A stretch of DNA of 64,000 bases from Hadesarchaea archaeon. Its GTDB lineage: Archaea; Hadarchaeota; Hadarchaeia; Hadarchaeales; Hadarchaeaceae. Under the pieces are notes generated by a model, which worked only from the letters and a program-made list of their open reading frames with translations, was not told where the DNA came from and did not search any database. The stretch covers positions 96,001 through 160,000 of the forward strand of contig JAPDJH010000004.1 in NCBI GenBank assembly GCA_029259175.1, read 5' to 3'. Shown in pieces: positions 1 to 64,000 of this stretch. How positions within the stretch are numbered: the first letter of the stretch is position 1; each line of letters begins with the position of its first letter. Position numbers and translations under genes: made by a program.

Positions 1-1
1 T

Positions 2-1537
2 CCAGCCCTCCGCCCAAGGAGCGGGGGTTCCCATCCCTATCTGGCGAGTGCAAGGCCACTCGCGGAGCCACTCGATGGTGTGTTCGAACTGGGCGCGAGT
101 TTCGGGTGGGACCAAGTGCATGCGGGCAAGGCATTCGCGGGCCTTGCGCTTCCAGTCCGGGTCGGCATAGTTCAGGAACCACTGGTCTTCAACCACCTTG
201 ACGACGACTTGAGAGTTGCAGCGGCACACGACTGGCTTGGCCGAGAACTCGTACATAATTGCGGCCTCGCGGTTGGCCAGCATGTCGTTTCTCACGGCCT
301 GCTTGGCCTCCGAAACTGGCATCCCACCATACTTAGGAACCCAGTCCCGCATGCGTCCTTTAGCGAACTCGTTACGGTAGACTTCCGCTGTGGCTTCCTC
401 CAGCTTTGGGTCTCGCTGATCAGTAATGCCCATACGATTTACCACGTCTATCGCCGGGTGTTCTCCATAACCGGGTGTCTCGATGAGGGAAATCGGCTCT
501 AGCTGCTCAACCAGCGCAGGATCGATGCCAAATGCTTTCAGGCGCTCCGGGTCGCGCTGAATCTCAACCAAGGCAATGTGATCGTAGGGGGCGTGAGAAG
601 GGACAGAGCCCACCACTCCAGTGGCGTTGTCGGGATCAACAAACGAAGCTGGCAAAATCGGGACACGCTTGTGGGTGAGAGGGACTTCAACCTCCTGAGA
701 GAAATCTATATTGAACGGCTCCACTTTCCCCACTTCATAGCCCTGAAGCTTGAGCTTCTCGACCGCCTGCTCGCTGACCACCCACTGCTCACCGTTGACC
801 TCCGCAACCACATAGTTGGCCTCGGGATTCAACCAGAGATTGGTCACTCCAAAAACGGTTTCTGGCCGCAGAGTGGCGGCAGGCAGCACCAAATCGCCAA
901 GGCGATACTTCAACAACGTGAACTCCAAGATCTCGACGCCTTCTCCCTCAAGCAAATCGTGGTCGGTCACAGGGTTGCCGCACCGTGGGCACCACTTGAC
1001 CGGATGGCGCCCCTTCACTATCAAACCGGCATCCCAGAGCTTGTGATACTGCCAAGTGATGAAGCGCTGGTAGTGGGGATCCACGGTGGTGAATTCGCGG
1101 CGCCAGTCGATAGAGTACCCGAGCCACTCCATTCCCTTGCGATAGCTGAGATCGCTTTCTTTTGCGAAATAGGTGGCGAAGCGGTGCGGGTTCTCGAACT
1201 CTTTCAAACGCTCCGGAGGAACACCGTAGCGTTCGGTTAGGACTTTAACGAACTGAGGGTCGCGGCGTTCGACACGTTTGGCCGCACCGACGATCGGAGT
1301 GCCAGTGAAGTGGTAGGCCATGGGGAAGAGGACGTTGAAGCCGCGCATGCGCTTGTAGCGGGCAATAACGTCTGGGACGGTGTAGGTGCGGCCGTGGCCG
1401 ATGTGCATAGGGCCGCTGACGTAGGGGTATGCGACCGTGAGGTAGAACTTTGGACGGTCATCTGGGTTCGCCTCGAACAACTTGGCCTCGCGCCATTTCT
1501 GTTGCCAGCGCGCATCCAGCTCCTGCCAGTTCACCAT
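2..1537 (-). CDS. leuS: Leucyl-tRNA synthetase (5' part; runs off window start)
   Basis: Manual translation from ATG at 1537: MVNWQELDARWQQKWREAKLFEANPDDRPKFYLTVAYPYVSGPMHIGHGRTY (class I HIGH motif, archaeal LeuRS N-terminus). Missing from the ORF track because there is no stop in the window. Confidence 0.93.
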   Translation of the reverse strand, partial: MVNWQELDARWQQKWREAKLFEANPDDRPKFYLTVAYPYVSGPMHIGHGRTYTVPDVIARYKRMRGFNVLFPMAYHFTGTPIVGAAKRVERRDPQFVKVLTERYGVPPERLKEFENPHRFATYFAKESDLSYRKGMEWLGYSIDWRREFTTVDPHYQRFITWQYHKLWDAGLIVKGRHPVKWCPRCGNPVTDHDLLEGEGVEILEFTLLKYRLGDLVLPAATLRPETVFGVTNLWLNPEANYVVAEVNGEQWVVSEQAVEKLKLQGYEVGKVEPFNIDFSQEVEVPLTHKRVPILPASFVDPDNATGVVGSVPSHAPYDHIALVEIQRDPERLKAFGIDPALVEQLEPISLIETPGYGEHPAIDVVNRMGITDQRDPKLEEATAEVYRNEFAKGRMRDWVPKYGGMPVSEAKQAVRNDMLANREAAIMYEFSAKPVVCRCNSQVVVKVVEDQWFLNYADPDWKRKARECLARMHLVPPETRAQFEHTIEWLREWPCTRQIGMGTPAPWAEGW

Positions 1538-1628
1538 ACAACCACTGCCTACATTTCATCGAGGAAATAAAAAATAAAACTGAGGCTCGGGTAGTTGTTA
1601 TAAATATAACAAATGTGGTGTTTTGAAT

Positions 1629-2081
1629 TCACCCATTTTCCAAGTAAGCAAAGAGAGCCACTATTCCCAGAACCGCTAACGCCCAGTTCACAAACCGATC
1701 TGACGACCTGAAGAGACCCAGACCCACGCGTCTGTTGGATAGCGGCCAAAAAGGTCTGAACTTCGCAAAAGTGGCCATATCCCCCACCAAGTGCAACACA
1801 ACACCGAGAAACGCTCCGATAAACCCGGACCAAAAACCAAATCCCAGCCAGAGAAAAACTCCACCACTAAGCACGGCCATAACGACTGCGCCGAAAATCG
1901 AATGAGTCAGCGGCCCGCGGTGCTCCACGAATCCACCTGTTCGGATATCTAGGTCGGGGAACACCGAAAATACAACTGTGAGGGCGATTATGGGGAGACC
2001 GAGGGCTGGCGGATATCGAAAAAACATCATGCTGGCCGACATCACTGCCAGAGAGAAACCGGCATGACCTTCGGGCCGCAT
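1629..2081 (-). CDS. Membrane-bound metal-dependent hydrolase (YbcI/YdjM-like)
   Basis: H...PDLD...HRGPLTHS...HLVGD motifs with hydrophobic helices. Confidence 0.8.
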   Translation of the reverse strand: MRPEGHAGFSLAVMSASMMFFRYPPALGLPIIALTVVFSVFPDLDIRTGGFVEHRGPLTHSIFGAVVMAVLSGGVFLWLGFGFWSGFIGAFLGVVLHLVGDMATFAKFRPFWPLSNRRVGLGLFRSSDRFVNWALAVLGIVALFAYLENG

Positions 2082-2087
2082 GGAGGC

Positions 2088-4808
2088 TCAGCTGGAGAGG
2101 ATCTCTATTGCTCGCTCCAAAGCTCTCGGAAGCGACTCCGGTTTGGTCCCTCCTCCTTGCCCGAGATGAGGTTTCCCGCCGCCACCTCCCCCTATCTCGC
2201 GCGAGATCTCTGCAGCGATCTGACCGCAATTCACCCCCGATTTCACGGCCTCCGGGCCAGCCATCACCACCACGCGGGGTCTATCGCGTCTGGAACCGAG
2301 CACCACTACCAGCGCTGGATTCTCTCTGGTGAGCACCTCGGCGGCCTTCACGAGCTCCTCGGCGCTCGCATCGACTTCCTCACAGATCACCCGACGCCCG
2401 CCCACTTCTCTGACTTTTTCCTTCAAGCTCTTGGACAACAAGTCGGCAACCTGCTCCTTCAGCCTCTCCGCCTCTTTGCTCGCCGCTTTCCAATCCTGGA
2501 AGAGGCGCTCGACCGAAGAGGCCAGCTTCTCCGGTGGAACACGAAGAATCGTTGTGGCTCGCTGCACCTGCTCCTCCAGAGCGCGGAGATAGCTCAGGGC
2601 GGCATCTCCAACAGCAAACTCGATGCGCTCGATTCCGTCCTGGATTCGCTCCGTTCGCAGGATCTTGAAGAAACCCACCTCTCCTGTCCGCGTGCAGTGA
2701 GTCCCCGCACAGGCTTGCACGTCCCAGTCCTCGATTTCTACCACTCGAAGACGCTTTCCCGGAATAACTCCTCCCTGATAGAGCACAAAACCGAACTTGC
2801 GCTCCGCGGCGACCCTGTCCATCCACGCAGTGCGAACCGGTCTGTTCTCCCGAATTACTTGATTGCAGAGGCGCTCGATTTCTTGTAGCTGCTCGGGCGT
2901 AATCCGCTTGAAATGCGAGACATCCAATCTGCTGCGGTCCTCTCCTTTCTGCGCCCCTTGTTGCCACACGTGATCGCCCAAAACACGCCGCAACGCGCCA
3001 AGCAGGATGTGAGTTCCCGTGTGGTGAGCCATGAGAGCCTGTCTGCGCTTCCAGTCGATCCGGCCACGCACCATCTGCCCGCGTTTGAACGGATTGTTCT
3101 CCAGCCTGTGCAACACCACATCACCGACCTTCACGACTTCGGTGACCCTCGCCTTCCCCGCTTTGCCCTCTATCTCTCCCAAGTCCGACGGCTGACCGCC
3201 TCCCTCTGGGTAAAATGCTGTGCGATCAAGCACCACATAATCATCAATCACGCCCACGACCTTTGCTGAGAACTCCTGCGTATATGGAGCAGCGTAGTAC
3301 AAGAGCTTGGTCGGCGTCAGTCCTTTCAACCGCTCTTCAGATACGGGGGAGACTTGGGCCACCACGTGACGCGGCCTGCTGTGAAGCTTCGCGACCTTGA
3401 TGTAGAAGTCTTCCGGAATCCTCACCTCAACTCCAAGACCTCCAGCCACTTCTCTCACCAGCTCGGGAGGAAGACCGTGAGTGTCGTAAAGCATCAAGAT
3501 TTCCGATTCCGAAAAGCCCTGACCTCTAGATCTCAGCTCTTCCGCCATTCGCTCGACCAGCGCCCGCCCGCGCTTGAGGGTGTCCCGGTACTTCCGCTCC
3601 TCGTGCGCACAGACCTCAAGGATATAATCCCGTTTTTCTCTCATTTCCGGGAACTGCGGCGCCGAGAAATCCAGCATCTTGGCCATGAGCTCCGGCAACC
3701 TGACCTCCATTCGGATTTCGTCCATGAGCCTAAGAGTTCTCCTCAGCACCAGGCGCGCGAGGTATCCCTCCCGGACGTTGCTGGGCGTTATCCCATCTGC
3801 AAACATGAATGCCAAGCAACGCAGGTGATCGGCGATCGCGTAGACCCCTTCGATCGGTGAAAGCATACGGTCAAGCTCTTCTACTGAAACCCCCGTTCGC
3901 TCGGAGAGTTTAGAGCGCAGAATGTGGAGGTCGCGGCCGCTCTCGATATCGAGCACCCCAGCGAGCTTCGAGTTCTCCTGCAGGATTTCTGGCGGTGGAA
4001 GCTGGACACCGGCCATGCCTCGCAACTCGTCGATGAGCCGGCCGAAGATGGCCTCATAGCTCGTGGGGGTCCCCTGGGTAAGCCACACAAAGCGCTCCAA
4101 ACCATAGCCGGTGTCAACGATTTCAAGAGGGATGGGCCGGTAGTTGCCACTCTCCCCCGCGTAGTGCATGAAGACAAGCGTTGCGACCTCTAGGCCACGC
4201 ACGTTGACTTCAAAATCCTCTCCAGCGTTTCCACCGCCCTCCCACATCCCCTCAATGTAGGTGATTTCCTCTGGCCTTATCCGCAGGGTTCGGGTAAGAA
4301 ATTCATGACAGTACTGGACGGTCTCGTGATTCCAGTAAATCCGCCTGGTGCGCGTGTTGAAGGCGTGGTGTCCGCCCATGAAGAACAGGGTGAAGTGACG
4401 TCCAGAGCGCCCCACATTGTCGATGTCTTTGAGCCTGATGCTCGGCTGGCTTACGACAAGGGGATTCGCAGGCGGAGGCACTTGACCGCTCGTGACCCAC
4501 GGCTGAAAGTTTGCAATCGATGCGATGGTGAGAAAGATATCATCGCGCCAGCGGGCCACGACCGGGTAACGCGGGATCACCTCGTGCCCCCGACGCTTGA
4601 AGAAACGAAGAAACGCTCGCTCGAACTCCTGCAAGGTATAGGGCTTGCGGGTCGGAGGATTTCCAATAAACGAATATTCCACACACGGCGTGTCACCGCA
4701 GAGTTCACGTTCGGGATCAAGCGTCCAGAAAAATCTCCCGCAACTCTTACACTTCCGCTGCGTGAAGCCCTCTTCCTTGAACAGCTTGACGTGATAAATT
4801 TCGCTCAT
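2088..4808 (-). CDS. alaS: Alanyl-tRNA synthetase
   Basis: Archaeal AlaRS N-terminal CxxC, DTGYGLER, HTGTH editing motif, C-terminal DHHA1 GGGGGKP; probable start MSEIY at 4808. Confidence 0.97.
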   Translation of the reverse strand: MSEIYHVKLFKEEGFTQRKCKSCGRFFWTLDPERELCGDTPCVEYSFIGNPPTRKPYTLQEFERAFLRFFKRRGHEVIPRYPVVARWRDDIFLTIASIANFQPWVTSGQVPPPANPLVVSQPSIRLKDIDNVGRSGRHFTLFFMGGHHAFNTRTRRIYWNHETVQYCHEFLTRTLRIRPEEITYIEGMWEGGGNAGEDFEVNVRGLEVATLVFMHYAGESGNYRPIPLEIVDTGYGLERFVWLTQGTPTSYEAIFGRLIDELRGMAGVQLPPPEILQENSKLAGVLDIESGRDLHILRSKLSERTGVSVEELDRMLSPIEGVYAIADHLRCLAFMFADGITPSNVREGYLARLVLRRTLRLMDEIRMEVRLPELMAKMLDFSAPQFPEMREKRDYILEVCAHEERKYRDTLKRGRALVERMAEELRSRGQGFSESEILMLYDTHGLPPELVREVAGGLGVEVRIPEDFYIKVAKLHSRPRHVVAQVSPVSEERLKGLTPTKLLYYAAPYTQEFSAKVVGVIDDYVVLDRTAFYPEGGGQPSDLGEIEGKAGKARVTEVVKVGDVVLHRLENNPFKRGQMVRGRIDWKRRQALMAHHTGTHILLGALRRVLGDHVWQQGAQKGEDRSRLDVSHFKRITPEQLQEIERLCNQVIRENRPVRTAWMDRVAAERKFGFVLYQGGVIPGKRLRVVEIEDWDVQACAGTHCTRTGEVGFFKILRTERIQDGIERIEFAVGDAALSYLRALEEQVQRATTILRVPPEKLASSVERLFQDWKAASKEAERLKEQVADLLSKSLKEKVREVGGRRVICEEVDASAEELVKAAEVLTRENPALVVVLGSRRDRPRVVVMAGPEAVKSGVNCGQIAAEISREIGGGGGGKPHLGQGGGTKPESLPRALERAIEILSS

Positions 4809-4847
4809 CCACACCAATACGGGAATCAACGGTTAAAAACCGCGATG

Positions 4848-5228
4848 CTACTTGGCAAGAATCTCCTCGATTTTTTTGATCAGCGCCTCGGGGTCGAACG
4901 GCTTCACGATGTAGTCTGAAGCTCCTAGTTCTTTCACACCTTTTTTCAGAGTATCCGGGATGTCGAGCGCCGTTAGGAGCGCCACCTTTTGGCCGGGATT
5001 GGTTTTTCTGATTTCCTTGTAAACCTCCCAGCCGTCCATTTCCGGCATCATGATGTCGAGCAGAACCAGATCCGGTTTCTCTTGAGAGTAGCTGTCAAGA
5101 AACTCCTTCGGATTGGTGTATCCGACAAACTCGTGCCCGGCGCGCGTGATTATTTTTTGCAAAAGTTTCACAATATCTGGCTCATCGTCAACCGCCACAA
5201 TTTTCTTCATTGGCTTTGCACCAACCAT
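4848..5228 (-). CDS. Single-domain response regulator (CheY-like receiver)
   Basis: VDDE, LLDIMMPEMDG, T and KPF receiver motifs. Confidence 0.9.
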   Translation of the reverse strand: MVGAKPMKKIVAVDDEPDIVKLLQKIITRAGHEFVGYTNPKEFLDSYSQEKPDLVLLDIMMPEMDGWEVYKEIRKTNPGQKVALLTALDIPDTLKKGVKELGASDYIVKPFDPEALIKKIEEILAK

Positions 5229-5325
5229 TTCTGCAGGAATGTCGTTATAAACATTTCATTACCCATAAAAGATGCTGTTCAAATAACCACCTCCAGCCAC
5301 TTCTTTAACCCACCATCGCCCCCGG

Positions 5326-5538
5326 ATGGAGGCCCCTTCAGTGTTTGATACCACCTGCAGCGGTTGTAGAAGAAGACGAAGGCCCAGCTGTTCTGTGGTG
5401 AACGGCACACTTCCGGGATTGCTCCGCTGGTGTGAGGAGCACAACACGCCGGCTTTGTTGTATGGAACAACCGTTGCGGCATGTTCGAAAATCCCGAATT
5501 TGCCTTATTTTTGCCCGTACGCCCGTCGCAGTCCTTAA
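5326..5538 (+). CDS. Putative Cys-rich small protein
   Basis: 70-aa ORF filling the gap between divergent/convergent genes; CSGC...C...C..H...C...CPY; TTTAA box ~20 nt upstream. Confidence 0.35.
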   Translation: MEAPSVFDTTCSGCRRRRRPSCSVVNGTLPGLLRWCEEHNTPALLYGTTVAACSKIPNLPYFCPYARRSP

Positions 5539-5548
5539 GCAAGGGGGT

Positions 5549-5884
5549 TCAGCCGAAAAGCGCGCCAAGTCCTGAGAGTGCCTCTTCTTCCTTTTTCTCC
5601 TCTTCTTTCTTCTCCTCTTTCTTCTCAGCTGGTTTTTCCTCGGCTTTCTCTGCGGGCGCCGCAGGAGCCGCCGCTGGCGCTGCAACGGGTACTGCCGCGC
5701 TCTTGATCGCCTCGTCGATGTTGACCCCTTCGAGCGCAGCTACCAATGCCTTGACTCTGGCCTCGTCCACTTCCACACCGGCCGCTTTCAGGATATTGGT
5801 TATCCCCTGCTCGTCCACCGGCTTGCCCGCCGCGTGCAGCACGAGCGCCGCATGGATATATTCCATTCCACTCACCTCCATCAC
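5549..5884 (-). CDS. rpl12: 50S ribosomal protein P1/L12
   Basis: [12 protein letters not shown]-terminus, Ala-rich hinge, acidic GLGALFG C-terminus. Confidence 0.96.
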
Positions 5885-6909
5885 CCGAACAACGCACCCA
5901 ACCCTGATAGCTCTTCTCCCTTTTCTTCCTTTTCCTCCTCTTTAGGCTTTTCCTCCGGGGGTTTTTCTTCTTTTTGTTCTGCTGGCGGAGGAGCCGGAGC
6001 CTCTTGCACCACCAGCCCCCTGAGCTCTTCATCCAAACAGGCCTCGTTTTGCTTTCCGGCAAAGCCCGCTAAGGCGAGCATCTCGTACCTGGCAAGAGAC
6101 AGCAAATCGGTAATCACATCCCGGGCTGGGAATCGGGCGTTCAAGGCCAGATTGCGTGCGTTCATGGCAGCTTCGGCAATGAACAGCGGAACCGTCTGAC
6201 TGGTCGGATACCCGACATTGAACGCCAGATTGAACGCCCACGAAGCCGCTTGCTGCACCTCACCGGTGGTCTTTTGCTCATCGATCTCCAGCAAATCGCT
6301 TGAGAATATCAGACCATCTTGATATGCAGCCCTCAATTTGAGCCCGAGCTCTACCGGCATTATGTTGAATTTGGCCAAAATGTCAGCAATTTGCGGAGTT
6401 ATCACATCGCCGGCTTTCACGAGTGGACAGTCCTCGAGAATCACCACCTTTCCGGCTTGAATGCGTGCTTTTATCCCAACGCGCTGGAGTTCTCCAACCA
6501 CCGGGCCCGGGGGGAGATCTGTTTCTCCTGCCGGGATCACAATATCCTGGGCGGCTCTAGATCCCGGCTTCGCTGGCGCTTTGGTTTTGTTCTCCCGGAG
6601 GAACTTGCTCAGCTTGAACGCGTCCATGTCGGTGAGAATCACCGCCGTGGGTCCCTCTATCATATCTGCCAGCTTGGCCAGATCTGGACGGCTCTGAGCG
6701 ACCTTTGCGATCGCCAGTCTCAGGAGAGTGTTTTTCACCACCCGTATGGTCGCGCGTTCTCGCAGTTTTTCCCGGATTTCTTGGAATTGTTTTGCCGGCA
6801 GCTCCGTGATATCAGCTATTCCTATGACAGAGGTCTCTTGGAGTTGCTTGGCAAACTCTTCAACGAATCCCTTCTTCCATTCCGCCACGTGAGCCGTTTT
6901 TGCGACCAT
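5881..6909 (-). CDS. rpl10: 50S ribosomal protein L10 (P0)
   Basis: [31 protein letters not shown] tail. Confidence 0.96.
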
Positions 6910-6912
6910 CTA

Positions 6913-7572
6913 TTATCCCTCCACCATTCCTATCTTGACGGGTTTTCCCATTGTGGTTTTAACGTAGACGGTCTTGATCCGCCCACCCAAATCGGAAAGT
7001 TTGCGATCGACCTCCTCCAGCACAGCTAAGGCGTTTTCCGCCAGCTGTCCTTCATCCATTTTTTCACTCCCGATTTTGGTGTTGAGACACAGCTGTCCCT
7101 TGTTCATGAGGCGAACCGTTCTCCTTAGCCGCTCTATTATGGGTATGGGATTGGCTGTGGCCGGGATGGGTCGAGGCATTTTACCTCGTGGTCCCAGCAC
7201 AGGACCGAAAACCTTGCCGATCAGCACCATCAGATCTGCCTGAGCCAAACACATGTCGAACTGCTCAGCTATTTTTTTGATTTCCTTTCGCTGGCCTTGC
7301 AACCGTTGGATCTCCCCTTTTCCCATAACCCGATCGGCTCCTCCTTCTCGAGCGAGTCTCGCCAGTTCTCCGTCGGCAAACACGAACACACGATTTGGTT
7401 TTCCGAGTCCGTGAGGCAGCACCACATCCAGCGTTATGCGGCTTTCCGGTTTCTTGGGATCGAGACCCTCAAGGGCAATCAGTAACTCCATCGACTGCTC
7501 GAAATTCCTCGGTTTGGACTGTTCTTTCGCCTGCCTGATAGCTTGCACCAACGCCTCCTTGCTCACGGTCAT
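6913..7572 (-). CDS. rpl1: 50S ribosomal protein L1
   Basis: [24 protein letters not shown]. Confidence 0.96.
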
Positions 7573-8045
7573 TCTTTCAACACCTCGTCGTGTTTTCCAG
7601 CGTCTACTTCCTGCTGGATTTCGCGCGGATCTCTTCCCTCCACTGTCACGCCCATGCTGACGCAGGTGCCTAGAACCTCTTTCACCGCAGCTTTCAGTGT
7701 TTTGGCCAAGCTGCCGGACCGCTTGACTTTGGCAATCTGGACGACCTGCTGCAGAGAGAGATTTCCGACCACTTCGCTGCCAGCCGTCTTGGCCCCCTTT
7801 TCAACGCCGAGTTCCTTCTTTATCAGGGCAGAGACAGGAGGTGAACCCACCTTGACATCAAAACTTTTGGTCTTTGGGTCAACGATCACGGTCACTGGGA
7901 CAGTCATCCCGGCAAACTCCTTGGTTCGCTCGTTTATTTTTGCTACCACTTGCCCCACGTTTATGCCGAAAGGACCGAGCGCTGGACCTAGAGGCGGCCC
8001 AGCGGATGCCTTCCCTCCTTCGACCAGCAATTTGATTTCTGGCAC
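7569..8045 (-). CDS. rpl11: 50S ribosomal protein L11
   Basis: [24 protein letters not shown]. Confidence 0.97.
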
Positions 8046-8096
8046 AGCCCATCACCCGGCTTTCTCTCAAAAGTAGCAGACGAGGTTATAAATAGA

Positions 8097-8606
8097 CTAC
8101 GAGGGGGAGCCCTCCATTTCTTCCTTGCGCTGGATGATTTTCACGGCGTCACCGCGCACGGTAACAGGGATGGGCACGGTCGCCTCAATCAGTTCGACCG
8201 TTATCTCCTCCTTGCTCTCATCGATTCGAATTATCTTTGCACGCTCCCCTTTGAACGGACCAGAGGAGATCTCCACCAAATCTCCTACGTTCATCCGGAT
8301 CACGCTTGGCCGCGGCGTCAGGAACTGCTCGAGCTGCTCCATGGGCACTTCTCCGCTCACCACCCCTTTTGCGTGCTTCACCCCGGCGCGCAGTCTTTCC
8401 ACGAAGTGGCGGCCACCAAAAACTTCGACGAACACATAACCCCGTATATCCGGTGGAGCAAGAATGCTGAGCAGATCCTTCATTCCGTAATTTTTTGCTC
8501 TTCCGTCCAGCATATCCGCCGCAGTTTTTTCCTGACCCACCGTTGTTCTCAGCGCAAAGAGCTGTGGCTTGCGCTCTGTTTGACCTTCGGTTTTCTCCTC
8601 AGCCAC
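8097..8606 (-). CDS. spt5: Transcription elongation factor Spt5/NusG
   Basis: NGN domain (TTVGQE, GYVFVE) plus KOW (GDLVEISSGPFKG). Confidence 0.95.
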   Translation of the reverse strand: MAEEKTEGQTERKPQLFALRTTVGQEKTAADMLDGRAKNYGMKDLLSILAPPDIRGYVFVEVFGGRHFVERLRAGVKHAKGVVSGEVPMEQLEQFLTPRPSVIRMNVGDLVEISSGPFKGERAKIIRIDESKEEITVELIEATVPIPVTVRGDAVKIIQRKEEMEGSPS

Positions 8607-8773
8607 TATACTCCACCCCCTACCATAGAAGCTATTAGCATTATTATGTAGCCCAAGATTCCAATCAAGATAATCCCCAGCCCGGTTATCTTGGCCACCT
8701 GGAGATACTCGTCTCGGTCTGGTTTCCTAGCTACCTGAAACATTCGTTTGCAGTTCTGGATGAACTCCCCCAT
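8606..8773 (-). CDS. secE: Protein translocase subunit SecE/Sec61-gamma (55 aa)
   Basis: Manual translation MGEFIQNCKRMFQVARKPDRDEYLQVAKITGLGIILIGILGYII...; conserved ftsZ-secE-spt5 order. Confidence 0.93.
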   Translation of the reverse strand: MGEFIQNCKRMFQVARKPDRDEYLQVAKITGLGIILIGILGYIIMLIASMVGGGV

Positions 8774-9901
8774 CTACACCGGCTCCAAACCGAGCTCTGT
8801 TAGTTCTACTCGCTTCGGAGGCCTGCCGGCGGGACCCATCACGTAGGGAGAGTGAACCCCCGAGAGAACGACGAGCACACGAATCGCGTTCCGCATCTCT
8901 TCAGAAAGCTGGGCACCCCAAATCAAGTGCGCCTCGGGGTCAAGGACTTCCGAAACTTTGGCCACCACCCGCTCGGCTTCGGTGACGGTGAGATCCGGAC
9001 TCCCTATGACGTTCACCAGCGCGCCTTTGGCATCAGTGACGTCCACGTCTAAGAGCGGGCTATTGAGCGCTTCGGCGGCCGCTTCTTCCGCACGATTGGC
9101 GGAGTCGGACTCTCCTATACCGAGTGCAGCGATCCCGCTATCTTGCAACACAGTCCGGATATCGGCGAAGTCCAGATTCACGAGGCCAGGCTTGGTTATC
9201 AGCTCTGTGATCCCTTTGATGGCATCAGTGAGCACCTTATCCGCCACCTCAAAGGCGGCCCCCAGCGGGAGGTTGGGCGCGAGCTGGAGCAACTTGTCGT
9301 TGGGGATCACTATGACGCTGTCGGCGACGTCCTTAAGCTTGTTGAGTCCCTTCATGGCATTGTTTATCCTCCTGCTGCCCTCCACGGTGAACGGCAGGGT
9401 CACGACACCGACCGTTAGAGCCTTGAGCTTGCGCGCGACCTCCGCGACTATGGGCGATGCACCGGTTCCCGTCCCTCCTCCCAGTCCGCACGTGACAAAG
9501 ACCATGTCGGCCCCGTAGAGGTGCTCCTTGATAACGGACTCGTCCTCCCGGGCGGCCGCCTCGCCCTTCTCCGGATCGTTTCCCGCCCCCAGTCCCCCGG
9601 TGACTTCCTGGCCTATCAGTATCTTGCGGTCAGCGGCAGCATAGAGCAGGTCTTGGGCGTCGGTGTTGAGGGCAATGGTTTCAGCCCCCTCGATCCCCAC
9701 TCTCATCATCCGGGAGATGGTGTTGCAGCCGGCACCTCCACAACCGACCACAATTATTCTGGCCTTGGCTTTCCGGAGAATTTCTTCGAGCTCCTCCTGA
9801 GTCACCCCCTTCGGCGCAGCGGGAGCTCTTGCCTTCGGAGCTGGTGCTATGCCCGGCTTGAACGTGAAACCAGTCTTTGGACTGAAGCCACCCTCGGGCA
9901 C
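8774..9901 (-). CDS. ftsZ: Cell division protein FtsZ
   Basis: [17 protein letters not shown] tubulin signature, NLDFAD. Confidence 0.97.
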
Positions 9902-9905
9902 CTGC

Positions 9906-10712
9906 TCACCTGCGTTCAGAGTTATCCCGCGTTTGATTTAAGTCTTTCTTGAGGAGGGTTCCGGCCTTTACGACGGGAATTCCGAGCCGCTCTCCCACCC
10001 GGTTGCAAATCTCGCGTTGCTCCGCCGATGCTCCCTTCCAGTCCACCACGATATACTGCACACCGCCCGCGGTCCGCTCGATGGCCAGCTGCAACAACTC
10101 GTCCGAGAGAGATGCGTACTTTGGTATGATGTGTCCAATACCGATGTCTGTCTCCAGCGATACGCGGGTAAAGAGGGGCGCGTAGTGTATGCCGCCCACA
10201 CCAACGGCCCTCGAACAGCGCTCGGGAGAGAGCGCTGCCAGAGCCGCTCGCGCAGCTGCTTCCCCAGCTCTCTCGTCCTTCCACTCTGCTGGCGTGCTTC
10301 CGACCTCGATGAAAGTTACGGGAAGGGAAAAATCGGCTGGGCCGTGGTGCGTGGCCTCAAGCGAAACTTGGTATCCGAGCCGCAGATCGTCATTTGCTCG
10401 CTGAAGTTCTAACAAAGCGGCTCTTATGGTCTGAGGAGAAGCGATGGCTATCCGGCGCTGGTCCAAGAGTCCGGGAACATGGGTTGTCAGCGATGGACGC
10501 CCCGATTCGCTGGCGTGGCGTGAGAGCACGACTATTTCGCTCGCATCGATGGGTGGTGAAGCTAATTCGGTGCTCTCGGTTTCGATCAACAGCAGTATTG
10601 CGCCCGGTCTCTCATAGCCGCGCATGGTCTTTTTAAACCCACCAAGTTCGATCAGTTTTTGCGCGATGTTTGCTGCAGCCGGGTCTGATTTGGAAGCGAT
10701 GATTAGCTTCAT
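9906..10712 (-). CDS. dtdA: D-aminoacyl-tRNA deacylase (archaeal DTD2)
   Basis: [26 protein letters not shown] motifs; usual position upstream of ftsZ. Confidence 0.9.
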
Positions 10713-10797
10713 CCGCTAGACACTGGACGTTAAACAGTTAAATGTGTGCGTCATGGAGAGAAAGTACTAATAATATTCGAGCACACCAAGTTTTTGG

Positions 10798-11349
10798 ATG
10801 AACGTCCCGGCACTTCTTAGTCCAGAGCGTGAGTTCTATCTCATCAAAGAGAAGTTTTGGGACTGGGGCAGCGGGGACATCTACGATGAACGGGGAAACA
10901 CTATTGGACGAATGAAGCGCAAGGTGTTGTCCCTGCGCTCTCTAATAACTGTGATGGACCTAAACGGCGAACCCATTTTCACTATTAATCAAAAATTGGC
11001 GTCTTTGCGATCGTGTTTCGACATAAAAGACAAAGATGGGAGGTTGATCGGGAGGACTAAGAAGAAAATCCTCTCCTTGTTCAGGCCAAAGCTGTGGCTG
11101 GAGGACCAATTTGGTAACCAGATATTGGAGGCCCAAGGGTCGTTTGCTGGCTGGGATTTTGTAATTAGAGATAAAACGGGTAAAACGCTAGCCGAGGTCC
11201 GAAAGCTGGACAGGTGGCGCGATGTGTGGCTTGGCGGAGTTTTTGATTTTAGCGACACATATGCGGTCAAAGTTCTTGAGAAGAACTGCGATCGGCGGCT
11301 GGTGCTTGGATTCGTGCTTGCCATAGACAACAGCGTGCACGATAGATAG
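10798..11349 (+). CDS. LURP-one/scramblase (Tubby C-terminal-like) family protein
   Basis: Repeated beta units with (D/K)G..IG..KKK, C-terminal LGFVLAID. Confidence 0.75.
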   Translation: MNVPALLSPEREFYLIKEKFWDWGSGDIYDERGNTIGRMKRKVLSLRSLITVMDLNGEPIFTINQKLASLRSCFDIKDKDGRLIGRTKKKILSLFRPKLWLEDQFGNQILEAQGSFAGWDFVIRDKTGKTLAEVRKLDRWRDVWLGGVFDFSDTYAVKVLEKNCDRRLVLGFVLAIDNSVHDR

Positions 11350-11361
11350 TTCGCTGACAAA

Positions 11362-11386
11362 AAACAAATGAGCCTAGTGGGATTCG
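11362..11386 (-). repeat. Degenerate copy of the tRNA-Val 3' end (att-like direct repeat of 12721-12745)
   Basis: aaacaaatgagcctagtgggattcg versus aaacaaatgggcccggtgggattcg, 22/25 identical. Confidence 0.7.
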
Positions 11387-11428
11387 GTCGTTAGAAGGGT
11401 TGAGTGAGTAAAAATGAGCATTTTGGGG

Positions 11429-11764
11429 CTATCTGCGGCCCTTCTCCCGCCTGCTCTTGGAGGACAGCTCACGGAGGATCCGCTCGCCCTTCTCGGTCAA
11501 CATGTACTTGGAGGTCTGCTTACTCCTCCGCTCGAGGAGCCTGTCCACTAACCCCGCGGAGTAGAGGACGCCGACGTGGTAGGCGAGCAGCCCCCGCTCA
11601 ATCCCCAGCTTCCTGGCAAGGTCGTTGAAGTAGACGCCCTGCTCTCTCGCTATCTCGACGAACGCCCGCAGCCTGTGGGGGTTGTCCAGCGCCCGGTAGG
11701 CCATCAGCTTCTCGCGTACCTTCCGCAGATCCATCCTCACCGCCGTTTGAATGTTGTTTTTCAA
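11429..11764 (-). CDS. ArsR-like winged HTH transcriptional regulator
   Basis: ALDNPHRL...FNDLARKL...YHVGVLYSAGLV...YMLTEKG. Confidence 0.8.
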   Translation of the reverse strand: MKNNIQTAVRMDLRKVREKLMAYRALDNPHRLRAFVEIAREQGVYFNDLARKLGIERGLLAYHVGVLYSAGLVDRLLERRSKQTSKYMLTEKGERILRELSSKSRREKGRR

Positions 11765-11835
11765 ATATATAAATCTTTATCTGGTAAACTTTTCTTTATC
11801 TAAAGCCTTCCACTGCTTATACCGTCGCGCCAGTT

Positions 11836-12327
11836 TCAAACGACCTCCTCGACGGGAAGGAACCCGCGCTCGCCGAACCTCCCGTACGGGTACACGTGAC
11901 CGTGCACCGCGAGATGGATGAGGTAAACGTCGGTCAAGTAGCTGCGGGAGCGCCCGTGCAACGGGTGGTGCCGGTGGTGGACGAGGACCCTCAGCTTCGG
12001 GGCGATCCCCTCGTCCATGTGGAACTGCCCAAACTCCGTCGCGGAGCCCCACGACTCTACGTTGACGAACACTAGCTCCACGTCCCCGCGCCGTAGCATG
12101 CTCCGCTCGGCGAGGTCGGGTGCGATGTGGGGAGGGAAGTCGTCCTCGGGCACGAGGGCGATAATGCCCTCCCTCCTGAGTCTGCGCTTTATCCTGCGCC
12201 TCAGCTCGAGCCCGCGCCTGCCCGCCCCGAGAAGGACGACGATCAGGGAGGTCTCGTGGTACCTGCGCCTGAATTCCTCCTCGAGTTCGACGATCATCCT
12301 CCTGCTTATCGACATTCGAAAGAACAC
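11836..12327 (-). CDS. Nucleoside deoxyribosyltransferase (NDT)-like fold protein
   Basis: VVLLG...LVPEDDF...E...D.ELVFVNVESWGSATEFG pattern resembles NDT-like/retron-effector proteins. Confidence 0.5.
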   Translation of the reverse strand: MFFRMSISRRMIVELEEEFRRRYHETSLIVVLLGAGRRGLELRRRIKRRLRREGIIALVPEDDFPPHIAPDLAERSMLRRGDVELVFVNVESWGSATEFGQFHMDEGIAPKLRVLVHHRHHPLHGRSRSYLTDVYLIHLAVHGHVYPYGRFGERGFLPVEEVV

Positions 12328-12489
12328 CGTGGCGACTACAATTAAATTTTCCGTTAATTACGATCAGCACCTCCTTGGATTTCTCACGGGATCCACAAAC
12401 TCGTAAAACGAATCGCCGACCTCATACATATCATTTCCACGCCACAAAAGTCACAACCAGCAGTCTTCAGTTTTCGGCGAATGTTGGAT

Positions 12490-12700
12490 TCGTAAGCCGC
12501 GCCGCGGAAATAGATCGAGGTGATGTCGTAAAAGACTGAGGAGCCTAAGCGCTTCAGCTCCAGTATAGGCCGAACTCGAGCCTGTAGGTCTCGTCTTCCG
12601 TGAGGCCGAGCGACTCGTAGAGCCTCCGATGCCGAGAGTCCACCGAAGCACGCACCCAATCCAAAGCGGTGGAAGTTCTTGACCATCTGGCTCAGGCTCG
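12490..12700 (-). pseudogene. Transposase fragment (IS1634-like)
   Basis: VFYDITSIYFRG resembles the first DDE motif (FYDxTSxYFEG) of IS1634; rest degraded; boundaries approximate. Confidence 0.45.
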
Positions 12701-12727
12701 AGAACCTCAGCAAGCTGGCGAAACAAA

Positions 12728-12800
12728 TGGGCCCGGTGGGATTCGAACCCACGCTCTCCACCTCGTAAGGGTGGCGTCATAACCGCTAGACCACGGGCCC
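12728..12800 (-). tRNA. tRNA-Val(TAC)
   Basis: GGGCCCG acceptor, CCACC-CT TAC GA-GGTGG anticodon arm, GGTTCGAATCC T arm. Confidence 0.96.
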
Positions 12801-12843
12801 GCTCCTCTTTAGCTCTCGTGTCAAAAAATCCTTTCTCATATTC

Positions 12844-13998
12844 TTAACCCACGACCATGATGATTTCCAGAACAACGATGGCCAGTATCAGCGCCAGCAT
12901 AGCGGTCTCCAAAAAATTGGAGCGCTGGACGTCTATCCGCGTCATCACCATGGTGTAGAGCTGCTGTAAGCGCTCTAATTTTTCGTTTACCAGCGCAAGC
13001 CAGTCCGAAATGCGCATCCGCTCGCTCGTGAGCCGGTAAAGCTTTCCCAAGTACCATTCGCCCGTAAGCTTTCCGATATTGCGAGCGTCTTCGATGAGAT
13101 CCATTACATCTATGCGGAACTCCGTCAGATCACCGAGTACGCGGGAGAGTTCGCGGTACTGGCGTCGTGTTAGCCACCACCGTAGCCCCGGGCCTTTGAG
13201 CACTTGGCGAAGGGTTGTGTACGCCCTCGAGATCTGCTGGTCGAGCAGGCGATCGTAGGTTTTGAGCTCAAGGAGCTGCACGAGGGCGAACTCGATTATG
13301 CGAACCAAGTCGTCCATATACTCAACAGCGCCGCTGATGAGAGCGGCATACCAGTCGACGATAACGATGTCCTCGGTGGAATAGCTAAGATAGAGCTTGA
13401 GAGCGTCCTCGATCTCTCGGACGTTCAAGACGCGCCACTCGAGTTCGCCACGGAGCACGCCCGTAGTCTGTTTTGCATAGTTCGTCCGGAAGTCCTCTGC
13501 GCTCAAGCGTGGTTCTGAATCGGTGATGAGAACCAAGCTGTAGATCTGTGGCTGTTCGAACGATGGATAAGGAAACAGGATGGCAGACGAGATGGTTTCG
13601 CGCAGTTTTCGGAAGTAGTCGAGCGGGATATCATCAAACACAATTTCGCCGCTCTCCACGCGAACGGTGTTTTCGTTCAAACGCACGAGCTTGATGAGAT
13701 CATCGAAAGTAATTTTTTGAAAATCGATGGAAATATACACTCCTATCACGCCGATGGGAAAAATGCGCCCCTCGATTGTCGCTTGGTGTCCATCGATCCG
13801 CATCGCTCCCAGCTGAACCTCGAGTGGATTCATCCCGTATTCCTCATATTTGGGCGCGAGAACGCGGTCTCCCTTTTGTCGAGGACGCTCTATGAGAGTG
13901 AGCTGGGATTTCGGAACACGATCAAGGTCGATATCCCCGCCCACATCGTAGAGATACTGGAAGATGACACGTCCGGTAAGCAAAGGCTCGTCCGGCAT
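12844..13998 (-). CDS. Hypothetical membrane protein (RMD1/CorA-like architecture)
   Basis: YLYDVG start, long helical region, C-terminal LE...TM helix. Confidence 0.55.
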   Translation of the reverse strand: MPDEPLLTGRVIFQYLYDVGGDIDLDRVPKSQLTLIERPRQKGDRVLAPKYEEYGMNPLEVQLGAMRIDGHQATIEGRIFPIGVIGVYISIDFQKITFDDLIKLVRLNENTVRVESGEIVFDDIPLDYFRKLRETISSAILFPYPSFEQPQIYSLVLITDSEPRLSAEDFRTNYAKQTTGVLRGELEWRVLNVREIEDALKLYLSYSTEDIVIVDWYAALISGAVEYMDDLVRIIEFALVQLLELKTYDRLLDQQISRAYTTLRQVLKGPGLRWWLTRRQYRELSRVLGDLTEFRIDVMDLIEDARNIGKLTGEWYLGKLYRLTSERMRISDWLALVNEKLERLQQLYTMVMTRIDVQRSNFLETAMLALILAIVVLEIIMVVG

Positions 13999-14073
13999 AG
14001 GGCTCCAAATTACTCTATGTCTGATCAGTTTAACCTTTGCAAGAGGGGCTGAAAAAAGCCGCTTTTCCCATAT

Positions 14074-14625
14074 TCAGAACAGGACGATCGTTTGGGCCAG
14101 CAAGAAGGACAGAACCCCCAAGATATCAGCGATGGACGTTAGCAGTGGGCCCACGATGTTATCCGGATCGAGACCCCGCATGTATGAGAAGATGGCGATA
14201 AAAGTGGAGCTGAGGATCACCAGTGGTGTCAGGATGAGTCCAGTCAAGAAGAAAGTCGCGGCGAATGCCACCGGGTTGGCTAGGCCGCGCGCCCAAGCCC
14301 ATCCCCCGATCACCACCGAGATGACGAAGAAGGACGTGATTCCCGACTTTACAGAGTCGAGCATTCTCTCGCCGAGCGCGTGCTGTTTTTTGAGAGCGGG
14401 CTTCACTATTCCGAGGTGAAGGGCGGAGCCAAGTCTTGCACCCAGAATGCTCCCCACATTGCCCGCCATGCCGTTTATCGGAGGAATGAGCGCGAGAACA
14501 GCCGGGAGCATCACCATGCGCTCTAGATTCATCTGTAAAAACATGCCAGCGAAAATGGATAGGACGGCGCTGAGCAGGAGAGCGAGGGTGTTCTCCTTCA
14601 CGATTTTGCTAACGGACCCTACCAT
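14074..14625 (-). CDS. MgtE-family divalent cation transporter (membrane domain)
   Basis: GNVGSILGARL, GLDPDN..GPLLTSIAD. Confidence 0.85.
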   Translation of the reverse strand: MVGSVSKIVKENTLALLLSAVLSIFAGMFLQMNLERMVMLPAVLALIPPINGMAGNVGSILGARLGSALHLGIVKPALKKQHALGERMLDSVKSGITSFFVISVVIGGWAWARGLANPVAFAATFFLTGLILTPLVILSSTFIAIFSYMRGLDPDNIVGPLLTSIADILGVLSFLLAQTIVLF

Positions 14626-15182
14626 CCCAACCACCCCACAAGCACAACCGCCAAGAAGATACACAGAATTGCAACGATGTCTCCCAGCGTTGTCATGAGC
14701 GGTGCTGTGACATTATCTGGATCCCACCGTCTGCGGTAGGCGACTATGGCGATGATCACCGTGATGGGAATCAAGATCAAGCCGGAGAGAATCCCAGCAA
14801 ACAGGGCGATGAAAACGAAAATGTAGGGAGGCCCCACCGCTTGATTGGCGAGAACACCGATCGTGAAAGAAAGAATTCCAACGGCGAAGGACGCCAGCAC
14901 GCTCACGATGATGGCTGATAGCACGTTGATTTTTAGTTCGTGGGTGATCGCGAGACGGGGCTTGATAGTCCCGAGATGTAGAGCCGTCCCTAGCCTCGAA
15001 CCCAGCGCGCATCCGATGTTGCCACGCATGTCGATGAGCGGGGGCACCAGAATGATGAGCCCAGGGAGGGCCTCCAGGCTATGCCTCATGTGTTCCAGCA
15101 CAGACCCTGCAGTGAGGTCTAGCAGAGCGCACGCAGAAAGAATGACGACTTGCTGGAAGAAGATCGATCTCTGGCCGCTCAT
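14619..15182 (-). CDS. MgtE-family divalent cation transporter (membrane domain)
   Basis: RGNIGCALGSRL, WDPDNVTAPLMTTLGD. Confidence 0.85.
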   Translation of the reverse strand: MSGQRSIFFQQVVILSACALLDLTAGSVLEHMRHSLEALPGLIILVPPLIDMRGNIGCALGSRLGTALHLGTIKPRLAITHELKINVLSAIIVSVLASFAVGILSFTIGVLANQAVGPPYIFVFIALFAGILSGLILIPITVIIAIVAYRRRWDPDNVTAPLMTTLGDIVAILCIFLAVVLVGWLGW

Positions 15183-15231
15183 CCTACAATTTTCTTCTGT
15201 GAACCATATATAGAGAAGCGGATTTCCCGGG

Positions 15232-15335
15232 TGGCGCCGGGGGCGGGATTTGAACCCGCGAGGCGCAACGCGCCACAGGGTTTTCGCGGCACTGCCTTAG
15301 CAACCCTGCGCCCTACCTGGCTAGGCTACCCCGGC
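15232..15335 (-). tRNA. tRNA-Ser(GCT) with 16-nt canonical 37/38 intron (15282-15297), encoded CCA
   Basis: GCCGGGG acceptor, long variable arm; BHB formed by TTGC/GCGA helix with two 3-nt bulges. Confidence 0.93.
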
Positions 15336-15392
15336 CCCGTTAGAACTACGGCTCGCTCGCTTTTTACCTTAACCCGGCCCCGCGCTCGTTCA

Positions 15393-15566
15393 CTAAATTT
15401 CTCCTCTCCTGAACTTTTCCACAAGCCGCTTTTTCTCTGGCGAGAGCGCCTTCCATAAGAAACGGTTGATCTCCTCCAGCCACTCCAATTTCTGTTTGGC
15501 CGAGAGCCTCGCATATTTTTTCAAAACCTCGGTGCCGGGATAGTGCTCAAACCCCTTTCTGCGCAC
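15393..15566 (-). CDS. Small protein (57 aa), probable partner of the adjacent nucleotidyltransferase
   Basis: Manual translation MRRKGFEHYPGTEVLKKYARLSAKQKLEWLEEINRFLWKALSPEKKRLVEKFRRGEI; starts 2 nt after the upstream stop. Confidence 0.65.
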   Translation of the reverse strand: MRRKGFEHYPGTEVLKKYARLSAKQKLEWLEEINRFLWKALSPEKKRLVEKFRRGEI

Positions 15567-15568
15567 GT

Positions 15569-16060
15569 CTAGCCCCCCCTCAGCTTGATCAGTTTTTGCA
15601 GGGCTTTGACATCGGCTAGATCCTGCAACCGCTTGGAACGCCGCTTCAGTGTTATCAGGTGGTCAAGGGAAATAAGAGGAATTCTCAGATCTCCTGCTTT
15701 TACGAGTTTCTTCTCTCGAAGCACCCGTGTCATATCTAAAGAGTGTTCTAGAATCACATCCACCTCCTCATAGGGCACCTTGGGGTTTCGGAAAGTGATG
15801 GCCCTCATGTGCTTCTCTTTCTTCCACCGTTGCAAATTTTCGAGTGTTAGACTCTCCCATCCGACCGGAATCCGCGGCAAATATCCTACTTTTCTCATTA
15901 CATTCACTAGCTTGCGCACGTTAGAGGGGCTCATTTCGATCAGGAGATCTAGGTCGGCGGTTGCCCGGGGGACTCCATGCAAGTTGACAGCTATTCCTCC
16001 GGCAACAACGTAGCGAACTCCCGCTCGGTTCAGCTCTTTTAGGATTTTTTCGTAGAACAC
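15569..16060 (-). CDS. Nucleotidyltransferase family protein
   Basis: YVVAGGIAVNLHG.PRAT.DLDL motif, R.QD.AD C-terminus; true start GTG at 16060 (the ORF-track extension lies in the SRP RNA). Confidence 0.8.
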   Translation of the reverse strand: MFYEKILKELNRAGVRYVVAGGIAVNLHGVPRATADLDLLIEMSPSNVRKLVNVMRKVGYLPRIPVGWESLTLENLQRWKKEKHMRAITFRNPKVPYEEVDVILEHSLDMTRVLREKKLVKAGDLRIPLISLDHLITLKRRSKRLQDLADVKALQKLIKLRGG

Positions 16061-16100
16061 CGTTTCACCGACGGTATGGGCAGGTATAACTTTTTTGAGT

Positions 16101-16416
16101 GGCGGTGGGCGTGCCCAGGGTGGACGCCTTCCCCGCACGCCGTTTGCTGGTTCCGGACTCAATCCCGTTGACTGCCAGCACCGGACGTCCTGGCTACCCT
16201 TGCTCCCTTCCGGGCCTGGGGGATTCACCAGGTAAAGGCGGTTAGCCCACGACCCTCCGGCCGGGGCCCCGCCACCGCCGGCCCAGCAGGACGAGACCTC
16301 ATCGGCGGAGACCAGCGCGTGCGTGCGGTTCCAGCGCCGCCCCCGAGCTCTCGGCCCGGCATAAGGCGGATTTCCGGTTAACAGGGGACCGCCAGCCCCC
16401 CGCCTAGCCCACCGCC
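16101..16416 (-). ncRNA. ffs: Archaeal SRP (7S) RNA
   Basis: Complementary ends GGCGGTGGGC/GCCCACCGCC; helix 8 CCAGGCCCGGAAGGGAGCA; ~316 nt, GC-rich. Confidence 0.93.
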
Positions 16417-16669
16417 ACTCTAACTTTGGTCGAGATTCCTAAAACCATAGCGGTCGAATCGTGCGGCGCCGCTGTGTGGGCTCCGCGACCCAAATGAGGT
16501 TCTCGGGGTCTGCCTTCACCAATTGGATCAACAGGGTGAAACAAAAACATAAAGAACGCAATATTTTAGCGAAACGGAGACCCAGTCGATTCTTTTGTGT
16601 ATCGACAAACATTTCATTTATGCGCCCAGTACGATTCAACTTTGTTTTACTCTGGCATACTTTTTTATA

Positions 16670-16689
16670 CAAGTAAAACCAAGTAAAAC
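16670..16689 (+). promoter_or_regulatory. Tandem CAAGTAAAAC repeat, probable operator of the AbrB-VapC pair
   Basis: Two perfect 10-bp copies directly after a TTTTATA box and before GGAGG-ATG. Confidence 0.45.
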
Positions 16690-16701
16690 TATAGGAGGCC
16701 C

Positions 16702-16926
16702 ATGAAACGATTTGAGGTAAAAGTTAGCTCCAAGGGACAGTTGGTAATTCCCAAGGAGCTCAGAAAAAAGTATAAGATCAAACCAACATCCACGGTGGTG
16801 CTTCAAGAAGAAGAGGGCGGAATCAAAATCCTCGCCCCCGTGAACCTCGCAGACGTGTGTGGCAGCCTGCAAATCGACCGCAAGTGGGCAAAAAAGGCAA
16901 TAGAGAGGGATAGATCTGAATGGTGA
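16702..16926 (+). CDS. AbrB/MazE-family antitoxin
   Basis: VSSKGQLVIPKELRKK. Confidence 0.9.
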   Translation: MKRFEVKVSSKGQLVIPKELRKKYKIKPTSTVVLQEEEGGIKILAPVNLADVCGSLQIDRKWAKKAIERDRSEW

Positions 16927-17327
16927 AGATTTTACTTGACACAATGGCACTGATCGACATCTTGACAGACAGGCGCTTCAAGCGGCTGGCATCCTTCATA
17001 GACCAGGAGAAAATCCAAGCGGTGATTTCGACGATAAGCCTGACCGAGATTTTCAAAGTTGTAGGATCGAAAGACGAAATAAAAGCGAAAACACTGATCG
17101 ACTGGATTGTCGCCTCGAGGCTGGAGAAGAGAAGTGTCGACGTTTCGGTAGCGAAAAAGGCAGGAGAGCTCAAACTGCACTATAATTTGCCAACTGCCGA
17201 TGCCCTCATCGCCGCAACCGGAATTGTGAGTGGAGCTACTCACGTTGTGACGGAGGACGTTCATTTTCAAAGCGTGAAGTCCCTCATCAAACCCATTGGA
17301 TTGAAACAAGCGGAGCGAATGGTTTAA
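16920..17327 (+). CDS. PIN-domain (VapC) toxin
   Basis: LLDT, E, ADALIAAT, VTED..F. Confidence 0.9.
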   Translation: MVKILLDTMALIDILTDRRFKRLASFIDQEKIQAVISTISLTEIFKVVGSKDEIKAKTLIDWIVASRLEKRSVDVSVAKKAGELKLHYNLPTADALIAATGIVSGATHVVTEDVHFQSVKSLIKPIGLKQAERMV

Positions 17328-17447
17328 GGAGAACTCCTCGAGGTTTGCGATATTGAACTTGCATCGAGAAATCAAATCATGAAGAGATGCCGGGCTGACT
17401 ACCTCATTTTCCGCACCCCTTTGATGTTCACGATCACGGTGGGTTGT

Positions 17448-18386
17448 TTAGGAACCAGCTCCTATGTCCAGTTCCCCTAGCAGTTCACAGGCTTTGCACA
17501 GATCGGAGGACGTCGGCTCTCCGCATACCCTGCAGGTCTTGGGTCTAAACTCGGGAACCGCGGAAACCAGAAACGGCCTCATCCGATCAAACATCCGTAA
17601 AATCATAAACTTAGAATTCGGGTGATTCTCTTCTAGCCAGTTGATAAAATCACGTATCTCGAGATGAATGCCACCACGGTAGGGACATTCGCTCCAATCT
17701 GCCTCTATTCCTTTCAACAAAGCATAGAGGGCGATCTCTTTCTCGGGGATTTCGCGCATGGGTTTAATCCTCGGGACAAATCCTTCACGCGGTTGATAGA
17801 CGGGACCAAGTCGGTAGAGCCGAGCCAAGTCGCTCCGCACGTAGTTGAGCATGATCGCTTGCACCTCATCGTCCAGATTGTGTGCCGTCGCGAGCTTTGA
17901 TGCGCCGGACTCGCGCGCCGCACGATTCAAGAGTGATCTCCTAAGAACCCCGCAGTACGTGCACGCTCCCAAACCGCTTCCCTTTTCTTTAGCACGGGCG
18001 AGTATCTCATCGAGTGTGGCACCGAAACTCTCTTTGAAACTAACAATTCGATGTTCTATCCCCAGCGCTTCAGCATTTTTTCTAGCAACCGGAATGCCTC
18101 TATTCCGATATCCTGCTATCCCCTCATCCACTGTTATGGCCACCAGCTCACACCGTTTGCTCCTGCAGTACTCGGCGAGCAAGTGCATACACACCACCGA
18201 GTCCTTTCCACCTGAAACCGCAACGGCAACGCGCTCCCCCGGTTTGATCATGTTGTGTTTCCGGATCGCGCGATAGAATCTCCGCTCAACACTTCGGGCC
18301 AAGCAACGATCACAGAGAAAGTCACCCGTATACCGCCGGTGATAAACGGCCCGCCTCCCGCACGCCGTGCACCGCATGTCAGCCAC
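17448..18386 (-). CDS. tRNA 2-thiolation enzyme (TtuA/Ncs6 family)
   Basis: Zn fingers at both ends, SGGKDS PP-loop, CTYCGVLRR, AHNLDD. Confidence 0.92.
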   Translation of the reverse strand: MADMRCTACGRRAVYHRRYTGDFLCDRCLARSVERRFYRAIRKHNMIKPGERVAVAVSGGKDSVVCMHLLAEYCRSKRCELVAITVDEGIAGYRNRGIPVARKNAEALGIEHRIVSFKESFGATLDEILARAKEKGSGLGACTYCGVLRRSLLNRAARESGASKLATAHNLDDEVQAIMLNYVRSDLARLYRLGPVYQPREGFVPRIKPMREIPEKEIALYALLKGIEADWSECPYRGGIHLEIRDFINWLEENHPNSKFMILRMFDRMRPFLVSAVPEFRPKTCRVCGEPTSSDLCKACELLGELDIGAGS

Positions 18387-18585
18387 CCGTAACCACGGGC
18401 AGGATGGTTATCTGAGCCCCCTCTCTCAATGGCTCCTCTTCGGGGACTACACGCCCGTCCATGAAAACCACAACGGTTTCACGGGAGATCTTCAACTCTT
18501 TGAGCAGGTCCCACACCGTCGCTCCAGAATCCATCTCTACCTCCCGCTGCTCTCCGCGTCCCTTGATTTCCACCCGCATCCTCAT
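18379..18585 (-). CDS. MoaD/ThiS (SAMP-like) sulfur carrier
   Basis: 68-aa ubiquitin-like protein ending VVTGG, coupled to the thiolation enzyme. Confidence 0.88.
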   Translation of the reverse strand: MRMRVEIKGRGEQREVEMDSGATVWDLLKELKISRETVVVFMDGRVVPEEEPLREGAQITILPVVTGG

Positions 18586-19829
18586 CTTACCATCCTCACA
18601 ACTCCCGGAACTATGTTCAGGATAAGCAGAATGAGCACCAGATATGAAGTCCACTTGACCACGCGCGATGCCCGGGCGCGTCCGACCCGGCGTTCGAGGG
18701 CCGCTTCCAACATATACCCTCCGTCCAGGGGCTTCGCGGGCAGGAGATTGAAGAGCCCCACCCCTAGATTCAGCGTGTAAAGCCACTGCAGCAGTCCAAT
18801 CCCCCACCACGGGATCAGCGAGTTGTACAGCACTGGAGTGAAGAAACCGCCTGTGAGCACCACGCTCAAAGCCATGTACAGCATGACCAGCGGATTCAGG
18901 AAGTAAGTCCTAGACCGGGCCGAAGCCGGGTAGATGCCGAACACTCCGTGGTTGTCGTCCGGAGCTTTCGCCAACGTTACCACGAATTCGCCTTCATCGG
19001 TGATTAGCTCAGCGTTTTCCCCTGCTACCGTGTTCTCCATTACCGCACGGTACTCCTCCAGCGAGTCCACCGGCACACCATTGACGGCTAGTATTCTGGC
19101 TCCGAGCAGATTTTCCGCGTAGTTCTCCAACGGGTAGTTCTCGGCCACTCCATACACGTACACCCCCGGCTTGGGCACGATAAAAACCAGCAAGAGAGCG
19201 AAAAAGACGAGGGAGATGAGCACGTTGCTCACAGGACCGGCAGCGAACATTCTAATGCGCTTGAGGGGTGTTGTTCGAGCAAGCTCTTTTTCATCGGGCT
19301 CCACAAATCCCCCCGGAATGAACAGGAAGAGGAGAAGCCCCACCGACTTGGTTTTCAAACCCTGAGCGTGCAACAGAAAGCCGTGGCAGAACTCGTGGAC
19401 TATCAACACGATTCCTATTACGACCAGCCACACTGGCAGGCTCAGTCCGGGCAGAATCCCCGGCAAAACGAATTTGACCCCTGGCAGAGCGATAGAGGGC
19501 CTCGTGTAAACGATTAGCGCATTCAAAGCGATGTTGAAAGTCACGAACACCATTAGAGCAAAACCCACAACAGCTGCGAACGTGCCGAACCGAATGAAAC
19601 CTCGCTTGAAGCGGGCGGCCGCGTTGTCTATGAAACCCAGACCCTTGCTGGTGCGCCACATAAGAACCGCTGGGTGAAGCGAGAACCCGCGTCTCTTGAG
19701 ATCGAAGAATCTCCACATCGCCAGCACGAGCGCCCAGATAACACCCACTATGAGCAAGAAGAGGATAAAATCATTCAGGCTTGCACGAGGTGCCCAAGCA
19801 GCCCCCGCTACGAGGAGGAGCCCATTCAT
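18582..19829 (-). CDS. Site-2 protease (M50) with PDZ domain
   Basis: HEFCH, AAGPVSN, FNLLPAKPLDGG. Confidence 0.92.
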   Translation of the reverse strand: MNGLLLVAGAAWAPRASLNDFILFLLIVGVIWALVLAMWRFFDLKRRGFSLHPAVLMWRTSKGLGFIDNAAARFKRGFIRFGTFAAVVGFALMVFVTFNIALNALIVYTRPSIALPGVKFVLPGILPGLSLPVWLVVIGIVLIVHEFCHGFLLHAQGLKTKSVGLLLFLFIPGGFVEPDEKELARTTPLKRIRMFAAGPVSNVLISLVFFALLLVFIVPKPGVYVYGVAENYPLENYAENLLGARILAVNGVPVDSLEEYRAVMENTVAGENAELITDEGEFVVTLAKAPDDNHGVFGIYPASARSRTYFLNPLVMLYMALSVVLTGGFFTPVLYNSLIPWWGIGLLQWLYTLNLGVGLFNLLPAKPLDGGYMLEAALERRVGRARASRVVKWTSYLVLILLILNIVPGVVRMVR

Positions 19830-19896
19830 GCGTGCACGAGTTTACTCGGGTCTCGTCGTTTAAGTGCTTTTAAGGGCCGGTGCGGAGAGGTGAAAG

Positions 19897-20451
19897 GTGG
19901 TGAGCAGAATGGTGAAGATACCTCTCGCCAATGCATACAAGTTCCTCGCTCCGAGACCCATCGTGCTGATAACCACCGTGGACAAGCAGGGACGCATAAA
20001 CGCGGCTCCCATGTCGTGGGTCACTCCCGTTGAATCGGAGCCGCCCATCATCGCGTTTTCGACCAGCTATGACTCGGACACTTATCACAACATCATGGAG
20101 ACGAGGGAATTCGTGATCAACCTTGTCCCAGCGGAGATCCGGAAGCAGATGTGGATCTGCGGTAAGAGCTTTCCGCGCGGAGTCAACGAGCTAGAGCGTG
20201 CCGGTCTCGGCTGGGAGCCCTCGGAGCAAGTAAAACCGCCACGTGTACGCGAATGCCCGGTGAACTTTGAGTGCAAGTTCGAGTGGATGTATGAGGGGCC
20301 GGAGTACGTGGTGATCGCCGGACGGGTGCTGGTCACCCACGCCAGAAAGGACGCGGTAAAGCAGGGATTGCTAAACGTGGAGGCGGTCAAGCCTCTGCTC
20401 CATCTCTCGGGGCGCAACTTCGTGATTGGAGATCACCGAGCGGGTCTGTAG
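19897..20451 (+). CDS. Flavin reductase-like protein
   Basis: PRPIVLITT...NAAPMSW...PPRVRECPVNFEC. Confidence 0.88.
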   Translation: MVSRMVKIPLANAYKFLAPRPIVLITTVDKQGRINAAPMSWVTPVESEPPIIAFSTSYDSDTYHNIMETREFVINLVPAEIRKQMWICGKSFPRGVNELERAGLGWEPSEQVKPPRVRECPVNFECKFEWMYEGPEYVVIAGRVLVTHARKDAVKQGLLNVEAVKPLLHLSGRNFVIGDHRAGL

Positions 20452-21150
20452 ATGGTGACGCCTGCCAGAGTGGGTGACGAACGAGAAATCGTGTATGACG
20501 AAGAACGCTGGAGTCTGTTTCGTGCGCTCCGAGATAGGGCACGTCAGATTATGGAGGTACTGCGCGAGTTTGATCCGGTCGTCCATGGAAGCGTCGCGCG
20601 GGGCGATGTGGACAAAGACAGCGACATCGACGTTTTCATACCTCGAGTCGTGCCCTCCTACAGGATCGAACTGACTCTGCAGCGTGAGTTCGGAATCCAG
20701 CGTCGAGAACTAGTGATGGCCACTCCTTGGCAGCTTCCCAAAGCACACGTCTATTTGGATGAAAAGTGTTCCGTCACCTTTCCAATGGTGAAGCCCCGGC
20801 AAACCGAGCTCGAGTTTTATTATTTCGGTGGAGCGGCAGATCTGTCAGCTGTTGCGGAGGGAAAGCGAGTGCCCGGGGTCGACAAGAGGCTGATGCTCAT
20901 CCTTCCAACACCAGAAGGGCATGTGGAGCGTTCGATAATCGGGCAGGAGTCCGAAGTGGCGAAGATATTGGGGATTAGCATCGAAATCGTACGAGAGCGA
21001 ATTCAAGTCCTCAGCCGAAGAGCGGAGATCGGCCACACCGGTTTGTTCATTCAGCGGGAGCTCGGGACAACCGAGAGTTTTGAAGAAGTGTTCAAGTCGG
21101 AAATCTTAGAGAATCCAGCCGCTAGGCTTCGGCTAAAAGCTGGCGAATAA
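20452..21150 (+). CDS. Archaeal nucleotidyltransferase domain protein
   Basis: HGSVARGDVDKDSDID, RVPGVDKRL. Confidence 0.85.
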   Translation: MVTPARVGDEREIVYDEERWSLFRALRDRARQIMEVLREFDPVVHGSVARGDVDKDSDIDVFIPRVVPSYRIELTLQREFGIQRRELVMATPWQLPKAHVYLDEKCSVTFPMVKPRQTELEFYYFGGAADLSAVAEGKRVPGVDKRLMLILPTPEGHVERSIIGQESEVAKILGISIEIVRERIQVLSRRAEIGHTGLFIQRELGTTESFEEVFKSEILENPAARLRLKAGE

Positions 21151-21229
21151 CTGCTGGACACGAATTACTTTCAGTGCGGTTAGATAGGATTAACCTAGAT
21201 AACGCTGTTATAGGTATAGAGAAATCTGA

Positions 21230-21769
21230 ATGAAAAGCTCGGAAAATGAGGAAAAAAGAGCATCTGCTGTGAAAGACGCTCTGTTTTCCCACCTGGCTCG
21301 TTTGGCAAACATGCAGGACTTCATCATCTCCCAGCGCACGGAGGCCTCCCTCTTTACCATATCCGATCCACGCGTGCGCCGAGCGATGCTCGCGATTCTC
21401 GTCGACAGCCGTGAGCACTACATGGCGCTGATTCGAACAGTCCCGGGAATCGAAGAACTGCGCGACAGCAGACGCGGTGCATCCGTGCTCCGACTGCCGA
21501 TAAAAGAGGGTGAAACAGAAGAAGAAATCCTGGTCCACCAACTGAACGTGTTGAAAAGCTTGGAAATTTCGTGGGAGCTTGTCTTGAAGTTTTTGGATTT
21601 GATCGCCGAACGCGAATTCGTTGATAACGGTGTTTACATCCGAGCGGCCAAGCTCCGGCGGCTGGCCCGAACAATACTGCGAAGACATCGAGAAAACATC
21701 CGCGTGATTGAACGTGCTCTAAAGCTATACCGCGAAGGCCACATCCGTATCAGGACTTCACGAGGTTAG
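21230..21769 (+). CDS. Hypothetical protein (possibly ferritin-like helical bundle)
   Basis: Helical ORF with DSREH motif; plausible coding frame. Confidence 0.45.
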   Translation: MKSSENEEKRASAVKDALFSHLARLANMQDFIISQRTEASLFTISDPRVRRAMLAILVDSREHYMALIRTVPGIEELRDSRRGASVLRLPIKEGETEEEILVHQLNVLKSLEISWELVLKFLDLIAEREFVDNGVYIRAAKLRRLARTILRRHRENIRVIERALKLYREGHIRIRTSRG

Positions 21770-23349
21770 GTCTCGCACACCTCTCTGAAACGTCTGATGA
21801 CGAACTCTCTCTCAAGGGCAGACAAAAACGCTCCAGCACGTGGCCCCGATGGGCGTCCCAGGAGTGCGAGATAGATGGCTCGAAAAAGCGCGGGTGGTTC
21901 GATGTTTTGCTCCCGGGCAACATCGTAGATCAGATTGTGTATGGAGAGAGGAGAGAACTCAGCCTCGGCCAAGCGGCGGGCAAGAGAGAGAAGGCTTTCC
22001 CGCTGTTTCTGGGACAGCTCTATCCGAGGTGGTTTTTCCAGAACTTTGAAGCGCAGGTGCTCTGGAGCGTAAAGTTCGACCCAACGCTTTGCGCGCTCTA
22101 TGCGCCTGATGGCGAGTTGGATGTCTTGGTCCGAAGGCTGTTTCAGAATCCCTCGGGTCTCCAAGATTTCCAAGATGCGTTCTCTGGTGGGCGCCACCTG
22201 ACAGAGAATCGCTGCGAAGCGGAAGGAGACGCGCTGTGGCATTTGCTCGGGAACGTCATCTGTTTGCGAGAGCTCGTAGATCCGCTTCACCTGTTCTATT
22301 CTCGACTCTGGGAGAGTGGCTTTTCCGAAGTACACCTGCTCGGCGAGGTCGTATTCATCATAGAGATCCGGGAGAGCTGATGGGTCGAACTCTTTGGCTT
22401 TGAGGGGCTTGCTGCGAAAGATGAAGTAACGGAGAAGCTCGGGTTCCGCGATGTCCAGCCACTGACGCAAAGTGAACACAATCCCCTTGGACGACGAGAG
22501 CTGGACTCCACGCATGCCCACCCACTCGTAGGGGACTGGGTATGGGGGGTCGTACTCAAAAATCTGCTTGGATATGAGTTTGCCAGTGTCATAACTTCCA
22601 CCGGAAGCGGCGTGATCTTTGCCAAAGGGCTCGCACGTCACTCCTAACAGCTTCCAGCGGGCCGGCCACTCCACCCGCCACGTCAGTTTTCCTTCACCCT
22701 TGGTATAATCGGCTTCTCCCTCGTGGCCACACCCGCTCACATAGTCGGTTCCCTCGCACCGGTATCTCACTTTCGTGCCACTCCAATCGATTGCGCGAGT
22801 CGTGGATATCCTGCCGCACTGGTGACAGAGGGGGTCATAGGGAAGCCAGTCATCGGGAAGGGGTTGGTTGCGGAAGCGGTTCAGGATTTCGCGGATCTCG
22901 TCTGCCCGCTCGAGGGCCGTTCGGATGAGCTCAGACATCCGGCCGCTGCGGTACACATCGGCCGCCGAGTAAATCTCTACGTTGATCCCAAACTCTCTAA
23001 GCGATTCCACAAACGGGCGGGAAAAATAATCGACGAAGTTCCTGTACTCCGGACTGGGGGATGGGATGTTGGCGTACGGCACTCCCAAATATTGTTTGTA
23101 CCGTTCCGCTTCTTCCCCTTGGTTGAGAGGCCACGGGACACGACGCAGCGGATCGTAGTCGTCTGCGTACCAGATGGCCTTGGCTTTTGCCCCTCGCTCA
23201 ACGAGTGCCCTCCGTATAGCGTCTGCAATGAACACGTCATTTGCATGCCCGATGTGGATGTGCCCAGAGATGGAGATCCCGCTGGCCACCGTGTGCTCGT
23301 CTCCGCGTTTGAGCAGAGCTTCGGCGATGCGATCCACCCAGTGCATCAC
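21766..23349 (-). CDS. lysS: Lysyl-tRNA synthetase class I
   Basis: MHW start, GHIHIG, KLTWRVEWP, EPFGKDH, LSSSKG. Confidence 0.96.
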   Translation of the reverse strand: MMHWVDRIAEALLKRGDEHTVASGISISGHIHIGHANDVFIADAIRRALVERGAKAKAIWYADDYDPLRRVPWPLNQGEEAERYKQYLGVPYANIPSPSPEYRNFVDYFSRPFVESLREFGINVEIYSAADVYRSGRMSELIRTALERADEIREILNRFRNQPLPDDWLPYDPLCHQCGRISTTRAIDWSGTKVRYRCEGTDYVSGCGHEGEADYTKGEGKLTWRVEWPARWKLLGVTCEPFGKDHAASGGSYDTGKLISKQIFEYDPPYPVPYEWVGMRGVQLSSSKGIVFTLRQWLDIAEPELLRYFIFRSKPLKAKEFDPSALPDLYDEYDLAEQVYFGKATLPESRIEQVKRIYELSQTDDVPEQMPQRVSFRFAAILCQVAPTRERILEILETRGILKQPSDQDIQLAIRRIERAKRWVELYAPEHLRFKVLEKPPRIELSQKQRESLLSLARRLAEAEFSPLSIHNLIYDVAREQNIEPPALFRAIYLALLGRPSGPRAGAFLSALEREFVIRRFREVCET

Positions 23350-23428
23350 TCAAGTCTGGTTTGGTAGGACTAAAACTTTAAGGTACTGCGATGATCGCAT
23401 CTAAAATTTTCAAGGTTCAAGTTTTAAG

Positions 23429-23446
23429 GTAATACAATAGTATTAC
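23429..23446. promoter_or_regulatory. Palindromic operator GTAATAC-N4-GTATTAC upstream of the RHH antitoxin
   Basis: Perfect 7-bp inverted repeat between a TTTTAA box and the ATG. Confidence 0.5.
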
Positions 23447-23456
23447 TATCGGGAGC

Positions 23457-23687
23457 ATGAAAGTCATTACTGCGAAGATTCCTGAAAGACTGAGCAAGAG
23501 AATGGAAAAACTGATGAAAGAGCGTGGTTATCCTTCCCAGTCCGAACTGCTTCGAGACGCGATAAGAAGACTATTGGAGCCCGAACTTGACGAGAAAATA
23601 GTTAGAGAGATTATAATCGCGAGGGAACAAATAAAACGTGGAAAAACTGTTTCATTTGAAGAAATTGAGAAAAGTTTGGAAGAATAG
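23457..23687 (+). CDS. Ribbon-helix-helix antitoxin
   Basis: ITAKIPE...YPSQSELLRDAIRRL, GKTVSFEE tail. Confidence 0.85.
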   Translation: MKVITAKIPERLSKRMEKLMKERGYPSQSELLRDAIRRLLEPELDEKIVREIIIAREQIKRGKTVSFEEIEKSLEE

Positions 23688-23694
23688 TAAGCAA

Positions 23695-23964
23695 ATGTAC
23701 TATATCGAATTTTCAGAGTTAGCGAAGAGAAAATTCGAAAAGCTAGGGAGGGCGATTCAGGTAAGGATTGTAAAAAAGCTTCGGCAGATACGAGCAATGG
23801 ATAATCCTTATAGATTTTTCGAGCCGTTGAAAGGGGTTTCGGCTAGAAAAGCCAGGGTAGGGAATTATCGAATCATCGCAGACATCGATGTGAAAAATAA
23901 GAAGATTTACGTTTTAACGATCGGTCATAGAAAGGAAATTTACAAGAAATTGCACAAGAAATGA
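23695..23964 (+). CDS. RelE/ParE toxin
   Basis: YIEFSE.A, RVGNYRII, IGHRKEIY. Confidence 0.9.
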   Translation: MYYIEFSELAKRKFEKLGRAIQVRIVKKLRQIRAMDNPYRFFEPLKGVSARKARVGNYRIIADIDVKNKKIYVLTIGHRKEIYKKLHKK

Positions 23965-24007
23965 GGTTTGAAAGCGTTTATTTAGTTCCATCCCCTCGAG
24001 GTATTGT

Positions 24008-25183
24008 ATGAGGCCAGCATCCAAAATGCAGCAGATCCCTCCGTCGAGCACTCTCCGCGTGCTCGGGCTCGCAAAGGAAATGGAGCGCAAGGGAAAACGC
24101 GTGCTCCATCTCGAAGTTGGGGAACCGGACTTTGACACCCCAGAACACATCAAGCAGGCAGCAAACGAAGCACTGCGCAAGGGGATGACCAAATACACTC
24201 CCAGTCAAGGGATGGTAGAGCTCCGAGAGGCTATCGCCGAAGATATTCGAAAGCGCGGTTTTGACGCAGATCCAGCAAACATCATAGTGACCCCTGGTGC
24301 GAAACACGCCATCTTCTGCGCTCTCGTGGCGGCGCTCGACCCGGGGGATGAAGTCATAATCCCTAGCCCGTGCTGGACCTACAAGGCCATGGTTCAGCTG
24401 GCTGGCGGCAAGCCGGTGTTCGTCGAAACGAAAGCAGAGGAGGGATTCGTCCCGGATCCGGAGCGAGTGTTGGAAGCCATCACTCCAAAAACCAGGATGC
24501 TTTTGCTCAACTATCCGAGCAATCCCACGGGAGCCGTTCTCGACCGCGCGCAGCTGAAACCGCTCGTGGATATTGCTATCGATAAGGGTTTCTGGATTCT
24601 CTCCGACGAAATCTATGATCGTCTCGTCTACGAGGGGGAACACGTGAGCCCCTTGTCCCTCGACGGAGCTGCCGAGTGCACGATTTACATCAACGGATTT
24701 TCGAAAACTTATGCAATGACGGGATGGCGACTGGGCTACGCCATGGCTCCCAAGGATCTCGTGACCGAGATGGTAAAGATACAGCAGGCATCGACCTCCT
24801 GTGTTCCAGCATTCGTGCAAATGGCCGGGATAGCTGCCTTGCGTGGTCCCCAGGACTCAGTCGAGCAAATGCGCAGCGAGTATCAAAAAAGGCGTGATCT
24901 GATCGTCAAGCACTTGGATGCCATAGAGGGCATTTCTTGTTTCAAGCCCCGAGGGGCGTTCTACGTCTTCCCGAGCATCAAGGAGCTCGGCATCCCGTCG
25001 CTGGAGTTCTGCGAGAAACTATTGAAGGAAAAGGGAGTGGCAGTAGTGCCCGGAAGCGGATTCGGTCCTTTTGGCAAAGGACACGTCCGATTCAGCTACG
25101 CGACGTCTCCCGCTGTGATAGAAGAGGCGATGGCCCTAGTCAAGGAGCTGGTGGAGGAGATTCGGGCTGGTAAGAAGCGCTGA
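24008..25183 (+). CDS. PLP-dependent aminotransferase class I/II (aspartate aminotransferase-like)
   Basis: GEPDFDTP, NYPSNPTG, SDEIY, FSKTYAMTGWRLG. Confidence 0.94.
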   Translation: MRPASKMQQIPPSSTLRVLGLAKEMERKGKRVLHLEVGEPDFDTPEHIKQAANEALRKGMTKYTPSQGMVELREAIAEDIRKRGFDADPANIIVTPGAKHAIFCALVAALDPGDEVIIPSPCWTYKAMVQLAGGKPVFVETKAEEGFVPDPERVLEAITPKTRMLLLNYPSNPTGAVLDRAQLKPLVDIAIDKGFWILSDEIYDRLVYEGEHVSPLSLDGAAECTIYINGFSKTYAMTGWRLGYAMAPKDLVTEMVKIQQASTSCVPAFVQMAGIAALRGPQDSVEQMRSEYQKRRDLIVKHLDAIEGISCFKPRGAFYVFPSIKELGIPSLEFCEKLLKEKGVAVVPGSGFGPFGKGHVRFSYATSPAVIEEAMALVKELVEEIRAGKKR

Positions 25184-25802
25184 GAATTGTGCGAATCTCG
25201 CGGGCTTTCTTTCTGCCGATCCCTTCCACTTCCATCAATTGCTTTTCTGTTGCCATCATCACAGCTTGGACGGATCCGAAATGCCGGAGCAAGCGGTCCG
25301 CCAAAACGGCTGAGACCCCCGGCAGCCCTTCCACAATGAAGCGCTGGAGCTGTGCGACCGAAAGCGGGATGCGCTTCGGCCTAAGCGGTGGCTCACGAGG
25401 CGGTTTTTCTATCCTCTTTGCGAGAGTGGCCAGCAGATGGGCGGTATCGGTTTCATCCTCCGTGGGGATTATCGAAACACCAAAATCCACGGTGATGGCC
25501 GCCATCGCTCCCCGAATAGCGTTGGGATGCACATCGCGCATGGTATAGAGTCCTGCGCCCTCGAGAATCAGAAGCGGACGTTCAAAGTTTTCCGCCAGCA
25601 ACTTGGCTTGATTGAGCAAACGGCCGTCGATGAGAGATTGGAGGAAGTCCCACACGGTCTTTCTCTCAACGCCTATGTGTGTAGAAACTATGAAGTCCGC
25701 CACGGGAAGCTGTCGGATCTCCACTTCGACTCCCAGTTCGCGCAAGCGTTCGATAAGAAACGGGCTCTCGCGGTGATCGGCGACGATTTTCATTTTGGCC
25801 AC
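25140..25802 (-). CDS. ERCC4/XPF nuclease with HhH2 domain (short form)
   Basis: ADHRE, ADF, VERKT..DFLQSLIDGRL, LPGVS/VEGIG HhH. Confidence 0.9.
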   Translation of the reverse strand: MAKMKIVADHRESPFLIERLRELGVEVEIRQLPVADFIVSTHIGVERKTVWDFLQSLIDGRLLNQAKLLAENFERPLLILEGAGLYTMRDVHPNAIRGAMAAITVDFGVSIIPTEDETDTAHLLATLAKRIEKPPREPPLRPKRIPLSVAQLQRFIVEGLPGVSAVLADRLLRHFGSVQAVMMATEKQLMEVEGIGRKKAREIRTILSASYQPESPPPAP

Positions 25803-25869
25803 TCTCCCATCACTCCTAGAACCGCTCTTTTATATGATGCCACGACGCCTGAGAACAAAAACACCGGAT

Positions 25870-26145
25870 TTACGCCGCCAGCAAGGTATACGTCCATATC
25901 CACACAACAAGCCAGCAAACGAAGGTCGGAAAGAATCCGGTTTTGAGTATGGTGCTTCTAGAAATTTCCGATGGCTGTATTTTGAGAATCTGATAGGTCT
26001 GCTTGTAGGTGACATAGAAAAGACCCAACATCAAAAGGAAATCCAGCCAGCCGTTCGGGATGAATCCAGAGATTACTCCCGCCAGCACGCCTATCGCGGT
26101 AAAGAGAAGCACTACTCTCTGCCGTACGGTCAGCGCTTTCAGCAT
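25870..26145 (-). CDS. Small 3-TM membrane protein (EMC6-like)
   Basis: Three hydrophobic segments, C-terminal F..WLVVWIWTYTL. Confidence 0.6.
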   Translation of the reverse strand: MLKALTVRQRVVLLFTAIGVLAGVISGFIPNGWLDFLLMLGLFYVTYKQTYQILKIQPSEISRSTILKTGFFPTFVCWLVVWIWTYTLLAA

Positions 26146-26198
26146 CCTCTCTTACTCCTCCTCAGATGTTTTATACTCTTACCACGACCCATCATCGA

Positions 26199-27482
26199 AT
26201 GCGTGCGTGTCAACTCCTTCCGGGCGTGGTAGTTGCAGCGGTTGTCTCGGCGGTCGTTGTTGTGCTCGTCCCGATGCCACCAGATGTGACCACTTACTCC
26301 TTCCTCGGCAGCAACACGTTTCGCGACAATGTCTGGGCTGAGATCGTCGAAACGGCTCCCGAGGAGCTGGACAACCCACAGATCCGCAATATTGCGGACG
26401 TGATTTTGGAGTTGTTTACTGAAGCGGAGAACTTTATCGACATGGAGGTCTACACCATCTATGCGAGCGATTCCAGTCCTCTTTCCGATATTCATTCGGC
26501 ACTCTTTGATGCCGCGGGGCGGGGCGTCCACGTGCGGATTTTCATCGACAACGAAATCTTTCACGATCTCTATGAGTCAGAAAAAACTCTTTTCGACAAT
26601 TTGCTCAGCAACGAAAATATCGAACTAAAAACATCCCCTTGGCCGATGCACTCCAAAATGATCGTGGTTGACAATCAGGAAGCCTTGGTGAGCAGCGCCA
26701 ATCTTAGCTGGAGCGCCATGACATCGGATCGTGAGATTGCTGTTTATCTTCGCGGTGAAATCATCGTGCGCGCGTTGGACGCTATTTTTGAGAGCGGATG
26801 GTATGATTCTCCGTCCACTCTTTACGAAAACGGCTGGCCTCTGGAGTGGATCAAGCCCGTGGTCACTCCGGTGGGGTCACCCGAGTGGGCTCCAGAGACC
26901 TTGGATGTGATCACCGGGCTGATCGGCTCGGCCTCTTCAACCATCCATGCACCGGTCTACGCGTACTCCGGTTTTCCCCCTTCGCTTCGCAATTCTCTGA
27001 ACCAAGCGGCTGCTCATGGGGTAGAACTCAGGATGATTGTCGACCACTGGTATACCGGCCTAAACGATTTTCCCTATCTCTACGAGTTGGGATCAAAACC
27101 CTCAGTTGGAATAAAGGCGGCGACCTTGCCCTATGCCGCTTATCACACCAAATCGGTTGTGGTTGACGGCCGCCGAGGCTACGTGGGAAGCGCCAACTGG
27201 TCAAACGCTTCGATGACGTGGAGGCGAGAAATCGGCATCTGCTTCGATGACGAGAACCTAGCATCTGCGGTTGAGGAGATATTCCAAACTGATTGGAACA
27301 GCTCCTACGTAAGCTGGGTTGCCCGCCCAGAGCTCCCATCGGCTCTTCCCATCGGGATCTCCACTTTCGTAATTGTCTTCTCCATGCTGTTTTTACATCA
27401 GTGGTTGAGAGAACGAAAAAGACAAAAGCAGCGCCGGAAGTGGATCGCAGAACTGTGGGCTTCTTCTCGCTCCGAGTTGTGA
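26199..27482 (+). CDS. Phospholipase D-family protein, membrane anchored
   Basis: Two HKD motifs (HSKMIVVD...SSANLS; HTKSVVVD...GSANWS), N- and C-terminal hydrophobic segments. Confidence 0.88.
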   Translation: MRACQLLPGVVVAAVVSAVVVVLVPMPPDVTTYSFLGSNTFRDNVWAEIVETAPEELDNPQIRNIADVILELFTEAENFIDMEVYTIYASDSSPLSDIHSALFDAAGRGVHVRIFIDNEIFHDLYESEKTLFDNLLSNENIELKTSPWPMHSKMIVVDNQEALVSSANLSWSAMTSDREIAVYLRGEIIVRALDAIFESGWYDSPSTLYENGWPLEWIKPVVTPVGSPEWAPETLDVITGLIGSASSTIHAPVYAYSGFPPSLRNSLNQAAAHGVELRMIVDHWYTGLNDFPYLYELGSKPSVGIKAATLPYAAYHTKSVVVDGRRGYVGSANWSNASMTWRREIGICFDDENLASAVEEIFQTDWNSSYVSWVARPELPSALPIGISTFVIVFSMLFLHQWLRERKRQKQRRKWIAELWASSRSEL

Positions 27483-27483
27483 G

Positions 27484-27560
27484 TGGAGCCCCGGGCGGGA
27501 ATTGAACCCGCGACCTCACGCTTACCAAGCGTGCGCTCTTACCGGCTGAGCTACCGGGGC
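27484..27560 (-). tRNA. tRNA-Thr(GGT), encoded CCA
   Basis: GCCCCGG acceptor, CACGC-TT GGT AA-GCGTG. Confidence 0.96.
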
Positions 27561-27640
27561 CCTATTTTCTGCTAGGACGGACGGATTTGAAAACCTATCG
27601 TCCCGCTAACCTTCTAAACCTCTGAAACATAGTGTTGTTG

Positions 27641-28426
27641 ATGCGAGTAGGAGTCATCGGTGCTGGCAACATGGGGTTGGCCCTGCTCACCGGTTTCACT
27701 CGTGCCCGTTTGCAGACCCGGCATCAGTTCATGGCAAGCGATCCAGATGAAGCGAAGCTGAAGCGGTGCGCGGAACTGGGGGTGCGTGTAAGCTCGGATA
27801 ACCAAGAAGTGGCACGCTGGGCGGATGTAGTGTTTGTAGCTGTCAAGCCCCACGTAGTTGAGAGCGTGTTGCGGTCTCTTGGAGATCAGCTCAAAGGAAA
27901 GCTCGTCATATCGATCGCGGCTGGTGTTCCTCTGGCAAAGCTTGAAGCGTTGACGCCTGCGCGTGTGATACGCCTGATGCCCAATCTCTGCGCTGAGGTG
28001 GGGGAGATGGCGGGATGTTACTGTCTGGGAAACAGAGCGAGCGCTGCGGACGAGCAGATTGTAAAAGAACTGCTCGAGCCCTTGGGGTTGGTCTTGCGAG
28101 TCGAGGAGTCCCTAATGGATGCGGTCACGGCGGTGAGCGGGAGTGGTCCGGCCTTCTTTTGCCACCTGATTCAAGCAGCAAGCGAGGCGGGGACAGAACT
28201 CGGTTTGGAGCCCGACACGGCGAAACAGCTCGCGGCCCAGACAGCCAAGGGAGCGGCTTCTATGATTCTCGCTGGTCATGACCCCGGGGAACTGATAAAA
28301 CGAGTATGTACTCCTGGCGGAACTACTGCAGAGGGGATGAAGGTACTGGAAGAGCGAAAAACCGCCGAGAGCTTGAAAGAGGCCATTAGATCGGCGGCGC
28401 GGCGTGCCAAGGAGCTTTCACGCTAG
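27641..28426 (+). CDS. proC: Pyrroline-5-carboxylate reductase
   Basis: GAGNMG, AVKP, ISIAAG, SGSGPA, VCTPGGTT. Confidence 0.95.
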   Translation: MRVGVIGAGNMGLALLTGFTRARLQTRHQFMASDPDEAKLKRCAELGVRVSSDNQEVARWADVVFVAVKPHVVESVLRSLGDQLKGKLVISIAAGVPLAKLEALTPARVIRLMPNLCAEVGEMAGCYCLGNRASAADEQIVKELLEPLGLVLRVEESLMDAVTAVSGSGPAFFCHLIQAASEAGTELGLEPDTAKQLAAQTAKGAASMILAGHDPGELIKRVCTPGGTTAEGMKVLEERKTAESLKEAIRSAARRAKELSR

Positions 28427-28801
28427 TTCCTCGGAGACCCCCTCTACCGCCTGCTGAACCTCCGCCAGCCGCCGCTTGATAAAAGGCGGCAGATCTTTCG
28501 CTCGCTCGTAAGCTTTCCGGATTTCCTGCATGACTTGCTCGTAGACCTGTTGGGGCGGATTCTCCAGCTTGCGTCTTCGCGTTCGGCGCGTCTCGTAAAC
28601 GACTTCTTCAAACCTGATGGTCTGGATGTTCCAGAGATAATTTCCCAGCAAGACCACCGCTACAACTATCCGCTTGCTCTCCGGATCTTCCACGTGCTTT
28701 TCGGCAAGCAGTGCGGTGTGAGACACGAACCACCCCTGGCGCCCGAGCGTGCCGAGAAACTTGGGGGCGTTGACGCTTCGCCCTATAAGATCGGTTCCCA
28801 T
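28418..28801 (-). CDS. Hypothetical protein
   Basis: Only plausible ORF in the gap; no recognised motif. Confidence 0.5.
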   Translation of the reverse strand: MGTDLIGRSVNAPKFLGTLGRQGWFVSHTALLAEKHVEDPESKRIVVAVVLLGNYLWNIQTIRFEEVVYETRRTRRRKLENPPQQVYEQVMQEIRKAYERAKDLPPFIKRRLAEVQQAVEGVSEELA

Positions 28802-29004
28802 GTAAATCCCCACAATTTATGCACGGCTAACATTTAACTCGCTCGGTTAGGGAGTATCAGGGCCAGACATAAGCGAACGCAAAAGTGAAAAACGTCCGCT
28901 CGTCTCCCGCTCCACGAGTTCCTGAAGCGCCAGCGGCTTCGTCGCGTCGCACCTCCCGGAGAAGCTATTTATCCGATCCAAGCCAGAATCATCTGGGGGT
29001 GGAG

Positions 29005-29241
29005 ATGGCAGAGATAGTTGTGCGGATCCCGGAGGAGCTGAAGCAGGAGATGGATAAAATCCCGATAGACTGGTCGAAGGTCGCGCGGAACGCCATCCGC
29101 GAAAAAGTCGTCAGGTGGGTCAAGCTGAAGAAAGCGATATCCGAAAGTAAGCTCACAGAGACCGATGCGCTGGAGTTGGGGAGGAAAGTCAACCAAGCTC
29201 TAGCCCACCGATACCGAAAGCTGTATCCAGAGTTGGAGTAA
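29005..29241 (+). CDS. Antitoxin (RHH/VapB-like)
   Basis: EIVVRIPEELK...IDWSKVARNAI...SKLTETDA; upstream of a PIN gene. Confidence 0.8.
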   Translation: MAEIVVRIPEELKQEMDKIPIDWSKVARNAIREKVVRWVKLKKAISESKLTETDALELGRKVNQALAHRYRKLYPELE

Positions 29242-29244
29242 GGA

Positions 29245-29658
29245 ATGGGAATGTTACTTGTCGTTGATGCAAACATCCTATTTTCGGCGTTGATTTCGCA
29301 CGGAGAGACATTCGACTTGCTGTGTTCTGAAGAGCTCCAGCTCGCCGCTCCGGAGTTTCTGCTGGTGGAGCTGAGCGAGCACAAAGCTGAGATTCTGCAG
29401 AAGTCGTCGCTTCCCGGAACTGTATTTGAGGAGTTTCTGGAGCTGCTCAGGGAGCGGATAGAAATAGTCCCCCATGACGACTTTGGAAATTTCATGTCGG
29501 AGGCAGCAAATTTGAGCCCAGACCCAGATGACATCCCATACATCGCCTTGGCCCTGAAGCTCCGCTGCCCCATCTGGTCACAGGACTCCCGGCTGAAGCG
29601 GCAGTCGAGGGTGCAGGTGTACACGACGCGCGAGCTGCTTGAGCTGCTGGGGTTGTAA
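29245..29658 (+). CDS. PIN-domain toxin
   Basis: VVDANILFSAL, PDPDDIPYIALAL, IWSQD. Confidence 0.9.
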   Translation: MGMLLVVDANILFSALISHGETFDLLCSEELQLAAPEFLLVELSEHKAEILQKSSLPGTVFEEFLELLRERIEIVPHDDFGNFMSEAANLSPDPDDIPYIALALKLRCPIWSQDSRLKRQSRVQVYTTRELLELLGL

Positions 29659-30020
29659 CTAGCTGGTGCCCTCACCCCAGACCACCTCCGAGCAACGGCT
29701 TGACCATCGTTCTCAAGTGCCCGCACTCCCGGGCCTGTCCGGCCTCTGGGGCTCTCCCGCCCGAGCCAGAGCTTCGCCCGTTTGATCCGGCGCAGCATCG
29801 CGTCCGCCGGCTCCACCTGCACCCGGCGCCCGTCCAGCCGCGCTTCCGCCAGCACCATTCCTCTACACCTCCTTTACGCTCCCACCTCCATCATGGGAAT
29901 CCTAAGCGTCACCGCTGTCTGGTTTAGGATGATGGTTCCAAGATCGAGTGAGCTGCAATGAGTTTATGTCGATAAAATTGAACAGTCATCTTAATAAACA
30001 ATCGTTCAATATAATAAACG

Positions 30021-30578
30021 ATGGTTTGGCTCGAGATGTTTAGCGAGTATGCTGGCGTGAGGCTCCTCGAGCAGTTCCTGGCCTCGCCCCGAAAGGAAAT
30101 CCACCTCCGCCAAGCGGCCAAGCTCGCAGGGGTAAGCCCGGGCTCCGCCGGGCGCTACCTGCGCGCCTTCCATGAGGCAGGATTGCTCGAGCGGAGAAGG
30201 CTCGGGAACCTCACGCTGTACCGCGGGAACCTGGAGAACCCGGCCTTCCGCCAGCTCAGGGTTGCGCGCACGGTCTTCCGGTTGCTGCGCTGCGGGCTCG
30301 TGGAGCACCTGGTTTCGGAGGTCAACCCGGTTTCCGTGGTTCTCTTCGGGAGCGCGGCGCGCGGCGATGACGACGAAACCAGCGATCTCGACCTGCTGGT
30401 CGTGTCCAAGCGGAGGCCGGGCGGAATGGAGAGGTTCGAAGAGCGCCTGGGGAGGAAGGTGAACCTCATCCACTACGACCAGAAGGGCTGGAGGCGGAAG
30501 GCGCGCGAGGACAGGCCGTTCTACGAGTCCGTGGTGCTCGAGGGTGTGGTGCTCCACGGTGAGCTACCGGTGATCTAG
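30021..30578 (+). CDS. HTH-fused minimal nucleotidyltransferase (MNT antitoxin)
   Basis: N-terminal wHTH, LFGSAARG.DDETSDLDL. Confidence 0.88.
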   Translation: MVWLEMFSEYAGVRLLEQFLASPRKEIHLRQAAKLAGVSPGSAGRYLRAFHEAGLLERRRLGNLTLYRGNLENPAFRQLRVARTVFRLLRCGLVEHLVSEVNPVSVVLFGSAARGDDDETSDLDLLVVSKRRPGGMERFEERLGRKVNLIHYDQKGWRRKAREDRPFYESVVLEGVVLHGELPVI

Positions 30579-31000
30579 ATGCGCTTCGAGGAGTGTGTGA
30601 AGCAGGGGCTGCTCAGGCGCGCGAGGCCCGACCGGCGCAAGGCCGAGCGGTCGCTACAGATCGCGCGCCAGAGGCTCAGGGAAGCTGCGAGGGCGTCCAG
30701 GAGTTCTACACGGGCGCCTTGGTGCTCTCGTACTCCGCGATGTTTCACGCCGCGCGGGCGCTGCTCTTCAGGGATGGCTGGACCGAGAAAAGCCACGCGT
30801 GCGTCGTCGCGTACCTGCGCGCCCGGTACGTGAGCCGGGGCAAGCTCGAGCGGCGCTACCTCGCGATGCTGGACGCGGCCCGGCTCGAGAGGCACGAGAC
30901 GCTCTACGGGCTCGAGGTGACGGTTGCACGGGAGGATGCGGAACTGACGCTTAGGGCGGCACGCGAGTTCGTGTCAAGGGTCGCAAAATTGATTTCCTGA
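30579..31000 (+). pseudogene. HEPN-domain protein, frameshifted near 30697
   Basis: Frame A MRFEECVKQGLLRR...; frame B YSAMFHAARALL...KSH...RHETLY; the two halves make one HEPN gene. Confidence 0.75.
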
Positions 31001-31240
31001 TTGCTCGCATCAGAAATCATTTACTGGGGTCTCAGTCGCCACCCCATTTCATCTTTTCAATCGATGGGGCGCTTGCCCACGAAACCCCAAAAGAAGTATT
31101 TGACGCACATCTACAAAAACCACTCTGATTTACTGTCTGCCGTTTGGAAATTACATGCATAAAACGGCGATGAATTTTCTCCTGAATCCCGCAGATGAGA
31201 GAGATCGTGTGAATAACACGTGATTTTAGAGGTAAATTAG

Positions 31241-31327
31241 TGCGGGGGGAGGGATTCGAACCCTCGCAGGCCCTACGGCCACAGGATCTTAAGTCCTGCC
31301 CTTTTGGCCAGTCTCAGGCACCCCCGC
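31241..31327 (-). tRNA. tRNA-Leu(TAA)
   Basis: GCGGGGG acceptor, CAGGA-CT TAA GA-TCCTG, long variable arm. Confidence 0.95.
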
Positions 31328-31412
31328 CCGTGTTTAGGTTTCCGCACGTACCATATTATTCTTTTCAATTCCCATTATAGCATGGAGCGATGAGATCTTG
31401 AAGTTCAGCGGA

Positions 31413-31547
31413 ATGAAGTGTCCGAAGTGCCAAGTTGGTGTTTTGGAGCGGTGGACTGCGGGTGACGAGGAGGACGAGGAGGCTACGTGGACGGCGTACC
31501 GGTGTACCGCTTGCGATTATGTTCTGAAAATCAAGCATGTGGATTAA
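31413..31547 (+). CDS. Zinc-ribbon microprotein (44 aa)
   Basis: MKCPKCQVGVLERWTAGDEEDEEATWTAYRCTACDYVLKIKHVD. Confidence 0.55.
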   Translation: MKCPKCQVGVLERWTAGDEEDEEATWTAYRCTACDYVLKIKHVD

Positions 31548-31606
31548 AAATTCTCATTAAATTATCAAAACTTCGCAATCTTGTAAACGCCGCGGGTTCA
31601 GAAAAG

Positions 31607-31713
31607 TGCTTCCCGGGAAGCGAGAGCGCTTCTCGCTTCCTTCCGGGCGGGATTCGAACCCGCGGCGCGAGCTCGAGAGGCTCGCATGTTTGACCGGGCT
31701 ACACCACCGGAGC
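31607..31713 (-). tRNA. tRNA-Glu(CTC) with putative 32-nt intron (31610-31641) at position 70/71
   Basis: CGAGC-CT CTC GA-GCTCG; the 5' strand GCTCCGG pairs fully with CCGGA|GC only after removal of a bulge-helix-bulge-like insert. Confidence 0.85.
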
Positions 31714-31900
31714 ACCAGAAAGTTATGATTTTCTCTACTCAAAAAAATAGCCCCTCTGTGAAAGGATCTCGATTGGTGCGATGAGGTTAATCCAAATTTT
31801 CCACTGTCCGAGAATACTCCGTGTAATCATCGAGAAGGTCGTGGTTAGGTGTCAGACCTGCACACAGCTCCGAACGAACCAATCAAAAAACAAAATTTTA

Positions 31901-31919
31901 ATACTTGTAAAACAAGTAT
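31901..31919. promoter_or_regulatory. Palindromic operator ATACTTGT-N3-ACAAGTAT upstream of the AbrB gene
   Basis: Perfect 8-bp inverted repeat next to a TTTTAA box. Confidence 0.5.
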
Positions 31920-31926
31920 GATTTGT

Positions 31927-32187
31927 ATGAAAATAAAAATCGAAGGAGTCGTGAAAGTCTCGCCTAGAGGACAGATAGTAATTCCAAAAGAAATCAGGGA
32001 ACGTCTCGGGATCCGGACCGGAGAGAAACTTTTGGTGGCGAGTAGGGGGAAAGAAATCCTGCTCAGGCGGCCGGAACTTTCACTCGAAGAGACCGGAGAA
32101 AAGGTAGAGAAGCTCGCGAAGGAGAAAGGGGTCGACATCGATAGACTGATTTCTGAGGCGCTGGAATGGGCGAGAAAATCCGGATAG
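31927..32187 (+). CDS. AbrB/MazE-family antitoxin
   Basis: VSPRGQIVIPKEIRERLGI. Confidence 0.9.
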   Translation: MKIKIEGVVKVSPRGQIVIPKEIRERLGIRTGEKLLVASRGKEILLRRPELSLEETGEKVEKLAKEKGVDIDRLISEALEWARKSG

Positions 32188-32591
32188 TTTTGGACACGAA
32201 TGTATGGGTGTCGATTTTCACTAAAAAGGCTTTAAGCAGGGAATTCACCCGGGTTTTTGCAGATGAGAAAGTCCAAGTTTTTATCTCTAAAGAAATTCTG
32301 AACGAGATATCAAAAGTCTTGGTATATCCCAAACTCGCTGAACTGTTCAAGCGTGCTGGAACGCATCCGCGAGAAATCTTGAAAACAATCGTGGAGAACA
32401 GTACGCCAGTAAAACCCAAACGGAGAGTGAAAATCATAAAGGAAGATCCAGCGGATAACAGAATACTCGAATGCGCTCTTGAAGCCAATTGCGACTTTAT
32501 TGTCAGCGGAGACAAACATCTGCTCAGACTGAGGAAGTTTAAAAGGACCCGAATTTTGTCGCCTAGGGAATTTGTAGAACTTATAAGCTAG
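32166..32591 (+). CDS. PIN-family toxin
   Basis: VLDTNVWVS, DPADNRILECA, IVSGDKHLL, ILSPREF. Confidence 0.9.
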   Translation: MGEKIRIVLDTNVWVSIFTKKALSREFTRVFADEKVQVFISKEILNEISKVLVYPKLAELFKRAGTHPREILKTIVENSTPVKPKRRVKIIKEDPADNRILECALEANCDFIVSGDKHLLRLRKFKRTRILSPREFVELIS

Positions 32592-32741
32592 GCTCGAGCG
32601 ACAAGGGTTTGTGGAGAACAATTAAGAGGATCGATGTCCGGTTAGTCCTGTGAGAAAGCCAATCACTTACAAAATAGCTTACGGTGTCTGGTTCCAGCAA
32701 GACACCTTTCATATATTTTTTTACCCTAATGAGTTGGGAAA

Positions 32742-33671
32742 ATGGGCGCGAAGATAGTCGGTTTGGGTGTGTGCTCCATCGACCAGTTCGTGCTCGTCGA
32801 CGAGTTCTGCAGACCTGACGACAAGGTATGGGTGCGCGGGTTTGTCCGCCAGTGTGGCGGTGTGGTGGCCAACTTCTGCGTGGGCGTTGCGCGGATGGGC
32901 GTAAGATCCGGGTTCATGGGATCGGCCGGAAACGATCGGGAAGGAAGAGAAATCCTGCAAAACTTCAGGCGAGAAGGCGTGGACACAGGGGACTTCGCGC
33001 TCAAGTCCGATACTAGAACCCCCGTCAACATCATCGTGGTGGACTCCCATGGCAGCAGGCAGATTCTGCAGGACCCCTACATGGAGCGGAACGTGTTGCG
33101 GCCGCGCGAGGTCAGACCGGAATATGTGGAGCGGGCAGACGTCTTCCACACGGACGCCGTTAACATCTCGACTGCCAAGCGGTGTATGCAGATCGTGGAA
33201 AGAGCCGGCACCACCGTGTCCTTCGATCTAGAGCGTCACGTGGCCGTCTACGGTATGCGGACAGTTCGACCTTTAATCCAGCTGACTGACATTCTCCTTC
33301 CAAATCGCCGGGGCGCGCTGGAACTCACCAACGAAACAAACGTGGCTCGAGCGGCTCGCAAGCTCCTTCGGCTCGGACCACAGGTGGTAGTCGTGACACT
33401 CGGCGAGCGCGGAGCCCTGCTGGTCACAGAAAAGGAAGAACTCCGCATTCCAATATATCGGGTGCGAAACGTGGCTGATACGACTGGGGCAGGAGACTGT
33501 TTCAACTCGGCGTTCGTGAGCGCGCTTCACAAAGGGATGACTCCACGGGAAGCCGCCGATTTTGCAGCTGCTGCGGCAGCGCTCTCAGTTACCAAAGTAG
33601 GCGCACAGACCATGCCGAGGTGGAAAGAAGTCGAGGAATTCATTAGGTCCAACCCGCCACGAGGAAAGTAA
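32742..33671 (+). CDS. PfkB-family carbohydrate kinase
   Basis: GGVVAN, VTLGERGA, DTTGAGDCF. Confidence 0.92.
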   Translation: MGAKIVGLGVCSIDQFVLVDEFCRPDDKVWVRGFVRQCGGVVANFCVGVARMGVRSGFMGSAGNDREGREILQNFRREGVDTGDFALKSDTRTPVNIIVVDSHGSRQILQDPYMERNVLRPREVRPEYVERADVFHTDAVNISTAKRCMQIVERAGTTVSFDLERHVAVYGMRTVRPLIQLTDILLPNRRGALELTNETNVARAARKLLRLGPQVVVVTLGERGALLVTEKEELRIPIYRVRNVADTTGAGDCFNSAFVSALHKGMTPREAADFAAAAAALSVTKVGAQTMPRWKEVEEFIRSNPPRGK

Positions 33672-33733
33672 CGATTTGTCCTTCGGTTTAGGTTGATATT
33701 GCAGACCACAATTTTGATCTAAAAATGAGACTA

Positions 33734-34165
33734 TCACGCCCGATAATAACAGATGCGCAGTGCCTCGTCGTAGATTTTGAGTTCGGGAAGGCGTTTGGCT
33801 TGCTCGGGCGTGATCCCGTCCGCGCGTCGCCACCCGTGCATGAAGGCGTTTGCGCGCAATCCAAAGTCGAGCTTACGCAACAAGCAGTTGGTGTCGGCCT
33901 GAATCTCTTGGATTCTCTTCAGGGTGCACGCGGTGTCCCTTTGCACGCGTTTGATCTCCTCTTGGGTCCGGCTGATCTTGACCAGGCAGCACTCGAGCTT
34001 CCGGAGGATGCGCTGGGTCTGCCGGTTGGAGTTCCGGATGATCCTCTGGGTTTGTCTGTTCGAATTCCAAATGATTCGCTGGGTCTGGTAATTGCTCAAC
34101 ACGACGGTCACGATTATCGGCAGGGTGATCGTCAGCACCGCCGTAAGAGCTTCCATCACATCCAT
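33734..34165 (-). CDS. Membrane-anchored coiled-coil protein with 11-aa repeats
   Basis: N-terminal TM helix, then three SNxQTQRI(I/L)-type repeats. Confidence 0.6.
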   Translation of the reverse strand: MDVMEALTAVLTITLPIIVTVVLSNYQTQRIIWNSNRQTQRIIRNSNRQTQRILRKLECCLVKISRTQEEIKRVQRDTACTLKRIQEIQADTNCLLRKLDFGLRANAFMHGWRRADGITPEQAKRLPELKIYDEALRICYYRA

Positions 34166-34260
34166 TATCTTTTTACCCTCCGCTCATTTCTCGCTTTCGC
34201 TTTGCGCGAAGGTTGTTTAAAGGAGAAAAGAGGCAGCATCAATTTTCGAAACAAAACAAG

Positions 34261-34335
34261 CGGGCCCGGCGGGATTCGAACCCGCGACTTGCAGCTTAGG
34301 AGGCTGCCGCCCTATCCAGGCTAGGCCACGGGCCC
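34261..34335 (-). tRNA. tRNA-Arg(CCT)
   Basis: GGGCCCG acceptor, GCAGC-CT CCT AA-GCTGC. Confidence 0.96.
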
Positions 34336-34386
34336 CAAACTTCTCTAGCTTAGGTTTAATATCTCAATAACTGTAAACTTTTTCCG

Positions 34387-35739
34387 ATGAAGAAGCTCTT
34401 CGGAACTTTTGGGGTCAGAGGAATAGTCAACCGTGAACTCACTCCCGAACTCGCATACAAGCTGGGCTTGGCCCTCGCGACCCATCTGGGAAACCGTGGC
34501 AAAGTCGCGATAGGACGAGACAATCGGACCTCCGGTTTCATGTTTGAAAGCAGCGTGGTCGCCGGGCTGCTCGCGGGCGGCTGCGACGTCCTTCGGCTTG
34601 GATTGACCCCCACGCCAGTCCTGAGCTTCTCCATCCACCACTTCAAATGCGACGCCGGAGTGATAATCACCGCCTCGCATAACCCACCCGAATACAACGG
34701 AATCAAACTCTGGGGCAGCGATGGCGCCGGTTTTGAGCGCCAGCGGGAGCGGGAAATCGAAAAAATCGTTGAAACCGGGGGCACAACTGTTGGGTGGGAT
34801 AGAATAGGCAAAGCTCTGTCAGCCGACGCGGTTTCCGCCTACACGCGTGCATTGCTTCAACGAGTTCCGAAAATCAAACGGAAACTGCGGGTGGTTGTGG
34901 ACTGCGGCAGTGCCGTTGGATCTCTCGTCACCCCTTACGTGCTGCGCGAACTCGGATGTGAGGTCATCTCCATGAACTCTCAGCTCGACGGCACTTTTCC
35001 CGGCAGGAAGCTCGAGCCCGTTCCGGAGAATCTCCAAGACCTCGCCAAAACCGTTGTGGCGTGTGGAGCTGATCTTGGAATCGCGCACGACGGAGACGCG
35101 GATCGAACCCTGATCGCAGACGAAAAGGGGAACCTGCTGAGCGGGGACCGTGTTTTCGCCTTTGCTGCTCTCAATTATCTACAACATCGAAAACGTCCGA
35201 GAATAATAACCACTGTGGCAACCAGCAAGGTCATAGACGATGTTGCGCAAAAATTGAACGGCCAAGTAGTGAGAACGCGTGTAGGCGAGCCGGAAATCGT
35301 CGGCGAGTACAAGCGAAACGGAGGAGACATCGGGGGAGAAGAGAACGGAGGGGTGCTTTTCTTTGACTGGACGCCCTGCAGGGATGGAATAATGACAGCC
35401 GTTCAGTTTGTGCTGGCGTTGGCTGAGAGCGAAACCACCGTGTCCGAATTGAACTCGACCCTCCCCCAGTACCACCAGGTAAAACAACGCATAGAGTGTC
35501 CGAACGAACTCAAACCTCGTGTGCTGCAGCAGTTGTCCGAGCAGGAATGGGAGGGTCAGCTCACAACCATCGACGGTATAAGAATCGATTTCGATGACGG
35601 GTGGCTACTCCTAAGACCATCGGGAACCGAGCCGATTTTCAGGTGTTTCGCTGAAGCCAAAACGGCCAAGCGAGCCGCAGAACTGGCTGAACTTGGGATG
35701 GCACGGCTAAAGGAAGCCGTCGAAAAAAGTAGCAGTTAG
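34387..35739 (+). CDS. Phosphoglucosamine/phosphomannomutase
   Basis: LFGTFGVRG, TASHNP, DGDADR, GGEENG, RPSGTEP. Confidence 0.93.
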   Translation: MKKLFGTFGVRGIVNRELTPELAYKLGLALATHLGNRGKVAIGRDNRTSGFMFESSVVAGLLAGGCDVLRLGLTPTPVLSFSIHHFKCDAGVIITASHNPPEYNGIKLWGSDGAGFERQREREIEKIVETGGTTVGWDRIGKALSADAVSAYTRALLQRVPKIKRKLRVVVDCGSAVGSLVTPYVLRELGCEVISMNSQLDGTFPGRKLEPVPENLQDLAKTVVACGADLGIAHDGDADRTLIADEKGNLLSGDRVFAFAALNYLQHRKRPRIITTVATSKVIDDVAQKLNGQVVRTRVGEPEIVGEYKRNGGDIGGEENGGVLFFDWTPCRDGIMTAVQFVLALAESETTVSELNSTLPQYHQVKQRIECPNELKPRVLQQLSEQEWEGQLTTIDGIRIDFDDGWLLLRPSGTEPIFRCFAEAKTAKRAAELAELGMARLKEAVEKSSS

Positions 35740-36776
35740 AAGAACCACCGCTGCCCGCTCACGCGTTCTCCCACTATGGGTATCCTTTCCCCACAGTTCG
35801 GGCATTTCTTGTTCCGCAGCTCGTAGCGCTGTATAACGAATCCGTATCGCTCTATTAGCAATTTGCCGCATTTGGGGCAATAGGTGTTATCAAACTCGTG
35901 GCCAGGAACATTTCCTATGTACACGAATTTTGCTCCTTTCTCCTTGGCCAACTGAGCCGCCCTCTCCAAGCTGCGAACGGGAGTCGCTTCTCTGTCTGTG
36001 AGCTTGTAGTGAGGATAAAAACGGCTGAAGTGAACCGGGACATCTGGGCCGAGCTTTTCCACCACCCAGTCGCAGAACTCGCCGATTTCCTTCTCCGAAT
36101 CATTTTCTCTCGGAATAACGAGATAGGTGACCTCCAGATGGATTCCGTGCTCCACCATCCACTCACAAGTTTGTAGAACGGGAGTGATTCCGGGAACCCC
36201 ACATATTCTTCGGTAGAAATCGTCCGAAAAGGCCTTCACGTCCACGTTTGCCGCATCCAGATAGGGGGCCAGCTCTTCCAAAGCCTCGACCGTGATATAT
36301 CCGTTCGACACGTAGGTGTTGTAAAGCCCCTCGCGTTTTGCCAACTTGCCCACATCGATCGCGTATTCGGTCCAAATGGTTGGCTCGGTATAGGTGTGGG
36401 AGATCCCCTGGGCATCGGCTCGCTTAGCGATCCGAATTAATTCATCTGGCGCGACATCTTCTGTTTCCACCTGAGCCACGTCGGTTTGGGAGATGGACCA
36501 GTTCTGACAGTGCAAACACGAAAAGTTACAACCGGGAGCGGCGATGGAGAGCACCCCGCTCCCCGGCCAGAAGTGATAGAGCGGTTTCTTCTCTATGGGA
36601 TCGACAGCCATTGAAACGAGCGACCCATAAACCAGCGAGTAAAGCTTTCCATCTTCGTTTTTCCGTGCACGACAGGCCCCCATTCTGCCAAGAGGAATTT
36701 TGCACTTGCGAGCGCACAGAAAACAAAATACCGACTGGTTCGGCCCAGGTCTCCAAAACTTGGCTTCGTGTTTCAT
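35736..36776 (-). CDS. amrS: AmmeMemoRadiSam-type radical SAM enzyme
   Basis: DPIEKKPLYHF, CNFSCLHCQN, HFSRFYP, YIGNV, CPKCG. Confidence 0.88.
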   Translation of the reverse strand: MKHEAKFWRPGPNQSVFCFLCARKCKIPLGRMGACRARKNEDGKLYSLVYGSLVSMAVDPIEKKPLYHFWPGSGVLSIAAPGCNFSCLHCQNWSISQTDVAQVETEDVAPDELIRIAKRADAQGISHTYTEPTIWTEYAIDVGKLAKREGLYNTYVSNGYITVEALEELAPYLDAANVDVKAFSDDFYRRICGVPGITPVLQTCEWMVEHGIHLEVTYLVIPRENDSEKEIGEFCDWVVEKLGPDVPVHFSRFYPHYKLTDREATPVRSLERAAQLAKEKGAKFVYIGNVPGHEFDNTYCPKCGKLLIERYGFVIQRYELRNKKCPNCGERIPIVGERVSGQRWFF

Positions 36777-36919
36777 GCGCTCACCCGGAACTCGTGCCTG
36801 CACCTAGGACACTTTATCAGCGGACATCCGCCAACTGAGTTCGGACATCCGCTGCACGCAGTAATGCGGCCGTAAGAGCGATCGAACTTAAAACCGCACC
36901 GAGGACAGGTTTCAGCCAT
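36773..36919 (-). CDS. Cys-rich microprotein (48 aa), coupled to the radical SAM gene
   Basis: Manual translation MAETCPRCGFKFDRSYGRITACSGCPNSVGGCPLIKCPRCRHEFRVSA; ATGA overlap with the downstream start. Confidence 0.7.
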   Translation of the reverse strand: MAETCPRCGFKFDRSYGRITACSGCPNSVGGCPLIKCPRCRHEFRVSA

Positions 36920-36990
36920 CACCATTCTCTTGGCTTTCCATCCTTATAGACACGTTTTTCAACTCAGATACCCACAGATTTCAGGATTCG

Positions 36991-37245
36991 ATGACACCAT
37001 CGCAAGAGGAAGTGAGAAAAAGCGCCGAAGAAATAGTGGAAGAGTTCGTCCGGCTAACACAGGATCTGCCCGCGGTTGAGGAGCAATACTACCTGGGAGG
37101 ATCGGTGAATATCACTAGGCCCGATGGAGAGCCGACCTCGTCTGAAACGAGAACGGAGTTCAGAAATCGTTTCCTTTCGACCGCGCCCGGTTCTGACGAA
37201 GAGGGCTACATCAAGGTGGAGGTCGCCCGATGGGTCGAACCCTAG
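36991..37245 (+). CDS. gatC: Asp/Glu-tRNA amidotransferase subunit C (archaeal)
   Basis: Small protein preceding gatA; NITRPD, F..TAP..GYIKVE. Confidence 0.75.
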   Translation: MTPSQEEVRKSAEEIVEEFVRLTQDLPAVEEQYYLGGSVNITRPDGEPTSSETRTEFRNRFLSTAPGSDEEGYIKVEVARWVEP

Positions 37246-38597
37246 AGATCCGCGAACAAATCCGGCGTGGAGAAGTCTCCGTGGTGGGGCGAGTCCAACA
37301 ATTCATTGAACGGATCAAAAAAGAGGATAAGAAAATCAACTCCTTTATCGAGCTCAATCCTCAAGCGATCGCTGAAGCGGAGCGCGTGGAAAAAAAGCTC
37401 AGGAGTGGTGAGCGAGTAGGACGGCTCGCAGGGCTGATCGTTGGAGTAAAATCCAACATCAACGTGAAGGGACTGCGAGCCACGTGCGCATCTAGAACGC
37501 TGGAGGATTACGTTGCACCCTACGACGCAGAGGTGATCAAACGAATACGCCAAGAGGATGCGGTGATCATCGGGATGCAAAACATGGACGAATTCGCGTG
37601 CGGTTCCAGCGGTGAAACCAGCGCTTTTGGTCCGACTCAAAATCCTGCAGCTCCGGGCCGAATACCGGGTGGCTCCAGCAGTGGAAGCGCTGCCGCCATC
37701 GCTGCAGGATTCTGTGATCTGAGCTTGGGAACAGACACTGGCGGATCAATCCGGAACCCCTCGAGCCACTGTGGTGTGGTGGGGATCAAACCAACCTATG
37801 GTCTTGTCCCGCGTCAGGGGCTGATCGACCTCGGAATGAGCCTAGACCAGATAGGACCCATTGCGCCAGACGTTGAAGGAGCAGCGCTTTTGCTTGAAAT
37901 CATCGCTGGGCGCACCCAAAACGAATGCGTAATGCTCCCCGTGGATCGCGTAGAATATCTCTCCAGACTAAACAGAGGAATCAAAGGTATGCGAATCGGA
38001 ACAAGTTCGAAGTTTGCAGAACTCACAGACCCGAAGATAATGGCCGTCATAGACAAAGCGTTGGACAAACTGCGAGATCTGGGAGCAGAAATCGTCGAGG
38101 TCGAGCTGCCCAATCTGGAAAAAGCCATGCCAACGTATTACCTGATTGTGTCCGTTGAGTTTTTCTCTGCGACCCGAAAATACGACGGCAGAAAATATGG
38201 GAAGCGGATCGAGGAGGTGTGTGGAGAGGAAGTGCTGAGGCGGATTTTGCGGGGGGCACACATCAGTCGGAGAGAATACCGAGGAAAGTTCTACCAGCGG
38301 GCTCTGCAGGTCCGTACTCTCATAAGAGAAGAACTCATGCGTGCGTTGCAACACGTTGATGTGCTTGTGGGGCCCACCGTTCCAAAGCTGCCGCACCGCT
38401 TGGGAGACAAACTCACTCCGATGGAGATGTACGGATATGACTATCTGACAGTTCCGGCAAACCTGGCGGGAATCTGCGGAGGGGTGATAAAGGCCGGTGA
38501 GGTGAACGGGATTCCCGTGGGGCTTCAGATCCAAGGAAAGCCGCTGGGCGAGCTGGATGTGCTCCGCGTGATGAAAGCGATGGAGGAAACCGCATGA
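37230..38597 (+). CDS. gatA: Amidotransferase subunit A
   Basis: NMDEFACGSS, PGGSSSGSAAA, DTGGSIRNP amidase signature. Confidence 0.95.
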   Translation: MGRTLEIREQIRRGEVSVVGRVQQFIERIKKEDKKINSFIELNPQAIAEAERVEKKLRSGERVGRLAGLIVGVKSNINVKGLRATCASRTLEDYVAPYDAEVIKRIRQEDAVIIGMQNMDEFACGSSGETSAFGPTQNPAAPGRIPGGSSSGSAAAIAAGFCDLSLGTDTGGSIRNPSSHCGVVGIKPTYGLVPRQGLIDLGMSLDQIGPIAPDVEGAALLLEIIAGRTQNECVMLPVDRVEYLSRLNRGIKGMRIGTSSKFAELTDPKIMAVIDKALDKLRDLGAEIVEVELPNLEKAMPTYYLIVSVEFFSATRKYDGRKYGKRIEEVCGEEVLRRILRGAHISRREYRGKFYQRALQVRTLIREELMRALQHVDVLVGPTVPKLPHRLGDKLTPMEMYGYDYLTVPANLAGICGGVIKAGEVNGIPVGLQIQGKPLGELDVLRVMKAMEETA

Positions 38598-39967
38598 GGG
38601 TGAAAATCGGATTTGAAGTCCATCTCCAGCTCAAAACAGAACGCAAACTGTACTGCAACTGTCCAGCAAACTATCAGGACGTGCCGCCGAACACCAACGT
38701 GTGTCCCATATGCACAGGCATGCCGGGGGCAAAGCCGCTGCCACCGAACGAGCAAGCGATCGATGCCGCTATCGAGATAGGACTCATGCTTGGATGCAGG
38801 ATTCTAACCGACCGCACCATCTACATCCAGCGCAAACACTATGACTATCCCGATCTCCCCTCGGGCTATCAGCGAACCAGTCAACCGATCGCCGTGGACG
38901 GAGAGCTGTCTGGAGTGAGGATAAGAGAAGTGCACTTGGAGGAGGATCCCGGACAGTACGATCCCGTAGCTGGAAGAGTGGACTTCAACCGTTCTGGCGT
39001 TCCTCTCGTGGAAATAGTCACGGAACCCGACATCAAATCGCCCGATGAGGCACGGGAATTCCTGAAGCTTCTCACGCGGGCGTTGGAATACACCGGAAAG
39101 GTGAGGCCCGAAGGCGGTGGTGCAATGCGGGCCGATGTGAACATCTCACTTGAGGGCGGTGGCAGAGTTGAAGTGAAAAACATCAACTCGATCCATGGGG
39201 CCTTCCGGGCGCTTAACTACGAAATCATGCGACAAAAAAGGAAGCTAGAACGAGGTGAGAGGGTAGAGCGGGAAACACGAGCCTATCTCGAGAGTCAAAT
39301 GATAACCGTTCCCATGCGTGCCAAAGAGATGGAGGAAGACTATCGGTATATTCCAGATCCAGACTTGTTCCCCCTGAGAATCAGCAACCAGAAGGTTGAA
39401 GCGATCAGGCGCCAGATGCCCGAGGCGCCCCATCTGCGGTTCAAACGCATTGTGGCCCAGTACAACATCAACGAAGAAGCTGCGGAGGTGATAGTAAGCG
39501 AGCGCGAGTTGGCCGATCTCTTCGAGCAAGTGGCTCAGCGGGTCAGCCCACACTTGGCAGCGACCTGGTTTAGAACCAAATTGAAGAAAGTCTTGAACTA
39601 TCACGGGATGAGAGCTGCCGATGTGAAGTTCACGAGCGCTCAACTCGCCGAGCTTCTACAGCTGGTAGAGCGAAAGGAGATCACGCCAGAACAGGGAGAA
39701 CTCGTGCTCCGAGAGCTGGTCGTTGATCCACGGTCGCCGCGTGCTCTCCTCGAAAAACTCGGACTAAAACCGTTGAAACCCGCAGATATAGAAAAACTCA
39801 TTCATGCTGTGATCGAAGAAAACCAGCCGGCAGTGCGCGATTATCTTTCAGGCAAAACCGAGGCGCTGAACTTTTTGGTTGGACAAGTGATGCGAGCGAG
39901 CAAAGGAAAGGCAGATCCGCGAGAAATCCGAAAGCGGATAGAGGAAATCCTGAAGGAAGGTCGTTAA
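38594..39967 (+). CDS. gatB: Amidotransferase subunit B
   Basis: [49 protein letters not shown]. Confidence 0.95.
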
Positions 39968-41169
39968 TAGCCGTACATCTTCTCTGGCTTGGACGAGTAT
40001 CCGGGAACCTCAAACTCGCGCTGTGATGGGAGGACCTTTGCAATCGCTCGCTCGAAATCTGAGGTCTCTACGGTGTCCCTTCCGTCGCGGATTGCAAACA
40101 TCCCGGCTTCGGTGCAAATCGCCTTGATATCGGCTCCCGTGGCGTTGGATGCAAGTCTCGCTAGCTCTCTGAGATCCACGTCTTTCGCCAGATTCATGTT
40201 TCTCACGTGAATCCGAAAGATCGCCTCACGGGCCCGTTCGTCTGGTGGCGGGAAGTAAATGAGCCGGTCAAACCTGCCTGGTCTCAAAAGTGCTGGATCC
40301 AAGATATCCGGACGGTTGGTCGCCCCGATTACCTTCACATCTCCGCGGGCATCGAACCCATCTATCTCTGCCAGCAACTGCATCAGGGTGCGGTACACTT
40401 CTCGATCTCCGCTCGTGGAGTTCTCCAGTCGCCTGGCCCCAATGGCATCCAGCTCATCGATGAACACTACGGAGGGGGCCTTCTCCCGAGCCAATTCAAA
40501 AACCTCGCGGACGATTCTGGCCCCTTCCCCGATGTATTTCTGTACCAGCTCTGAGCCAATGGTCCGGATAAAAGTGGCTTTGGTTTCGTGTGCTACGGCC
40601 CGGGCCACTAGAGTCTTGCCAGTGCCCGGTGGACCGTAAAGCAACACGCCCTTGGGGGGATCGATTCCCACTTTATCGAAAAGCTCTGGCTTGAGCAGGG
40701 GGAGCTCCACTGTCTCGCGTATTTCACGAATCTGTTCCTCGAGTCCCCCAACATCATCATAGGTTACTGGCGGGATTTCTTCTATCTCCATTCCCAGCAC
40801 ATAGGGGTCTTTCTTCGATGGGAGGGCCTCAACAATCGCATAGGTGTGCTGGTTCAGCGCCACACGGGTGCCTGGCTTCAAGTCACCCGGATTCACCGAG
40901 CCGTGTACGCGCACCACAAAGCTCGGACCCGCGCTGCTCTTGACGATTGCGCGCCCGTCTTCGAGCACATCGATTACGGTGGCTGCCAGCAGGGGGGGCG
41001 TTTGCAATCGTTTTATCTCGTTTCGTAAGGAGGCGATCTCTCTGTCCAGGCGAAAACAGCGGGCCTCCAAGGCTCTTCTTTCGTGCTCAAGTTCTCGCAC
41101 TCTCTGCTCCAGACCCTGGACGTATTCCTCCACAAAATCTCCGTGGGGTTTACTTTTTGACCTCTCCAA
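39964..41169 (-). CDS. pan: Proteasome-activating nucleotidase
   Basis: N-terminal coiled coil, [23 protein letters not shown]. Confidence 0.95.
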
Positions 41170-41212
41170 CCTAGCACCTCAATATCCCTGTGGGAACACG
41201 CCTAATAAGACT

Positions 41213-43009
41213 TCACCATGCCCTCTTTCGACCAGCATACCACAGCATGCTGCACGCACCTGCAATCAGAGCGGCAACCGCTGCGATCAGAAACACCTGC
41301 AGATTCAGCATGCGGGAGGTGTAAGACGGCTTCTCACCGAGCACACCTATCACATCATAAGAAGCGTCTATCACCTGCTTGCTGAGATCGATTCTGAGAT
41401 CCGTGTTATCCACCGTATAGATCTCGTCCATCGCTCGGGATGCTTCATCGAACATCTGCTTCAGCTCTTGATTTTCTGATTCCTCCAGCAGACGAGAAGC
41501 AAACGAGAGAGCAGTTTGTGCGGCATTCACATAAAGCTCGACCGCTACATCCTTTGAAATCGGAGTTATGGACCAGCTGTCGGTGCACTCGGGAGCAGGC
41601 CCGAACGAGACGTAGCTCAGCCAGCTTTCGGTGTTTTGGATGCCCATCACGCTACGAGTTAAATGGATGGAATCCATTCTGGCAAAGTAGTCCCCGCTCG
41701 TTTCAGCCCATGTTGGATCAAAGGGCCGCCAGCCCGCTCCCGGAAGGTAGAGCTCCACCCACGCGTGGCCACGGAGATTCTCTTCCTCGTAATACCCCCA
41801 CCCGTAAACCGCTCTGGCAGGAATTCCGGCTGCTCGTGCCATTGTGATGAGCAAATCAGTGTATTCGCTACAGTCCCCCTGACGGTTGAGATAAGCCCAG
41901 AGAGCACCCCTTCGCTCCGTTTGGCTCTGATAATCAAGACGATCAACCACAAAATCCATCAGATTCTCAGCGGCCGCGTAGACATCTGATTTGTTGGTCA
42001 CCACTTCGTTGACAGCTTCTTGAATGTAGGGATTGTCCACCGGCCACCAGCGGTTGTCTCCATTCAAATACTCGGTAAGGGAAGAGGGGAGGTCGGACAG
42101 TTCTGAAATCTGAGCGGGGGTGAGGAGGGGATCGTGTACGCTCACTTCATATAACAGCTGGATGTGTATGGGGAGAACCGAAGTTGGGGACAAATCCCTC
42201 AAATCAAAAACCAAGTGAAGATTGTTGTCCTCATCGAAGTACAAATTCGATGGGTCTGGAGACACCAAAACCAGAGAGGAGAACTGCCAGCTGTTCTCCC
42301 TGTTCAGCACCACCACATCCAAAACAAAGCGCTCGGTAAAAGAATAAGCAGAAACCACATACGAGACATCCACCAAGTAGTATCCTGGGGTCTCATAAAA
42401 CTTGCACAGAACCCTATCAAAAACGTCGGATTCGTCGAACGAACTGGAAAAACGGAAGGTGGGAGGGTCGTACGACACTACTTCCATCTCTGGATTGGAA
42501 AGAAAGGGATACGTGTTTTCCGGCCCGATGACTGTTAGAGTGTAATTCTCACAACGTGTGGCAAAAGTGTTTCCCCACCCATGAACGCGGTATTCGAAGC
42601 CTGTGCCCCCAACGGCCCCCGGAGCCGTGTAGGAAATAAAGTACCTATAATCGCTTCTGGGCGAAATCCACCGTGTCTCGAATGATACCGACACTCCACT
42701 CTCATTCTCGTTCAAGGCGAACTCTAGAGGACCGGAATCGTCCCATACAGACAAATTTTCGATGCTCGACACGGGAATCAACCTGTTAATACTCAAGCGC
42801 ACAGATTTCGCAGAAGTGTTATGGTACACCTGCTGTTCGCTCACCAACAGATCTCTCTCTCGGGTGGCTTCCAGCGTTATCTCCCAGCTCTTATAATAAC
42901 CTGAGAGTGGTGCAGATGCTCCTATTGGAACAGAGGCTAACACCAGCAGCCAAATATACACCATACCGGCAATGGTCTTCCGCACTAGACCACACTTTAG
43001 ATTTAACAA
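41213..43009 (-). CDS. Secreted/membrane-anchored transglutaminase-like protein
   Basis: Signal peptide, GDCSEY, HAWVE, WRPFDPT, C-terminal TM. Confidence 0.85.
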   Translation of the reverse strand: MLNLKCGLVRKTIAGMVYIWLLVLASVPIGASAPLSGYYKSWEITLEATRERDLLVSEQQVYHNTSAKSVRLSINRLIPVSSIENLSVWDDSGPLEFALNENESGVSVSFETRWISPRSDYRYFISYTAPGAVGGTGFEYRVHGWGNTFATRCENYTLTVIGPENTYPFLSNPEMEVVSYDPPTFRFSSSFDESDVFDRVLCKFYETPGYYLVDVSYVVSAYSFTERFVLDVVVLNRENSWQFSSLVLVSPDPSNLYFDEDNNLHLVFDLRDLSPTSVLPIHIQLLYEVSVHDPLLTPAQISELSDLPSSLTEYLNGDNRWWPVDNPYIQEAVNEVVTNKSDVYAAAENLMDFVVDRLDYQSQTERRGALWAYLNRQGDCSEYTDLLITMARAAGIPARAVYGWGYYEEENLRGHAWVELYLPGAGWRPFDPTWAETSGDYFARMDSIHLTRSVMGIQNTESWLSYVSFGPAPECTDSWSITPISKDVAVELYVNAAQTALSFASRLLEESENQELKQMFDEASRAMDEIYTVDNTDLRIDLSKQVIDASYDVIGVLGEKPSYTSRMLNLQVFLIAAVAALIAGACSMLWYAGRKRAW

Positions 43010-43025
43010 CCGTATTTAATTTGGT

Positions 43026-44072
43026 ATGCGGGTCGTATTGGCCGAACGCATCAGGCGGGGAGAGCCATCAAAACTGAAGGAGCTGGAAGCGCTGGCTCGC
43101 ACAATGGGTTATGAGGTAGTAGGAAAACTCACTCAAGTTCGAGAGCCGGATCCGGCGTATCAGATTGGAGAGGGGAAAGCTCGGGAACTCCGGCGGCTGG
43201 TAAAGGCCGTAAAAGCTCAAAGAGTCATCTTTGCCAACGAACTCTCACCCTCCCAAGCGTATAATCTGGCCAAAATTGTAGGAAACGAAGTAATCGATCG
43301 CATCCAACTGATTTTAGAAATCTTCGCCATGCGTGCGGGATCACCGGAAGCCAAACTGCAAGTGGAATACGCTCGGCTTCGATACGAGCTGCCGCGAATC
43401 AGGGAAAGAATCAGATATGGGCTGTCCGTGGAGCAACCGGGATTGAAAGGTGGAGGAGAATACGAGGTGGACGTTCAATACGATGCCATTAAGCGCAGAC
43501 TGGCAACTTTGAGAAAAAAACTAGCATCGATCTCAGTGCGGAGAATGCAATTGCGAAAACACCGAAAGCGCAGAGGCTTTAAACTGGTGGCTCTCGCCGG
43601 GTATACCAATTCGGGAAAATCAACACTGTTGAACGCCCTAACAGCCGGGGGAGCAAAGGTTGACGACATGTACTTTACGACACTCACGCCGCGCACCAGA
43701 ATAGTGAAAAAATGTACGAAGATTCTGCTCACGGACACTGTGGGATTCATCGACAATCTGCCGCCATGGATGATCGAGGCATTCAAGGCAACACTGGAAG
43801 AAATTTACCTAGCGGATTTGGTTTTGGTGGTGCTCGATGGCTCTGAACCAATTCCGGAAATTCTGAGAAAGTACAAGGTGGTGTCTGAGGTATTGAAAGA
43901 ATATGGGGTGAAAACTGTGATAGTCTTGAACAAGCGAGATTTGATGAGCACTGCAGAGATCCGAGAAAAGCTCAAGTTGCTGAATGGCTTCTCAGCGCCG
44001 GTCATCGCGGTCTCCGCCCTTCGAGGGGACAATCTCGAATCGCTGATCGAGACCATCAGAGGATACGCATGA
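43026..44072 (+). CDS. hflX: GTPase HflX
   Basis: [25 protein letters not shown]. Confidence 0.95.
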
Positions 44073-44593
44073 CGGAAGTCATCGTCTTACGGCTAGGTCA
44101 CAGGCCAGAGAGAGACAAACGTGTTACCACTCACGTGGGTTTGGTTGCACGTGCATTCGGGGCCAGAGGGATGATCATGACGCAGGATGACAAAAATGTG
44201 CGTGAGAGCTTAGATCGTGTATGCAAACAATGGGGAGGCGAATTCTTTGTTCAAACCGCTCACTCATGGAAAGAAACGATTGCCAAGTGGAAGGCAGATG
44301 GAGGGACGGTGGTGCATCTGACCATGTATGGTCTGCCGCTCGACGAAGTCATACCAAAGCTGCCTAGGAAGAAGCTAATGGTGGTTGTGGGGGCAGAAAA
44401 AGTCCCACCAGAAGTTTTCCAGTTAGCGGACTACAATGTGGCTATTGGAAACCAACCACATTCAGAAGTGGCTGCGTTGGCGATTTTCCTAGATCGTCTC
44501 TTCGAAGGGAAAGAACTTAAAAAGCAGTTCCCCGGTCGAAAAATTGAAATTGTTCCATCCGAAAGGGGAAAGCAGGTAATAATAAAGAGGTGA
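44069..44593 (+). CDS. trm56: tRNA (cytidine56-2'-O)-methyltransferase
   Basis: [36 protein letters not shown]. Confidence 0.95.
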
Positions 44594-44640
44594 CCAGTGG
44601 ATTATTTGTAGTAGGAAGATATGGTTTGCGGGGATGCGGT

Positions 44641-45261
44641 ATGGCTAAGAAAATGAAAAAAGTCAAGAAGAAAACTAAGAAACCACGCAAGCCAACAAAA
44701 GCCAAAAAAGCCCCACGCGTGAAAAAGGAAGAAAAGCGTGAGTCCTCTCTTCAGAATCCCGTGCTCGTGGATGTTCTGCACCAAATTGCTGGTGATGCAG
44801 GACTCACGGTCTTGAAAGCGCTCGAAGGAAAGGAACTCACGGACGAAGATTTGGCCAAACGTACCGGGTTGCAAGTCAACTTGGTTAGAAGAATACTCTA
44901 TGACCTCTACGAGAACCAGGTGGTCAGCTACCGGAGAGAGCGGGACGAGGAAAGCGGGTGGTACATCTATTTCTGGAAGTTCAACCCGGATCGGGCTCTG
45001 GACTTCATCCGACACCACAGGGAAGAACTCCTCAGAAAGCTAGAAGAAAAGCTGGAGAGGGAGCGCAGTACAACATATTTCGTATGTGACAACAACTGCC
45101 AGAAGCTCTCTTATTCTGAAGCCCTAGAAAACGATTTCAAGTGTCCGGGGTGTGGAGAGAGCCTCAAGCCCTACGATAACTCGAAGTACATCGCTGCACT
45201 GGAGCACAAGGTGCAACAACTGAGAGAACAGCTACGCAGCGGGGCGAGCGGATTTGAATGA
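44641..45261 (+). CDS. tfe: Transcription factor E alpha
   Basis: TDEDLA..TG..VRRILY.L, GWYIYFW, C-terminal FKCPGCG. Confidence 0.9.
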   Translation: MAKKMKKVKKKTKKPRKPTKAKKAPRVKKEEKRESSLQNPVLVDVLHQIAGDAGLTVLKALEGKELTDEDLAKRTGLQVNLVRRILYDLYENQVVSYRRERDEESGWYIYFWKFNPDRALDFIRHHREELLRKLEEKLERERSTTYFVCDNNCQKLSYSEALENDFKCPGCGESLKPYDNSKYIAALEHKVQQLREQLRSGASGFE

Positions 45262-45799
45262 GCAAGAGGCCATTAAGGTTTTACAAAAAGCTGGTTGCTC
45301 TCCCGAAGTGATCAAACATTGCAAAACTGTTTGTCGAATCGCTGAAGAGATCGCTCAGAAACTCTTGGCCAGAGGATATGGGGTGGATATCTCCAGAGTC
45401 CGTGTTGGAGCGATTCTGCACGATATCGGGCGCTCGAAGACCCATGGTGTCGAGCACGGTGTTGTCGGGGGAGCACTTCTGAGATCTATGGGTTTGGGTG
45501 AATGGGCCGGATTCGCTGAAAACCATGTGGGCGGGGGAATCCCCGCCGCAGAAGCAAAAGAGCTGGGGCTGCCGGAGCGAGATTATTTTCCACAAACACT
45601 CGAGGAACTGATTGTCGCGTACGCTGACAAGCTGACTGGGGGTAAAAAACGGATTCCCTTCGAGAAAACTGTAGAGGAATTCAAACAAAAACTCGGAGCA
45701 GATCATCCCGCCATCCAAAGATTGTGGGAACTCCATCGGCGAGTGCAAGAGATGCTCAAAAAATCATATAAGACGCCGGTGAAAAGGAAAAGGGGATAG
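45254..45799 (+). CDS. HDIG-domain metal-dependent hydrolase
   Basis: H...LHDIGRS..H...H, IVAYADK. Confidence 0.88.
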   Translation: MNEQEAIKVLQKAGCSPEVIKHCKTVCRIAEEIAQKLLARGYGVDISRVRVGAILHDIGRSKTHGVEHGVVGGALLRSMGLGEWAGFAENHVGGGIPAAEAKELGLPERDYFPQTLEELIVAYADKLTGGKKRIPFEKTVEEFKQKLGADHPAIQRLWELHRRVQEMLKKSYKTPVKRKRG

Positions 45800-45801
45800 G
45801 G

Positions 45802-46569
45802 ATGCTGGATGCATTGATTGCACTGGTTTTCTTTCTGGTGCTTGTGCTGGCCAGCTCGATCAAGATAGTGAGAGAGTACGAGCGAGCTGTAAAGTTCAGA
45901 CTGGGACGCTTTGTGGGAGTGCGGGGGCCGGGAATATTCTTTGTGATACCGGGGCTCGAGAAGTTCATCAAAGTGGACCTCCGGACGGTAACGCTGGACG
46001 TGCCCAAGCAGAGGATAGTGACCAAAGACAATGTGACCGTTGATGTAGATGCTGTCGTTTACCTGCGGGTGGTTGATCCGGGAAGCGCGATTTTAAAAGT
46101 AGAGAACTATCTGCTGGCGACAAGCTTGCTGGCACAAACAACGCTTCGAGATGTCCTAGGACAGTCCGAGTTGGATGAACTGCTGAGCAAGCGAGATGAG
46201 ATCAACAAGCGTCTCCAATCGCTCATCGATGAGGCAACAGATCCTTGGGGGATAAAGGTGAGCGCCGTGACGATTCGGGATGTGGCCTTGCCGACGGAGA
46301 TGTTGAGGGCTATCGCAAAGCAGGCGGAGGCGGAGAGAGAGCGGAGATCACGGATAATAATGGCAGAAGGAGAGTTCGAAGCCGCAAAACGGATGGCGGA
46401 GGCGGCACAACAATATGAACGAGTACCGGCTGCGCTGAAATTGAGAGAGCTCCAGACGCTGGTTGAAATCGCTAGAGAAAAAAATCTGGTGGTCGTCGCG
46501 CCAGCACAGCTCGGTGAAACCATAGGACTGATCTCGGCCATCGACAAAAAGAAGAAGGAGAAAGACTAG
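45802..46569 (+). CDS. SPFH/stomatin-like protein
   Basis: EYERAVKFRLGR, TKDNVTVDVD, AKQAEAERE. Confidence 0.93.
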   Translation: MLDALIALVFFLVLVLASSIKIVREYERAVKFRLGRFVGVRGPGIFFVIPGLEKFIKVDLRTVTLDVPKQRIVTKDNVTVDVDAVVYLRVVDPGSAILKVENYLLATSLLAQTTLRDVLGQSELDELLSKRDEINKRLQSLIDEATDPWGIKVSAVTIRDVALPTEMLRAIAKQAEAERERRSRIIMAEGEFEAAKRMAEAAQQYERVPAALKLRELQTLVEIAREKNLVVVAPAQLGETIGLISAIDKKKKEKD

Positions 46570-47807
46570 ACGATTTTCTTTCTGCGGCGCACCACCAGAG
46601 TATTGCCGCGCACATCTATGACCACGACGTCCTCTCCTTTGCGAATGGGCTTCTTTGTTTTTGTCTCCGCACTCCAAAGTTCACCTTTGAGCTTTACCAA
46701 ACCTCGCGGACGCAGATCCGAGACCGCGACAGCGAATTGACCGATGAGTTCCTCCCTCCCTACTGTAGGTCGTTTCTGGAGAGCCCTGCGGGCCTGAACC
46801 AACACAAAAGTGAGAAAGACCGTTAGGCCCAAGAGCAGGCCCAGAATCACGTTTCCCACAACTTGAATCCATGGTTCTTTTCCAACCATCAACAATCCCA
46901 GAACGAGAGCAACTATTCCTCCGCCCCCAAAAATTCCGAAGCCAGGGGTGAGTATTTCGTAGGCGAGCATTAAAAGCCCGATGCCGAGCAGTGCTAAGCC
47001 CGCATAATCTAGAGAGAGCAGGCCCAGGCCCCAGAAGGAAAGAATCAAACAAATTGCGCCGAGGATTCCAGGAATCCCTATTCCAGGGGTGGTTATTTCG
47101 GCCAGCACTCCAAAAAATCCAAAGAGGAACAGAAGCATTACCACATCAGGATTGCTCAGCACTTGAAGAAATCGTTGAGCCCAAGACATCTCGAGTTCTA
47201 TTATTTCTGGGTGGATTATGCCAAGAGAGCTGAGGATGTTGTCAAGGCTCGAGGACACCTGGTCGATCACGTTCTCGGCAAGAGCGTTTTCGGGTCCCAA
47301 CGTGAGGTTCTGAGTTACGAATCGTTCCGCTACAGAAGCCGATCGACCGCGCACGCTAGCGATCTGTTTGATCCACTCGGCCATGGCCAGAGTGGTCTTC
47401 TCGTCTTTGGGACGGGGCTGAGCGGCTCCAATGGAGGTTCCCTCATCCATCACTGCATGGGTGGAGGCCAACAAGATGTAGGTCCCGGCCGAAAACGCCC
47501 ATGACCCCTGAGGGGTCACCCATACGACTATTCCGTGGTCCTCCTCCAGCATCCGGTTCACTATCCGTTTGGTCGCCGAGAGTAGGCCCCCCGGAGTGTC
47601 GAGCTTGATCAAAAGCCAAGCGTTCTCATTGCTGGCACGGTCTATGGCGCTTACCACATAATCGGCTGTTCCCGCTCCAATTGTGTCCTCAACGGTAATC
47701 ACGTACACCTTGGTGCTTTGAGAGGTGGTGCACCCGGGGGTGGCTAATGCTAGGAACAGTATCAATACGCTCAGCGCCAGTACTCTGCGGGTCCGGAAAC
47801 GAGACAT
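46566..47807 (-). CDS. nfeD: NfeD membrane serine protease
   Basis: LDTPGG, SAGTYI, IGAAQP, C-terminal OB fold GELWSA. Confidence 0.9.
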   Translation of the reverse strand: MSRFRTRRVLALSVLILFLALATPGCTTSQSTKVYVITVEDTIGAGTADYVVSAIDRASNENAWLLIKLDTPGGLLSATKRIVNRMLEEDHGIVVWVTPQGSWAFSAGTYILLASTHAVMDEGTSIGAAQPRPKDEKTTLAMAEWIKQIASVRGRSASVAERFVTQNLTLGPENALAENVIDQVSSSLDNILSSLGIIHPEIIELEMSWAQRFLQVLSNPDVVMLLFLFGFFGVLAEITTPGIGIPGILGAICLILSFWGLGLLSLDYAGLALLGIGLLMLAYEILTPGFGIFGGGGIVALVLGLLMVGKEPWIQVVGNVILGLLLGLTVFLTFVLVQARRALQKRPTVGREELIGQFAVAVSDLRPRGLVKLKGELWSAETKTKKPIRKGEDVVVIDVRGNTLVVRRRKKIV

Positions 47808-48049
47808 CTTTCCCGCATCACAATTAGAAGAGCAGATTTATTCGGGTTTTGAAAAAAGGGCCCCGTTGGAATTCGAGCTCTCCCGCGGAACCAGGCCCGG
47901 TTGGAGGTCATCCAACTGCACATATTTGTAAATTTTTGTGCGGTATGTTGGATAGAATGAACAACTCCTTCGCGCCGCAGAGATGAGTTGCACCTCACGA
48001 GTGGCGGCTCTAAAGCCTGCTCTCGGCAGAAATCAGTTCCTGAGAAAGG

Positions 48050-48124
48050 TGGGCCCGCTGGGATTTGAACCCAGGACCTCCCGGTTATCAGCCGAGCGCT
48101 CTAACCTGGCTAAGCTACGGGCCC
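48050..48124 (-). tRNA. tRNA-Ile(GAT)
   Basis: GGGCCCG acceptor, CTCGG-CT GAT AA-CCGGG. Confidence 0.96.
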
Positions 48125-48158
48125 ACTCACAATTGGTTCTATCACCCACTACATAAAC

Positions 48159-48896
48159 CTATTTCGCAGTGATCTCGTAACGTGGGGAAAGTTTCAAACG
48201 AACGACTCGATGACTCGCTCGAGGATTCACAGTTTTTATGATGCGGGCCATGTGCTCCACATACCGACTGATCCGGGTCTCGATTTGGATCACGTTTGGG
48301 AAATGGCTTATGACCCACTTGCGCAGCTGTTCCGAAACCAAGGAGAGATTCATGGTCGAAACACCGATGGCTCCCTGACCGTGAAACCAAGCGAGAAGCG
48401 GATCGAGCATATCCATGATTTTCCTGTCGGGCCATCGGGAGGCGAGATCGCTTATGGAAGTCAGGCGCCAGAACAAGGGTTTTCGAGAAATTCGAAGCTT
48501 TTCAAGGGCGTTCACGACATTCCAATACAGCTGAGATGGATACACCGAGGGACTGAAGTAAAGTTCCCAGCTCGTCCGCGGGCGGTAAGGAGGGTTGGTA
48601 AAAAAGTTCGCCACAACCAGCCGGTTCTCGATCGCCGCTTTGCGCAGGGCTTCGGCTGTCTTTGGAATGGTTCTGTCATAGCTCTGCATTGAGATGTTCC
48701 AGGAATGCCTGGTAGTGCCGATAAAAGCGGGAAACTTCTTTCCCACAAAAGTGAAGGAAAGCACGCAAGCAACAGAGACGGCAACGCCTTCGGCTTCCTC
48801 ATCGGCCAAGATAAGCCACGGATACCCGGGCTGAAATCCACCGCCTATGAATCGGTCGAAGCTCTTGTGGCCAGAGGAGATTGCCTTCGAGCCCAA
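48159..48896 (-). CDS. Degenerate RecA/KaiC-like protein
   Basis: ISSG..SFD.FIGGGF start typical of KaiC/RAD55, but no Walker A. Confidence 0.55.
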   Translation of the reverse strand: MGSKAISSGHKSFDRFIGGGFQPGYPWLILADEEAEGVAVSVACVLSFTFVGKKFPAFIGTTRHSWNISMQSYDRTIPKTAEALRKAAIENRLVVANFFTNPPYRPRTSWELYFSPSVYPSQLYWNVVNALEKLRISRKPLFWRLTSISDLASRWPDRKIMDMLDPLLAWFHGQGAIGVSTMNLSLVSEQLRKWVISHFPNVIQIETRISRYVEHMARIIKTVNPRASHRVVRLKLSPRYEITAK

Positions 48897-48927
48897 GTGC
48901 CTCCCAATTCTTATTGTGATTCTGTTA

Positions 48928-50478
48928 TTATTTCAATTTAGCTAAGTCAAAACTCTGGCCGTTGCGGGGTAACAATACCTTTGTCCCGCGTACTTCTTTG
49001 GTGAAGAATTCTGGATTCTCGGTGTGAATCGGGATCAATACGCGCGGTGCGATCGTCTCAATGACTTGGAGAAGTTCCGGACCTGAAGCGTGGCCCGAGG
49101 CATGATATCCAGGCTGGAAAAACGGCTTGAGATCACCATTCACCTGTCTGATTTCGAAACCAATCACTCTAAAATTGAAAAGCTTGAGCCATTCCCACAG
49201 ACGGAGAAAGTCGAACTCGGCTTCTTCGGTAAAGGCTTCAGAACTAGAATAAACATAGGTGCCGCTCTTGGGCTTGATATCTAACAAATTCTTCATATCC
49301 CAAAAGCTAAAGCTCAGAATATAGGCGTCCGGATTTTTTGCCACATCTACGGGATCCACTATCCGATCTTCGAATTTTTGTAAAATGTTTCGCTCCCATG
49401 TGTTCTTGGTCTCTTTCAGCTCCTGGTAAATCAAGACATCTCGAGTTCGGTCAACGCCGTCAACCGATTTCACGGCCTCGAGCAGGTACGCGTCGCGGGT
49501 GGTTATGACCAAAGAGCGTCCGCTTTCAGCCGCGATTTTTCTAAAGGTCTCGAGACGTTCGATGTGCCGGGGTTGAAAATCAGCGATAACCAGATTTTTT
49601 TCTTTTTCAACGGCTTCGAGAGAATTGTGAAGCACCTCCTCCTCGGATTCCTCTCCCGCTCGCTCCCTGCTGGCTCTAGTCCCTTCTATAAGTAACGCCG
49701 CTACATCCAGACTCGATGCTTCACGAACGAATCGTTTAGTTTCTGCCTGCCGTTTCCCATGGGAGCGAAAATCGCCAGTGTAAATGACCCATCCATCCTC
49801 TGTCTCAAAGCCAAAAGCCGCCGCCCCATAGATGGAGTGATCCACCTCCCAGCATTTGAACGGAATGGGGACGTGAGCGGCAGTCCGCAACGGTTTGGTC
49901 AATAGCTCACGTGCCCCCGCTGGTTTTTCCCAGAATTGTTCAAGCTTTGCTGACGGTCGGGCGGTGAGCAGGAACTCCCTCCCTTGAGCGGGCATCGATT
50001 TCCAATGGCAGCTCTTGAAAACGCGGCCATCTTCTTGAAGCCGTTCGCGCAAAACCGCGTACACGATCTGATTGGGAAGCTCGGTTCGACCCGAGTCCTG
50101 AATGGCCTTCAGGATTGCTGCCGTATAGGGTGTGCAAACGACGGGGATCTCCAACTCCAGTAATCCGATGCACCCGGCATGGTCCATGTGGGCGTGAGAA
50201 AGAAACACCGCGTCCACCCGGCATTCGCCTAGCCGCCCAAGATCTAGGTCCAAAGGAATAACATCGTTGCGATAAATCCTGAGAGGGGGAACAAGGCCCA
50301 GCTCTAGAAAATCGTGGATGCCGCGGCCCGATCGTGGACGCAAGTATTCGTCGAAAAACAAGCCCATGCGTTTGTAATTGGTGCCGAAATCAACAAACAC
50401 TGCTCCGTGTTCGTCTTCAAGGTACACTTTGTTTCCGCCAATACTTTCCGCACCGTCGAATATGGTCAGTTTGCTCAA
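48928..50478 (-). CDS. Metallo-beta-lactamase-fold ribonuclease (RNase J-like)
   Basis: IGGNK, SHAHMDH, VDHS, YTGDFR, HASGH, IPIHTE. Confidence 0.88.
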   Translation of the reverse strand: MSKLTIFDGAESIGGNKVYLEDEHGAVFVDFGTNYKRMGLFFDEYLRPRSGRGIHDFLELGLVPPLRIYRNDVIPLDLDLGRLGECRVDAVFLSHAHMDHAGCIGLLELEIPVVCTPYTAAILKAIQDSGRTELPNQIVYAVLRERLQEDGRVFKSCHWKSMPAQGREFLLTARPSAKLEQFWEKPAGARELLTKPLRTAAHVPIPFKCWEVDHSIYGAAAFGFETEDGWVIYTGDFRSHGKRQAETKRFVREASSLDVAALLIEGTRASRERAGEESEEEVLHNSLEAVEKEKNLVIADFQPRHIERLETFRKIAAESGRSLVITTRDAYLLEAVKSVDGVDRTRDVLIYQELKETKNTWERNILQKFEDRIVDPVDVAKNPDAYILSFSFWDMKNLLDIKPKSGTYVYSSSEAFTEEAEFDFLRLWEWLKLFNFRVIGFEIRQVNGDLKPFFQPGYHASGHASGPELLQVIETIAPRVLIPIHTENPEFFTKEVRGTKVLLPRNGQSFDLAKLK

Positions 50479-50526
50479 CTCATCTCCCAAATCGAATACG
50501 GTGTTCGAGAAAATAAGGCTGAAAAA

Positions 50527-50600
50527 CGGGCCCGCGGGGATTTGAACCCCGGCCACAAGCTCCGCAGGCTTGCGTCCTATCCAGGCTAGACTACGGGCCC
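50527..50600 (-). tRNA. tRNA-Arg(GCG)
   Basis: GGGCCCG acceptor, CAAGC-CT GCG GA-GCTTG. Confidence 0.95.
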
Positions 50601-50624
50601 TGTAATTACTTCAAAAAAGAGAGG

Positions 50625-50942
50625 TTATAACGGAGTCGGGTTTCGCACCATCCGGACCAAGTTGCGAGCGCGTCCAGTTCTCCTAAAGCCGTTTCGCTCA
50701 TACCAAGGAACGCGGTCTTCAAAGACATCCGCGACGACTGGCAGATCATGGTCTTCAATTATCCGGTGAAGCAATTCGCTCCCAATTCCCTGTCCTCGAT
50801 AAGCCGATGCTATGTTGATGTCTTGAAGATACACATGGTCTGGTCCGATCCTGACTACCGCACTTCCCACGATGGAGCACTCGTACACGTCCCAGCACTC
50901 GTATTTGCAACCAGTAGGGGTTGTGAGCTTGTCGATCCGCAT
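50625..50942 (-). CDS. GNAT N-acetyltransferase
   Basis: YRGQGIGSELL motif A, WYERNGF. Confidence 0.8.
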   Translation of the reverse strand: MRIDKLTTPTGCKYECWDVYECSIVGSAVVRIGPDHVYLQDINIASAYRGQGIGSELLHRIIEDHDLPVVADVFEDRVPWYERNGFRRTGRARNLVRMVRNPTPL

Positions 50943-52605
50943 AGTATCCGAACAATTCAGGACAACCATATAAAGGGTTTTTGGATAGAATCAGTAGTAG
51001 GTGCGGCCGTGGTCTAGTCTGGTCTAGGACTTGGGCCCTCCAAGCCCACGACGCGGGTTCGAATCCCGCCGGCCGCACCTTTCTGGAGGAGAATGCAACC
51101 TTTGCTTTTCTTAACAATTCAAGCAAGTCTCTGACTATTGCCTTCTTCAAGACATGGAAGATGGCACCAACTTTAAAGTATCCGAGGTCGTCCATCGCCG
51201 TGTTCTTTTCTGTGAGTTCCGAAAGAATCTCTTCGGGGCTGAGGTTGAATCTGCGACACAAGTCGAGTATAGTTTTCTTCACGAACTCGCTTTCCGAAAC
51301 GGCCTTCGGCAAAATGCTAAATCCGCTACGTGCGTACTCGTTTCGTAGGTACTCCACGCCCAACGATCTGATATCGTTATATGTGCTTACCTTGTGTCCC
51401 ATCATATATTCGATATGGTCGATTGGAACTCCTCGAGCAGTTAACTGAGTCCGGAAAAACTTACGAAGAGAGTAAAGGCTCCATCTATACCTATTGTTAA
51501 AGCGTTTGTCAGTCATGCCCGCCAAGCGCCTAAGCTTTGCGAACTCCTTTGCCAATGTCTTCTCGCTTACGGGCTTCGGTTTTGGCGAGCGCGAATCTCG
51601 TATAAGCGGTGAATCATCGGTGATTTCTTCGGGAGGAATTTTTCCATCCGGACTTCCCCTCCGACGCATGTCCAGGTATAGTTTTAGATACCGGGCGGTC
51701 ACTTCGTCCACGAATGTGTCATATGAAGCGTACTTTCCCTTCGTGATTTCCTTTTCAATAAATATGTGAAGTGGTGTGATGTTTCGCTCCAGATCCTCCC
51801 GTACGTGATAATATTTCAACCGGCACACTGTGTACGGCCTGATTCCTCCGCCTCCGACGAACCCGATGATCACTTTCCCGCGCAGGTCAGCCACTTCCAT
51901 CAGTCTTTCAACCTGTTCTATAGTGGGCGCGTCGGCTCCGCTTCCATACTCCACACCTCGAATTTTGGGAAGGCTGAGGCTGATATCGTTAACACGGTAA
52001 AGAGCCAGGATGGCCTTGCGATAGTTGTCTATCCTGCCGGTGGACAGACCTGCATCTTGAAGTTCCTCCAAAAAACGTATTATTCCATCCCGGTGGGTAG
52101 AAATCCTTGTAGAATCACGTGTAATATCGTTTATCAGCTCGTCAGGTTCATAGCGGGCCCATTGGGAGAACCGATGAATACAATCCACATATAAGTACAA
52201 TGTCTTGGGGCTCTGAATTTGTCTTCGTAAATAGTAATCACTCAATCGTATCAAGCTCTTGTTCCTTAGCACAAACGGTATCAGGCGGCCTCGGTTTTTT
52301 GCTAGGCTTAAAATATACTTGGCGAGCTTAAGCGATCCCAATTTTGATAAATCGCTCAGAGGAATCTCCACCGGATTCTTCAGCTTCTTTCCGTCGAGTG
52401 TTTCTTTCAAGATAAAGAAGTCGTCTTGTAGCTTTCCATGTGCTAATATGGGGGCCAGCTCGTCTTCGCTTAGCGGTTGCTTTTCAGGAAAAGTTAGCTT
52501 TTCCGGAAAAGTTACCCTAGAAGTGCCCCGCGCCTCGTGGTTTTCATCCATTTGGATTTGCTTTCTGTTCCTCATGTTCTCCATATAGATATATGTTCTC
52601 CTCAA
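50755..52605 (-). CDS. Tyrosine recombinase/integrase; ORF continues through the tRNA-Gly antisense
   Basis: GIR, TKGK, YSLRKFF, MMGHKVSTY catalytic pattern; exact start uncertain. Confidence 0.9.
   Translation of the reverse strand: MRRTYIYMENMRNRKQIQMDENHEARGTSRVTFPEKLTFPEKQPLSEDELAPILAHGKLQDDFFILKETLDGKKLKNPVEIPLSDLSKLGSLKLAKYILSLAKNRGRLIPFVLRNKSLIRLSDYYLRRQIQSPKTLYLYVDCIHRFSQWARYEPDELINDITRDSTRISTHRDGIIRFLEELQDAGLSTGRIDNYRKAILALYRVNDISLSLPKIRGVEYGSGADAPTIEQVERLMEVADLRGKVIIGFVGGGGIRPYTVCRLKYYHVREDLERNITPLHIFIEKEITKGKYASYDTFVDEVTARYLKLYLDMRRRGSPDGKIPPEEITDDSPLIRDSRSPKPKPVSEKTLAKEFAKLRRLAGMTDKRFNNRYRWSLYSLRKFFRTQLTARGVPIDHIEYMMGHKVSTYNDIRSLGVEYLRNEYARSGFSILPKAVSESEFVKKTILDLCRRFNLSPEEILSELTEKNTAMDDLGYFKVGAIFHVLKKAIVRDLLELLRKAKVAFSSRKVRPAGFEPASWAWRAQVLDQTRPRPHLLLILSKNPLYGCPELFGYYADRQAHNPYWLQIRVLGRVRVLHRGKCGSQDRTRPCVSSRHQHSIGLSRTGNWERIASPDN
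51003..51077 (+). tRNA. tRNA-Gly(TCC), probable integration site
   Basis: GCGGCCG acceptor, TGGGC-CC TCC AA-GCCCA, GGTTCGAATCC. Confidence 0.9.
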
Positions 52606-52672
52606 TATAAAAAGCTTTCCCTATTTGGAGAACACATAGTTATATAAAACGCCAGAACGTGATTTAAACGAC

Positions 52673-53491
52673 ATGCGGACGAAGTTTAAGTACAGCGTGA
52701 AGGGCATCGACAAGCCACTGGAAGTGGCCAGATTGCGCCTCCAGGGCATGTCTTTTGGGAAGATCGCCGAAACCTTGGGGGAATACGTCCGGGCATCATA
52801 CCAGAAATACCTCTTCCTATGCACCGCCATGGAACGAAGCGTTGGGCTGATCGTGCATGCCCACCGCCTCTCGAAACGAAAGCTGAACCATAAGCAGCGG
52901 AAACTATTGCAAAAAGCCGAAACGGAGTGTGCCAAACGGGTAAAATACGGCGATCTAGATGCGTTCCACTGGTTGAGGAGATTATACCGCAGCATTTTGA
53001 AAGAGCGAACCTCTGGAAGGGTGATGCATCCTCTTGAGGAGAAAATGCTGGCCTGCGCCTACAGGAACGAGGGTTTTACTCCCACAGACTTCGCGCGCAA
53101 ATATGGACTCAATGTCAAGACCGCCCAGAAGACCTACCTGCTCCTGCGGCACAAGCTGCGGGCGGCGGTCGGGAACTTCGTGCGGCTGGACTCGGTGATC
53201 CCGGAGCCCCACGAGCGGGTGAGCAACCTCTGGCGGTTGGCGGCGCAAATTCGTGACTTGGCGGAATACCCGCCCGAGATCGACCCACTGAACCTTGCGG
53301 GGGAGGCCCTGCTAGGGGTCTGGGCCCAAGAGCTCGTGCTCAGGCGGATGCACGAGAAGGCGGCCGTGTTCAGGTGGCTGTCAAGAAAAGACTCTCTCCC
53401 TCCCCCTCAGACCAAGCTTTTCACACGTGTTCGACTGTCTGAATACTTGATTGAAATTATACGCGAAAGGCTTCGCCACCGAGAAACGTGA
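52673..53491 (+). CDS. Hypothetical basic protein with two HTH-like segments
   Basis: QGMSFGKIAETLG and TPTDFARKYGLNVKTAQK. Confidence 0.55.
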   Translation: MRTKFKYSVKGIDKPLEVARLRLQGMSFGKIAETLGEYVRASYQKYLFLCTAMERSVGLIVHAHRLSKRKLNHKQRKLLQKAETECAKRVKYGDLDAFHWLRRLYRSILKERTSGRVMHPLEEKMLACAYRNEGFTPTDFARKYGLNVKTAQKTYLLLRHKLRAAVGNFVRLDSVIPEPHERVSNLWRLAAQIRDLAEYPPEIDPLNLAGEALLGVWAQELVLRRMHEKAAVFRWLSRKDSLPPPQTKLFTRVRLSEYLIEIIRERLRHRET

Positions 53492-53563
53492 AAAAATGTG
53501 TGAGCATCTGCTAGTCTTCGAACAGATATCTATAATGAGTGAGCATGAAAGAAGGGGGAGAAA

Positions 53564-53755
53564 GGCTTAAGACCGCGAAACCCCATAGGCAGACCGGGAG
53601 GGGTCAGCGCCTCCCCGTACACCAGAAGTATGACGTACGGGTACGGTCGGCTGTTTAGCATAGGCGGGATTGGATCCCGCTTTGTAGTGCCAGCCGTTCA
53701 TCATCCCCTCCCACGCGCCTCATGCGCGCGGTTCGGCGCCTAGTTTCTTACTAGG
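53564..53755 (+). ncRNA. Candidate structured non-coding RNA (or structured DNA site)
   Basis: Seven nested helices plus a terminal hairpin found by eye, no long ORF, TATAA upstream. Confidence 0.45.
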
Positions 53756-54028
53756 AATTCGTAGTCTTCCGGTTACCAACAGCGACGCAAAGTTTGCCGG
53801 TAGTTTGGGAATCCTCTATTTTTTGAAATTTTTGGTGGTATGCGAAATCGAAACAAAACGGTCAAACTCTCAATCAATGATCTATAAAAGTCAAATACAG
53901 TGCCGCAACGAGGACACTTGAGTTTCACTTCGGACCCTCGGGGATTCCATCCCCTCGGACCCAGCCTCTGATATACCATTCAACGGCAGAAGTCAAAAGT
54001 TCCGAAGAGAACCGAAAATTTTAACTTT

Positions 54029-55558
54029 TTAGTTTCGCGTGGCATGTAGCAATCTTTGCTCCAAACATTCTATCTTTTTAAGTTCGGCTTTTATCTCTTT
54101 CCTGAACTTGTACCAACCCATGTAGTCTTCAGTCAGGGCAAGGCATCGATTCAATATATCTCGGGCGTTTGTAAAGCATTCACGAAAATCAGAACTTTTC
54201 CGCTTGAAGCATTTTTGTATTGCTGTTGCAATTTTCATCCTAGCAAGTATCAACGTCCGGATCGTTTCGTAGGAAATCCTTTCTTCTATATCCGTCGTTT
54301 CTTCCATGAGCTTTCGGAGCTTGTGTGCCTGTTTCTCACACTCTCTGACATAATCAGCAAGTATTTCGATTGGTCGTTCGCTTTTCGGAACATTTCTGCC
54401 CGTTCGTTTCGGAAGCGTAAAGCAAAGCTCTTGGTTCATCAATCCGTTTTTGACAAGTTCTAAATTTGCCTTTGCATGTTCTAGCAATACCTCCCAACCC
54501 GCTCGCTCTCTTTTGAGTCTCGCACTACGAATTGAATCCTCACTTTCAATTGGATATTTGTTTATTGCCTCTTCTAACAGTTCGAGATGCTTTTCATAGT
54601 CCTCCCGCTTGCCAGATCGTTGGTATCTATACAAGTGTGAATTAGACAACGCGAGCTTTGCTTGCACGGCCCAGTATGTGGCATTATGTTGATCATTACA
54701 ATTTCTAAAAATAACGGATGCTTTGAAAAGTTCTTTGCTCCGCTCCTCTTCGATTTTTGCTCTCTCTTCGAGTTGGGGGGCATCTTTAAAATGAAGCAAA
54801 GTGGATTTGAGCAAATGAAGATACGCCATTTCTGTTGTTATACTAGGATAAGCTTCAATTTTTTTCTGCTGGGCGATCGCTTCTTCGAGTATCGCTCTAC
54901 ACTCATCTACATTCTCTGTTAGAACCGAAAAACACGCCAAACTTCTTGCCTGTAAGGCCGCCGAGAGATAAGAGTTCTTAGCTTTTTCGGAGGCGATGTT
55001 AAACAATCTTCCAGCTATTTTCAGGTAAGTCTTTCTTTCCTCCGCTGTCTCGGCTGGCTTCTGCGTAAATTCCATTGCTTGTGCGGAAACCTTTGTTGGA
55101 TCCGGTTCCTCCGTGGCCCATTTTTCCCAACGAAGAATTTCATCTAGCTCACGTGTTTTTTCTATGCGCGTTTCCCGCATTTTTGTCAAGAATCTCTCCA
55201 AGATTTTGATGGCTTTACTTGCCTCTCCTTTCGTCGTTCTGCGTCCTTCGTGCTTTACTTGACCCCGCAATCTGTGGATTGAGAATACTTCCTCCTTATA
55301 TGGTAGCGCATAACCGAAACTCTCAACCTCTCGCACGAGTGAAGGGAAACTTCTAACCGAGGTCTCTCTTACTCCCAAGGCCTCAAGCCACCTTTTTAGC
55401 GACACCTCAAATGCCCGATCCACGGTGAGAAGAACCTGATCGTATAACCCACTTTTAAACACCCGCTTAGCCGTATCCAGATCTTCAAATGCTTTTTCAA
55501 AAAAGACCGGCATCTCGTTTTTCTTTCGTTTACGGAAGATCAGGTTTTTCCCTCCCAA
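54029..55558 (-). CDS. HEPN-domain protein with long alpha-helical (TPR-like) C-terminus
   Basis: A.EDL..A....Y...AFEVSLK...RGQVKH (RxxxxH); start may be 55513. Confidence 0.65.
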   Translation of the reverse strand: MGGKNLIFRKRKKNEMPVFFEKAFEDLDTAKRVFKSGLYDQVLLTVDRAFEVSLKRWLEALGVRETSVRSFPSLVREVESFGYALPYKEEVFSIHRLRGQVKHEGRRTTKGEASKAIKILERFLTKMRETRIEKTRELDEILRWEKWATEEPDPTKVSAQAMEFTQKPAETAEERKTYLKIAGRLFNIASEKAKNSYLSAALQARSLACFSVLTENVDECRAILEEAIAQQKKIEAYPSITTEMAYLHLLKSTLLHFKDAPQLEERAKIEEERSKELFKASVIFRNCNDQHNATYWAVQAKLALSNSHLYRYQRSGKREDYEKHLELLEEAINKYPIESEDSIRSARLKRERAGWEVLLEHAKANLELVKNGLMNQELCFTLPKRTGRNVPKSERPIEILADYVRECEKQAHKLRKLMEETTDIEERISYETIRTLILARMKIATAIQKCFKRKSSDFRECFTNARDILNRCLALTEDYMGWYKFRKEIKAELKKIECLEQRLLHATRN

Positions 55559-56157
55559 GATTTTCGAGAAGCCCAGTGCTGATTGGTGAGGGTTGAAAGT
55601 CGGCCATCCTTATCCCGGGGCCAAACCACACAGAACTCGTAACCTCTGTTTTTGTATTCCTCACTTCTTTTTCGAAACTCCTTTTCACTCATGCTTGAGG
55701 ACTTGACATCAATGATTATCGGTCTGGAAAGTCGTCTGCTTGTTGCGACAAAATCCCCCATCCTCCACTGGCTTGGCACGGTTTCGTATATTGGCACCAT
55801 GAAAGTCATCTTGGGGATTATGATGTCCCGCAAAGGTTCACCGCTCTCCTTCTCAATGATTTCCGATCTCACGTTTGCGAGCCAAAAAAGGATCTGATAT
55901 AAGAATCCCTTCATCCGACTGCTTTTCCCTACAGCGCTCTCGAACTTTCTCCATTCGTCACGAATTTCGTCGTAGAGTTCATCGAATTTTTTCTTAAGGT
56001 ATGTCCCCCGCTGCTTTTTACTCTCCAGCTTACGATACTCCTCCGCGTTCTCGATTTCTCGAAGCCTGTTTCGAATGTAGTTGAAAAATTGCCGGAAAAC
56101 GTAGTCTTTGATCTCCCAAGCCAGCTCGGCTCCAAACGGTACCTCCGTTTTGTTCAT
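55540..56157 (-). CDS. Putative PD-(D/E)XK nuclease
   Basis: GDFV...IIIDVKS...Y...CVVWP. Confidence 0.55.
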   Translation of the reverse strand: MNKTEVPFGAELAWEIKDYVFRQFFNYIRNRLREIENAEEYRKLESKKQRGTYLKKKFDELYDEIRDEWRKFESAVGKSSRMKGFLYQILFWLANVRSEIIEKESGEPLRDIIIPKMTFMVPIYETVPSQWRMGDFVATSRRLSRPIIIDVKSSSMSEKEFRKRSEEYKNRGYEFCVVWPRDKDGRLSTLTNQHWASRKSWEGKT

Positions 56158-56273
56158 GGTTCTCCCACCTCTCTTTGCGTGAAGGTTATTTATAAATACA
56201 AAAAATGTATTTAATACACTTTTTGAACATCTCTATTAATACTGAACTCGCAATTATTTCGGAAAGGGGTTCG

Positions 56274-56543
56274 TTGAACCTGGAGCTTCTGGAAAGGAAA
56301 GGGATGCTCAAGATTCTGAAGGCCTTGGCGGAGAAGCCCGAGATGAAGTTCACCGAAATCAGGCGAATCGTCGGAAGCCCGACCTCCACCTCCCGGTGTT
56401 TGCAGGATTTGGTAAAGGCCGGGTTGTTGAAAAAGGAGATCCTGCCCGATCGCTACAGGAGCGTCGAGTATTCCCTAACCCAGCGCGGGATCAAGGTGGC
56501 GAAACTTGTGAAGGAGCTGGAAACGGCGATTACTGGCGAGTGA
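56274..56543 (+). CDS. HxlR/MarR-like winged HTH regulator
   Basis: MKFTEI...TSRCLQDLVKAGLLKK...VEYSLTQRG. Confidence 0.85.
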   Translation: MNLELLERKGMLKILKALAEKPEMKFTEIRRIVGSPTSTSRCLQDLVKAGLLKKEILPDRYRSVEYSLTQRGIKVAKLVKELETAITGE

Positions 56544-56637
56544 GTTTTCTCCCTTTAAATAACACCTCCGCTTCAAACTTGAGTGGGATAAGATCACGGC
56601 CCGCTCCAAACCGAACCGCGCCCCGCCTCCCGCACGG

Positions 56638-57369
56638 GTGTTACGGGAGGCTCTCCTCCTGTTCCCGAACAGGCGCTGGGTTTCCAAGGCGTTTCTTCAG
56701 GCCCTCAGCTCGTATCTCCGCTCACGGCGCAGGCACCCCATAACATACTGCGAGCGGTATGCGGGGCCGACAAAAACGCGCTCCTCGTGTGAGAACTGCC
56801 GGAGGTTTCGCCTGTGCGGACTGCGCGGGATGTGGGAGCGGAGGATGCGCGAGTTCGCCGGAAAACACCTGCGTTTCCGGGGTGCGCCGGCGGTCAGGGT
56901 CTTCGCGGATGCCGGACGGAGATCTCACGTGCTCAGGATAGGTCTGGAATACCGGGGGCGGCGCAGAGTTGACGCGATAATCGAGTACCCGTACGTGTTC
57001 ACCACATCGACCCACGCCGAGCTTTTCGGGGTGTACCACGCGCTGTACCTCCTGCCCGCAGGAACCCGTGCGGAGGTGTTTAACGATGCGGAGCACTGTA
57101 TGAGATCGCTGTCCCTGAACTCCGCTAGGATGTCGCCGGAGATTAGGGGATGGGCGGAACACATCTTCTGGCTGATCGAGAGCAAGGAACTTCAGGTGCG
57201 GTTTCGATGGATACCGCGGGAGATGAACGGCGCCGGAAAGCTTCTTGAGAGATTGGAGAACTCCCACGAGACGCTGGTTCTCAATGGATCCGTTCGCCGC
57301 GAAATCCCGAAGGGTACGCAGCGTCTCGAAGCGGTAATCCAAGCCTGCCTTAGACGCGCCGGAAGATAG
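56638..57369 (+). CDS. RNase HI-like protein with Cys-rich N-terminus
   Basis: VFADAG...THAE...VFNDAE...FRWIPREMN.A motifs of archaeal-type RNase HI. Confidence 0.65.
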   Translation: MLREALLLFPNRRWVSKAFLQALSSYLRSRRRHPITYCERYAGPTKTRSSCENCRRFRLCGLRGMWERRMREFAGKHLRFRGAPAVRVFADAGRRSHVLRIGLEYRGRRRVDAIIEYPYVFTTSTHAELFGVYHALYLLPAGTRAEVFNDAEHCMRSLSLNSARMSPEIRGWAEHIFWLIESKELQVRFRWIPREMNGAGKLLERLENSHETLVLNGSVRREIPKGTQRLEAVIQACLRRAGR

Positions 57370-57761
57370 CGGCAATCAAAACGACCGGCATACCCCGGAG
57401 AGTGCCAACATGTGTTGGCGGTGTGTCCTTTTGAAACGACGCAACCCGCTGATGGTGAAAGACTACAAGCATTTTGATGAGCTTGAAAAGCGTTTGCGCC
57501 GGGGTGAAATTCAGAATGAGCTCCTCGCGCGCCTGTTGGAATCGATTCTCGCTTCAAGCTGGGATGTGGATTCGCTGGAAATGTTCAACTAGACGGCATA
57601 AGCGGCCAAAAATTAGAACGATAGGGCTCGCTCGCGTAAGCTCGCTCGCCCGATAGAGTTCCTAAAATAAACTGAGGAACCTCGCCATGCCCAGTGCCGA
57701 AGGATCGAGAAACTTCTCACAATGAGATAAGAATTTTACAAGATCAGCTAATCAATATAGA

Positions 57762-58952
57762 TTGAGTGGGAACGTGGGCTGCCAGTTCACTGTTGTTGAT
57801 TTGTTCGGAGCACCAGGCGGCCTAGCTCTAGGATTCAAGATGACGGGAAATTACTCTATTTCAGTTTGTGTGGATAGCGATAAAATTGCGGCACAAACAT
57901 ATCAGACCAATATAGGGTCTCCGGTAATCACTATTCCAATCGAGAAGGTAAATTTGAGGGATCTGCTGAGGGTGGGTGGATTAAGGAAGAATGATGTCGA
58001 TGTTGTAATTGGTGGACCGCCGTGTTCCGGGTTTTCTATTGTTGGTCGCGTGAAAATAGCCTCCCTAGCACGAAATGGAATATGGACTCTACGTAACCAT
58101 GACCCCAAGTTTATAGACGACCCACGCAACTTTCTCTATAAATATTTCTACAAGACCGTGAGATACCTCAGCCCAAAATACTTTGTAATGGAGAACGTCC
58201 CGGGAATTCTCAGCTATGCGAAGGGAACGTTGGTAAGCCAAATTTTCAAGGATTTTAATAGAGTCGGATACCATGTGGAGTGGAGAGTTCTCGACGCAAG
58301 CAATTACGGTGTTCCCCAAGTAAGACGGCGGGTATTTTTCATAGGAAGCAAAAAAGGTCTGCCAAACCCGTTTTCGTCGGATGAATATGCTGACCCCGAC
58401 GATAGGAAAAAACGCCGTAAAAGAACCCCGACCGTATGGGAGGCTATTGGCGATCTTCCGCGACTCCGGGCCGGGGAGGGCGATGAAAAAATGCCTTATG
58501 ACCGTAAACCATTTGCCCCTTATCAAAAATGGGCTCGGAAAAGAAGTAAATTTGTTCACAACCATGTAGCCCGAAAGCACGGGGAACGCGATTTAAAATT
58601 GTTCAAATACATGCGAGAGGGGACGAAGTGGAAAGATCTTCCTGCAAGACTTAGAAAAGCATACGGCTATCGAGATGACATTTTTCTGGACAAAATAAGA
58701 AGATTAAGACGGAATAAACCGGCTTGGACGATTACCGCCCACCTTGCCAAAGATGGTTATGCATACATTCATCCAACCCAAAATAGGACAATTACTGTTC
58801 GGGAAGCCGCGAGGCTCCAAAGCTTTCCGGATACATTTATTTTCCACGGCTCGCGCACGAGTCAATATAAACAAGTCGGGAACGCGGTTCCGCCGCTGAT
58901 GGCACGCGCGATTGCCTCCGAGATAAGCCGAATGCTTCAAAAGGGAGGGTAG
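57762..58952 (+). CDS. dcm: DNA (cytosine-5)-methyltransferase
   Basis: DLFGAPGG, GGPPC, ENV, QVRRR, REAARLQSFPD, QVGNAVPP. Confidence 0.95.
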   Translation: MSGNVGCQFTVVDLFGAPGGLALGFKMTGNYSISVCVDSDKIAAQTYQTNIGSPVITIPIEKVNLRDLLRVGGLRKNDVDVVIGGPPCSGFSIVGRVKIASLARNGIWTLRNHDPKFIDDPRNFLYKYFYKTVRYLSPKYFVMENVPGILSYAKGTLVSQIFKDFNRVGYHVEWRVLDASNYGVPQVRRRVFFIGSKKGLPNPFSSDEYADPDDRKKRRKRTPTVWEAIGDLPRLRAGEGDEKMPYDRKPFAPYQKWARKRSKFVHNHVARKHGERDLKLFKYMREGTKWKDLPARLRKAYGYRDDIFLDKIRRLRRNKPAWTITAHLAKDGYAYIHPTQNRTITVREAARLQSFPDTFIFHGSRTSQYKQVGNAVPPLMARAIASEISRMLQKGG

Positions 58953-58956
58953 CTAT

Positions 58957-59604
58957 TTGGCCGAGAACCCAAGAAACCTTGCAAAAATTCTTCTTCAGTG
59001 GTGGAGAAAAAACAAACGGAACTATCCGTGGAGACGGGAAAAGGATCCTTACAAAATACTGATAGCGGAACTTATGCTTCAGCGCACCAAAGCTGATCAA
59101 GTAGCCATGGTCTATTCCCATTTTATTAGCAGATTTCCCAACCCAACAGCCTTGGCTTCGGCCCAGTCATCGGAAATTCAAAACTTTTTTCGACAATTGG
59201 GTCTGCTTTGGAGGGTGAAAAAGGTAAAAAAGCTTGGTTTAACGTTAAAAAAACGATTTGCGGGAAGAATCCCAAATAACAGAGAAGAACTACTTTCTCT
59301 GCCAGGAGTAGGCGAATACATCGCGGACGCTGTGCTGGCTTCCGCGTTTAATGAAAAAGTTGTTGCCGTTGATATGAATGTTTGTCGAGTCGTGCGGAGA
59401 TTGTTTGACCTAAAACCCCGCGGCGAGTGTAAACGGGACCCCCAAGTAAGAAAAAAGGTACAACAAATGATGCCGGAAAATAATGTAAAGGAATTCAACT
59501 GGGCAATGATGGACTTTGCTGCTTTGGTATGCATCCCGCGTAACCCTCGATGTCGAATTTGCCCCCTAAAAACAAAATGTTTGTTTATGTCGAGAAATCG
59601 GTGA
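58957..59604 (+). CDS. HhH-GPD mismatch DNA glycosylase with 4Fe-4S cluster (Mig/T:G-like)
   Basis: YPWR, ELMLQRT, LPGVGEY, VD.N, C..RNPRC..CPL..C. Confidence 0.85.
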   Translation: MAENPRNLAKILLQWWRKNKRNYPWRREKDPYKILIAELMLQRTKADQVAMVYSHFISRFPNPTALASAQSSEIQNFFRQLGLLWRVKKVKKLGLTLKKRFAGRIPNNREELLSLPGVGEYIADAVLASAFNEKVVAVDMNVCRVVRRLFDLKPRGECKRDPQVRKKVQQMMPENNVKEFNWAMMDFAALVCIPRNPRCRICPLKTKCLFMSRNR

Positions 59605-59634
59605 GATTCGGGCCACAGATTCGAAACGTGTCCG

Positions 59635-60369
59635 TTACCCTTTCGCGGTTTTCCTGAATACTGGGAGGAGGAGTCTTATCAGATCTTCTGTGTTCATCTT
59701 CCAAATTCTATAATTGAACCAAAGACTGCCGAGAACAAGACAAAGATGTCTGAGCGTTCCAACTCCGGTCTTTTTTGATGCCTCCTTTTTCAATCTGTTT
59801 AGCTTTTCGTCCCAAAAAATCTTGAACATAACTTCTATGGCGGTTCTGTGATACAAAATGCCGTAACTCCGTCCCAAGATTTGCTCAGCAGCATCACCAT
59901 AGCGGTACGGCGGTGTGGAAAGGAAAAGCTTTGCATAGTTTGGAATCCCCAACTTTTTAAGCGTCCGATATGGGAAGTATGAATAAGCAATAAGATGCCG
60001 ATAAAAATGCCTGCTCCCCGGTTGGAAAATATATCGGGCTTCCTCGCCGGGTTTTTCCGGACAAACCTGATCAAACCATAAGTATGTTAGCCAGCTCCAC
60101 ATGTTTACATGTTTTTGAAGAATCACATCGCGATTCTCGGCGCCTACTTGGGGATCCAAATTCTTTTCAAAAATTGAATCCAGATACTGGGCCATTTCCA
60201 GCCTGCTGGAAAACTTGCGGTGTTCATCCACGTATACGGTGGGGGTGAACTCTTCCACATAGGGTGGCCGGTTCAAATCGGGTTTTGGCACTGTCAAGTC
60301 CTCTTTTCGTTTTTGAATAAATTGTCGAAATTCCTCAATGCCCTCGCTTGTAAACATTCTGAGCTTCAT
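59635..60369 (-). CDS. Hypothetical protein (4th gene of the GHKL operon)
   Basis: MKLRMFTSEGIEEF...WSWL..WFDQVCP...YRHL; ATGA-coupled to the upstream gene. Confidence 0.7.
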   Translation of the reverse strand: MKLRMFTSEGIEEFRQFIQKRKEDLTVPKPDLNRPPYVEEFTPTVYVDEHRKFSSRLEMAQYLDSIFEKNLDPQVGAENRDVILQKHVNMWSWLTYLWFDQVCPEKPGEEARYIFQPGSRHFYRHLIAYSYFPYRTLKKLGIPNYAKLFLSTPPYRYGDAAEQILGRSYGILYHRTAIEVMFKIFWDEKLNRLKKEASKKTGVGTLRHLCLVLGSLWFNYRIWKMNTEDLIRLLLPVFRKTAKG

Positions 60370-61127
60370 AAGCTTTCCTCCTCCCATTTTACAAGACGTA
60401 TTTTTTGGGAAAGTTGCCGACAGAATCCTTCCACGGCCTTTTCCACCCAATCGAGTTTTTTCTGTATGTCTTCCTCTGTATCCGGAGGTCCCGTTTGAGC
60501 ACACTTTTTGCCAAAATTCAGCCATTCCTCTCGCCAATCGTCTGCAATCTCATCCGGTACCAATAAACATCTCAGCAATATCTCTCTTACCACGCTGGGA
60601 TATACGGCATGGACCCAACGCGGATCTTTTAGCGCTCGTTGCGGCACAAGGTCGGGATCGTACTCTAACACTGGCTGCGAGCCAACATCCGAAGGACAAT
60701 CAAACTCAAGACGCCAAAACCTGCCCAAGTTGGGTACCGCGCGTGTTGGTAGTAGACTTTCCGCCAGTTTTGGTGATAAAAGCGATGAAGAAGCGATTAT
60801 CAAGTTCTTTTTTGAGGGGTGTATCACAACAACTCGAATACGCGCGCGAATGGGGTCGGGAACTTCTATTGTTTTGCTAAAACACAAGTTCCGACTCTCA
60901 GATATTTTACCTAAAAGTTCGAAGTGTGGCGGTTCAGCCGGGAGATATATTTCCACATATACTTCCGAATCTGGCGGAAACGATCGCAATGGTAAGGTTT
61001 TCTTAACCTCACCCAAGTCTACCGAGATTGTAAGACGTTTTCCTTGAAACTTTAAATTCATTCGTTTGAGAGTGATTCTTCCCCGCGGATTTGCCGAAAC
61101 GTGCCGGGTGATGCTGGCTCTCCTCAT
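60366..61127 (-). CDS. Hypothetical protein (3rd gene of the GHKL operon)
   Basis: 253-aa ORF, ATGA overlaps at both ends. Confidence 0.7.
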   Translation of the reverse strand: MRRASITRHVSANPRGRITLKRMNLKFQGKRLTISVDLGEVKKTLPLRSFPPDSEVYVEIYLPAEPPHFELLGKISESRNLCFSKTIEVPDPIRARIRVVVIHPSKKNLIIASSSLLSPKLAESLLPTRAVPNLGRFWRLEFDCPSDVGSQPVLEYDPDLVPQRALKDPRWVHAVYPSVVREILLRCLLVPDEIADDWREEWLNFGKKCAQTGPPDTEEDIQKKLDWVEKAVEGFCRQLSQKIRLVKWEEESL

Positions 61128-62935
61128 GTTTTTTCCTCCTCTATTTTCACTACCAAGTCGCGGTGTGGATCAAATCCGCTTACGTGAACACAGAAGTTCT
61201 TACCCATGTCAGATATTCGAAAGGAGTTTCCGCTTCTTCCGTCAATCCGACAGTTTTCCGCCGTGAACCTAAATTTCTCTTCACTCAAGTCGAATTCTGG
61301 GTGGGCCTCAAACGCCCGAAACGGGGAACTGAGTGTTCGATACGCGATCCAAACCTTGGCTGTCCGAGGCAATTTGCCCTTTCCAGACGAACAGATCTTG
61401 ATAGTTCCTTTTTCTCCGGACACCGAGAATGGTGAGGGAGGTGGCGGCGGGGGTGGGGGCGGTGACAGAATTGTTTCGCCTTTCCCCACTGGAAATATGT
61501 CGGCTAGCAGAGATCTCTCAACAGCTTGCGGTGGCTGGGACAACAGAAGAGCCAGATCTCGAGGCACAACGCGTATTCTTTGGAGGGTTTCACGAGCTTT
61601 TTCGTAACGTGCTTGAAGGTCTCGTCCTACTTCCCATTCCAAATGTTTGGGGCCCTCGGCCTCTCGCAGAAAATTTGATATAACGGGATCATTTGCTAGC
61701 ACTATGATCCAGTTTCCCTTTGGCACGCGAACCTTACGAGGTTCGTTTTGAATCCATAAGCCTTGGCGAAGCATGAAAACTTGACCGGTGTCCGAAGCTT
61801 TCTGAATGTAAACAACTATCTCACTCCGTTGGGATTTTCCCTTTTTGGGAGTCACATCTATGGAGAATATAAATCCCAATGGTCGCCCCTCCGAATATTT
61901 TTCCCGTAGGTCATCTAAATCGGAATTTTGAAACAGGTTCTCCGAAATTTTGTCAGCTTTGGGCAATTGGACACGTTTTGTATTCTCCTCTAGGGTCGCC
62001 CGGGCAAATTCAAACAACTCATTCAAAGTTTCTGGAGAAATGTGCTCCCAAGCCGTTTCCTCGTAGCTACACCGACGCGCAAGATCCGGCAACCTCTCAC
62101 GATCTAAAATTATTGTAGTACCTCTACGGAGATCCTCAATTTTTACCTCCAGCTCTCCACTCAAAATGGGATAAAAATATTGGGCGATGGCTGAGGCCAC
62201 CAACGTGTCTACCGTTATCACATCCAACGGAAACGGAATAACAAGTGACAGCCCCGCTCGGTTTCCGCGCTCCAATTGGAAAGACTGCATAAATTTTCGA
62301 GTTATGTGTTCGTCTTGGATTGGAAGCCGCCCTGGAAGGGAGAAGTAACCAAACCCTTCGTACCATTTCCCATTAGCTTCGTGAGATCGTCCTATGAGTT
62401 CTCCCATTAAAAGTGTGCGCGGAGATTCCGGAGGAATTCTTACTGTGATTCCCCAAATGAGATATAACTTGGAGGCGAGGGCGGCGGCGAGCCTACCGAT
62501 TCCGCATCTCCCGCGTTTTGGTTCACGAACTTTCGTGGATGTTCCCCACCTGAACCAAAAATCGTACCACCTGCTTTTCCCAAGAGGTGGAACGGTTTTT
62601 AAACCGAAATCGCCGGTGAGACCGGAAGTGCCAAAGTCTTCAACCGCTAAGAATTTCCATTTTCCTTTTTTATGGAGATTCTTCGAGTCAGTTTCCTCAA
62701 GGATAGAGTCCAAGTGCGGATCCAATTCCGTAAGAAAAGGCTCGATTTTTTCACGCGGAATCTTCCCCAGTGCAAAGCGAACCCGAACTTGCTGTTCCTC
62801 CCTAGCATCTAACGAGTTTTGGATCATTTCTCGAACCAGTTCTTCCGGGGATCCCTTGAGCACTCTCGTGCCGGGAAGATCCACTTCAGCACAGCGTTCA
62901 GCTTCTCGAAATTCCCAACGAGGATGCGGGGCCAT
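61124..62935 (-). CDS. GHKL (Hsp90/MutL/MORC-like) ATPase domain protein
   Basis: REMIQNSLDA, EDFGTSGL, GRCGIG motifs; poly-Pro linker before a C-terminal beta domain. Confidence 0.8.
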   Translation of the reverse strand: MAPHPRWEFREAERCAEVDLPGTRVLKGSPEELVREMIQNSLDAREEQQVRVRFALGKIPREKIEPFLTELDPHLDSILEETDSKNLHKKGKWKFLAVEDFGTSGLTGDFGLKTVPPLGKSRWYDFWFRWGTSTKVREPKRGRCGIGRLAAALASKLYLIWGITVRIPPESPRTLLMGELIGRSHEANGKWYEGFGYFSLPGRLPIQDEHITRKFMQSFQLERGNRAGLSLVIPFPLDVITVDTLVASAIAQYFYPILSGELEVKIEDLRRGTTIILDRERLPDLARRCSYEETAWEHISPETLNELFEFARATLEENTKRVQLPKADKISENLFQNSDLDDLREKYSEGRPLGFIFSIDVTPKKGKSQRSEIVVYIQKASDTGQVFMLRQGLWIQNEPRKVRVPKGNWIIVLANDPVISNFLREAEGPKHLEWEVGRDLQARYEKARETLQRIRVVPRDLALLLSQPPQAVERSLLADIFPVGKGETILSPPPPPPPPPSPFSVSGEKGTIKICSSGKGKLPRTAKVWIAYRTLSSPFRAFEAHPEFDLSEEKFRFTAENCRIDGRSGNSFRISDMGKNFCVHVSGFDPHRDLVVKIEEEKT

Positions 62936-62941
62936 AATAAC

Positions 62942-63877
62942 TCACCTTTCATCTCCGATTACACTGTAGTCGTTTCTTTTACAACTTATCATTCCAAGTT
63001 CCCGGAGCAACGCTATCTTGCTTTGGGCAAACATCGTAGCCACATGTTCGAGCTGCTTTTTGAACTTCGCGGGATCGTTTCGCTTTCGGCTCCAGCTTTT
63101 GACATATTCATTGAACTTCTCATCATTTTGAAGCCAAACCGGGATATTTGTGTTGCCTCTCTTAAGCTCCTCAAAAATTCTACGCAAAAAGGAGTATTCT
63201 TTGTATCCCTTCGCGTCAATTTCTTTAAGATAGTTAAGAATCCATTCTCGCTCAGATTTAGATAACACTTGCTCGGCGCTTCCCTTATCAAAAATTGGAT
63301 TTTCTAACCTAGCAAACTCCAAACCCTCCCGTGTGAGAGAGACATAAACCTTCTCCCATTCTTTAGTTGAAATATTTTCTGCTCCCTCCATATGGATGAG
63401 ACCCATCTGGTGGGCCGGAATTATAAAATGCCACACCAGCCTTCCTATCGCTGAAGGCTTGGAGGAGCTTGGAAAACCGCGATATCGCCCGAGTCCAGCC
63501 TGCTCGAACACCTCTTTTGAAACATTAACCAGCTTCTGCAGGTTCACCGCCTTTCCGTTATTTTCGCTCATTATATGGGCAAGCACTCGCAATACCGCTT
63601 TCACCGGGAAAAAGGAGTTGAACTGTCCCCACGTGCCCACATGCCTAGCCTCCACCGAATCCAGCAGAACATTTCCGCTCCTGAGGTTCTCAAGCCTTGG
63701 CGGAGGGGCAAGATAGTTGGGAAACCATTCCGTCAAGCCGAAACCCCTAGCCTCTTCTTTGGGGCTACCAAGGATGGTTTCTTCAACTTCCAGCCGAGCC
63801 AACTCCTCTATCAACCTAGCGATTTTCCGGGCATTTTTACGCGTTATCTTTATTCGCAATTCCATCATCGGGATCAC
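62942..63877 (-). CDS. Hypothetical protein with winged-helix-like segments (1st gene of the GHKL operon)
   Basis: WGQFNSFFPVK, VSLTREGLEF, LRELGMI; 6 nt upstream of the ATPase. Confidence 0.65.
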   Translation of the reverse strand: MIPMMELRIKITRKNARKIARLIEELARLEVEETILGSPKEEARGFGLTEWFPNYLAPPPRLENLRSGNVLLDSVEARHVGTWGQFNSFFPVKAVLRVLAHIMSENNGKAVNLQKLVNVSKEVFEQAGLGRYRGFPSSSKPSAIGRLVWHFIIPAHQMGLIHMEGAENISTKEWEKVYVSLTREGLEFARLENPIFDKGSAEQVLSKSEREWILNYLKEIDAKGYKEYSFLRRIFEELKRGNTNIPVWLQNDEKFNEYVKSWSRKRNDPAKFKKQLEHVATMFAQSKIALLRELGMISCKRNDYSVIGDER

Positions 63878-64000
63878 TTCCCCGCATAAAATAATATGTT
63901 TAAACCCCTTATAAATATTTCCATTACCCTTTAAAACCTGTTAACGGGTATTGAAAAATATTGATAAAAAACGTAACAATATTTTGAACTCTTAAGTGAG

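Follow-up and report, generated by a model that had tools for sequence, protein, structure and literature searches.

The tRNA-Glu(CUC) gene at positions 31607-31713 (minus strand) of the 64,000-nucleotide stretch of DNA analyzed here (hereafter the window) is split after nucleotide 70, as read from the sequence, and is most probably a working gene that carries a 32-nt, protein-spliced intron of the BHB type at position 70/71. The host is a hydrothermal-vent archaeon represented by a Hadarchaeota metagenome-assembled genome (MAG) of 1.31 Mb in 23 contigs, which is 91% complete. Splicing of the insert is suggested by a combination of the insertion itself, its motif, the conservation and covariation of its homologues, and the presence of the enzymes. 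A BHB intron at 70/71 with a last exon of three nucleotides, spliced before trimming, had already been proposed in the preliminary description of this DNA, and the congeners, the geometry, the covarying homologues, and the encoded enzymes now lend support to that proposal.

Structure of the tRNA-Glu(CUC) Gene

The 5' exon of the gene (31642..31713, minus strand; tRNA nucleotides 1-70, 72 gene bases) is defined by the sequence, by ARAGORN and Rfam, and by comparison with congeners. The D-arm, the anticodon arm (anticodon CTC at 31677-31675, minus strand), the T-arm, and the first five 3' acceptor bases are normal, and the exon ends with CCGGA at 31642. The three bases directly after CCGGA do not pair with G1 and C2, and the Rfam tRNA model flags both terminal acceptor pairs as non-pairs, in agreement with the initial observation that the gene is normal up to CCGGA with G1 and C2 left unpaired. 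The intron occupies 31610..31641 (minus strand) and is identified by its absence from the congeners, its presence in contigs of four out of four sequencing runs, and a covarying hairpin in its homologues. Read on the minus strand, it is composed of a first base A (31641), a hairpin arm GGAAGCGAGA (31640-31631), the loop AGCGC (31630-31626), a second hairpin arm TCTCGCTTCC (31625-31616), the strand CGGG (31615-31612), and the last bases AA (31611-31610). The 3' exon (31607..31609, minus strand) is the trinucleotide GCA, which comprises G71, C72, and the discriminator A73 with no encoded CCA, and is assigned from the sequence, from removal of the insert in silico, and from the congeners. The bases directly 3' of GCA are CTTTTC. 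Scripted excision of the 32 nt yields a 75-nt tRNA-Glu(ctc) with seven out of seven Watson-Crick acceptor pairs, confirming the earlier claim that removal of the insert leaves a perfect 7-bp acceptor stem plus discriminator.

The interrupted gene is imperfectly described by tRNA-finding programs. ARAGORN reports tRNA-Glu(ctc) as a shifted 77-nt gene at 31638-31714, and the match of the gene to the Rfam tRNA model (43.5 bits) is the lowest among the nine tRNA matches in the window. It had been predicted that standard finders would call the gene truncated or pseudo; the low Rfam score and the misplaced ends agree with this prediction, but ARAGORN still calls a tRNA-Glu(ctc). In tRNAscan-SE 2.0, candidates are lengthened by 60 nt so that introns close to gene ends are not missed. 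Where standard finders return low scores and misplaced ends, genomes can seem to be without a proper tRNA-Glu(CUC).

Other irregular tRNA loci were observed in the same genome. An Rfam tRNA match of 101 nt in the window (15235-15335, minus strand; 50.5 bits) is missed by ARAGORN without the intron option and is called as tRNA-Ser(gct) with a 16-nt intron when introns are allowed. At C1:118624-118715 of G000, ARAGORN reports a 'tRNA-???' with a 4-base anticodon, and an integrase match is located nearby at C1:119027-119473. Because ARAGORN calls no tRNA-Tyr anywhere in the genome, this locus may be a disrupted tRNA-Tyr.

The stretch of approximately 1 kb just upstream of the tRNA-Glu gene is filled by a VapBC-like pair (31849-32591, plus strand) made up of a MazE/AbrB-like antitoxin ORF and a PIN-domain ORF; this stretch is missing from L077, the contig of a close relative that is described below. 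No homing endonuclease was found beside the tRNA-Glu gene, the upstream ORFs being the MazE/PIN pair. Farther away in the window, a PF00589 tyrosine-recombinase match (51391-51918, minus strand) adjoins tRNA-Gly(TCC) at 51003-51079, which suggests an integrated element. The preliminary description had placed integrases at both tRNA-Val and tRNA-Gly, and this match accounts for tRNA-Gly; no PF00589 match was found near tRNA-Val at 12728-12800.

The BHB Motif

The central helix of the motif is formed by the exon strand CCCG (31644..31647, minus strand; nucleotides 65-68), identified from the sequence, the geometry test, and structure evaluation, and the intron strand CGGG (intron bases 27-30, 31615-31612). 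The 5' bulge (31643-31641) contains G69 and A70 followed, across the junction, by the first intron base A, while the 3' bulge (31611-31609) contains the last two intron bases A and A followed by G71. The first intron base and CGGG directly abut the two ends of a perfect 10-bp hairpin. If each bulge were cut behind its second base, exactly the required product would result. As an A precedes both junctions, the cut site is equally writable as 69/70; the BHB register favors 70/71.

The splice-motif geometry noted at the outset, which consists of a 4-bp helix, two 3-nt bulges, and a 10-bp hairpin, is present in the sequence and was recovered uniquely by a test with three requirements, namely a 4-bp helix, a flush hairpin with 4 bp or more, and a restored G71-C72. 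The real sequence has one solution, with an intron length of 32 and a hairpin of 10 bp. When the downstream 80 nt were shuffled 200,000 times, this minimal geometry appeared in 93 cases, and among 371,856 sampled positions of the genome its frequency was 0.13%. The likelihood that the motif originated by chance is low.

Next to the 3' bulge, the outer helix has only one pair, G64:C72, and C63 is opposite A73. Consequently, the tRNA-Glu intron falls short of the strict hBHBh' form, said to be required by alpha4 and alpha'2 EndA, in which the outer helix h at the 3' bulge has at least 2 bp. The preliminary description gave the length of the outer helix as only 1 bp; this is correct for G64:C72 alone, but overlooks a helix of 13-14 bp between the trailer and the T-arm that closes the motif from outside and sits past an internal loop of approximately 6x7 nt from G64:C72.

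Predicted Pairing of the Trailer with the T-Arm

The outside helix involves a 3' trailer element, TGAACCCGCGGCG(T) (31587..31600, minus strand), which is the complement of the T-arm 5' strand and begins six bases after GCA. Its partner (31655..31668, minus strand; nucleotides ~44-57) runs from the variable loop through the T-stem 5' strand into the T-loop. The assignment of the element is based on its uniqueness in the genome, on the minimum free energy (MFE) fold, and on its recurrence elsewhere. The 12-nt core of the element and its complement occur only at the tRNA-Glu(CUC) locus in the genome, and among 211 T-loop-like genome sites this is the only one with a downstream complement in which all 12 of 12 pairs are Watson-Crick. 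Both the trailer helix and the intron hairpin are present in the MFE fold of the gene plus its trailer. For this trailer-containing sequence, the calculated energy of the BHB conformer is -52.9 kcal/mol versus -39.3 for the insert-bearing cloverleaf; the corresponding values at 70 °C are -22.2 and -13.6.

The occurrence of the trailer helix was also surveyed across gene sets, including the related introns described in the following section, using a criterion of nine or more uninterrupted pairs no farther than 40 nt from the 3' end. Of 20 distinct Glu-70/71 genes, 17 have the helix, as do 12 of 30 distinct Asp-68/69 genes, compared to one of 24 intact Glu/Asp genes of relatives, two of the 41 other tRNAs of the host genome, and 3% of shuffled trailers. 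Pair types in the helix covary at nucleotides 45, 46, 47, and 49, as counted with our own script, the trailers in the MAFFT alignment (A1) being out of register. Mean trailer pairing is 9.4 bp for cognate versus 7.7 bp for non-cognate combinations, in a set where many sequences are close kin. Pairing of non-cognate trailers remains fairly good owing to the shared GGGTTC core. Taken together, the trailer-helix signal is real but not overwhelming.

The trailer helix is interpreted here as a clamp, which would close off the weak outer helix and hold the 3-nt exon in place. Between GCA and the trailer element there are four consecutive T residues (five in L077), which might end transcription before the clamp is made. 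The trailer clamp may be the new part of the system described here. No description of a helix between trailer and T-arm was found in the accessible text of the literature, which is weak evidence of absence.

Homologous Introns in tRNA-Glu and tRNA-Asp Genes

Homologues of the 70/71 intron were identified with a search pattern that specified the T-loop, the exon bases, and the final nine nucleotides and placed no constraint on the intron interior. The pattern occurs in 25 stretches of JGI metagenome contigs. In 24 of these stretches the insert consists of one base, a flush hairpin, CGGG, and then A plus A/T; L100 is a doubtful member of the set. The contig L077 belongs to a close relative of the host, with flanks that are 94-95% identical, and keeps the intron with one C-to-T change that converts a G-C pair to G-U. 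The other stretches derive from tRNA-Glu(UUC) or tRNA-Glu(CUC) genes; in most of these, the matching 5' strand is found 53-129 nt upstream, and further introns are often present.

An alignment was constructed from 15 of the 16 distinct sequences, L079 having been dropped as it differs from L078 only at the trailer end. Across these 15 homologues, 95.4% of cells pair and seven of the 13 pairs change on both sides. The covariation score was reached by none of 500 shuffles, and every slid register is at most 58% paired. In the five outermost base pairs of the hairpin, pairing reaches 100% of cells, and four of the five change on both sides. These results match the expectation, set out beforehand, that aligned tRNA-Glu loci would reveal a conserved BHB with a variable hairpin, with the qualification that the central helix and G64:C72, which are invariant in the alignment, are partly fixed by the search pattern and provide no covariation information.

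The distribution of the Glu 70/71 pattern among genomes is narrow, as counted with one exact pattern that misses variant acceptor stems. In the phylum it was found in one of 66 genomes, which is that of the host, and for this reason the intron is regarded as recent in the host. The pattern was also found in two of 301 genomes sampled from the class of a Bathyarchaeia MAG, in none of a sample of 201 genomes of the order to which a Nitrososphaerales MAG belongs, and in none of five named genomes that carry the tRNA-Asp intron discussed below. The last two results led us to drop the guess that the soil contigs with the Glu intron are from Thaumarchaeota. The preliminary description did not place 70/71 among the known non-canonical intron sites, and the position is on no list found in the searchable literature. 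The site is nevertheless not unique to the host, as tRNA-Glu genes of the Bathyarchaeia-class genomes and of the metagenome contigs have an intron there.

More elaborate arrangements are seen in some of the soil-metagenome contigs. In L082, L091, and L099, an insert of approximately 660 nt follows directly after CCGGA and is itself followed by a second copy of the T-arm with a small 70/71 intron; approximately 760 nt separate the 5' part from the 3' module. A LAGLIDADG-like ORF (L099:3905-4630) adjoins the duplicated module; an integrase was considered at this site in L099 and none was found, only the LAGLIDADG-like ORF. In the tRNA-Glu genes of L088 and L094, a long insert is located after the T-stem 5' strand.

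A sister intron is present two bases upstream of the 70/71 site and is widespread. In G006, G011, and G024, tRNA-Asp(GUC) contains an insert of 20-22 nt at 68/69 with the layout of the Glu 70/71 intron. The intron-bearing gene is the only tRNA-Asp-like match at 99% identity or above in each of these genomes, the other matches (86% identity at most) being other tRNAs, and each genome has one EndA match. Since no other tRNA-Asp is found there and Asp has only that anticodon, these intron-bearing genes must work; splicing of introns on the 3' side of the acceptor stem is therefore within the capacity of the phylum. The tRNA-Asp 68/69 pattern was found in 31 reference-genome stretches with introns of 18-32 nt (L018, L023, L024, and L045-L075), of which 15 are titled Hadarchaeota, Hadesarchaea, or Hadarchaeum, 10 Bathyarchaeia or Bathyarchaeota, two Nitrososphaerales, and one Terraquivivens, with three under other titles. 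Similar to Glu 70/71, the Asp 68/69 introns begin with a single base, continue with a flush hairpin, a 4-nt strand that pairs with the exon, and A plus A/T, and are followed by the last exon; in many of the genes, the trailer is a complement of the T-arm 5' strand. In contrast to the host tRNA-Glu gene, in which the outer helix is 1 bp and the last exon is 3 nt with no CCA, the Asp 68/69 genes have an outer helix of 2 bp and a last exon of 8 nt with encoded CCA.

Comparison with Congeners and Origin of the Insert

The Glu(CUC) locus was compared with two of the three congeners, G001 and G003, and BLAST was run against 40 relatives. The third congener, G002, is represented by an 88%-complete genome in about 200 contigs. 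BLAST identity to the orthologues in G001 (96%) and G003 (94%) stops at query base 79, which corresponds to A70, and the genes of both congeners are uninterrupted through the last acceptor bases and continue into an encoded CCA. The insert is a true insertion relative to the congeners. The 3' acceptor strand is continuous in all 23 tRNA-Glu rows from relatives that were inspected, and two of these 23 genes have an ordinary anticodon-loop intron. In one sister genus (L019 from G022 and L025 from G015), the intron of tRNA-Glu(CUC) is instead an ordinary one of 16 nt in the anticodon loop, and the intron content of this gene therefore varies within the family. Comparison of 31607-31600 with L002 and L003 indicates that the encoded CCA was lost here and that the T run after it was kept.

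The position of the differences along the gene bears on the origin of the intron. Bases 1-48 are identical to the G001 and G003 orthologues, and all differences are 3' of nucleotide 48, namely at nucleotides 49, 57, and 65, in the intron, in the lost CCA, and in the trailer. The body differences comprise a compensated T-stem pair, G49:C65 here versus C49:G65 in the congeners, and a purine swap in the T-loop. This pattern is in line with a scenario in which the intron is functional but of lateral origin, wherein a T-arm-to-trailer cassette was recombined from the tRNA-Glu 3' segment of another archaeon or from a mobile element. Such a transfer, which concerns only the origin of the intron as opposed to inheritance or de novo insertion, is a real if minority possibility. 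It is consistent with the match between the 3' part of the gene and the T-arm of intron-bearing Glu genes elsewhere, with the resemblance of the intron and trailer to those of L089 and L096, and with the occurrence of the pattern in a single genome of the phylum and also in the Bathyarchaeia-class sample. However, the likeness of the introns is largely imposed by their shared structure, and the GCGGG/CCCGC form of the T-stem is also found in intact genes of the order. Furthermore, the locus contains no second tRNA fragment or element remnant, and tRNA-Leu(UAA) is located directly downstream, likewise in G003 and L077. A repeat or mobile insert was rejected separately, as a genome search found no other copy of the hairpin arms and the 12-nt trailer element also has no other copy in the genome.

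Whether the gene functions at all must also be considered. The gene could be dead or dying, with the insert being a scar (for example, of recombination with foreign DNA), the tRNA not being matured, and GAG being read by tRNA-Glu(UUC). The presence of the pattern in one of 66 genomes of the phylum, the loss of a CCA that is encoded in the congeners, and the low Rfam score are each compatible with decay, and a tRNA-Glu(UUC) gene is called by ARAGORN at C3:190694. As this tRNA might read GAG, loss of tRNA-Glu(CUC) could be tolerated. Decay of the gene is nonetheless unlikely. GAG is the commoner Glu codon in the host genome (56.5% of Glu codons, 42 per 1000), and the tRNA-Glu genes in all 23 rows from relatives are intact. 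The body changes outside the insert are compensated rather than disabling, and the relative represented by L077, diverged by approximately 5%, keeps the insert with a change that is compatible with pairing. The full architecture of BHB and trailer recurs with covariation in other archaea. Finally, the gene is the sole Glu(CUC) gene among 50 ARAGORN calls, and neither ARAGORN nor BLAST found a second tRNA-Glu(CTC) in the 91%-complete genome, a check that the preliminary description had called for; neither of the marks of a pseudogene, disabling body changes or an intact second copy, is present.

An assembly or binning artefact that joined unrelated reads, although the genome is metagenome-assembled in 23 contigs, has a negligible probability and is eliminated as the refutation envisaged in the preliminary description, as one contig (1.7-18.6 kb) spans 31400-31900 in each of four DNA runs (four samples from two studies of vent and marine-sediment metagenomes, two of which may be source data) with 0-1 substitutions (at 31479) and no indels, and the separate JGI contig L077 has the identical structure.

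Splicing and Maturation Enzymes

A working, spliced tRNA-Glu(CUC) gene would depend on enzymes that are found in the host genome. A PF01974 profile search identified one EndA gene, in the C4:82938-83198 region, whose 178-aa product has both the N-terminal and the C-terminal Pfam domain. A weak second PF01974 match on C7 was rejected, as it lies in a ribosomal-protein gene region and is not an EndA subunit, and a phmmer --max search of the 13,276 ORFs of the 91%-complete genome found no EndA paralogue. In the 40 relatives there is exactly one EndA match in 36 genomes, two in one, and none in three. The alignment of the host EndA to the alpha4 enzyme of M. jannaschii (1a79) is near gap-free with no insertion, and the alignment to the A. 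pernix enzyme (3p1z_B) contains a 9-residue gap at the crenarchaea-specific loop. By sequence, the host EndA is alpha4-like, with a single subunit of ~180 aa, no paralogue, and no loop of the crenarchaeal type. The genome also encodes RtcB (E 1e-183) and an archaeal CCA-adding enzyme, the latter being important because the tRNA-Glu(CUC) gene, unlike its orthologues, encodes no CCA.

Published studies state that alpha4 EndA needs the strict hBHBh' form (PMC3239211, PMC5829648). The 1-bp outer helix of the tRNA-Glu intron counts against splicing, as this published rule bars a loop-less alpha4 enzyme from such a motif.

Proposed Mechanism of Splicing

The structure of the locus suggests a mechanism in which the trailer helix makes up for the short outer helix. 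First, transcription of the precursor would extend past the intron and the 3-nt last exon into the trailer for approximately 20 nt or more, and the 3' third of the precursor would initially fold as a rod rather than as a T-arm and acceptor stem. Pairing of the trailer (31600-31587) with the T-arm 5' strand over 13-14 bp would free the T-stem 3' strand and nucleotides 66-68, allowing G64:C72 and the CCCG/CGGG helix to form. The resulting rod would contain, in order, the trailer helix, an internal loop, G64:C72, a bulge, the 4-bp helix, the second bulge, and the 10-bp hairpin as a cap. Next, the single-subunit, alpha4-like EndA would cleave after the second base of each bulge, while the trailer helix would hold the tiny 3' exon, still joined to the trailer, on the tRNA body. 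RtcB would then ligate A70 to G71, and the spliced tRNA would refold into a cloverleaf. Finally, the trailer would be trimmed after A73 and CCA added. As the last exon has only 3 nt, splicing must therefore precede 3' trimming and CCA addition.

A broader suggestion, which we put forward tentatively and rate as not far short of an even prospect, is that Glu 70/71 and Asp 68/69 constitute a distinct module in which an 'anti-T-arm' trailer is an obligatory fourth part, and that the T-arm-to-trailer cassette may cross phyla by recombination. If this is true, anti-T-arm pairing would unfold the T-arm, close a sub-minimal BHB, and tether an exon of 3-8 nt, and even a loop-less alpha4 EndA could splice such introns.

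Comparison with Known Systems

Non-canonical BHB introns, some of them in the acceptor stem, are well known (PMC4090602, PMC12397907, PMC8450103). Reviews give archaeal tRNA intron positions from 3/4 to 59/60 (PMC4090602), and the acceptor stem is mentioned as an intron site (PMC12397907). A list of positions that includes 68/69 or 70/71 was not found in the searchable literature; this is weak evidence of absence, slashed positions not being text-searchable and supplements lying outside the text that was covered. The host intron resembles the non-canonical BHB introns of Thermoproteales and others, including those at 3/4, in that it is short, is located outside the anticodon loop, and has a motif composed of both exon and intron; cutting by EndA is known for those introns and would be expected here. 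Unlike those introns, the host intron lies on the 3' side of the acceptor stem with three bases of the tRNA still to follow, and its motif requires the 3' strand of the T-stem and apparently depends on transcription of the trailer. A last exon of 3 nt shows how far the disruption of a tRNA gene can go.

The closest enzymatic comparison is with the Hadesarchaeon studied by Kaneta et al. 2018 (PMC5829648), for which that study, in agreement with the alpha4-like assignment made here, reports an alpha4-type EndA bearing an 'L3' loop, along with a marked increase in disrupted tRNA genes, and credits the broad specificity of the enzyme to that loop; its text names no intron positions. Both EndA enzymes are from the same phylum, are single-subunit, and occur with introns at non-canonical sites. 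In the alignment made here, the host EndA shows no insertion relative to the M. jannaschii alpha4 enzyme, although an 'L3' loop may still be present. The presence of this intron in a phylum with a supposedly strict EndA type consequently puts to the test the rule by which the diversity of introns follows the architecture of EndA.

A further parallel is provided by the split tRNA genes of Nanoarchaeum and Caldivirga, in which complementary flanks hold two RNA pieces together for EndA and ligase (PMC4390854). The proposed trailer helix would similarly hold a 3-nt exon. The arrangement in the host differs from the split genes in that a single transcript is involved and the trailer pairs with the T-arm of the exon, not leader with leader.
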